Positions 1-64,000 of a stretch of 64,000 nucleotides of DNA are shown here, piece after piece (position 1 is the stretch's first letter; the number at the start of each line of letters is the position of its first letter). The position numbers and the translations under genes are program-made. The stretch spans positions 1 to 64,000 of the forward strand of contig CAXHJY010001145.1 in the NCBI GenBank assembly GCA_964016885.1, written 5' to 3'. Source of the stretch: Eledone cirrhosa (taxonomy: Eukaryota). The notes beneath the pieces were generated by a model, which had not been told where the DNA came from, did no database searches, and saw only the letters and a list, made by a program, of their open reading frames with translations.

Positions 1-13691: not shown

Positions 13692-14290
13692 ATATTAATA
13701 AGAGGAATTCCAAGTTTGTCTGATTTACTCGTTTTATTTACAATCCTTTAAAATATATATAATGGTATTATAATGAAATAGTAGGTTATGGCCAGTGGAT
13801 TGGCAGTATCGGTAGAGGGTCGGACGCCATGCTTTGACGCATAGAGTTACGGCCCTTGCCATTCTGAGTTCAAATCCCGCCGAGGTTAACTTTGCCTTTC
13901 ATCCTTATGGGGTCGCTAAAATAAAGTACCAGTAATACACTGGGTAATTGCTGGCCTTGTGCCAAAAGTAGAAACAATTATAATGAAATAGTATGATAGA
14001 ATATTAAATTCTAAGTGTTAATTGAACAAGTACTTTCATGCTTTCTTAATCTTCAGGTTCATGATATGTGGTGACAGTCGAGTTTGCAATTTTCAACTGT
14101 TGAAAATTGCAAACTCGACTGTCACCACATATGAACCTGAAGATTAAGAAAGCATGAAAGTACTTGTTCAATTAACACTTAGAATTTAATATTCTATCAT
14201 ACTATTTCATTATAATACCATTATATATATTTTAAAGGATTGTAAATAAAACGAGTAAATCAGACAAAGTTGGAATTCCTCTTATTAATA
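13692..14290. repeat. Fold-back palindrome (centre ~14098) with decayed hammerheads on both arms; SINE inserted in the left arm
   Basis: Arms of ~190 bp are reverse complements once the SINE is removed; TGAAC-CTGAAGA..GAAA-GTAC-TT-GTTCA at 14132-14170 (+) and 14023-14061 (-), with stem II unpaired. Confidence 0.85.
13794..13980 (+). mobile_element. SINE (dominant family)
   Basis: Full body; TSD ATTATAATGAAATAGTA. Confidence 0.9.
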
Positions 14291-14344
14291 TAGTCTTCTA
14301 TACACAATCATACACACCCGTGTATATTTACCTATCTATATCTA

Positions 14345-14375
<31 letters not shown>

Positions 14376-14377
<2 letters not shown>

Positions 14378-14480
14378 CAAAACAATTTGGTTTAACTTTA
14401 TAATATTATGATCTGAATATTATAAAATTAAATCAAATTGTTTAGAACTACAAGTGAAGTTATTCTTTTACTTTAAAAAA

Positions 14481-14490
<10 letters not shown>
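14376..14490. repeat. Right arm of inverted repeat paired with 7640-7750
   Basis: Reverse complement of 7640-7750. Confidence 0.85.
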
Positions 14491-14512
<22 letters not shown>

Positions 14513-14514
<2 letters not shown>

Positions 14515-14683
14515 TTGTTATGCTTTGGGAGGGTCATGTTGCCAATAGGAAACACATAATAAATTGAAGTGAAAGCAACTGGTGCGTGTGTTTCTTATTG
14601 GCAACATGACCCTCCCAAAGCATAACAATATCGGTTTCAACACACGTTTTCAGATAAAGAATCTTGCTAAACAAATTCAGAAA

Positions 14684-14685
<2 letters not shown>
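14513..14685. repeat. Dispersed hairpin repeat family (TATTGTTATRCTTTGGGAG..CATG)
   Basis: Internal inverted arms 14513-14545 and 14596-14630; related copies at 29065-29150, 29420-29512, 46050-46125, 46690-46790. Confidence 0.7.
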
Positions 14686-14732
<47 letters not shown>

Positions 14733-14778
14733 TATATCATACCCAAAACACCAGCATCAACAGAATAGACCAAGAATA

Positions 14779-14985
14779 GACCTGTTATTTTTCTCTAAAG
14801 ACATTTTTTCCGATTCCTCGCTACCCGTCCCTTTGATCTTTCTAATTTTTCATTCTTTCTTCTGACAAAGGACTTGCGTCCGAAACTTTATGACCTTCTT
14901 CTTGCTACTTCAAACGTTAAACTAATATATACCTTCCATATACTTACCGATTGTGTTGTAATTTCTGTTTACCTTTTACATGCGT

Positions 14986-15080
<95 letters not shown>

Positions 15081-15152
15081 ATCCCGCCCGTCCCCTCAAT
15101 CTATCTTATTTCTCGTTCTTTCTTCTGATGAAGGACTAGCGTCCGAAATGTT
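14779..15152 (+). mobile_element. Tandem PLE pseudo-LTRs with hammerheads; second copy split by the LTR element and continuing at 19385-19480
   Basis: TCTT-CTGATGA-AGGAC(TAGC)GTCC-GAAA-TGTT|AAGA; same family as minus-strand copies at 60750-60890, 62430-62595, 62925-63130. Confidence 0.8.
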
Positions 15153-15553
15153 TGTGGGTATGGTGTGGTGTGCGGTGGCCGGAGGCTGGGGAGTGCTTGA
15201 CCAGAAGAGTGCTTGACCGGAAGGGTGCTTGGCCGGAAGGGTGCTCGACCGGAAGGGCCAGCAGGTCGGTCTCTCTCTAGGGTAATCAGCGAAGTGGTGG
15301 ACGTCTGTTTTACAGCTCCCGGTTAACGAGTTGGATTGTACGCGCGTGGGAGAGCAGAAACCAGCCATTGGATTAGCGGCGCCTGCGAAAGCGGTAAGTG
15401 AAGTAGCTTTTTCTAACCACAAGCTATTTCGGCACTGGAAACTGAGATCTGATTGATAAAAAAAAAAAAGAACTTTCTCGAAAACAAAGCTACTGGAAAA
15501 ACAGAGAGGAGTCTGTTGTTTTTTTATTACTTACCGCAAGACAAAATTAGGAT

Positions 15554-16324
15554 ATGGCGACGAGATTACGAATGAGCGAAGTGATTAGGGCATTTACCGG
15601 TGAAGGCGATGTTGTCGCTTGGCTGCGAAAAGTCCGGCTGGTCGCAAGCTTACAGAAGATAGAAGATGTGGCTGGCCTCATGGCACTATACCTCGAGGGG
15701 GGGGGGGTGGTGCGTTGGCACTCTTCCTAGAGATGGATGAACACAGCCAAAGGGATGCGCAAAAGATTGAGAGGCGCATGGTGGGAGCGTTCGCGGAGGA
15801 ACCGTTAGCCGCTTTTGCTAAGCTGGCAAGAATTAGATGGAACGGTGAACGCCTTGAAATTTTCGCAGCGGAAATACGGCGATTGGCCATGTTGGCTGGA
15901 TATCAGGTGGAATGCTAACGCACGGTGCGGTTGGCATTCATAAATGGATTTCCAGACGACATAACGGTAAAACTGCAGCAAGTCCCGGGTTACAAAGAAA
16001 TGGAGATGCGTGCACTGGTGGAGCAAGCCCGCATCATAGCAGAAGATGCCAAGAAGAGTGTCGCGGCGATAGCAATTACAGAGGCCCCGAGGCAGCTGGC
16101 AGCGAAATGGTGAAAGGGAGGCAACCACGACACGCGGTCGCCCGCGAACGTTTAGAGGTCGCTGTTTTAGGTGCCAGGGCCCGCACATGGCGAGAGACTG
16201 TAGAGAGTCAAGGCCGGAAAAAATATGCTACCGGTGTAAGCGACCAGGCCACATCGCTACTAGCTGCGACCAGGGAAACGATCCAAGGGGAACTACTGCG
16301 CCGGTAGTTGCCCCTTACGAGTAG
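15554..16324 (+). pseudogene. gag: gag with two zinc knuckles
   Basis: MATRLRMSEVIRAFTGEGDVVAWL..; CFRCQGPHMARDC and CYRCKRPGHIATSC; frameshift at the poly-G near 15697 and internal stops. Confidence 0.85.
16273..16316 (+). promoter_or_regulatory. Programmed -1 ribosomal frameshift signal (gag to pol)
   Basis: G GGA AAC heptamer in the gag frame, 5-nt spacer, hairpin AAGGGG-AACTAC..GTAGTT-G-CCCCTT; the -1 frame is open into the protease ORF at 16330. Confidence 0.85.
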
Positions 16325-19115
16325 AGGCGTTGCCCGTGGTGGAAGTCTTCGTGAGGGGAAAGCCACAGCGAGCCCTCGTGGACACGGGCTGTACGACGAC
16401 ACTGGTGACCGCGGGGGTGGCGCAGAGGTGGAGAGGGAAGAGCAGCATAAGGGCAGTCGACGGTAGGAAAATTGAATGCCGAGGTCGCAGCGAGATGGAG
16501 ATGGCGGTACGGGGAAAGAAAATAAGGCGTTCTGCCATCGTAGTCGACAACGTGGTGGATGGGATCGGCGTAGTTATGGGCATGGACGCAATTGGCCGTC
16601 TAGGAGGCGTCACAGTGAACAACGTCGGTGTGTCGTTTGGCGGCGCCGCATCGGTATGCGCTGTGAGTACGCGACAGGAGAACCAGAAGGCCCACGAGGA
16701 GAAATACCCCGCTTACACTGTGCAGGACAAAGACTTCAAGGCCGTGTTCGATGGGAAACGATGGGTTGTTGGGTGGTACTGGAAGGGAGAACCACCAACA
16801 CTGAAGACCAAAGTGGGCTGCTATCAACACACATTGAAGAGACATTAGGAGCGAGTTCGAGCGAGAGGTAGATGGATGGATTGAGGAGGGTATACTGCTT
16901 CCCTGGAAAGAGGAGGTGAAGTGCGGAGTATTGCCATTAATGGCGGTGGCGCAACCCACGAAGAACAAGGTGAGGCCGGTACTGGACTTTCGGGAGCTGA
17001 ACGAGCACATGTCATGCCACACGGTTGGCGAGGTCACGGATGTCTGTGGAGAAACCCTGCGTGAGTGGAGACGCATGACGGGGGCTTCCGCAATCGTCGA
17101 TCTAAAGTCGGCATACTTACAATTACACATAGAAGAGAAGCTCTGGCAGTATCAGCTGGTCAGGTATAAGGGCCAGACATATTGCCTGACCAGGCTCAGT
17201 TTCGGGCTGAGCTCTGCACCGAAGATCATGGCAGCGGTACTCAAGACCATTCTGGGAAAGCCGACAAGATGAAGAGGGCCACTAATTCCTACATTGACGA
17301 CATCCTAGTGGACGAGTCTGTAGTGTCGGCGGCGGAGGTCACGAGCCATTACAGGGGTATGGACTGGCTGCGAAGCCGTCAGAAGCGTTGGAGGAGGAGC
17401 CGCGCTGGGACTTAGGCTACGGCGAGACAGGACGGGCGTCTTAGTATTCCAGAGGGGAAATGAAGTTCCAGAACTGGGCCCAAGTATGAGTAGGCGGGAG
17501 CTTTTCTCGGCGTGTGGAAAGCTGGTGGGTCACTACCCGATTGCTGGGTGGCTCCGGACGGCATGCAGCTATGTCAAGAGACCTCCGGCGGGGTGACTTG
17601 GAGTGACAGAGTGGGAGAGAGGACGGTGGCTATGATGCAGGAGATAGTGGAGAGGGTGAAGGCCAACGACCCAGTGCGGGGACGCTGGTATGTTCCCAAA
17701 TCGCAGAGCAGGACCGTATGGTGCGATGCCAGCAACATAGCGCTGGGTGTCACGTTGGAGATAGGAGGTGTTAAGGTCGAGGATGCAGCCTGGCTTAGAA
17801 GGACGATTGCAACCACATCAATGTGGCCGAACTGGACGCGGTGTTGAGAGGGGTGAACCTCGCCCTGAGGTGGGGACTGCGCACCATCGAGATATGCACC
17901 AACTCGGCTACTGTACTCGGATGGGTGAGATCAGTGCTCACCAGTGAGAAGAGAGTGCGAACGAGAAGGGTGGCGGAGATGCGGATAAAGCGCCGCCTGG
18001 GAACTTTAGGAGAGCTGGCCACCGAGTTCGACCTGAGGCTGAGTGTAGTTTTCGTGCCCTCAGAGAAAAATAGGGCGGACGTTTTAACCAGGGTGAAGAA
18101 AGCCTGGATGGAAGCGCCGGAGGAGGTAGAAGAGGAGATAGCTGCAAGTGTGTTGGCTGACCGAGTCGGATCTGAAATGGTTGCATGACATGCACCACAT
18201 GGGAGTGGATAGGACTCTGTTCCTAGCCAGGAGAATCGACTCGGATGTTAACAAGCACAGTGTTCAAAGAGTGGTTAGAGGCTGCGTCCGATGTCAGTCC
18301 ATTGATCCCGCCCCGGGTGGGCACGAAATGGGAAGCCTCCCAGTGGATCGCGACTGGAAGCGATTGGCGGTGGATGTAACACACTACCGACAGGGAACAT
18401 ACCTCTCAATGGACGACTGTGGACCGGGACGGATGGCGATATGGAGGGAGATGAAGACTGGAACGGCCGAGGAAATCACGCGGACGTTGAGAGAGGTGTT
18501 CTTGGAGCGGGGCCCTGTGGACGAACTGCTGATGGACAACAGCGCAGCTTTTCGCTTGGAGGCGCCGCTGAGGGAGATGCTCTATGGATGGAAGGTGGAC
18601 CGTTTCTTCAGAGCAGCGTACAGGCCGAGCGGAAATGGAATCGTAGAGCGACACCACCGGACGATCAAAGCAATGGCGGAGCGGGGCCACATCTCACCAA
18701 TGGAGGCAGTGTTCTGGTACAACATGTCTCCTCGGGTGAGACAGGTTGAGGAATCGGTGCCACACAGAGCAGTATTCAGATACGAGTGGCGGCACCCGTG
18801 CATGCCACCACAACAGCCAGTGGAGAGAGAGAATGCATTCGTCCAGGTGGGCGAAGAAGTCTGGGTTAAGCTCCCAGATGCACGTTGCACATCTCAATGG
18901 GGAAGGGGAACGGTGACGGCCGTAAATTCCCAGAACAATGTGTCCGTGGACGGAGTACCACGTCATGTCCTGGATGTCCGTAGAATCACTGTGTCAACGG
19001 ACTCCGAGGAAGAGGAAACCCAAAGTGCCGCCCCAACAATGCGGAGATCGCAAAGAAGTCGCAAACCACCAACCTGGACAGCAGACTTTCATATGCAGAA
19101 GGACGAGGGGTGGCG
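16279..19115 (+). pseudogene. pol: pol: protease, RT, RNase H, integrase (disrupted)
   Basis: ALVDTGC; RPVLDFRELN, VDLKSAYLQL, SFGLSSAP, SYIDDILV; WCDAS..HINVAELDAV; H..H..C..C, VDVT, MDNSAAF, GNGIVERHHRTIK; several stops and frameshifts. Confidence 0.93.
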
Positions 19116-19494
19116 TGTGAGTATGGTGTGGTGTGCGGTGGCCGGAGGCTGGGGAGTGCTCGACCGGAACAGTGCTTGACCGGAAGGGTGCTTGCCGGAA
19201 GGATGCTCGACCGGAAGGGCCAGCAGGTCGGTCTCTCTCTAGGGTGATCAGCGAACGTGGTGGACGTCAGTTTTGCAGCTCCCGGTTAACGAGTTGGATT
19301 GTACGCACGTGGGAGAGGAGAAACCAGCCATTGGATTAGCGGCGCCTGCGAAAGCGGTCAGTGAAGTAGCTTTTTCTAACCACAATGTTAAGACCCCCCT
19401 TCCTGCTATATCAAGCGTTAGCCTAATATATCCCTTCCATATACTGTACCGATTGTGTTGTTATTTCTGTTAACTTTTACATACATACATACAT

Positions 19495-19536
<42 letters not shown>

Positions 19537-19631
19537 AAAATATGTATAACGTCGAGTACTTTTGATTGTTGTATCAAGTTCTGCTAATCGGAATGACTTG
19601 ATCTACATATCAGTTAAACCATCAAACGTAA

Positions 19632-19705
<74 letters not shown>

Positions 19706-19715
19706 AACATATACA

Positions 19716-20167
19716 TGTAACGAAGGGTATTAGTAGTGGTTGTTAGATGAAATAATAAGAATAGCTGATTTACTTTATATATAAAAAGGTTTACTTCACT
19801 TCAGTCAAAAAGAACAACAAACAAGTTACCACGAGTCACAAAGGTTGATGATGTTATTTTGTTGTTGGTTCATGAGGCTGGTGTAGTCTGAGACCAGGAG
19901 AGAGAGAGTAATGGTCTGTGGTTGTCTGTAGACCTCAGCGGCCTGTAGGTAGCGGTGAATCTTTACATAGATTGTCTATAGAGTACGGCTCCCATCTCTC
20001 AGTGTGTTACACGTGGGATGATACAGGCTTTTTATACCTGTCGATTTCTGTCTCCCTCCTCGAGGGATCGCCCACGCATGAATCTGTCCACGCCGAAAAG
20101 GATGGTGACCTAGAATTTGACTTCTAGGTGTCACCCAGGGTTCAAGGCGTGGACAGATTTCGCAACA
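19716..20167 (-). mobile_element. Probable solo LTR of an unrelated family
   Basis: TGTAACGAA..TTCGCAACA termini, TATAAAA on the minus strand near 20030, imperfect flanking repeat TACA/CACA in a (CA)n context. Confidence 0.5.
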
Positions 20168-20584
20168 CACATACACACACATTAAACGAATTACATTTCA
20201 CGTATTTATTGAAGTCAAGTTTTACATATATACAATCAATAGAGCGAATGATCAGTAACAATAAAAATTGAATTAGATCGTTTACTGGTTTCAGTCATTC
20301 AACTACAGTCACACTGAGGCCATTTAACCCAATCTACTGCTATCATACAGATATATATTTTATTAAGACGCTAACTGTCAACATGATATTGCTGAGAGAA
20401 AAAGAAAAAAAAAGAAAGAAAGAAAAGGGAAAAGAAAAAAGAAAGAGAAAAAGAAAAAAAAACACACAAGCAGGTAATACATACATCTGGGACCACATAC
20501 AACAAAAGGCAGGCAAAAGGGGTAGAGAAGCAGACCGTTGCCAGAGCAAAATATAACAACGCGAGGAGGACTGGGAAACCTCTC

Positions 20585-20795
20585 TGATAATGTTTTAGGC
20601 AAGCCAGCACGCTCGAAGCGTTACCTCGGGTGATGGCGAGGCTGATGCGCTGGAACAACCAAGCGCCTTCACGAGCATCACCAGTTAGGCCAGCTGCCAA
20701 TGAAGATAAGAACCTCGTTGTCAGTAGCCCGACTCCCCCAGATGCCTCGAATATCACAGGCTGGAAAATGTAGTGAGCCGACAGATCACGTATTT
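20585..20795 (-). pseudogene. 3' fragment of CRE-clade non-LTR retrotransposon (restriction-like endonuclease C-terminus)
   Basis: FQPVIFEASGGVG..TGDAREGAWLFQRISLAITRGNASSVL. Confidence 0.75.
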
Positions 20796-21064
20796 ACTAA
20801 TATAGATCACTATTTAAAAATAAAATTAGAATTTTATTTCTCGCCCTAGCACAGCTGATACATAAATGTAAGTATGCACACGCACACACGCACATATATA
20901 TACACACATATATATACATACATCATATATACATATACATATGTACGTATGGGTTATATCGAACATTAAGAATAATGTTCGATTCGTTTGTAAACAAACG
21001 GCCCGATTTAAAGTTGTGCCGGTGACCAATCGTCACCTGTTTGTTCAACGCTGGCTTTGAGGAA

Positions 21065-21105
21065 CAATCAACATGTTTCTGGGTCATTACCCTTCATCGG
21101 GACTG
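21065..21105 (-). ncRNA. Minimal hammerhead (core CCGATGA, probably inactivated)
   Basis: CAGTC-CCGATGA-AGGGT(AATG)ACCCA-GAAA-CATG-TT-GATTG. Confidence 0.55.
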
Positions 21106-21207
21106 TATACCTGATCACTATTTATCGAACCACTAAAGAGAGAGAGAGGGTGTGAAAGAGTGAGGATAAGAGCAAAAGAGAAATAATAGAGGGTGACAGT
21201 GAGAGAA

Positions 21208-21275
<68 letters not shown>

Positions 21276-21734
21276 CATGAGAAGAAAGAAGAATACTGCG
21301 TGGTTGCACATGAGTTACATATGATAAAATTAGTCCTTCGTCAGTGATTTGCCAACCATCATTGATATTTCATCGCATTAAAAATCATATACCTCAGGTT
21401 GGTGCGAGCAATAACTAAAAAAAGCTATTGGGACAAGTAAATCGCGTAAAGCGAGTGAGACAAGTAAACAACATAGAAGGATGAAAGCAACGCAAAGATG
21501 GGAAAAAACAAGCAACATGGTTATCCGGTCAGCATAAGCTGGGTGGATTTCATGAGCGATCAAGATACAGACCATCCGACGTGAGTGAGATGTGAGCAAG
21601 AAGAGAACCCACTACTAGCCATATATATATATATATGTTTCTTCTTCTTCTTCGCCCGTTGTTTCCTCAGCCTCACTTTCATATTTCTTATATTTTGTTT
21701 TCAAATTCATATTTAATAAAAACGCCATGTTTTA

Positions 21735-21792
21735 TTCATTCTGACGACTGAAAACAGATTTATCTGCTTTCAAGAAACCACTGGTAAATGAA
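21735..21792 (+). ncRNA. Hammerhead in pseudo-LTR family B (21640-21825)
   Basis: TTCATT-CTGACGA-CTGAAAACAGAT(TT)ATCTGCTTTCAA-GAAA-CCACTGG-TA-AATGAA. Confidence 0.85.
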
Positions 21793-21818
21793 ATAATTAT
21801 CTTATGTTGTTTATTACA

Positions 21819-21865
<47 letters not shown>

Positions 21866-21867
21866 AT

Positions 21868-22272
21868 GATATTAAATAAATGGAAACTATGTTTATAAAA
21901 CCATATTTATTCTATTATATATATTTCAAGGGTACCAAGACTTTGGTACGCTCTCATCAGATAAAATACAAAGTTTGTTTCATAAATATTGACATATCCA
22001 GATCTTAACGGTTCAACTATCAAGGAAAAACTTGATACATGACATACCCCGAGATGTTAAATGGTTAAGATTTAATCATTTAACATTAATCTTAACCATT
22101 TAACATCTCATTTAAATATGTATAATAAAATGTAATTGATCAAAAGAACATCTATTTTATTAATATTTGTATTTTAATATTAATAACTCTGGAAAATTAT
22201 TTTTCGTAGAGTGCTTCCAATCTACTGTAAAACTCATTCTTTGATATACTCATTGAATCTTGTTTAACTCTT
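21868..22272 (-). mobile_element. PLE 3' end: endonuclease tail remnant plus pseudo-LTR family A, hammerhead at 21909-21967
   Basis: Minus strand ..RLEALYENNFPEL..; ATTTTAT-CTGATGA-GAGCGTACCAA..TTGGTACCCTT-GAAA-TATATA-TA-ATAGAAT. Confidence 0.7.
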
Positions 22273-22394
22273 TAATATATATATATATATATATATGAAT
22301 GAAATCATTCCGTCGGAAAGGTACAGGAAAAAAGAGTGCTCTATGTAGGTTACAGAGCTTATTAGTTATGTAATAAACAACATAAGATAATTAT

Positions 22395-22452
22395 TTCATT
22401 TACCAATGGTTTCTTGAAAGCAAATAAATCTGCTTTCAGTCGTCAGAATGAA
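22395..22452 (-). ncRNA. Hammerhead, family B
   Basis: Reverse complement of the 21735 motif with intact core. Confidence 0.85.
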
Positions 22453-22569
22453 TAAAACATGGTGTTTTTATTAAATGTGGATTTGAAAACAAAAATATAA
22501 GAAATATGAAAGTGAGGCTGCGGAAACAACGAGCAAAGAAGAAAAAAAGAATTATATATATATATGTAT

Positions 22570-22664
<95 letters not shown>

Positions 22665-22955
22665 TATATATAAAATAAATAAATAAACAAACATACACAC
22701 ACACGACCACGCGCATATACTTAAAAAATAAGCTGTCACATAAGCGTATATGTATCAACCGGCATGGACAAATACATACATATACGTGAAGTAATAAGAA
22801 TAAATAAATAAATGAATAAGAACAAAAAATATTCAAAGTCAATATATATATATAATTCTTTTTTTCTTCTTCGTTCGTTGTTTCCTCAGCCTCACTTTCA
22901 TATTTCTTATATTTTTGTTTTCAAATCCACATTTAATAAAAACACCATGTTTTAG

Positions 22956-23011
22956 TCATTCTGACGACTGAAAGCAGATTTATTTGCTTTCAAGAAACCA
23001 CTGGTAAATGA
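22956..23011 (+). ncRNA. Hammerhead, family B; head-to-head with 22395-22452
   Basis: TCATT-CTGACGA-..-GAAA-CCACTGG-TA-AATGA; arms 22365-22560 and 22850-23045 are inverted. Confidence 0.85.
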
Positions 23012-23308
23012 AATAATTATCTTATGTTGTTTATTACATAACTATATATATATATAGTCAGAGAGAGAGAGAGAATAGGGAGATGATGATAGAGAGAGAG
23101 AGAGAGAGATAGGGAGAGAGAGACAGAGAGAGAATAGGGAAATGGTGATAGAGAGATGATATGTAATAGAATAAGAGTCAGAAAACTAAGAGAAAGGGAA
23201 CTAGTGAGACATAGAGAAAGAAAGACCCACACCAAGAAAGAAAGAGGCAGAGGTAAGGAAGAGAAGTAAATTTAAACAATGTCTGTTTGTAGGACCGATT
23301 ATCCATTA

Positions 23309-23555
23309 AAGGGGCGGTGGGACATGGGCATGCCCCCCCCCCCCCCTAATTATATTTTTCTCCTCAAACTACCAAAACACACATCTAGTTGTATATGCGC
23401 TACAATTTATGTACATGTTATGTTTATCGCATATCTAAGTTTTTTTTTATATATCTTGGTTGATATTTGTAAATAAGAGCTAAACTAATTACAACTAAAT
23501 TGACCAAATTTGCAGCCCCCCCCCCCATCCATCAGAAATGCTTCCACCGCCCCTG
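23309..23555. mobile_element. hAT-type MITE
   Basis: TIRs AGGGGCGGTGG / CCACCGCCCCTG. Confidence 0.55.
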
Positions 23556-23565
23556 CATTATCTAA

Positions 23566-23751
23566 TGGTGGATTGGCAGTATCGGTAGAGGGTCGGACGC
23601 CATGCTTTCCAGCATAGTTACGTCCCTTTACGATCTGAGTTCAAATCCCGCCGAGGTTGACTTTGTCTTTTATCCTTACGGGGTCGATAGAATAAAGTAC
23701 CAGTAATGCACTGGGTAATTGCTGGCCTTGTACCTAAAGTAGAAACAATTA
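23566..23751 (+). mobile_element. SINE (dominant family)
   Basis: Full body; TSD ATTATCTAAT. Confidence 0.9.
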
Positions 23752-23948
23752 TCTAATATACACCTACTGATATTTATAAATGATTAAAGCAAATTGAATG
23801 AGACATTTATTCACAAAAACAGTTCGTTATAAAATCTTTATTCAGTTAACTTCTACAATTGTTCACAGTCCAATTTCAGGAGAAATTGCACAAAAATTCT
23901 ATTTTATTCGTCAAATATTTTGTAATGTTTCCGAAAATATATTGTTAC

Positions 23949-24123
23949 TAGTGCCAGATTTAGGACAAATGAGGCCCTGTGCTAGTTAAGTTATGAGGCC
24001 CCTTACTTGGGCCCTGAAGGAGGTAAAACATTATTTTGGCAGGAAGATAGCTTACCCACCCCTCCCTGGTCAATGGGGCTCCGTGTTTAAGCCCACCTAA
24101 GCACAATGGTAAACCTGGCACTG
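23949..24123. mobile_element. hAT-type MITE
   Basis: TIR (C/T)AGTGCC..GGCACTG; related to 32909-33037. Confidence 0.65.
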
Positions 24124-24402
24124 ATTTACGTTCGTGAAATACACTAGCATCATTCCCGCAAGAGCAAGCCCGTCTCCAACGTTACTTTCTCCCTGTTCGA
24201 GTCCCACTGCCGGAATTAATGTTGCTCGCCCATTTTCTCCTCAACTTCCACTGTTAGACTACCCCCACCGTCTGTATTCTAATGTTGATCCTTCCGAACT
24301 GGTTCCCGCCAATACAGATTCTCTGTATCCTCACAAGTCACTATTTGAAGTCCATTAAGTGTCACTTGCGTTGCTGAAGATATCACAGAAGTTGCGTGTG
24401 TG

Positions 24403-24594
24403 TGGATTGGCAGTACCGGTAGAGCGTCAGACATGTTTTATGGCACAGATTTATGGCCCTTTACGTTCTGAGTTGAAATTCCGCCGATGTTAGCTATGCC
24501 TTTCATCCTTACGGGGTCGATAAAATAAAGTACCAGTTACGCACTGGGGTTTCTCCTTTCCCCAAATTGTTGGCCTATAGTAGAAATCATTATT
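24403..24594 (+). mobile_element. Diverged SINE
   Basis: Same body motif with more substitutions. Confidence 0.75.
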
Positions 24595-24599
24595 AAGGT

Positions 24600-27045
24600 T
24601 CAAGTCGAAAGGTTTTCAAACTGGATGTGTAATCAATGTCATTCCAGATCTGACATACTTTACGGAACAACACCTTGCTCCGATGACCAGATTCCTGTTG
24701 AGGATTTTGCCAGAGCTCTCCGGGGTTTAGCCAAGTTGAAGCCCATCAACCGGATACCAAAGAGCGCTCGGAATTGTTTCACTCGTGCTTCCTCCAAACT
24801 GAAGAACGTTTGCCTATCCAACAACACATCGGATTGACAGAAACAGTTCTTATTAACCTCTCATTTTTCTCCATGTACCTAATGTGAAAACCGGTCCCCT
24901 CATATCACCCTTAAAACAACAGCTTGAGTTGTTTGAGTTCACCCCCACCACTGTTCAACTCGGGTCAGTGATCAGCACAGCTGCTAACACTGTATGGTCG
25001 CCAAACTTAAAGAGAGCTGTCAATGCCAAATTCAACAAATTTGATGTTAAAGGGCTATTCACCTCTCTTCTCTGTCCTCCCTCGCTCAATGTAATACAGA
25101 TTCTCTCGAAACATCCTCTAGACCCTCCTGGTGACTGTTTACACTGGCGCGATCCACCTGGTTATTTACAAGTTTTCACCTCGGATAACACCAGGAAAGC
25201 GATTGCATCTTTTCCAGTGAATTCCGGTGCAAGGATTGAATGTCTACGACCCCAGCATCTTCAGGGTGGTATCTTTCCGTTGGCCGGCGATACCGGCCTC
25301 CAGCTCTAAAAAGAATCTGACCTAGTTTGTCAACATGTTCTCGCCCGAGAATGTCCTCCCTATATTCACCCCTTGTTCTTTGGGGCTAAACTATTTCTTT
25401 CCACAAAGCCCCATGGTGACCTCTGCCCCATTGCAATTGGGTGCACCCTGCGACGGCTAACAGCAAAAGTGCGTCTGTCATCGGTTCCAGACTACCTGTT
25501 TGCAGAATTTTCCCCTATTCAGTTAAGGGTGAAGTAACTGCTCACGCCACAAGAGCTTTTACCAACTTGTCTTCTGAGTTCTCTAATGTTATCCTAAAAC
25601 CTGATCTCAACAATGCCTTCATCTCCACCAGTTGTGATATCATCCTCCGCCCAGTAAAGGAGAGGCCCCACAGTTCTACAATTTTGCTTGACAGACTTAC
25701 TGACCTAGCTTTCGAGACCATTTTTCTACGCAAGATGGCTAGCCTCGAGGAACTACTACAAAACATTGAGGCAATAGAGCCCTCATCAAGCTTTTTTTAA
25801 AATATATTTAGGGATTACCTGTTGATTCCTGAATCTGTATGAATACTTGTCTCTGTCTCTTCCCTGCTTTCTTTCCTCCATATATGCTTGCTCTCCTTTA
25901 GTAGGTAACGTCCTCTCTTCTCTTACACGGACTAGCTCCAACAAGGAGTTGGATGAAGTTCTACTACCGTGGAGGGAGTTAGGTGTGTCAGTTTCTCATA
26001 CAGAAGAAGATAGACTGAAACATAGATTTTGGGACAATCTGTTCGAGAGACACCTTCAACTCTCTCTCTCTCTCTGATCAATTCTTAAGTTTTTACCAAC
26101 TTTTCGTGAGTGCAAAATTCTTTTTGAGCTTGGTTGATGCCCAACCCGTAGCCAAGATCAGTGGCCTACTCAGTCAGGATGAGATCCGTAACGCCATTTC
26201 ACTCAGAGTGGGAGCCGGTTTCCGTGGGGGAGTGAGATATTGTTGCGATAGGCTGCTTGACTCCACAATTCTCCATGGTTTGTCTTGCAACCTGAATGCT
26301 GGGCGCCATACCAAGCTAAACTTAATTATTAAACGGGCCCTGGTTCGAGTAAATGTGCCCTCAATTCTAAAGCCGGCTCTATTGTCCATTGTTGATAGGA
26401 AGAAACCAAGTGGTCTTACACTTTTTCCATGGGTAAGAGGCAGAGGCTTAACTAGGGTATGGCAAGTATGACACGTGCCATGGGCGCCATATGAAGAGGA
26501 CGCCACTTTGACTAGGAGCACGTTCTATTAAAGTCAAATAAGCCTCGTCGGAGAATGGAAAAAGAAACTCCTTCAGATGTATGATCTATCTCTGATTATC
26601 ATGGGTGAGAACTCTATGGTGGCTGGATCATTAAACCATTTATATAAATTATTAGGCCCATAGGCAAAAATACAGTGCTGAGCAGGGACGTAATTTCACT
26701 GCTTGCCATAGGTGCTATTTTCCCTAGTTATGCCTCTGGTAAGAGGTAAATGTCACATTTAGTAGGTCACATTCAGTGACTCTTTTTCGCCTTCCCACAT
26801 CCTGGATGTTGTGGTAAACTACGGTCACGACTTTCGAAGCCGAACGGAATAAAATTCTAACATATCAGGAATTATCGACAAACAATTTTTCCAATCCGAG
26901 ACATATGGAGCAGCCTGGTCGCTGACAACGAAGTTCTTCTCATCATTGGCAGCTCGCCTTACCGGGTTATCAGGTGATACTCGTGAGGGTGCTTCATTAT
27001 TCCAGCGCCTTAGCCTCACTATTACCCGCGGTATTAGAGAGAGGC
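24600..27045 (+). pseudogene. Heavily decayed CRE-clade non-LTR retrotransposon (RT + restriction-like endonuclease)
   Basis: RIPKSAR, SGARIECLRPQHL, PIAIGCTLRRLTAK, DLNNAF, LPCFLSS, AISLRVG, HGLSC, RHTKLN..IKRAL, KPSGLTLFPW, GDTREGASLFQRLSLTITRG. Confidence 0.8.
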
Positions 27046-27258
27046 TCCGGCAACCCTTGTGATGTGTGACCAACTGACAAACTTAGTGTTGAATTAATAG
27101 TTTCTCTCGTTTTAATTCTATATTTTTATGTGAAATATTTATGTAATCAAGTAATAGAGAGATATGTGAGTGTATTTCAGTCGTTAAAATGAATACTGCT
27201 CACCTTTTTTTCTTTAATCACTTCTGAACACTCTGAACAGTATGTTTTTAATTTGGAA

Positions 27259-27502
27259 GTAATTTTACAATCATTAATTGTTTCTACCTTTGGCACAAGG
27301 CCAGCAATTACCCAGTACATTACTGGTACTTTATTTTATCGACCCCGTAAGGATGAAAGGCAAAGTCAACCTCGGCGGGATTTGACTTTGCTTTTCATTC
27401 TTACGGGGTCGATAAAATAAAGTACCAGTAATGTACTGGTTTATTGCTGGCCTTGTGCCAAAGGTAGAAACAATTAATGATTGTAATTTTACAATCATTA
27501 AT
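27259..27502. mobile_element. Fold-back SINE insertion with 20-bp TSD
   Basis: Minus-strand SINE 3' half, then its inverted copy; TSD GTAATTTTACAATCATTAAT at 27259-27278 and 27483-27502. Confidence 0.9.
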
Positions 27503-28009
27503 GTTATTTTGAAACAACAGCAGAGAGTCGAATTGTTTTGTTCACTTTAAATTCAAACACCACTATTAATTTATCGATGGGATGAAAGGTGACGTTGATC
27601 GCGGCGGGATTTGAACTCAGATCGCAGAGAGTTTTAAGAAATAGACATTTAATGGGACGCTCTAATTACACACTTATATTACACTCAACCATATATACAT
27701 ACTCACACAAACGGCAGCAAAGCGTTCATAGCAACGCTATATATGAAACGTTAAATCGGGTAGGTTGTTAAAAATATCTCTCTATATATATGTACATACA
27801 TGCAATTATATAATATAACTGAACGATTTTGATAGGGGAGAGAGAGTGAGAGAGAGAGAGAGTGAGAGAGAGAGATTATATAGAGTATATACATAACATG
27901 CGCGAAATAGGAAGTTGGTAGAAGTTTTTGAACATATGTGACTACCGTATTTATTGTTGTATTTCCTTGTGAACGTTGTCGGTACCACTACTATTTCTGT
28001 TACTAACGT

Positions 28010-28130
28010 CAACACCACCACTACCACCACCACTACCACCACCACCACCACCACTACTACTTCTACCACCACCACCACCACCACCACTACCACTACTACA
28101 CTAACACCACAACACACCACACCACACTAC
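28010..28130. repeat. (ACC/ACT)n trinucleotide repeat
   Basis: Direct observation. Confidence 0.9.
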
Positions 28131-28265
28131 CTCCCATCGCAACGACAATTAGTGCTGCTGCTGCTGCTGTTAACCACGGTTTCTATAGAAGCTTTATATA
28201 GGAGGAAAACAACGTGACCACTCGTTGACACATACACACACACACACACACACACGCAGACAGGG

Positions 28266-28296
<31 letters not shown>

Positions 28297-28515
28297 GGCA
28301 TGTGTATATATATGCATAGCTTCTGATCGATGACAACAGAGGTGTGTAAGAATAATGTGGTTGCCTTATAAATAATTTACCGAAAGATAATGATCAGCTA
28401 ATTATATTATATATATAATATATATTATATATAATATAAACACTTCATTACATTGCGCTGATTGATTTGATGGACAGCAAACCGCCACTGGTACGTTACG
28501 AAATATTATGTGTGA

Positions 28516-28543
<28 letters not shown>

Positions 28544-28546
<3 letters not shown>

Positions 28547-29017
28547 CGATATTAACAAATGGAAACTATATTTATAAAACCATATTTATTTCATTATACA
28601 TATTTCAAGGACACCAAGTTAAATTATGGTGTGCTTTCATCAGATAAAATATAATATAGAGCAGTTTTCTAAATAAATATTGACATACCCTTAAAGAATG
28701 CAACCATTACTGTTGGAAGCTCCCGGATAGTTATCCGGATAGCTGTCCGGGAGCTTCCAACAGTAATGGTTGCATTCTTTAAGGGTATGTCAATATTTAT
28801 TTAGAAAACTGCTCTATATTATATTTTATCTGATGAAAGCACACCATAATTTAACTTGGTCTCCTTGAAATATGTATAATGAAATAAATATGGTTTTATA
28901 AATATAGTTTCCATTTGTTAATATCGTATTTTTACTCCAATTATTTGTTGAGAGCTTTATATCAGTTATAAAAATATTTGCTTGTTGTATCCCAACAATT
29001 TAATTAGAACTTTTACA
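28544..29017. mobile_element. Head-to-head palindromic pseudo-LTR pair, family A; hammerheads at 28588-28650 (-) and 28823-28885 (+)
   Basis: 28544-28929 is a near-perfect palindrome; ATTTTAT-CTGATGA-AAGCACACCA..TGGTCTCCTT-GAAA-TATGTA-TA-ATGAAAT. Confidence 0.85.
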
Positions 29018-29163
29018 TATATATATATATATATTTGTTTTACTTGATTTCTTAATGTGAAATCGTGTTGAAACAAATATTGTTATACTTTGGGAGTGTC
29101 ATGGTGCGTGTTTTTCTTGACAACATGACACCCCCAAAAGTATAACAATATATATATATATAT

Positions 29164-29253
29164 ATAATATAAGATCAAAAGATGGTTAAAGGAGTTCCAT
29201 GTATTTTATAAAATACATGGAACTCCTTTAACCATCTTTTGATCTTATATTAT
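29164..29253. repeat. Perfect 90-bp loopless palindrome
   Basis: Symmetric about 29208/29209; adjoins (TA)n. Confidence 0.9.
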
Positions 29254-29336
29254 GTATACTCCAGTCCTACAAACTGTAGAGTGCTTCTTATCCGATATCT
29301 GCATTGCTTTATTGTACTACAATAAAACTCACCTCC

Positions 29337-29397
<61 letters not shown>

Positions 29398-30301
29398 TTA
29401 CACACACACATATATATATATATTGTTTTATTTTGGGGGGGGGGTGTCATGTTGTCAAGAAAAACACATGCACCATGACACTCCCAAAGTATAACGATAT
29501 TTGTTTCAACACGATTATATATACACACTGGGTAATTGCTGGCCTTGTGCCTAAAGTAGAAACAATTATATATACACACATACAAATATATATGTATGTA
29601 TGGTGTCTGTGTGTGTGTGTTTGTGCATGTGTGCACGCGCGAGTGTACGCATATATTTATTTTGTTCGTAAATATTTATTGAAAAGTGTAAAAATCAAAT
29701 TTTATATGTTGCTATAGCTCTAATTATTTTGATTTATTGGAATATTTTATCGAGCACATTCGCGTGATATTGACGGACGCGAGAATGAGTACTCAATACT
29801 TAAGCAGAGCTTAATATTCTTTATCGTGGGTAAGTGATGAGTTTCGTTATTGTGCAGTTTCCCATGTGTACTCACAGAGTCATCAGACGAGACAAGCCTT
29901 GTCTTATGATACAGTGAGTAAACAGGTAAAACTGCAGAGTAAACAATACTCATAATTTATCCATTATAAAGAATATGTATATATAATATAGTAATTTCTA
30001 TATTAAACTTGATTTTTACACTCTACTAATGTATTGGGTACTTTACTGTGGTCACCCCCGATTGAATCCGGGACTCTCTCTTACATAATATATATCATCA
30101 TCATCATCATCGTTTAACGTCCATCTTCCACGCTAGCATGGGTTAGACGGTATATATATATATATATATATATTTATTAAAATAACAGATTAAAGTTTAA
30201 GCAAAGAATCGCAGCTTTCACCCTTAACGGGATCTTCTGAAACTTATATATTTATCCCTATCGAGCCCTCTTTGGATTTTAGTCTTCAAATTTATTATTA
30301 T

Positions 30302-30349
<48 letters not shown>

Positions 30350-30354
<5 letters not shown>

Positions 30355-30543
30355 ACAGACCCTCCATCTCAACTCTACTTTTGAAAAGCAGAAGAACTGC
30401 GAAACCGGTAAAGGAACCAAATAAATATATATATTTAAAAAAAAATAAGACTTTAGTTGCATTTTCGATTTCATCTTTTTTTCTTTGTACTTTCACTCGT
30501 GTATGACACCTCGGTTATTTTTCATTTTGTAAAAAAACCTCAC

Positions 30544-30552
<9 letters not shown>
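30350..30552 (+). mobile_element. Pseudo-LTR-like repeat with variant hammerhead (30378-30413)
   Basis: CTT-TTGAAAA-GCAG(AAGAA)CTGC-GAAA-CCGG-TA-AAG; inverted copy of 884-1083. Confidence 0.55.
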
Positions 30553-30587
<35 letters not shown>

Positions 30588-30618
30588 CATTCTGGTTTCA
30601 TTTTTTTAATTTCTCCTC

Positions 30619-30657
<39 letters not shown>

Positions 30658-32037
30658 GGTGAGAGTGTGTCTTTATAACCCCCAAACAAGACTCATTAAA
30701 ATTTTGAAATCAACTCAGACATTGTGTATGAATGTGTGTAGGTATAGATGTCATTGCATGTGTGGATCTGTATGTTTTGAATTGTTTATATATCTATACG
30801 CGTGCATATGCAGTTATTACTTTCTAAACTTTGTTTGTTTGATGTATGTTTGTATGTATGTATGTATTTATGAATGTATGTATGTATGTGTGTACACAGA
30901 TGGGCTAACTCCCCGTAAGTTGTAGTTATTTGAATCTGTTTCGTTACTTGTAAGTACATCATGTATACACCACACATACGCTCACACACACACACACATA
31001 CATACACACACATGTACATAATAGTACATAAGCAAATCTTGATTACTAACATACTTAATGGACAATTTGAAATGGGGCCAACATTTCACATCTGATCTGG
31101 GCCAATTATCACTTATTGGAGCCTATATTTTACATCTAACCTAGACCTATTATCGGACCCGTCGCCAAAGTGGCGCACTGAATGTCAGTGACCCCGCCCC
31201 CTACTTTTTAATGTTGTACCCATAGATTTACGGTGATATGTTTAGTCTGAAACTCCACTTTAGAATTATTGTGAATTAGAGTACACAACTAGAATGTTCT
31301 GAGGGTCCTTCTGAGCACCAAATCCTGGCGATATATATCATATCATCAACATTTAACGTCCGCTTTCCCTGCTAGCAAGGGCTGGACGAGTCTACATAGA
31401 TCAAGTCAGTACTGAAGCGAGAAGGTCTGTATCCCGCTTATGTACGGTCATATCGATTGCAGAGGAGAATTTGTCGTGTCTTTTAACACAAACTGATGGA
31501 TCCTTCTAGCTCCGCCCTTCCTAACCCCCAACCGCTTTACAGCGTGTACTGGGAGCTTTTATTGTGTAGATCACCAGCACCGGGGAGGGTGTCGTGTTCT
31601 TGACATAACCCAAGGATCCTCCCAATTCTTTATTTGGCAATCTTTCTACTGCTTTATCACCAACCACTTTACATCGTGTACTGGGTGTGTTTATCATGTA
31701 GATCACCAATACTAGAGAGGTTGTTGTCTTTGACACAGCTGAAGGGTCCTCTTAACCCTTTAGGCATGGTTTCTACAGCAAGGTGCCCTTCCTGTCCCCA
31801 ACCAGCCATACGGAGTGTGCAGGGTACATTTTCGTGGCACCAACACTAAAGAAATTGTTGGTCTTAGACTCAGCTCTAGGGTCGGAAGATAGGTATTAAG
31901 TTATAGATGTTTGTGGAGATGGGTAGCGGTGATTGATTAGCGTATGGCGATGTGGTGGTGTGGGGGATGTGTTCAATATGGAGGGGTAGGGCGTGATGGA
32001 GAGATAGGTTGGGGTAAGGCGTAGGTGTAACTAGTAA

Positions 32038-32081
<44 letters not shown>

Positions 32082-32459
32082 TCAAAAGAAGCCCTTATGG
32101 CTAAGTCTTTAGAATATGTTTCTAAATAGGATGGCGCACAGGACGAAGACAATAGAAAACACAACGGAAAAACAGAGTCCCATCTCCTCAGTCAACTTCT
32201 GGAAATCACTGCAGTTATATATATTTATATAACGCATAATTTTTATGACGTTTTGCAGAGATACATTTTCTATGATGTGATTATGACCTTTCTTTCTTCA
32301 TCTCTATCTCTTTCTTTCACATAAATCGTATTTACCTGTATGTATAAATATGTGAAATAAAAGTACACAAAGATTACAATTATGCTGATGTCATTTAAAA
32401 AAATACTTTCTTTACTGTATAGTTCCATTCGTTAATGCTTTCATTTACCGAATATCTTC

Positions 32460-32503
<44 letters not shown>

Positions 32504-32633
32504 AGAGAACTTCATCGTAGACAAGTTGGCTCTCGCCCCTTAGAAACTACACCAAGCATTTTAAGGCCATTTTCCCAGCTAAAGCGGGAGTGTGCCTTGC
32601 AGACCACACAAAACACTCCATTTTCCCCTATCG

Positions 32634-32798
32634 TCTTGGTTCTCAACTGGGGTCCACATGGACCCTGGGGGTCCATGTAATATTCCACAGGCAAAAAATA
32701 TTCTTTTGTCGAATAGCTATGAGGGGGTCTACCCCCCCCCCCCCAAACAAAAATAAGGGAAAAGGGGTCCATGAGTAAAAAAAGGTTGAGAACCACTG
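32634..32798. mobile_element. hAT/Charlie-type MITE
   Basis: TGGTTCTCAAC..GTTGAGAACCACTG termini. Confidence 0.6.
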
Positions 32799-32908
32799 GT
32801 CTACATCAACCTTCTGACTTTAGTTTCCACCGCCATCATCTTTAGCTATGTATTTTCTGATAGCCTATTTCCTATATTTCCACATTTACTTCTATCACTC
32901 CTTACACC

Positions 32909-33037
32909 CAGTGCCGGATTTAGGACAAATGAGTCCCTGTTCTAGTTAAGCCCGGAAGGAAGTAAAAAATGTTTTGGCAGGAAGATGCCCCGCCTCCTTC
33001 CCCTGACCAATGGGGCCCTGTGCTTCATCCGGCACTG
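32909..33037. mobile_element. hAT-type MITE
   Basis: TIR CAGTGCCGGAT/ATCCGGCACTG; 8-bp TSD CTTACACC/TTTACACC. Confidence 0.8.
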
Positions 33038-33415
33038 TTTACACCCAGTCACTTTCATCCTTCTCCAACCATCTAATTCGATTTCTTTTTACTATATTCA
33101 AAAAATGGCTCTATTCCTCTCACTCAGTCACTTTTTATCTTTCCTCAGCACGATAAAATAAAATTTAAATGATAAAATAAAACTTTTTACTTCACTGAAT
33201 TATTTTCAGTGTTAAATAAACGATTAAAAGCAGATTTTTCGGACGCATTAAAATTTCCATTGTTATAAATTAGTAAACCTATGACTTTTACGGTAAAAGT
33301 TAAATTCCGGGGGAAACATCTGCATTCCCTGTATTTGTGTGAAAATGAGGGAGTATGCATGGATTTTTCCCCATGATTAATTCATATTGATTTGTTACTT
33401 TTATAAATTAGATTC

Positions 33416-33833
33416 TTAACCCTTCAGCATTTAAACCGGCCAGAATTCTCTTTCTGTTCAAACTGGCCATAACTAGCCACTCATACTGCTGTTAAAGTAT
33501 TATTCTCAAAATAAATTACATCAAAATCTCATAGATTCAATATGTGAAAATATAATAGTAAATATAGAGTAATGCAAATGCTAAAGGATTAAAGATTAAA
33601 GACCATTTTTGTTTTTGTATTAACCCTTTAGCATTTACATTACTCTATACTTACTATTATATTTTCGCGGTAAAGGCTTTATCTCATAATATCAAAGCTA
33701 CAAGATTTTGATATTATTTATTTTGAGAACAATACCTCAACATCAGTATGAGCGGCCGGTTACAACCGGTTTGAACAGAAAGAAGTCAGAGAATTCTAGC
33801 CGGATACAGCCAGTTTAAATGCTAAAGGGTTAA
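33416..33833. mobile_element. Two adjacent piggyBac-type MITEs in opposite orientation (33416-33592, 33620-33833)
   Basis: TTAA-CCCTTTAGCATT..AATGCTAAAGGG-TTAA. Confidence 0.8.
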
Positions 33834-34319
33834 AAATATTAAAAGATCGAGAAAAAAAACCAACAAATTTCTATAACATATTTTTTTCACAATTCGAGGA
33901 ATTTTATAACTAGGAAGTTACCACAATTATGCATGCATAGTCCCGTAACTACTGAGAGTTATAGGGGCGCCGTATCGACATACGGCGTTTCAAGGGCATT
34001 TTTTAAAACCTGATGGAGCCCATCTCCTCTCCAGGTCTGAACACGGCAGATTTCTTCATGAGAAGGATAGAGAGTGAGATAAAAGAGGTGAGAAAGAGAT
34101 ATAGAGGAAGAATCGACCCCAGTACTTGACGGATACATTTTTATCGACCATAACTATCGTCATAAACATACAGATTGATCATATCTATATTAACTGTAGG
34201 GACTTTATCCTTTAACACTTTTGGATCATCGTCTTTCCAAATGAGGTTATCAATCTCTATGTGAAGGACGGGGGTGAATATGAGCTAGACAAAAATGGCT
34301 CCTCATATCATTTATTTCC

Positions 34320-34590
34320 TCCTAAGTTCAAAATCCCACTGAAGCCAACTTTGCTTTTCATCTTTCCGCCATTGATAACATAAAATACCTGTCAAAGTAC
34401 TATGGTCGATTAAATTGACCCTCCACAAATTGCTGGCCTTGTACTTAAATTAGAAATTATCATTTGCAGCATAGATTTATGGCCCTTTACGTTCTGAGTT
34501 CAAATCCTTCCGAGGTTAGCTCTGGGGGTCGATTTAATAAACTTTCCCCTTTCAAATTGCTGGCCTTGTGCCTAACGTAGAACCAATTAT
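34320..34590 (+). mobile_element. Two old diverged SINE fragments
   Basis: B-box and TTGCTGGCCTTGT tail motifs. Confidence 0.6.
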
Positions 34591-34826
34591 TTCTTATTGA
34601 ACAAGAGTTCAACTGCTATCAGTATTGACTTTGCCTTTTATCTCTCAGGGATCTAGTAAATTTAATTACCAGAGTCAACCTAATCGACTAACTATTAATT
34701 TTATGATCCTCTGTTTATGTTAGAAATAATTATTAATTAGTGCCGAAATAATTAGATGAAAGTAATAAAATACTGCAAAACTAATTTGTCGGCGAATTAC
34801 ATTTTTCAGTTGATAGTACATAGGAT

Positions 34827-34950
34827 CTTCTAGCGAGCTGGGCTGCTGACAACGAAGTATTAGGTAATGGCCAAGAGGGCGCTTGGCTGTTGCAGCGCCC
34901 CAACATCGCTATCATCTGCGGTAATGCAGTGAGTGTTTTGGGTTGCCTCA
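34827..34950 (+). pseudogene. CRE-like 3' fragment
   Basis: EGAWLLQR..AII.GNAVSVLGCL, similar to 20585-20795. Confidence 0.5.
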
Positions 34951-35350
34951 ATATTTTTCTAAAAAAAAAATAACCTTGTTATCTGTCTCATCATCATTTG
35001 TTACCTAGCTGTCTAATTTTGTCTGGCAACAAACTTGTCACTTTTTAAGGGAACATCCCATGGTAAATAAAGAGACTCCTCGCACAACACAGAAAGGTCG
35101 ATCACAGCGTCGCTACTACAGTGGACTGATGTTTCCTGATGAACGGGACCTAGTATGTTATGATCGAAGAATACGATGATGATCGGGACCTAGTATGTTA
35201 TGATCGAAGGAATAGCATTAAGTCCCACAATGCATTATGTTGGCCCTACTCCTATTAATTATTTACGGTGAATTGGCCTTGTGCCAAAAGCAGAAACAAT
35301 TATTTACGGTGAATTAGCAGAATCAGCAAATCAGAAACAATTATTTACAT

Positions 35351-35540
35351 TAATTGTTTCTACTTTTGGCACAAGGCCAGCAATTACCCAGTGCATTACT
35401 GGTACTTTATTTTATCGGCCCCGTAAGGATGAAAGGCAAAGTCAACCTCGGCGGGATTTGAACTCAGATCGTAAAGGGACGTAACTATGCTGGAAAGCAT
35501 GGCGTCCGACCCTCTACCGATACTGCCAATCCACCGCCAA
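35351..35540 (-). mobile_element. SINE (dominant family)
   Basis: Full reverse-complement copy. Confidence 0.9.
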
Positions 35541-38500
35541 ATAAGAATCTTTGCAACTGACTCAGAAGGTCATCAGCAGAATGGGAGACTGGACATATTT
35601 CTCGATGTTATCCAATGGAGAGAAAAAAAAACAACAAAAAAAAAACAACATCAACAATATGTTGCTAAACGAGAATAAATGTGAGCTAATCTACTTTGGA
35701 AAAGAGTATACATTTAAGCTACCCTGTTCTCTTCCCCCAAGAGCATAAAATTAGAGACTTCGAAGTAACTGTCGATAACTTAAGCTGGAGTGCCCACATA
35801 TACAACAATGTTGACATTACCCGCATGATGTTCTTGGATCCTTAGAATTTTTCGGTCTCGGGATATTCATTACATTAACTGTCTCTTTTCTGTAGCCCAC
35901 TCTGGTCCCCACACGAATCAAAGTATTATGAAAACTGAAGCACCTCAGAGATCAATTACAAAAAAGAAAAAAAGATAGACGGCTAGAATATTTTTAATAA
36001 TAGGCCTACGGGGTGAGGTTGGACCTGGGGTAGAGGGGTGAACATCGTCGAGTATTCCAAATATTGATAATAGCTTTAATTTAAATTAATCATATTTTAA
36101 AAGATAATGATTAGAAATTCATTCGTATTGATAGATTCCTTATCAACCGTTATTTTGTATATTGTTTATAGTGAAAGTGGTTGTTGGAAACATACGCCCA
36201 TTTCTCACACATTTTCGCTTTCACATAAATACACTCACACACTCGCTCCCTTTCTTCTCCGTCTACTTCTCATTAGCTCTTTTTTCCCCGCACTCTTTCA
36301 TGCCCCCCCCCCCCATATATATATATATATATATGTATTATGTATTAGTTCGAATATGTGTAGGTTAATCACCGGTACTTCAGTATATATATATATATGT
36401 GTGTGAGGAAAGAGAGATCCCCCTCTTTCCCTCCATACACACACGCCTATAAAATATTACTCCACATTCCCCCAACCGTATTTCTCACGTCAAGCCTGGA
36501 CATGTCTCTGTCAGACCCCACTGTCCTGCTGTCGGAATGTCACATTTTCATGAAGACATTACCTGAGCTCCTCAACAACAAATTACTTCCGTTGAAGAAG
36601 AAATTCAACACCAGATAAGGGAGGTGGGTGGCCAACAGAACTCTAGCTTCTTCTCATCGTTATAGCTATTATTCAGTCGTTAAGTTGAGATAACGACCAG
36701 AACTGCATCACATCTCATCTGGTCGTCTCATATATTTATTTATATTTACCTTATCGAAACTGTGTGAATCTTTTGTCTTCTGTGTCAGACTTAACTACAG
36801 TCGGCCATTTTCATACATATTTTATCCCCAAACAGACGTGGTGTTTATTCAACTGATTCTTAGTCGTTTAATAATGCAGTTTTGGTGCTTGACATTTAAC
36901 ATCAGTCATTTTATCAAAAAGAGCGTCCAAATATGCTTAAGGAGTTCGCTTCGTAGCTATGTACTTTCGGGTTCGCTTCGTAGCTATGTACTTTCGGGTT
37001 CGCTCCCTCTGCCTCGTACCTTGGGTGTTTTCTACCAATAACCTCGAGATGATTAAAGCATCGTAAGTGAAATTTGGTTGCCATTATTTTTTTTTTTTAC
37101 CTCCAGGTCAGCCCTGCTCTAACAGACGTACGTTCCAGTCGTTACCAACGTGTCTTTTCTTCAGTTATAATGCATCTATGCAATGTTTCTTTACCTTTTA
37201 AAGACTGTAGCGCATGATGTGAGGGAAATTTGTGTTTTTTCTTGCAGGTCGAACGATTACATAGTTTGATCCCCCACCTCCATATTGAACCGTGTCAGAT
37301 GAACCAGTCCTGTTCTTGAGTAATAGACTCAACCCATTGCTTGGTTTGATACCACAACCTGACCCTTGCATATTTTTAGTGGACTCCACTCTGTCACAAA
37401 CATTCAGACCAGCTCTCTAGTTAAAAGATAAGTTACTGCTTTCTTCCCGCCAATCTCTGAGACCCTGAAAAGTGCTTGGAGTACTGCTCTATCTTCTCCA
37501 ACGATCATTAGAAAATAGAATAAAATCAAATCTCATTACATTCTGAATTCAAACCCTGCTGGAATCGGCTTTGTTCCTCGTTGACCTCAATAAGCATCAG
37601 TCATATTCTAGGATTGATATAATTGACTGTTTACTCCTACAGATAAATTGATTATGTACTAATTACTATTATAACCAAAACGGTGACTTGCTGAGTCGGT
37701 AGAGCCTCAGACAAAATACTTTGTGGTATTTAGTCATGTCTTGCAAGCATTGAGTTTACCTTTTATCCTTCCTGAACCTATAAAATAAAGTACCAGTTAA
37801 GTATTGAAGTTGATTTCATCAACTGCACCTCTTATTTGTAACACAAAGAATTATTATATACATCTGGAAGGTGTTCATAATAATATAGAAATATTCAAAG
37901 TTAATTGATGTGTAATAATGCTATAAAGAATATTTACGGGCAGAGGTAGATTAGCAGTCAGATTAGATTGTCCGACAAAATGCTTTGTGGTATTTAGTTA
38001 CGACTTACTACGTTCTGAATGCAAATCTTGCCACTGTCAACTTTCCCTTTCATCATTCTGGGGTTGATAAAATAAAGTACCATCCCTTCCGCCAAATTTG
38101 CTGGATTCGTGCCTAAATTGGAATTCAATATTTACAGTTTCTAGTAGCACTATTTCCTAGAACATACCTTTGTCTATCCTTATAATTAATCTAACAATTC
38201 TAGTTGTTCCAGTTAGAAATAGGATGATGGCCATGTTCCTTAACTGCTATCATGTCTTTAATTCACTTGTTACCAATATTTACAGATCCTAGTATTCTTT
38301 TCTGGAACGTGTTTATGCCCTTCCTGACAGGTAATCTGATGATCCCGCATGGTAGTCTCACATCTACAATTTAACACCCCAAAGCCTGGCATTCCTCTTT
38401 AGGGCCAGAAAATACTTCAACTTCCAACAGTTGTTAATCTTCTATAAATCTCAGGTGAGACTCACAATGGAGTACTGCTCCCACATCTACGATGGTGCTT

Positions 38501-38930
38501 AGAGCACACACACACACACACACACACACACTGCTTAACTCATCAATACACTCCAACCTGTGGCCCTTAGACATACTATCTCTTCTGTTTTTTTTTTTAC
38601 TTATTATGGCCTCTGCTCATCTAAATTGACTTGTCTTATGTCACTTCCACCTAGGCTCGCCCTACACACTTATATTTCCTCTTTGTCACCCATACTCTGT
38701 CTACATCTCTCCGCCCCCATCCTCTATACTAATCAGGATTCTTGAAGTTTACAAGGTTTACTGTGGTAACAAACAGTGCCCCTTACATGTTCAGGCAGCC
38801 TTTCAGTTAAATTGCATGGTGTGTAAGGCCTATCAAAAATGTTATTGATTTGCGTTAACCTTGTATTCTATAAGTGTTAAACTAATATACCATAATTGTA
38901 TTGTATTGTTCTCTGGTACTGTTTTTGATT

Positions 38931-39322
38931 TGGTGAATTGGCAGTATCGGTAGAGGGTCGGACGCCATGCTTTGCAGCATAGTTACGTCCCTTTACGGTC
39001 TGAGTTCAAATCCCGCCGAGGTTAACTTTGCCTTTCATCCTTACTGGGTCGATAAAATAAAGTACCAGTAATGAACTGGGTAATTGCTGGCTTTGTGCCA
39101 AAAGTAGAAACAATTATTATTATTAACACCATTATTGGTGGTGGATTGGCAGTATTGGTAGAGGGTCGGACGCCATGCTTTGACGCATAGAGTTACGTCC
39201 CTTTACGGTCTGAGTTCAAATCCCGCCGAGGTTAACTTTGCCTTTCATCCTTACGGGGTCGATAAAATAAAGTACCACTAATGCACTGGGTAATTGCTGG
39301 CCTTGTGCCGAAAGTAGAAACA

Positions 39323-39361
<39 letters not shown>
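38931..39361 (+). mobile_element. Two tandem SINEs; the second has a long (ATT)n tail
   Basis: Copies at ~38931-39120 and ~39137-39325, then (ATT)n to 39361. Confidence 0.9.
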
Positions 39362-42300
39362 GTGCTGAATCTCTCGAGACGTGTGTAACTACGACGGAGT
39401 AAGTCAGTTAAAATTTATTGGTTTATTGAAACTGTTATATAGTAATTTTTACATTTTTGTCTAGCTAAAGAACCCCTCTTTCAAAGGAGGTGGTTTTTTA
39501 ACTGTATCTCGCGTCTTTAAGGGCTGAATTTGTATTTATTTATTTACAATCATACCCCACAATTTTTTGTTTTAAAAAAAACATGGCGGACGGAAAAATT
39601 GTCCACAGGGAGGAACAGCGGGTTGGTTGTCCGGAGGGAGGGTAGGGTGGGGGGCAGAGGGGCAGCCGATTCTGTCCAATCACAAGGCAGAAACAAGAAC
39701 AACAGCAGCAGTCACAGTGGCAGCGGCGGTGACAACAGCAGCAGCAGCAGCAGTAGCCACTTGAACAGTAGCAGCAGCAGCGTAGCGTCAAACTACCACA
39801 AACATTCCCCGACATTAGAAAGATCAACAGGCACCACCTCCACTTCCACCTTAATAACAACAGCAGCAACAGCCATAAAGAACCCAGGGAGCAACAACTG
39901 TAACAGCAGCAACACATGAAAAAAAACAAACTAACAAGACCACCATCACCAACAACAACAACAACAACAGCAGCAACAAAGGCAAGACTAGCGATGAGTC
40001 AGCACAACAGGCGGAAACGACATCGTTTGCGAAAGCAGCAAAAAATGTAGAACAAGTACACATTAGCAACATGGAGATAAAGCAAGCCAAGATCTTGGTT
40101 AAAAAGACCGGACACAGGGTAAGTCTCACTCACCCAGCTAATATATTGAAAAACAAGCGTTTGTGTTCGGTCAGTTATCGCACAATTGGATTAAAAGCAA
40201 ACGGCAATGGAGTCGCAGGTCCAAAGGGCTATGGGTGCCGTCTGGGCACAAAAAACATACATAGCCAGAGGATCGAGGTATGGCACTGTGGACGTGCTCT
40301 TCGCTACACCGGAAGAAGCCAGAGCACACTCCATTGTGCCACTCCGCAGTGACGAAATAATAATGATGCCTACATACTGCGGCCAGAGAGTTTTGAGGGT
40401 TCCAGTAACCCAGGTTCCGTCCTCAGTGGAGATCGCGTACACGATGGTAGCCATCCTCACTGACGTCGAGGATTCAACAACTATTCTCGACGTCATGCAG
40501 ATAAGACAGGAGAATTGGACAGGGTTGGGGATGGAGCTAACTTCCATCCTCGATGTGATAGACCTGGATGACGGTAGCCATCTACCCGTGACTGTCGAAG
40601 GTAGGTGCCCAAGGTGTCATGGGTGCGGTGATGGGACGCACCTTAAGGCCTTCTGCCCCAAACTCAACAAAACGAGCACGCGCTCCTCCCTTCTCCCTAC
40701 GCCATGTCCCACGACTGGAGTGGACAAACCAACCATGACCACAGTGGCAGAAGAAAAATTACCAGCACCAACAACAAAATCACCATCTCCTCCACCACCA
40801 ACAGAACCAATGGAGAGCTTGCCCCTTCCCGATATTGCTAAATCGGACAAGGAGTGCGATGAGGCTGAAGGATGGAAAAACCATCCCGGCCCCCAAAAAT
40901 TCAACACCACACCAACATCACAGAAACAAACTACGTATATACCACCAAAATTGCACCCCCAGTCTATGCCCCAACAGGAGCAGGACGGCCTGACTTCTTC
41001 CAGCGTCTTTCTTGGAACGTCCCGCTCTTTAGTGTTAGTGGGTGACTGGAACGGGATCTTAGATGCACGCTGGGACTGTGTGGGATTAGCAGATAGGGGA
41101 GGCGGGTGTAAAAGCCTCGCAAACCTGCTCAGACGTTTTCAACTGTCTGACAGGTACCATTTGGATTTCCCAAATGTGCCAATGTGGACTTGGACAAACT
41201 GTATCGGGTCATCCAGATCATATCTAGATAGGGTATTTTGTAGGAAATAGATAGGTCTAGCATAGGCTGTCCACAATTCAAGATAGTTGACTACACAGAC
41301 CACAAATTCATGATCTGTGTGGTTGACTTAGCTAGGCTTCATAGGCAGGGATTCGGCTACTGGAAGCTAAACGTGTTGTTAACAGCGCGCAAAGCTTACA
41401 GAGACCAGATTTGCGAATTAGTTAAGTGGCCATTGACGGGGGCCATTGTCAACAACAAATGGTGGTTTGCCCTGAAAAGAGCGTTTAGAATAGAGTCCAT
41501 TAGGTTTAGTAAGGCGTTAGCAATAGAGAAAAATAGAGCAGAGGGAGAACTAGTTAGAAAATTAGATGAGGCGCTTAGTAAAGGCATCATGACCGACGTG
41601 CTTGCAGCGAAATTGGCCCTCAACCAATTTTTCAATTTAAAGCACGAAGGCTGCGTTGTCAGAGCTAGGGCGCATGCTCTCAGACGTGAGGGGACGAAAG
41701 CCGTTTGATGGGACTGAGTGGCAGAGGAGCATTATGGCAGCAAACCATGATCTGGTCTTTTTGCGGACCACGATGGCCGCATGTTACTTGATCACGGGCA
41801 AATGTGTGCGGCTTTTCAGCGACACTTCAGGGGGCAGCAGCGGGCCGGATTGCAGGATGGACTTTAGTGCCTACCTTGACAGACTGCCACGGCTCTCAGC
41901 CACTGAGGCGGAGTGTTGCGAAAAGCTGATAACAGCCGCCGAAGTACGGGAGGCAATGACTGGCTGCACAATGGGTAAATCGCCTGGTTTGGATGGTCTG
42001 CCCTACGAACTTTACGTACGCATGCCAGACTTGTTCGGCGACCTCTTGGTGGACGTCTACTGCAACTGGCAGCAGAACGGGACAATTCCCAGCTCTGTGA
42101 GCCAAGGAGCGGTGGCGCTGCTGAGAAAGGATCCGAACAAGGGGGATAACATAGATAATTTCAGACCCATAACTCTGCTAAACACGGAGTTCAAGATTTT
42201 GGCCAAGGTGCTAGCAAAGAGGTTGGCGCTTATGATCGATGGTCTGGTGGGAGAGGTGTAAACATGCGCCGTTCTAGACAGATCCATCCACGACAACCTG

Positions 42301-44230
42301 CACCTCATGCAATACATCGTGGAGAGGGTAGCTAGGGAACCAACCTGACATGGGTGGGTCCTTGATCAATTTAGATCAGTCTAAAGCTTTCGATTGAGTC
42401 AACCATCGTTATCTGGCAGCAGTCCTGAGGGTGGCTGGCTTTAGGCCCGTCTTCAGAGTCTGGATGGCTGCCATGCACAGCGACATCTGCTCTGTGGTGA
42501 GAGTGAACGCTCACCTTTCGGAACTGTTCAACATCATGGGCTCGGTCCGCCAAGGACGTCCCCTCTCAACCATGTTGTATGTATTGACTCTTGAGCCATT
42601 ACTGCACAAACCGGAGATGTTGAGGGGTGGGTGGGGTGGGTGGAGGGGGTCCCGTGCGAACTGGGATGCAGAAGAACCGTGTCAGCATATGCCGACGATG
42701 TCACCGTAGTGGTGTCGAGCGCCAAACACATCGAGGCGATCGGCACTACACTAAGAGAATAGGAGGCGGTGACAGGAGCAATGATCAACCAGGAAAAGTC
42801 ACTGGGCCTGCAGCTCGACATCTGGAGAGGCAGCTTCTTGCCGTCCAACAGCGTCGTCGGGCGCTGAACGGACGGACCGGTTAAATTGCTAGGGGTCTGG
42901 TTCAGTCCAGACCTCTAGACGGACAAAAACTGGGAGGAGGTAACGATCAGGGTGGCTTCTCTCACCCAGAAATGGGCAGAGAGGAAGCTATCCCTGAAAG
43001 GTCAAGTGGAGGTGGTGAATGCGTACATCGCGTCCATCATCTACTACTGCCTGACCGTCGGGCCTTGTCCTAAGCCTCGCCTGACTGCACTGAAGCATTT
43101 GCTCTTTCGCTTTTTGTGGAAGGAACGTGCTCCAATGGTCAGGCGGTCCATCTGCTGTCAACACCCGCTACGTGGAGGGCTGGGCATGACGTGCTGATGA
43201 TGTGCAGACACGCGCTCAGGCTACGACATCTCCACCTCTTCCTCGACGGTGATCATGAGTGGTTGCCGTTTGTTAGACGCGTGTTTCCCCAGCTCATCTC
43301 CTTGACAGAGTTGCAGTCCTGGGTCAAGTGGAGACTGAGAGGGAGTGCTTGGAGACTAGAATGTCTTCAGGCGCTTACAGCCCTTGACCAGTCGGGCAAT
43401 GCGATCGGTGGAAACTCCACCTTGTCGTTCTATAGAGGATTAGTGGAGGGGAAGAGCGACGACGTACTTGGGGAAACTCTAGGCGTCGATGAAAATCAAC
43501 TAGCCAATCTCTTCGGGAGAACTTTAGGGCCGGGGCCTATGGACAACTTCCAGAAATCCCTGGCCTGGCAGTGATACCGAAGAGCTTTGCCAGTTTTGGA
43601 TAAACTCTACAGGCATGGAAGTGCCATCAGCCAGGCATGTCCGAGATGTGTGCAGGGCTATGAAACCGTCCTGCATGCACTTGTCCAATGTCCGAGCATT
43701 GCTGACTTGTGGGATCCGGCTATCAGAAGGGCAGGAAGTTTGTATGTGTCTGGTGGCCATAGCGAAACAGATAGTGTGGTGGATGCATTTGAAAGGGCTG
43801 AAGACGAGCACTTACATCTTCGGTGATGCCCTGATTATCTTTTCAAATATCATTTGAAAAGGAAAATCAGAGTAGAGAGCGAAGTGCTCTCTTCCCAGCA
43901 TTTTGTTGAAAGATGGGTGAGAGAGGCAAGAATGGCCCGAGTGAATGGGCCTACTCTGAGTATGCGCCTGTAAATTGAAGGTGGAAAACTGGGAGAGGGC
44001 ACTTGCCCTGGTGGTCAGGGTCACCATGGCTTTTTTAATGGGCTTTCTCCATGAATGTCCCTCGGAAGTCTCCCCCCTATTGGGGAATTTTTCATTGTTT
44101 CTTTTTTTGTTACATCCTGTTTTTGTTTTTTTACACACAAAAATGCTCATTTGTACCATCCTGTATTGTCCTTAATGTTTTACTTTGTGTCAACCCTTGT
44201 GGTTAGTAAAGAAAGCATTATTATTATTAT
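39362..44230 (+). mobile_element. L1/Tx1-like LINE, near full length with an internal deletion, decayed
   Basis: ORF1 remnant with CHGCGDGTHLKAFC knuckle; APE motifs LVGDWN, TWTN, SYLDR, TDHK; RT motifs KSPGLDGLPYELY, FRPITLLNTEFKILAK, DQSKAFD, VRQG.PLS, AYADDV; C-terminal CPRC..HALVQC; stop 43971-43973; (ATT)n on both sides. Confidence 0.93.
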
Positions 44231-44231
44231 C

Positions 44232-45820
44232 ATGCGCTTGGTCTGTCAGGGTTGTCCCCTCTCGTCACTCTCGGACGTATTGGCCCTAGAGCCGTTACTG
44301 CACAAATTGGAGGCAATGAGAGACGTCCCGCGCGAACTGGGATGTGGGAGACCCGTATCAGCTTACGCCGACGACGTCACCATGGTGGTGTCAAGCGCCA
44401 GACATGTCCAGATGCTCGGCACCGCTCTCAAGGAATATGAAGCAGTGACAGGAGCAAAGTTAAACCTGGAGAGGCAAGTCCATGCTACCCGACTGCGTCA
44501 CCTGGAGAGGCTAGTCCATGCCACCCGACAGCATCGTGGGGCGCTGGACGGAAGAATCGGTTAAATTGCTGCGGGTCTGGTTCGGTCCGGACCTGCAGAT
44601 GGAGAAAAACTGGAGTGAGGTGATGAACAGGGTGGCCTCTTTCACCCAGAAATGGGCTGAGAGGAAGATATCTCTGAAAGGTCGGGCAGAGGTGGCGAAT
44701 GTATTCCGGCCCAACTCTGACAAAAATGGAGTGCCTCCTCTTCCGGAAAGGACGTGCTCCCATGGTCAGATGATCGATCTGCTGTCAATACCTGTTGCGT
44801 GGAGGGCTGGGCATGCCATGGCTGATGATACGCAAACACACGCTGAGTCTGCGATATCTCTGGTGCTTCCTTGACGGTGAACAGGTGTGGTCACCGTTTG
44901 CCAGACGTGTTTTTCCCCAGCTTGTCTCATTAACGGAGTTGCAGTCCTGGATCAGGAAAAGACCGAGGGATAGCGTTTGGAAGCTGGAATGTCTCCAAGC
45001 GCTCACAGCCTTCTACCAACTGGGCACTAGTATTGGTGGAACATCCACTTCGGCGTTCTATAGAGGACTAGTGGACAACTTCTAAAAATCCCTGGCCTGG
45101 CAGTGCTACCGGGGAGCGCTGCCGGTTCGAGATAAGCTCTACAGGCATGGAAGTGCCGTCAGCCGAACCTGTCTGAGATGTACACAGAGCGACGAAACTG
45201 TTGTGCATGCATTGGTTCAGTGTCCGAGCATTGCTGACTTGTGGAACTATGTCGAACATTTGCTGTCATGTGTAGGATGGATCCGGTTATCGACTGAGTC
45301 CTTTAAGGAGGAGGAAGGGCAGGCAGTTTTCATCTGCCTGGTGGCCATGGCGAAAGAGATTGTATGGTGGACAAGGTTGAAAGGGTTGAAGGCAGACACT
45401 TTCCTCTTCGGCGAATCCTTGATTAACTTTTTCAAATTTCACTTGAAGAGGAAAATCAGGGTGGAGGGACAAGTGCTGTCTTCAAATAAGTTTGTTGAAA
45501 GGTGGGTGAAAGTGGTGAGTCTGGTCCGAGTGAACAGGCCTGCTCTGAGTATGCGTCTGTAGATTGAGGAGTGGAAAACTGAGAGAGGGCGCTTGCCCTG
45601 GTGGTCAGGGTGGCCGTGGTCTTTTGTGTGGTTTTCGCCACGAGTGACCCTCGGAAGTTTCCCCCCTATTGGGGAATTTTTTGTCGTTTGAATTTTTTTG
45701 ATATTTCTATCTTGTTATAACCTTTTTACACGTCCTGTACCGTTCTGTGCCATCTATAATGTTTTTCTTCATGTTAGCCCTTGTGTCGAATAAAGAAACC
45801 ATTATTATTATTATTATTAT
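44232..45820 (+). mobile_element. Second, 5'-truncated L1/Tx1-like LINE in tandem
   Basis: Starts at QGCPLS..AYADDV immediately after the (ATT)n tail of the first copy; ends AATAAAGAAACC(ATT)n. Confidence 0.92.
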
Positions 45821-46433
45821 CATATATATATATATATATATTATACGTCCATTTTCCACACTTGTTTGGGTTAGATGGCTCATCAAGTTATGAGACAAGA
45901 TGGGTCAGGAGATAGTCTTGCTCATACAGACTTGTATTTTGACTTAGTTTCTATAGTTGGATGCCCTTCTTAACACCAATCAGATTTCAGTATGGATTGG
46001 GTGCTTTTTATTGTGGCATATATATATATATAATTATTATTATTATTATTATTATACTTTGAGAAGGTCATGCTGCCAATAAAAACACACACGCACTTGT
46101 TGGTTTCCACTTCAATTTATTATAAATTTCCGGTTGGTTGGTTGGTTGGCTAACCGGATGGTTGTTTATATATTGTCAAAGTTCTTTCGTCACACATCCT
46201 GTGACTTCCTCAGTGACTGTGTTTTTTATGTTGTGTCTCTCCTTTGTTCTGCCCTACACCATCTTATTTTTGTGTGTTGTGTGCTTAGTTTGTGCATGTG
46301 TTACACCCGTGTGTGTGTGTGTTTTTATTTATGTATTTACTTGTCACTAGTTGGTTGGTTGTTCTATCTCTATGTATCTGATTTTCTTTATTAGTTTAGT
46401 TTTTGTGTGTGTCTGTATGTCTATATTTTGTCT

Positions 46434-46690
46434 TTAATTACTAGTTGTGATGTTGTTATTCCACTCATGTTTTCTGTTTAATTTTGGTTGGAGTTCGTTT
46501 AAGTTTGTCACCTCTGTGATTTGTCTAAGCATTGCATCTTTTCTGTGTGTGGATATAATTTGTATCTCTATGTTCTCTAATGTGCCCCTATGTTCTATTT
46601 TGGCAAGTTGGTGGAGTACTGATGAGTTTTTCCCATCCTGGAGTTCTCGCCTTATCCTTCCTCCTATGCTACGGGCTGTTTCACCTATGC
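46434..46690 (-). pseudogene. PLE GIY-YIG C-terminal fragment
   Basis: IGETARSIGGRIRRE..SSVLHQL..RQITEV..LQPKLNRKHEW. Confidence 0.75.
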
Positions 46691-46787
46691 ATGTGTTTTT
46701 ATTGGCAGCATGACCCTCCCAAAGTATAACAATATCTGTTTCAACACATGTTTTCAGATAAGAATCTTGCAAAATGAATTCAAAAAC

Positions 46788-46837
<50 letters not shown>

Positions 46838-47174
46838 GGGCCTTGATAAAAAAACACCCAGTCCACCCTGTAAGGTGGTAGAGCTGGTACCATGGTAAAA
46901 TGCCTCCAGTACACACTATAAAGTAGCTGGTATTAGGAAGAGCATTCAGCCATAGAAACCAAATAAAAAATGGAAAATTTGAGCAAGATGCATTCATCTG
47001 ATTGGTCTAGCCTCAAAATGTGACAACCCATTTAACCCATGCAAATATGGAAAATAGACGTTAATTGATGATGATAATGAATATTTCCTCTTGCAGGTGC
47101 TTCTACATTTGACAAATCATAAAAGAAGTTGGAACTTATTTATCCGAGCCATTGGTACCCTCTAAACCACTAAA

Positions 47175-47377
47175 ATGGAAACTATAAAAAGAATTGATGA
47201 TACCAAAGACACTAGAATGCCTTTACAAAAGACAAAGTCTAGATATTTACAAGAAACTCCCATCAAGTTTCCACGGATAAACCCTAAAAAAATTCCCTCT
47301 GAACTCACTAACAGTGCTAAAAATCTGATGAATTTTAGACTTGCTAAATACAAACAAGAACATTTAACCAAGGAATT
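47175..47377 (+). CDS. Candidate host gene, first coding exon (exon 47097-47377); product unknown
   Basis: Acceptor TTCCTCTTGCAG, in-frame upstream stop at 47163, AAAATGG start, donor GTAAGT at 47378 (phase 2). Confidence 0.6.
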
Positions 47378-48073
47378 GTAAGTATGCCAGGGCAGGGTTT
47401 TGTTTTTTTCTTTTGTAATTTTTCATTGTTGTTGCAATTGCACTTTAGCTAAATATTTCCAGGTGATCAATTAAGTCTACCACCTAAGTGGGTTATGGCA
47501 GAGTGCAAATAGATGGAACCAATATCACAAGGTATTTCATTCAATGCTATAAAAGTTCTGCCTGGCCAGTCACCAAGGAATAGGGAGGGTTGCTAGATGC
47601 CCCCTCCCCACTACTTTTCAATGGTGTACCCTCAGATTTACAAAATAGAGTTTATAAAAAAAGGTTCTGAAAAATGTTCCTTAACGTCTTTGCTTTACTA
47701 ACAAAGAGAAACAAAGAGAAAAATGGAATTTTTAAAAATAATAAAACAAGTAAAAAATTTCAACAAAATGTTCTGAGCCTAGGAGCACCAAAGCTTGGCA
47801 TTGACCATGGATTCTGCTAATTTAATGCTCTAGATTGGTAATTTATTTATCAACTCCAGAAGGATGAAAGGCAAGAATAACATTAGCTGGGTTTTAATTC
47901 AGAACATAAAGAGCAAGAATAAACACTCAAAAGCAATATGTCCAATATTCTAATGATTTTTGCCAATTTAACTTTAGTCAGCTCTAATCGAGCAAACCTA
48001 TCCCCTAAGATATTCCAGCCATAACTATCTCATCTTTTATTTCAGAGACATTATCCAACATGTTTTTTTTTCC

Positions 48074-48292
48074 TTAACCCTTTAGCATTATTCTGTATTT
48101 ACTATTGTATTTGGTAAAAGCTTTACCTCATATGATTATCTCACATAATATTGAATCTATGAGATTTTGGTATTATTTATTTTGAGAAAAATGCCTTAAC
48201 ATAAATATGAGCAGCCAGTTACAGCTGGTTTGAACAGAAAGAGGTGAAAGAATTCTGGTTGGATACAGCCAGTTTAAATATTAAAGGGTTAA
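48074..48292. mobile_element. piggyBac-type MITE
   Basis: TTAA-CCCTTTAGCATT..AAAGGG-TTAA; same family as 33620-33833. Confidence 0.8.
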
Positions 48293-48419
48293 GATAGTAG
48301 GAAATGATTTGAAGGAGATCTGACTGTAATTTCTAGCAGGGCAAGCAACCATATGTAGTTGCTGACATGGTTTCTTTTTCATATTATTATCCAAAAATCC
48401 GTGGACTGCTAAATTAGTA

Positions 48420-49045
48420 TTGGTCATCATCATCAAGTCCTCACAACTGGTGCAGGCTGTCGGTGTACCGTTCTGAATTTTTCTGCAGTCAATAGTTGCC
48501 ACTAGTTTCTATCCTCCATCATGCATAGAAGGGTCACAGTGTTGGGCCTGTCCAGTTCTCAATGTTGTTGAACCAGGATTTTCTTTATCTCCCTCTTCAT
48601 TCTACTACAAATGTGCCCTGAATCATGGTTTTATACAGGGAATCATGGCAAAATATGTGACCTTATCAGGAGTGCTTCTATCTTTTTACCACCTCAAGGA
48701 GTGGTTTGTTTCTGCCAGCATATTTGTTAACTTGCCTCCTGACAAAATTGTTTGATGTGTGTTCTGTGTATGGGATACATAGCAACCTTCTGATGCCCTT
48801 GTGCTCAAATGCCTTTATTCTTTGTTCCATGTCAGCTGCAAGAGTCCAGCACTCACACCCATACAGAAGGATCGGAATCACCATGGACTTGTGCAATTGG
48901 AACTTTGTTGGAAAACTAATGGAATTGCTTTCCCATATGATATTCTGCTTCATTATGGCAGAAGAGGCCAGGCTGAGCCTAGTCATTGTCACTTTTAGTT
49001 ATTTAGCATTCTTGGTCAAAGTGGATTCTAGGTACTTGAAAGTAT
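48420..49045 (-). pseudogene. RTE-clade LINE 3' fragment
   Basis: FKYLES, TKFQLHKSMVIPILLYGCECWTL, IKAFEHKGIRRLLCI, MIQG; (GAT)n-like tail. Confidence 0.8.
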
Positions 49046-49241
49046 CTGTATGATGTTGGTTATTGTATCCTGGTTATGACTATTAACTAGAATCTTACTC
49101 TCTTCTGGGATTGGTATTAGTATTATCTGGAAAACTACTAAAGGGAGATCTGTTATTTGTTAGTATCCATCTTGTTTTAAATGATATTTAACAGTATTTA
49201 ACAATTTTTAAGTATATTTATCAATGTCACTTTTTCTTCAG

Positions 49242-49329
49242 GATACAAGCAGCTATCAAATCTAAAATAGCCACTAAAGAATCCAATAAGAAAATTCCAA
49301 AAATTTTCCCAGTCTATTATCCTCCTGAG
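49242..49329 (+). CDS. Candidate host gene, coding exon 2
   Basis: Acceptor CTTTTTCTTCAG, 88 nt, phase-compatible with exon 1, open frame (L)IQAAIKSKIATKESNKKIPKIFPVYYPPE, donor GTAAGA. Confidence 0.65.
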
Positions 49330-49412
49330 GTAAGAATGTCGCTACTTTGGTACTGCAATGTTACTGGCTATTGAAGCGCAATGGCTGTAAGGTTAAGATA
49401 CTGGTTAGAGGT

Positions 49413-49641
49413 TTAACCCTTTAGCATTTTCATTACCCTACATTTACTATTGTATTTTCACAGTAAAGGCTTTACTTCACATAATTATCTCATATAACAT
49501 TGAATCTATGAGATTTTGATATTATTTATTTTGAGAACAAAACTTTAACAGCAGTATGAGCAGCCAGTTATGGCTGGTTTAAACAGAAAGAGGTGAGAGA
49601 ATTCTGACCAGATACAACCAGTTTAAAGGCTAAAGAGTTAA
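49413..49641. mobile_element. piggyBac-type MITE
   Basis: TTAA-CCCTTTAGCATT..CTAAAGAG-TTAA. Confidence 0.8.
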
Positions 49642-50519
49642 GCCTTACTTCAACAGTCAGTCTGTTTTGTCCTTTGAGATACTTAGAGATATGCTGGAAA
49701 AAAAAACTCCCCAGAAAAAAAGAAGAAAAAATAACTCCAGGTTCCACTCTATAATTTGCAGTTGAGTGATTAGTGGTAGGAAGTGACATCATCCAGCTAT
49801 AAAATCAATTGTTTCAATATAATACAGCAGCACAGCAAATGTTTTAAGGCCATTTCGCCACAACAGCAGAGGGTAGTCAAGTAGGTTTCATGGTAGGTTT
49901 CATACTCACCATTGGGCCTTTTTTGAGGCAATGTTTTATGGCCAGATGCTCTTCTTGTTACCAACCCTTTTTGTTGATTGATATGACAAAGAGGGATATG
50001 GTGTACCCATTCTAATTAGGAGACAGCAATATACACATATGAATGTGTGTATCTATCTGTTTGTATTCCAACAAGTACACATATATGTACATTTCACTCA
50101 TGATTGAGTGGCTAATGTTAGGAAGAGAGATCATCTAGCTGCTAAATTACACTTCTGCCTAAAGAGATTATCAAATTGCAATTGTTAGTGATTTTCAAAG
50201 AGAAGGGGAGATAATTTCAAGAGATCATGAATAAGGTCTCAAATAATTTAATGTGTTGCGGAAAGAACAGTTTGATCATCGTAGTGTTCAAAAGACAACT
50301 ACTTATGTTTAAATCTATTAGACCTCATCATCATATATATATATATATATAGGCATTGAAGTTTCCGTTGAAAATTGAAAAAGTCATAGGAGTGAAGAGT
50401 GCTCTATGTAAGTACCAGAGCAAAATTTAATGTATAATAAACAATATAATATAATTACCTCATTACCAGAGGTTTCCCGAATAAGACGAATACGAAAGAA
50501 ACGTCCTCATTCGTTCGTC

Positions 50520-50725
50520 GGACAAGGCAATATATGTGCAACCTGCCCACAATGTAAAGAATACTACATTGGTGAAACCGGAACGGGTCTACATGACAGA
50601 GTTCGAGTACATAAACAACAAATTAGAAACCCCTCTGTCAGAAACACCACATGCAGTGAACACTTTGCAACACGCGGAAAGGGAAATTTCACAATTTTCC
50701 CCTTTTTTAAAATATCGTCGGACAC
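50520..50725 (+). pseudogene. PLE GIY-YIG fragment, preceded by an inverted family-B pseudo-LTR piece (50395-50476)
   Basis: TCPQCKEYYIGETGTGLHDRVRVHKQQI..CSEHF..FTIFPFFK. Confidence 0.8.
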
Positions 50726-50779
50726 AAACACTTCCGAAAAACTGGATCTACCAACTCATAATATTATAATAATATATAA

Positions 50780-50960
50780 TTGACAGTATCGATAGAGGGT
50801 CGGACGCCATGCTTTCTAGCATAGTTACGTCCCTTTACAGACTGAGTTCAAATCCCACCGAGGTTAACTTTGCCTTTCATCCTTATGGGGTCGATAAAAT
50901 AAAGTACCAGTAATGTACTGGGTAATTGCTGGCCTTGTGCCAAATGTAGAAACAATTATA
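50780..50960 (+). mobile_element. SINE (dominant family)
   Basis: Body and tail intact; TSD-like ATTATAATAA. Confidence 0.88.
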
Positions 50961-51063
50961 TAATAACATTAAATCATAAAATTTTTTAACACTACAAGTG
51001 AAGTCATTCTTTTCCTTTTTTTCAAATATACCTAACTGTACCAAGGATCTCACACATTTTCCA

Positions 51064-51069
<6 letters not shown>

Positions 51070-51096
<27 letters not shown>

Positions 51097-51310
51097 AGTA
51101 TGTATGTGTGTGTATGTATGTGTGTGTATGTATGTATATGTGTGTGTGTGTATGTATCTCTGTGTGTGTATATGTGTGTGTGTATGTATGTATGTGTGTG
51201 TGTATGTATATGTGTGTGTGTGTGTGTGTATGTATATGTGTGTGTATGTATGTGTGTGTGTGTATGTATGTATGTATGTATGTGCGTGTGTGTTTATATA
51301 TATATATATT
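51070..51310. repeat. (TG/TA)n microsatellite
   Basis: Direct observation. Confidence 0.95.
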
Positions 51311-51374
51311 CCAAGAACTCCATCCAGTATTTTACTGGTGCATCACATCTTTCATGTCTTTATATTTACTGCAG

Positions 51375-51401
51375 ATGATGACCCATGTGCGAGCTGTCAG
51401 A
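51375..51401 (+). CDS. Candidate host gene, 27-nt exon 3
   Basis: Acceptor TTTACTGCAG, phase 0 MMTHVRAVR, donor GTAAGT. Confidence 0.45.
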
Positions 51402-51459
51402 GTAAGTCTTAAAACTAAAATTAATTAAGTTTTATTTGAAGGATATTTTTGCTCCTCAT

Positions 51460-52730
51460 TATGCCTTGCATTTTTGTTCAACATATCTGTGGTCAACTGA
51501 ATTTATACATGAAAACTCTCAGAAAATTTCATACATCTCAAATCTGATGTCTTCCATTGCTAAAAGTTGAACATTAATGTTTAGAATTTATAAGTATCTA
51601 TAATTTCTGCGTTTAAAATTTGTGTGTTTGTATTTTTCAATTTATCATGAACAGTTTATAAAGTAATTGACAAATTGTAATAACCACACTATATGGTTGA
51701 TGATCAGTATATTATCATTTGCAAATAGACATATGTATGTGTGCAGATATATAATCATCATACATTGTACTAATCGTTGTTATAATATATTTATAATATT
51801 GGGTATGTATTGAAGTTGTTGCTGCCATATAGCAGGTACTAATTGAGTTGTTTGAGGCAATCACAAAGCACTCAATGGATCGAGAAGTTAACTATTATCA
51901 TCCAGAGTAAAACACAACAGTAAAAAAGTGTGAGACTAAGAAAAATTACTGAATGCAGTGGCCATACTTATACCACAACAACGATAAATACAAAAAGGTT
52001 GAAGACTAACCTGGACCATCTTGAGTCGATTAGAATCGATAGAAATCAATAAAAATCTTCAATAGATTTCTGGGAAACCGGAATTACATCACAACTTACA
52101 TAATGCATCTGCAAATCCTACATGTATCTCCATGATGGAACTGGAGTTCCCATCTTCAGCAAGTTTTGTTCTCTTGTATTGATCCAAAATTCTGCCTGTT
52201 GACATAGGCATTCAACCATAGTAATAATTCTGCCCGTGTCATCATGTGACCTTTCTTACTAGAAGAGGTTAAGTTGGCTGAACTTTTGGCAGTATTTTCA
52301 GGGTGTGAGAACAAAAGGATACTCACAGCCTCAAAACAAAAACTCTCAACTTGCCTTTGTAAACAAAAGTAACTAACATATAGATTGTATTAAAGAAGCC
52401 AGGGGGATAATAATATTGGGTATGAACTGAAGTTGTAGCTGCCATATAGCAGGTACTAATCGAGTTGTTTTGAAGAAGTTATTTAACTGTGGTTTGTTCT
52501 TATGCCCCTTTGGAAAACTATTAATTACGAGCATGCGTAATTAATACATGCAAAAACCTGAATTTTAAACACAGAAAATATAGATTTTTAAAACATTTTT
52601 TATACATTAATGTACAACTTTTAGCAATGATGACAGTCTGTTTTGAGATGTATTAATTTTCTAATAATTATCATGTGTACTTTAAATAGTTCCCAGATGT
52701 GTTGTATGAAACTAAAAAACCAAGCATACA
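51460..52730. mobile_element. Old DNA-transposon-like element with long diverged inverted ends
   Basis: 51460-51635 is inversely similar to 52550-52730 (CATTGCTAAAAGTTGAACATTAATGT vs ACATTAATGTACAACTTTTAGCAATG); internal ~60-bp direct repeat at 51795 and 52412. Confidence 0.5.
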
Positions 52731-55700
52731 AAGGTTCACTGCCTGATTGCCTATAACCTGTTTAATACCAACTCATGAAATCATCCTTGGTTCTATAATT
52801 CTAAATAGTTTATTTTAAAGTGTTTGTTTACCTAAACACCTATCATAGCTGTGTATAAGAAACTTTCTTAACTCTCCTGAAACTGCCTTGGATTTATGAT
52901 ACAAAATTGCTTAGTTGTATAGTTTATCCTTATATTAAAACCTTTCATTATAATTTTATCATTGAAATTTTTGTTTAGTGATGCTCCAAATATCAATTTA
53001 CTAATGAAAAATGTAGTTATTTTATTGAACCCTCCAAATTTTTGGTTAATTCAAAATTGTTTAAAAATCATGGTCAGTGTCTTTCATTAGAAATACAATT
53101 ATGAAAGAGTTAAGTTATGTCTCAAATACCAGCTAAATTATGAAATAGTAATATTACTAAATCCCTTCAAATTCTTGATTATTTTCAAAATTATTTGAAA
53201 ATTATATGTAGTGTCTTTCGTCAGAAATATGGTAAGGAAATGGTTCAAAGTTTTAAGCTGTAACAATATTTGCTCCTGTTGATATATTTGTTACGGGTTT
53301 TGTCATCCCTTGAGATATTCCACAAGACAAAATGTAAAAATGTGCTTAGAAATAGCCACATTACAATGAGCAGACAGGAGAACCTTCTATATGGATGCTT
53401 GAACTTCTAAATGTAGCACCCAAACCACACTTAACTGTCTTAAAAAATGAATGCATTGGATAATGGAGCCTGAGGTACACCATATCTCAGGAAAAAAAAA
53501 GATGGGATGATCATGGCTGGAAGATCATAGGTTTACTTAATCATAGCTGACCTGAGATTAAATACCATTTACTATCACCACCATGCAAAACATATAGCAA
53601 TGAAACCTCTTTGTGGTTACTCAACTTGCCAGAAATAACAGATAAATGTCCCTTAAATAGAAACCTACTTTCTTAAAAAAGAAAAGACACATTAGAAATT
53701 CTAGTCATAGACATATCATGGAGAGGTAATGGCTGGAATGCCTTTGATCATAGGCTGGTGAATCAGGGTTGACTTGATGCTCCTGATATCATTGAGGACA
53801 GTCATACATTTATAATGATACTCAAGGACAGTCACCCATCAACATGCCTGATTTGATATATCACACTAGTGCATAGGATAATTAGAATGGATCTCAGTCA
53901 GTTTCAATGATGAGTGTTCCAGCTGTTCAATCAATGGGACAGACTGCTCATGCAATTAATGTGCAAGCGGCTGAGCATTCCAGAGACACAGGTACCCTTA
54001 ACATAATTCTCAGGAAGGTCCAGCCTGACAGTGTGTGGCAAGGTTGACCTTTTGAATCACAATTACAGCCCATTCAACAGGCTTCAAAACAGTTTCTTTT
54101 TATCCAGTTTCACTCTCAAGGCTTGGGTTTATCTGGGGTTATGGTAAATGACACTTACCCAAGATGCTATGCAGTGGGATCAAACCAAAGACCTAATGAT
54201 TACAAAACGCACCTCTTAATCATTCAGCTATGTTGTGTCAACATAGGATAAATATGTCTGTTAAGTGAGGGAAAATGTTTTCTTGAATATTTGTGAGCCA
54301 CAAAGTTATCCCTACTGTCACACTCTATAAATGAAAGTGAAATAACTCTCCATTGGAATGGCAAGTAAGAGAAAATTAAAATTCTGTGTATTCTAACATA
54401 GAGGACAATTGAAATGGTCTCTGTAATAAATTGACCTACACAGAATGCAAATACATAGAAGCTCCTGCATTGACCCATATGGTCCTTATTTTATAGACAG
54501 TAGGGTGTTTAACAAAATTTATCTAAAACACTGAATTGCAAATAGATTACAAAGATGCTATTTCCATTTCTGGCTTATGGTGATCCCTATTTTCTAGACG
54601 GTAGACAACCAATGATAATAATATTTATCTACTACACTGAGTTGTAGATAAACATATTAAATAGATCTTTCTCCACTGACTCATGTAATCTCTATTTTAT
54701 AGAGAGCAGTTGGGCTGTTTTAACCCCTTTCATGCCAACCCACTCAAAAACACCTCTGTTTCTATAAAACAATTTAAAGGGTTCCTACTTAAATTAAAAC
54801 CTTCCAGTACATTTTTTATTTAAAAACATCTTGTTTTGTTAAAAATACCATCTTAATGAAATTATCATTTTAGTGAATCCTTCGCTAATTCTTCTCTAAA
54901 TAATTAAAATATAAAACTTTTCAAAATGGTTGAACAACATTTATCTACTACACTGAATAGGTTGACAGAAGTTACCCCACTTCTCCATATTTTTTGCAAA
55001 GATGCCACATAAAGCTTTCTCTGATCATCAACAAATAGTGTAAAAAAACAAAGTCCTCAAATCAAGCAAACCCCATCCATCCCTACAAAAAAAATACAAA
55101 AAACGACAGGAAGTCATATTGGATTTATTACAACGACAACAGAATTCTTGTTCAAATGTTGGGTATCTTATTGACATTTTTTAGTTTTGTTTCAATGCCT
55201 CTTTTATTAACAGATATTGCTGTATTTAAGGAATGAACCCCAAAACAAAAAGATGCTTTCTATTTTTGTTAATATTTTCCTTATATTTAACTACTACTAC
55301 TACTACTACTACTACTTACTTTATCAATACTAATACAAAACTAACCATTTTAATTTTAACAAAAACTGAAAGCTTGTCAAAGCTTGTCATATATGTTTCT
55401 ATATATATATTGGTGTGTATGTGTTTTTTACTGGTGTAAAATGATATGTCCAGTTGTACCCCTTTACATCACAGGTAAGTTATCTATTCAATAAATCAAG
55501 GTTAATAAAAGTGCCAGATTCAAATAAGTACTGGGGTTGACACATGCATGTATGTGTATTTTATCGGTTTCAATCGTAGGACTGTAGCCATGCTGGGGCA
55601 TCAACTTCAAGAGTTTTTAGTTAATCATATCAACTGGTGATTCCAAATGTGTATTTTTGACAATAAAATGTGAAAAAGATGTACCTTCTTCTGAAAACCT

Positions 55701-56104
55701 AAAACTGAACAGCTTGATGATACAACCTCTACAGTCAGGTGACAAATATAAGGTATCTTGGACAGGATGAGAATGGCAGATATGGGGAACCCATAAATGA
55801 GAGGACCAGGAATTAATACCTCAGATGAGTAAGAAAGTATGACCATTAGAACTCTCAGCGTTCAACAAGTACATTGCCCATCATACTTTTGCTGTGCCCA
55901 TCCTAATGCCAACACTCAGCTAGTTGAACTGGTCATAATAATAACTGAGTGAGATGGATTCAAGAACTTGCAAGCCGCTCAGTGTTACTTAAAACTTAAA
56001 CATTAATGGTGACATGGATATGCTATATTTCTCATGCAAGAAGGGTGGCCAAGGCCTAAAATCTATATTAACATCATACGAGATCTGAATAATAACACTG
56101 AAGC

Positions 56105-56640
56105 AATATCATCATCATCATACGTCATTGCATGGGTTGGACACCTCTTCAGTACAGCATTTCTCCACTTGTCGTATTCCTTTATCATCTCTTCCATGAG
56201 TTTTAGTGATCCAAGATCAGCTCCAACCACTTCCATCCAGGTTATCCTTGGTTTTTCTCTACTGTGGATTCCTTCCACTGAGATTATTTGGCACTTCTTC
56301 ACCCAGCAATCATCATCCATGCACATCATATGTCTCCTCTCCTACACACTACTTCTGATTCCCCTTATACCCAGTTTCTCATTCAGTTCATCCATGGTTT
56401 ATCATACTCACGCATTAACATTGCACATCCATTGAAGCATGCTTGCCTCATTTCTCTCCAGCCTCCACATGTCCTCTGTGTTTACTGCCCATGTCTCATT
56501 ACCATACAGTATTGCACTTCACAAACAGGTATCATACATTCGATCTTTCATTTACAGGAAGAAACCTTTTGTTATTAGCAGGGGTAGCAGTTCCGTAAAC
56601 TTGCATCCTGTCTTATTCTAGCCACTATGTTCTCACCATC
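56105..56640 (-). pseudogene. RTE-clade LINE 3' fragment
   Basis: YGNETWAV, RLERNEASML, WVKKCQIISVEG..KPRITWMEVV, KWRNAV; (GAT)n tail. Confidence 0.75.
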
Positions 56641-56918
56641 CTCCACTGTTAATTAGACCACCAGCATACTTTGCTGGAAGTGTATGAACGATGTAACCCA
56701 AATAAACTGAGGGAAAAACTGGGTATAAAAGGAATCATATGTAGTCAGTGTGAAACAGGAAATATAAATTTGTTTACCTTGCCATTCTTGTCCAAAACAT
56801 TGTTCTTATCTAGTGGCATAAATCCATGAAACTCTACCTATCCAGACTGATCAGAAATTTTTGGATCTCTATAGCTCATTTAGACATGTCCATACACTAT
56901 AATTAACAGCTACGAAAG

Positions 56919-57420
56919 AAGTCCTCTGTTAGTCCCCTTCTACTCATGTGATGTCACTCCCCCAGACTTCATGTAAGTCCTCTGCTAGTCCCCTTCTGCT
57001 CATGTGATGTCACTCTCCCAGACTTCATGCAAGTCCTCTGCTAGTCCCCTTCTACTCATGTGATGTCACTCTCCCAGACTTCATGCAAGTCCTCTGCTAG
57101 TCCCCTTCTACTCATGTGATGTCACTCTCCCAGACTTCATGCAAGTCCTCTGCTAGTCACCTTCTACTCATGTGATGTCACTCTCCCAGACTTCATGCAA
57201 GTCCTCTGCTAGTCCCCTTCTGCTCATGTGATGTCACTCCCCCAGACTTCATGCAAGTCCTCTGCTAGTCCCCTTCTGCTCATGTGATGTCACTCCCCCA
57301 GACTTCATGCAAGTCCTCTGCTAGTCACCTTCTACTCATGTGATGTCACTCTCCCAGACTTCATGCAAGTCCTCTGCTAGTCCCCTTCTACTCATGTGAT
57401 GTCACTGCTCCCAATACTTC
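56919..57420. repeat. 56-bp minisatellite, about 9 copies
   Basis: Unit AAGTCCTCTGCTAGTCCCCTTCTACTCATGTGATGTCACTCTCCCAGACTTCATGC. Confidence 0.95.
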
Positions 57421-58210
57421 TGATACACTACCCATAACTCTACAGTAGGCAAGAAAGAATACTGAGTTGCTGCAGACGTGTAATGTTCATGGCAGGTGAC
57501 TAATAGGTGAAGCAGTGTCAAGTGATCCAAGGGGATGGAAACTGTGGAAGAGGAAGATGTAATGAAACCTTATCTTTAGCAGCTAAATCTCATGAAGGAG
57601 ATGAGAAGAGATTGTAAAAATTGATGAAACACTGTGCTGGAGAAAATCCGTCCAACCCATGCAAGCATGGAAACATGGATGGAAAATGATGGTGATGAGA
57701 TGCACTTGTATATAAATTATATAAATATACACAAACATAAAGATAAAATTGAGTTATAAATCAACAAAATATCAAATTAAATTATAACACCAAATTATTT
57801 CAAAGGAAGAGGACAAAATATTTTCTTAGATAATACTAAAAATAATTAAAGTCAACCTCAACTAAGAGGACTCAAAAAAAAAAAAACGTACTACTAAACA
57901 TTTTAAAGCATTTATGATAGTGAAATCAAAAGTTGTCTCCCTTACATTCCGTACCATTTTAATCTTTTATTGCTCACAGAACATTCAGATAACTTTTGAT
58001 GTGATTCATTGACTATTGTCAATCATGATTTGTCAAGTTCGATTCCATTGAATGGAACTTTGACCTTAGGAAATGATCTTCTACCATAACTTTATGAATC
58101 AAATTATGTATATGGAAATTGCACAGCCCATCGAATAGATAGACTCTATATGGGCTAGTCTTGTCACAGCTAAGTGTAAAAGTACACACACACATACATA
58201 TATATATATA

Positions 58211-58333
58211 TAGGAAAATGGTCAAGACCCCGACGGCATGGCTCAAGCCGTTTCGACGGCTATTTCTGGACTAACCAGAAATAGTCGTCGAAATGGCTTG
58301 AGCTCTGCCGTCGGGGTCTTGACCATTTTCCTA
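58211..58333. repeat. Near-perfect palindrome (~60-bp arms) next to (TA)n
   Basis: TAGGAAAATGGTCAAGACCCCGACGGC..GCCGTCGGGGTCTTGACCATTTTCCTA. Confidence 0.88.
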
Positions 58334-58410
58334 TTACCCACTCTACTACCCTAAGTATTGAGTACTCTCGTGCGTTATGGTCCATCTGGTTCCTTACCAC
58401 ACTTCCTTTG

Positions 58411-58440
<30 letters not shown>

Positions 58441-58445
<5 letters not shown>

Positions 58446-58830
58446 AAAGTTATATTTAATTTGTTGGGATTCAACAAGCTTAAAAGTTTTATAACTGATA
58501 TAAAGCACTCAACAGTTTACTGGAGTAAATATTCAATATATTAATAAATGGAAACTATATTTATAAAACCATAATTATTTTATTATATATATTTCAAGGG
58601 CAACCAAGGCAAATTTTGGTGTGCTTTCATCAGATAAAATACAAAATTTGTTTCATAAATGTTGACATACCCGCAGAAGAACAACCTTGACGGTTGGAGG
58701 TTCGCTGTATTCGATATATTTTATTTTATCTGATGAAAGCGCACCAAAATTTGCCTTGGTTGCCCTTGAAATATATATAATAAAATAATTATGGTTTTAT
58801 AAATATAGTTTCCATTTATTAATATATTGT
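58441..58830. mobile_element. Head-to-head family A pseudo-LTR pair; hammerheads at 58577-58640 (-) and 58723-58786 (+)
   Basis: ATTTTAT-CTGATGA-AAGCGCACCAA..TTGGTTGCCCTT-GAAA-TATATA-TA-ATAAAAT, with perfect stem I and core. Confidence 0.88.
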
Positions 58831-58840
58831 ATATATATAT

Positions 58841-59288
58841 ATGTAGAAGTTATATTTAATTTGTTGGGATACAACAAGCAAATATTTTTATAACTGATAT
58901 AAAGCACTCAACAAATTTTTGGAGTAAAAATACAATATATTAACAAATGGAAACTATATTTATAAAACCATATTTATTTCATTATACATATTTCAAGAAC
59001 ACCAAAGCAAATTATGGTGCGCTTTCATCAGATAAAATATAATATAGATCAGTTTTATAAACAAATATTGACATACCCTTAAAGAATGCAACCATGTCGG
59101 TTGACTATCTGGGAGATTCCAACCGACATGATTGCATTCTTTAAGGGTATGTCAATATTTGTTTATAAAACTGATCTATATTATATTTTATCTGATGAAA
59201 GCGCACCATAATTTGCTTTGGTGTCCTTGAAATATGTATAGTGAAATAAATATGGTTTTATAAATATAGTTTCCATTTGTTAATATAT
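58841..59288. mobile_element. Head-to-head family A pseudo-LTR pair; hammerheads at 58976-59038 (-) and 59185-59247 (+)
   Basis: Inverted arms around a short centre near 59110. Confidence 0.88.
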
Positions 59289-59484
59289 TATATATAAAGG
59301 TATGCAGCCTAGTAGTTAGAGGTTTGGGCTGTCCTCTGTTTGATTCCTGGACCACAGAGTATATAATGTTCTTGAGCAAACTATCTTGGGAAAAGTCTTG
59401 TTCTTTCAGTTGCTTAAGGCTAATGAAACCGGGATAGACTCCAGCCCCATGAGTCACCAAGCTTGAGACAGACCTTAACATATT

Positions 59485-59520
<36 letters not shown>

Positions 59521-59521
<1 letters not shown>

Positions 59522-59672
59522 ATTGTTTCTACTTTTGGCACAAGGCCAGCAAATACCTAGTGCATTACTGGTACTTTATTTTATCGACCCCATAAGAATT
59601 TGAACTCAGAATGGCAAGGGCCGTAACTCTATGCGTCAAAGCATGGCATCTGACCCTCTACCGATACTGCCA
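59521..59672 (-). mobile_element. SINE with internal deletion
   Basis: Reverse-complement head and tail. Confidence 0.85.
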
Positions 59673-60108
59673 AAAATGTGTGTGTGTGTGTATCTATCTA
59701 TCTATATAAATCATCATCATCATCATCATCAACGTTTAACGTCCGTGTTCCACGCTTGCATGGGTTTGGACGGGGGTAGTCCCACTTGAGGCAAGAGTGA
59801 TTGTCTTGCTCGCATAGGACTGTCTGGCAGGTTTTCTACAGTTGGATGCCCTTCCTAACACCAACCACATTTACAGTGTGGGTCTGGGAGGTTTTTACCG
59901 TGTTGCCTACACGGCCACATTACAGCGTGGACTGTGTGTTTTTTTGTCGTGACACCTACACGATCTCATTTGTTTCGGCCTCGATGGCGCGGCACCAACA
60001 TAACTTTACATAGAACGGGGTGGTGTGGATGGGGTGGGGGTGGTGGTGGTGGGACAGGGTGTATTTTGTTAGAGATGCCTACTGGCTGGAGTAGGTTTTA
60101 CTATATAT

Positions 60109-60323
60109 TTAGGTAAGGCGGGTCTTCTCTGTTACTGAGTACCGCCAAAGGTCTCGGTCCAGTGACATTGTCTTGGAGAGGTGTAAGTGTGTGATGTCGG
60201 AGTTTATCAGCTCGTCCCAGGTTTTTCTAGGTCTGCCTATTCCGTGACTACCGTCTATCTTTATTGCCTTGCACTTTGTTATACAGCTATCGACTTTCAT
60301 GCGCATCACGTGTCCATACCAAC
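60109..60323 (-). pseudogene. RTE-clade LINE 3' fragment
   Basis: WYGHVMRM..GRPRKTWDELI..DRDLWR; a related (GAT)n-tailed terminus lies at 59711-59775. Confidence 0.75.
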
Positions 60324-60545
60324 TATATATATATATATATATATCCGTGTTATGTTGACAAAGTAGAGTCCAATGTACCTGTGAATACTCAGATGAAACT
60401 CTGGAGTCACAGGACTCATCACTTAGCATTAATAAAGAATATTATTTATATATATATATTATATATATATATATTATATATATATATATATTATATATAT
60501 TATATATATATATATTATATATATATATATTATTTATATATATAT

Positions 60546-60738
60546 AAGGGCGGTGGATTGGCAGTATCGGTAGAGGGTCGGATGCCATGCTTTGTAGCAC
60601 AGTTACGTCCCTTTATGGGCTGAGTTCAAATCCCGCCGAGGTTAACTTTGCCTTTCATCCTTACGGGGTCGATAAAATAAAGTACCAGTAATATACTGGA
60701 TAATTGCTGGCTTTGTGCCTATATAAGAAACAATTATT
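60546..60738 (+). mobile_element. SINE (dominant family)
   Basis: Full length. Confidence 0.9.
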
Positions 60739-60749
60739 TATATATATAT

Positions 60750-62896
60750 ACAATCGGTACAGTATATGGAAGGAATATATTAGGTTAACACTTGAAGTAG
60801 CAGGAGGGGCTTAACCTTTCGGACATTAACCCTTCATCAGGAGATAGAATGAGAAATTAGAAAGATTGAAGGGACGGGCATGGCGGAATTGGAGTTAAAG
60901 AGTCTAAGAGTATGATTGATGTTGTGGATGTGGGAGGGGAGATTGATGATTAACGGGGCGGGGATGGTATCTAAGTATTCTGAGATGATTTCAGTTGCAT
61001 GCGGAAACGATAGAACGGCCGGGATTATTTGGTTTGTGTATTTTGGGGAAGAAGTAGATAGTGGGTGTGTGAGGGTTGCATACTACAAGGTGGGTGGCTG
61101 TGGGGGTAGGGGGTAGGAGAGATGAGTTGGTGAATGGTGGAGGTCACGAGTTGTTGGTGGCCAGGAGTGGGGTTAGAGGATAAAGGGCAGTAAAATAGGG
61201 TATCATGAAGTTGGCGGAGGACCTCAGCCTTGCAGAGGTCTATGTTCCACACCACCACAGTGCCACCTTTGTCGGTGGGTTTGATGATAATGTCATCACG
61301 GCACCGTAGGTTGTGAAGAGCTCGATCCTCGTAAGGTTAGAGTGACGAGAATGCTGATGGAAACGGAACCGGTTCACAGTACATCGGCAAGTATCCACAA
61401 ATGAATGGAGGGTGCTGAACTGGCCAGAGCATGGTGTCCAGTGTGATTGCTGGCGACTGAGATGAGTGAGACGAGCTTTAGTTGATGGAAGAATCCTCCA
61501 ATCTCGGCACATGTGCAGAACTCATCGCAGGTTGATGTGGTTGGTATAAAACACAAACCCCGGGCAAGGAGGGAGCGCTCAGCTTTGGAGAGTGGTAGGT
61601 CCTGGAATATGGTGACAACAGTGGAGGGGCGTGAGGGAGTGAAGGCGGCGGAGGGGCTAAGGTGGTTAGGCAAAGCATGTGCAGATTCAGTGGTGGGGAG
61701 AGGAAAGGGGGGTGGTAGGTGACAGGATAGTAGTGTTAGGGTTGGAGAGGTGAAATGAGTATGGGTGGTGATGGTAGGGAGTGGAGTGAGTGAAGTTTGT
61801 GGTTTTTGATGGAAGTGAGGAAATTGAAGAGGAAGCGATTGAGGTGAAGGATGAGGGATTGGGTGAGGATGGGAGAGAACAGATTTGGGTGAGAGTAGAT
61901 CGGATAGCTGGCAAGAGGAGCGGGTAAGGATGGGCTCAGTGATGGGAGTGGAGTAAGAGGTGGGGAGGAACTTGAGGTAGAAACCTTGGGGAATGAGGTG
62001 GTGGTGGAGACAGCAACTTAAAAATGAGATGTGACTGTTATTTTTTGTTTTGGTGAAGATGAGGTTGGAGAGATGCAAGGAGGATTGGATGTAAATAGGA
62101 GGGAGAGGTTGGAGGAAGCGTTTGAGAGTGGAATGGAGCTGGCGGAGAAAAGATTGCGATTGGGCATGATGAAGGTACTGGGGTGAGAGAGAAATAGACA
62201 GGTGAGAAGAAGAAGGTGGAAGTAAGAAGAGTATAGTGGAGGAAAAGTGATAGAGAGTCGTGGTGTATTTAAATAATGCAAGAAGCAAAGAAAATATCAG
62301 TGATATGAAAAGATTTCCTGGTGGAAGTTCTGGTAAACTCTGGGTGTATATCCAGTTCCAGAGTGAAAATCCAATTTGAAAATCTAACAAATTTGAGAGG
62401 TCCACGTAAGCATTGATATATATATATGTATGTAAAAGGTAAAGAATATGGAAGGAATATATTAGGTTAATGCTTGAAATAGCAGGAAGAGGATCTTAAC
62501 ATTTTGGACACTAGTCCTTCATCACAAGAAAGAATGAAAAATTAGAAAGATAGTGGAATCGGAAAAAATGTTTTTAGAGAAAAATAACAGGTCCCTGTGT
62601 ACATATTCTTCTATAGTATATGTATTTGGTATTTTATGATAGCCCTTTTTCTCTATATATAAATATGAGACAGTTGATCAACTTTCGTCAAATCAACAAT
62701 TGGTCTTTCTAATTGCTAATACTATCTATTGGTTGCAACTCCAGGTAGAAGGAGCAACGTGAAATAAAGTGTCTTGCTCAAGGATATAACGCATTGCCCG
62801 GTCCGAGAATCGAACTCACGATTGCAAATCTAATTCTCCTACCACTCAGCTCAGCCACATGCCTTCACTATGTAAACATCTGTCTTTTAATTTGGT

Positions 62897-62927
<31 letters not shown>

Positions 62928-64000
62928 AAAAAGTAAACAGAAATAACAACACAATCGGTACAGTATATGGAAAGGATATATTAGGTTAACGCTTGATATA
63001 GCAGGAAGAGGGTCTTAATGTTTTGGACGGTAGTCCTTCATCAGAAGAAAGAATGAGAAATAAGATAGATTGAGGGGACGGGCAGGTTGGAATTGGAAAA
63101 AAATGTCTTTAGATAAAAATAACAGGTCCATTCATGTTGACATCTCTTGCAAAACTGTTGGTGCTGGCGTTTGGTGTATGATTTATTTTCTAGAAAAGTG
63201 GATGATGGAGTGCGTCTACCTGAAATGGAAAAAAAAACGTTTTGTAAAAAGAGCTATACTTGAGCACGTGCGTAAGCATGTGTGTGTGTGTATGTTATTA
63301 CACGTCTGTAAGAAATGTGTGTGTATATGTGAGTAAGAAGAAATGTGTGTGTATATGTGAGTAAAAGAGTGTGTTTGCATGTAAGTACGAAGCTATGAAC
63401 AAAAGTATGTTAATATAAGGGTGTGTATGTGTATATACAGAGCAGTGAAGGGAAAAGTGGAGTGAGCATATATAGTCGGCATGTATTAGTTGTAAGAGAA
63501 GATGTTAATGATCAAGAGAAAGCGATAGGAATCTAAGGGTGTGATAATGGACGGGGTATTAGAGAAATTGGGGAGGTGAGTTGAGTCCAAGAGGGGAATA
63601 GGACCCAAGGCAGTGAATCAGACTTTGTTCAGTCCCGGTGCGCGAGGCCTGTGATCCATGATGTAAAAGGACACCTAGGACTGAAACATGTAGGGAAGAA
63701 TGACCAGGAGAACAGAAATGACGGGCGACAGGAGTATCCAAACCGAGTCATATGTCCCTCAAATGCTTGGCAAAACGGTCTGCCATACGGCTTCCTGTTT
63801 TTATGATATATAAAGACCCATAAAGTGAACACCAGAGGGCATAGACGTGGGTGGATGTGCAGGTGAAAGAGTGGCGGATACGAAAGACCCGTTAGAGCCT
63901 GTAAGAGTAGTGAGGGTGGAAATGAAGGAACAACTGTTGCAGCGGGAACAGGAACAAGGATGAGAGCCGGGTGGAGTCGTGGGAGAGGATGAGAAGGAAC
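60750..64000 (-). mobile_element. Penelope-like element in partial tandem: endonuclease 3' end, 3' UTR, two pseudo-LTRs, next ORF N-terminus, pseudo-LTR
   Basis: 63559-64000 endonuclease tail PVARHFCSPGHS..EQSLIHCLGSYSPLGLN; pseudo-LTRs with hammerhead remnants at 63013-63047, 62495-62529, 60810-60845; 60900-62170 encodes HISFLSCCL..IPQGF, LSKAERSLLARGLCFIPT, IIKPTDKGGTVVVW. Confidence 0.88.
62690..62870 (-). mobile_element. tRNA-derived SINE of a second family
   Basis: Minus-strand B-box GAGTTCGATTC followed by TCCTTGAGCAAGACACTTTATTTCACGTTGCTCC. Confidence 0.6.

What the first reader, a model, noticed from the sequence alone, without database searches (positions are those of the whole stretch)
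39295..45806. Dominant SINE and the L1/Tx1-like LINE share a 3' tail: candidate SINE-LINE partnership
SINE end TGCTGGCC-TTGTGCCGAAAGTAGAAACAATTATT (39295-39328) aligns with LINE end TGTTAGCCCTTGTGTCGAATAAAGAAACCATTATT (45772-45806). The first LINE ends similarly (CCCTTGTG..AAAGAAAGCATTATT). Both terminate in (ATT)n, not poly(A), and the SINE TSDs of 10-20 bp fit an L1-type endonuclease. Established: many SINEs borrow the 3' tail of their partner LINE, mostly in L2/CR1/RTE clades, while mammalian L1 recognises poly(A). Inference: this Tx1-like family mobilises the SINE by tail recognition.
Basis: partly seen in the sequence, partly recalled or inferred. Interest (0 to 1): 0.75.

Follow-up and report, generated by a model that had tools for sequence, protein, structure and literature searches.

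The report
Octopod SINE carries Tx1 LINE tail
The most abundant short jumping element found in this octopus-like genome ends in the same roughly 30-base signature as its Tx1-type long jumping genes and no other long element examined, so it is likely copied by their enzyme, a pairing I did not find described for animals in the papers searched.

Summary
The last ~30 nt of the dominant ~190-nt SINE match the L1/Tx1-type LINE tails: same five-base loop, 16 nt from the terminal repeat, 19-20 of 30 bases ungapped. All 8 Tx1-type tails outrank all 9 CR1, RTE and R4 tails. SINE insertions carry ~16-bp duplications starting at ATTAT (39 of 61 random copies); Tx1-type copies make 13-19-bp ones, the CR1 that also ends in (ATT)n mostly none (3 of 27). 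Ages overlap. Corrections: (ATT)n is not diagnostic and is largely target sequence; the match is short; the hairpin is not unusually stable; the youngest, intact Tx1 subfamily matches the young SINE worst; Tx1 copies sit in long ATT runs while SINEs mostly do not. Best reading: Tx1-group proteins likely copy the SINE by recognising its tail (0.68); no binding or mobilisation was tested. I found no animal SINE with a Tx1/L1-derived tail in 8 paper searches. This scan already reported the same pairing on another piece of this genome (e1-9580941).

The parts
38930..39112 (+). SINE copy A (young short subfamily S1), 5' end slightly short
39136..39322 (+). SINE copy B (S1): head with A- and B-box-like motifs (consensus recalled), central domain not assigned, tail
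   Evidence: no tRNA or Rfam match
39293..39322 (+). SINE tail shared with Tx1-type LINEs; predicted hairpin with stem 39299-39301/39307-39309 and loop 39302-39306, 16 nt before the ATT repeat
39323..39361 (+). (ATT)13 run; end of SINE B and landing site of LINE1
   Evidence: nesting inferred from order and from 5' flanks of 17 of 20 full-length Tx1-B copies
39362..44216 (+). LINE1, decayed L1/Tx1-type element: 5' region, broken ORF1 (40% aa identity to young B ORF1), internal deletion near 40960, ORF2 remnant from aa ~176 (89% nt to young B, stops and frameshifts), 3' UTR
   Evidence: 5' boundary inferred from the end of the ATT run, no homologous 5' end was found
44187..44216 (+). LINE1 tail (B-type stem), loop 44196-44200, 16 nt before the ATT repeat
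44217..44233 (+). Left copy of the 17-bp duplication of LINE2; it includes LINE1's ATT end
44234..45800 (+). LINE2, 5'-truncated Tx1-type subfamily A copy (RT end, zf-RVT, 3' UTR), inserted in LINE1's ATT end
45771..45800 (+). LINE2 tail, loop 45780-45784, AATAAA at 45789-45794; two substitutions against the family majority break the stem in this copy
45801..45823 (+). (ATT)6 plus right copy of the duplication (45807-45823)

Best explanation
The SINE ends in the same ~30-nt tail as the genome's L1/Tx1-type LINEs, and it is likely copied by their ORF2 protein, which is predicted to recognise a small hairpin in that tail. Shown: the shared loop, its distance from the terminal repeat, the absence of this tail in 9 other LINE tails, the 13-18-bp duplications starting at ATTAT, and overlapping ages. 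Inferred: an ancestral SINE took its tail from a D/E/A-like Tx1 element by template switch; the SINE is transcribed by Pol III from its head; ORF2p binds the loop, nicks AT-rich DNA at C/T|ATTAT, and the RNA's AUU end pairs with the nicked strand to prime reverse transcription; a second nick ~16 nt away gives the duplication. Differences between SINE and LINE cluster in the LINE's AATAAA, which a Pol III transcript would not need (inference). The SINE's short AUU end would let it land at isolated ATTAT sites, whereas LINE transcripts with longer AUU ends favour ATT runs (inference, untested).
For:: Tx1-type tails take ranks 1-8 of 17 for both SINE subfamilies (scores 12-27 for S1, 18-27 for S2); CR1, RTE and R4 tails score 0-6, within their shuffles; the tail motif is kept across Tx1 subfamilies whose ORF2 C-termini are only about 56-78% identical to B, with stem pairs changed on both sides (G-C in A and D, A-T in B; read by eye); minimum-energy folds of S1, S2 and all 8 Tx1 majority or single-copy tails close a loop at the same place. 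SINE duplications, median 16 bp (IQR 13-18, n=65); ATT start followed by A in 55 of 56 and preceded by C in 27 of 56 (background 25%, p=1.4e-4). Tx1-type duplications at non-repetitive sites of 13, 17 and 19 bp (subfamily G) and 17 bp (LINE2); CR1-A 3 of 27, RTE 2 of 12. S1 median 4.5% from majority (n=82); TxA 4.9, TxA2 3.6, TxD1 3.3, TxD2 4.6, TxB 3.3. The older S2 matches B better than S1 does (20 against 12). Precedent for loop recognition with exchangeable stems: PMC4176376 (passages).
Against: The match is ~30 nt at 63-67% identity, shorter and weaker than bivalve SINE-LINE pairs (35-61 bp, 72-95%; PMC11481361 passages). The hairpin has 3-4 pairs in the SINE and is no more stable than shuffles (z +0.5 to +0.9). 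The young intact subfamily B matches S1 only weakly (12 of 500 shuffles reach it). Targets differ: 22 of 30 consecutive B copies are followed by >=6 ATT units and 17 of 20 full-length ones are preceded by >=6, but only 2 of 61 random SINEs have >=4 on the left. Duplications of the ATT-ending Tx1 subfamilies could not be told from controls (A 4 of 22 and 5 of 15; B 10 of 15 and 4 of 9; D 3 of 9), because they lie in ATT runs or have damaged 5' ends. The LINE survey covers ~2 Mb of 3 Gb; L2, Nimb/I, Hero or Rex1 families were not seen and cannot be excluded. LINE age samples are biased to best hits.
Confidence: 0.68

Rival explanations
1. The tail came from Tx1 long ago, but the present mobiliser reads only the AUU end (relaxed recognition by Tx1, or the young CR1-A), so the hairpin is a relic.
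For: SINE and Tx1 tails differ in a third of positions; hairpin unremarkable in energy; CR1-A is young (about 1% in a biased sample), has intact ORFs and ends in (ATT)n; SINEs use short ATT sites.
Against: CR1-A leaves no duplication in 24 of 27 copies; its tail scores 2; loop and spacing are unchanged between S2 (17% diverged) and S1 (4.5%) although S1 lost ~29 nt just upstream.
Confidence: 0.15
2. An unsampled LINE family (L2, Nimb/I, Rex1, Hero, or an extinct Tx1 branch with relaxed targeting) carries the exact SINE tail and is the true partner.
For: Survey limited to ~2 Mb; SINE target spectrum is wider than that of the ATT-ending Tx1 subfamilies; no Tx1 subfamily is an exact match.
Against: In 654 kb, all 12 near-exact tails (up to 4 differences) without a detected SINE core had SINE sequence or unique DNA upstream, none a LINE 3' UTR, read by eye; RT fragments in 854 kb fell only into Tx1, CR1, RTE and R4 groups (the queries came from these same groups). 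An extinct Tx1 branch would still support the Tx1 link.
Confidence: 0.12
3. The likeness is chance or convergence on AT-rich ends next to a shared ATT target.
For: Short match; the last third is A-rich; both elements pile up in the same ATT runs.
Against: 0 of 500 shuffles and no non-SINE, non-Tx1 background site reach the score of subfamilies A and E; the terminal repeat was left out of the score; ATCT-ending Tx1 subfamilies, which do not share the target, also match (13-24).
Confidence: 0.05

Closest known systems
Stringent SINE/LINE pairs with a 3' stem-loop (UnaSINE/UnaL2; ZfL2-1 and ZfL2-2; PMC4176376 passages, PMC3747384 passages and Table 1 part 1)
   Same: Short shared tail, predicted hairpin with a constant loop and changeable stem, simple-repeat end
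   Different: Partner is L1/Tx1-type, not L2/CR1/RTE; hairpin smaller; no experiment here
[quoted passage not shown]
   Same: SINE tail shared with an L1-clade LINE
   Different: Those are plant and algal; this is an animal, with a microsatellite-targeting element and an ATT end
Crocodilian SINEU with Tx1-Mar (PMC4494074 passages)
   Same: SINE proposed to be moved by a Tx1 element; shared target preference, concurrent ages
   Different: For SINEU-1 no LINE sharing the 3' terminus was found and SINEU ends in poly(A); here the link is the tail itself, and target sharing is only partial
Kibi (TC)n, Koshi (TTC)n and crocodilian Tx1 on (TTCC)n/(TTTC)n (PMC4494074 passages)
   Same: Microsatellite-targeting two-ORF element with APE endonuclease; head-to-tail stacks
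   Different: Targets are (ATT)n and, in sister subfamilies, (ATCT)n; no tree with named Tx1 references was built
Octopus SINEs OK, OR1, OR2 (Ohshima and Okada 1994; seen only as citations in PMC4824008 and PMC4758252)
   Same: tRNA-type retroposons of octopus
   Different: Sequences not seen; whether this SINE is one of them was not tested

Membership tests
L1-group non-LTR retrotransposon | Two ORFs; ORF2 with APE endonuclease, RT and C-terminal zinc motif | tested here: met
   Intact B copies: ORF1 ~700 aa, ORF2 1204 aa stop to stop; Exo_endo_phos, RVT_1, zf-RVT over cut-off
L1-group non-LTR retrotransposon | ORF2 closest to L1 among characterised elements | tested here: met
   Best PDB match human L1 ORF2p E 1e-52, R2 1e-21; the PDB holds few LINE clades
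Tx1 clade | RT phylogeny groups with Tx1/Keno/Kibi/Koshi | not tested
   No named Tx1 reference was returned; the label Tx1 rests on recalled knowledge and on targeting
Tx1 clade | Target preference for a repeated sequence | tested here: met
   17 of 20 full-length B copies preceded by >=6 ATT units; 22 of 30 followed by >=6; ~6.05-kb tandem stacks
tRNA-derived SINE | Short, dispersed, non-coding, high copy, flanked by duplications | tested here: met
   168 core hits in 854 kb; duplications
tRNA-derived SINE | [quoted passage not shown] | tested here: inconclusive
   Box-like motifs seen by eye against a recalled consensus; ARAGORN and Rfam found nothing
MetaSINE / V-SINE / CORE-SINE | Conserved central domain | tested here: not met
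   By eye no likeness to BivaMeta/BivaMD or BivaV and no clear likeness to BivaCORE alignments in the supplement of PMC4824008; Deu/Nin sequences not seen
Stringent SINE/LINE pair | Shared 3' terminal sequence | tested here: met
Stringent SINE/LINE pair | Conserved stem-loop with compensatory changes | tested here: inconclusive
   Same loop in predicted folds, double changes by eye; energy no better than shuffles; the pair table was mis-registered and a corrected count was not obtained
Stringent SINE/LINE pair | Same insertion signature | tested here: inconclusive
   Duplication length and ATT start fit; ATT-run length at the target differs
Stringent SINE/LINE pair | Concurrent activity | tested here: met
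   LINE samples biased to best hits
Stringent SINE/LINE pair | Tail needed for mobilisation or bound by ORF2p | not testable with these tools
   needs a retrotransposition or binding assay

The most novel reading that the evidence does not exclude
Animal L1-group (Tx1) retrotransposons still read a specific 3' hairpin, the state proposed as ancestral before mammalian L1 relaxed to poly(A). A SINE that took this hairpin escaped its partner's microsatellite targeting through a short AUU end and so reached several hundred thousand copies; target choice would then be set partly by the RNA tail, not the endonuclease alone.
Probability: 0.3. Interest if true: 0.72.

Novelty: new variant of a known kind. 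Interest (0 to 1): 0.52.

Why it matters
SINEs are a leading repeat class in octopus genomes (11.6% of O. vulgaris, PMC13282606 passages), and I found no partner LINE named for them. A Tx1 partner with a shared hairpin would name the engine of that expansion. It would also give an animal case of stringent recognition in the L1 group, where only three plant and algal pairs were listed (PMC3472496). Thousands of young Tx1 copies, many with intact ORFs (4,830 exact B tails), make the test practical, and SINE and LINE with different target spectra allow one to separate the role of RNA tail and endonuclease.

Tried and rejected
CR1-B as partner: one copy resembled the SINE stem, but most of 25 copies carry an extra 10-nt segment, end in another repeat and lie in (TA)n. 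R4/Dong: ends in (AAT)n, the opposite strand, tail score 0-2. RTE families: end in (ATG)n, (TG)n or (AT)n, tail scores 0-5, few duplications. A SINE subfamily with a long LINE-like tail: one candidate (L043) proved to be a 5'-truncated Tx1-G copy nested in an old SINE; a genome-wide pattern gave 5 matches, all a SINE followed by a nested Tx1 end. MetaSINE identity, my first guess from memory, was rejected. Extension of the match upstream of 30 nt in the old SINE: suggestive with D/E subfamilies but gap-rich and not convincing. Rfam and ARAGORN: nothing real. A DNA search with the B tail returned nothing although the query is itself in the genome, presumably because common words are skipped. 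No RNA holder was listed, so poly(A) addition and the RNA 3' end are unknown. Not obtained: a corrected stem-pair table and a block-by-block comparison of tail versus upstream 3' UTR conservation. Rows dropped: L057 from the SINE alignment (mis-extracted); 39 of 194 S1 and 19 of 44 S2 tails with indels or no readable end before the majority was taken; LINE copies without a 5' boundary inside the locus before duplication counts. PMC4795812 is not held; the html supplement of PMC4824008 was unreadable; main-text figures with Meta, Deu and CORE alignments are not held; Repbase and SINEBase could not be searched.
Full report
Setting. The window is the start of a small contig of a 3.0-Gb genome. 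The nearest named relative of the LINE protein is from Argonauta hians (73% identity), so the host is likely an octopod. All comparative DNA came from this genome: about 790 kb of evenly spaced stretches plus the window, and some 250 loci chosen by searches.

Anatomy of 38930-45823. Two SINE copies lie head to tail, followed by (ATT)13, a decayed 4.85-kb LINE (LINE1) and a 1.57-kb 5'-truncated LINE (LINE2) with a 17-bp duplication that includes LINE1's ATT end. The stack is best read as successive insertions into ATT runs (inference). LINE1 has an ORF1 only 40% identical to that of the young B subfamily, an internal deletion near 40960 and an ORF2 remnant 89% identical to B. Both window LINEs carry stops and frameshifts.

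The SINE. About 190 nt, 168 core matches in 854 kb, roughly 590,000 copies by plain extrapolation, of which about 290,000 are the short subfamily S1. Of 276 core matches in all loci then held, 194 were S1, 44 an older and ~29-nt longer S2, 6 had another tail and 32 were unassigned. The head has A- and B-box-like motifs (recalled consensus); the central domain did not match the bivalve Meta, V or CORE alignments I could read, so its superfamily is left open.

The LINE group. Intact copies are 6.03 kb with two ORFs; ORF2 has APE endonuclease, RT and zf-RVT and is closest to human L1 ORF2p among solved structures. At least ten subfamilies can be told apart by their tails: A, A2, B, D1, D2, E and H end in (ATT)n; C, F, G and I end in (ATCT)n. 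B is young: 4,830 exact tails, many 1204-aa frames and head-to-tail stacks at ~6.05-kb spacing. The name Tx1 rests on this targeting and on recalled knowledge; no tree with named references was made.

Is the tail match real? Yes. With the terminal repeat left out, the majority tails of S1 and S2 agree with subfamily A at 19 and 20 of 30 ungapped positions. Eight Tx1-type tails take ranks 1-8 among 17 LINE tails; nine CR1, RTE and R4 tails score no better than their shuffles (eight of the 17 are single copies and one rests on 4). Subfamilies A and E are reached by 0 of 500 shuffles, B against S1 by 12 of 500. Among 3,493 background sites the only higher scores were degenerate SINE tails. The agreement lies in a five-base loop, the pairs closing it and the last six or seven bases; the disagreement is concentrated in the LINE's AATAAA. 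Against D2/E the SINE reads as the same stem with one C-G pair removed (by eye). Predicted folds close the loop at the same place in both SINE subfamilies and all eight Tx1 tails, but the three window tails fold no better than shuffles, and LINE2's own copy has lost the stem by two substitutions.

Is (ATT)n evidence? Little. A young CR1 family with a 945-aa ORF ends in (ATT)n as well. In SINEs the run is two units at the median and coincides with the start of the duplication, so it is mostly target or microhomology.

Insertion signature. SINE duplications of >=10 bp: 76 of 120 full-length copies against 34 of 358 controls; in random stretches alone 39 of 61, median 16 bp. The target reads C/T|ATTAT; C precedes it in 27 of 56 and G in none. 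CR1-A shows 3 of 27, at least one of them an artefact of a tandem repeat, and RTE 2 of 12. Tx1-G copies at non-repetitive sites show 13, 17 and 19 bp, and LINE2 17 bp. For A, B and D the counts were at or near control level because the copies lie in ATT runs or have damaged ends. The main mismatch with the model: B is followed by >=6 ATT units in 22 of 30 consecutive copies, whereas 2 of 61 random SINEs have >=4 units on the left. Three of nine truncated B copies do sit at short ATT sites, so the difference is one of degree.

Ages. S1 lies 4.5% from its majority (IQR 2.7-6.9, n=82, unbiased), S2 17% (n=27); A, A2, B, D1 and D2 lie at 3.3-4.9%, R4 at 5.6%, CR1-A and CR1-B at about 1% or less. 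The LINE samples are biased to best hits, so this shows overlap only.

Mechanism. Most likely target-primed reverse transcription of the SINE RNA by Tx1 ORF2p, recruited through the tail hairpin, with the AUU end pairing at a nick in ATTAT. The model borrows from ZfL2, where the loop is read specifically and stems can be swapped (PMC4176376, passages). Shown here are sequence, spacing, duplications and ages; binding, transcription and mobilisation are inferred. I put Tx1-group mobilisation with tail recognition at 0.68, relic tail with relaxed or CR1 mobilisation at 0.15, an unseen partner at 0.12 and chance at 0.05.

Comparison with print. Ohshima's survey lists 58 pairs with only three L1-tailed SINEs, all plant or algal (PMC3472496 passages; PMC3747384 passages and first part of section 21). 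SINEU is tied to Tx1-Mar by target and age without a shared 3' end (PMC4494074 passages). Bivalve SINEs use CR1, CR1-Zenon, L2 and Nimb (PMC11481361 passages; PMC4824008 and PMC4758252 passages). Cephalopod repeat surveys name L1-Tx1 and SINEs but no partner in the passages read (PMC8967140, PMC13282606, PMC10294476). PMC5786205 and PMC5381603 were read as passages. Eight searches gave no animal SINE with a Tx1/L1 tail; Repbase, SINEBase and subscription papers were not searchable, so the pair may be on record there.

Verdict. A real, short, family-level tail match that points to Tx1-type LINEs as the SINE's partner: a new variant of a known kind, interest 0.52.

Noticed in passing
L205-L224; G000:C1 179.63 Mb and 234.59-234.62 Mb: Young Tx1-B copies form head-to-tail stacks of 3-5 at ~6.05-kb spacing by inserting into each other's ATT ends; many ORF2 frames are intact.
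   Followed up: partly
L276-L294: Sister Tx1 subfamilies end in and target (ATCT)n while keeping the same tail hairpin; several copies are only ~100 bp long.
   Followed up: partly
window 39362-40960: LINE1's 5' region and ORF1 differ strongly from young B (40% aa) while its ORF2 is 89% nt identical: possible 5' replacement or recombinant.
   Followed up: partly
L120-L149, L225-L244: Very young CR1 family (945-aa ORF, ~99% identity between copies) ending in (ATT)n without duplications; elements reach at least 4.9 kb.
   Followed up: partly
L150-L174: Second young CR1-type family whose 3' ends nearly all abut (TA)n-type runs.
   Followed up: partly
L016, L027, L080, L330-L357: R4/Dong elements occupy the same ATT/AAT runs in the opposite orientation, often tail to tail with Tx1 copies.
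   Followed up: no
L096, L091, L100, L102, L121, L148: Old SINE subfamily (S3) with the same core but a different, longer tail; its partner was not sought.
   Followed up: no
window 27275-27476: Two 5'-truncated SINE copies back to back forming a near-perfect inverted repeat, with a further short inverted flank.
   Followed up: no
window 7721-9586: 621-aa open frame of a Penelope-like element (label recalled from its features; no Pfam hit), 98% aa identical to a copy in L061, so likely young; an older relative lies at 2580-3964 on the minus strand.
   Followed up: partly
window 16264-19179: Decayed LTR-type (Gypsy-like, by eye) protease and integrase frames.
   Followed up: no
window 22363-23044 and 28539-28934: Long inverted repeats (203 and 198 nt arms, 97-98% complementary), MITE-like; the second has copies at 58755-59307.
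   Followed up: no
window 56919-57413: 56-bp minisatellite, about 9 copies at 96% identity.
   Followed up: no
Tx1 3' UTRs, e.g. window 44072-44087 and 45661-45676: A second short C-run/G-run inverted motif ~130 nt before the end recurs in most Tx1 subfamilies; the SINE lacks it.
   Followed up: no
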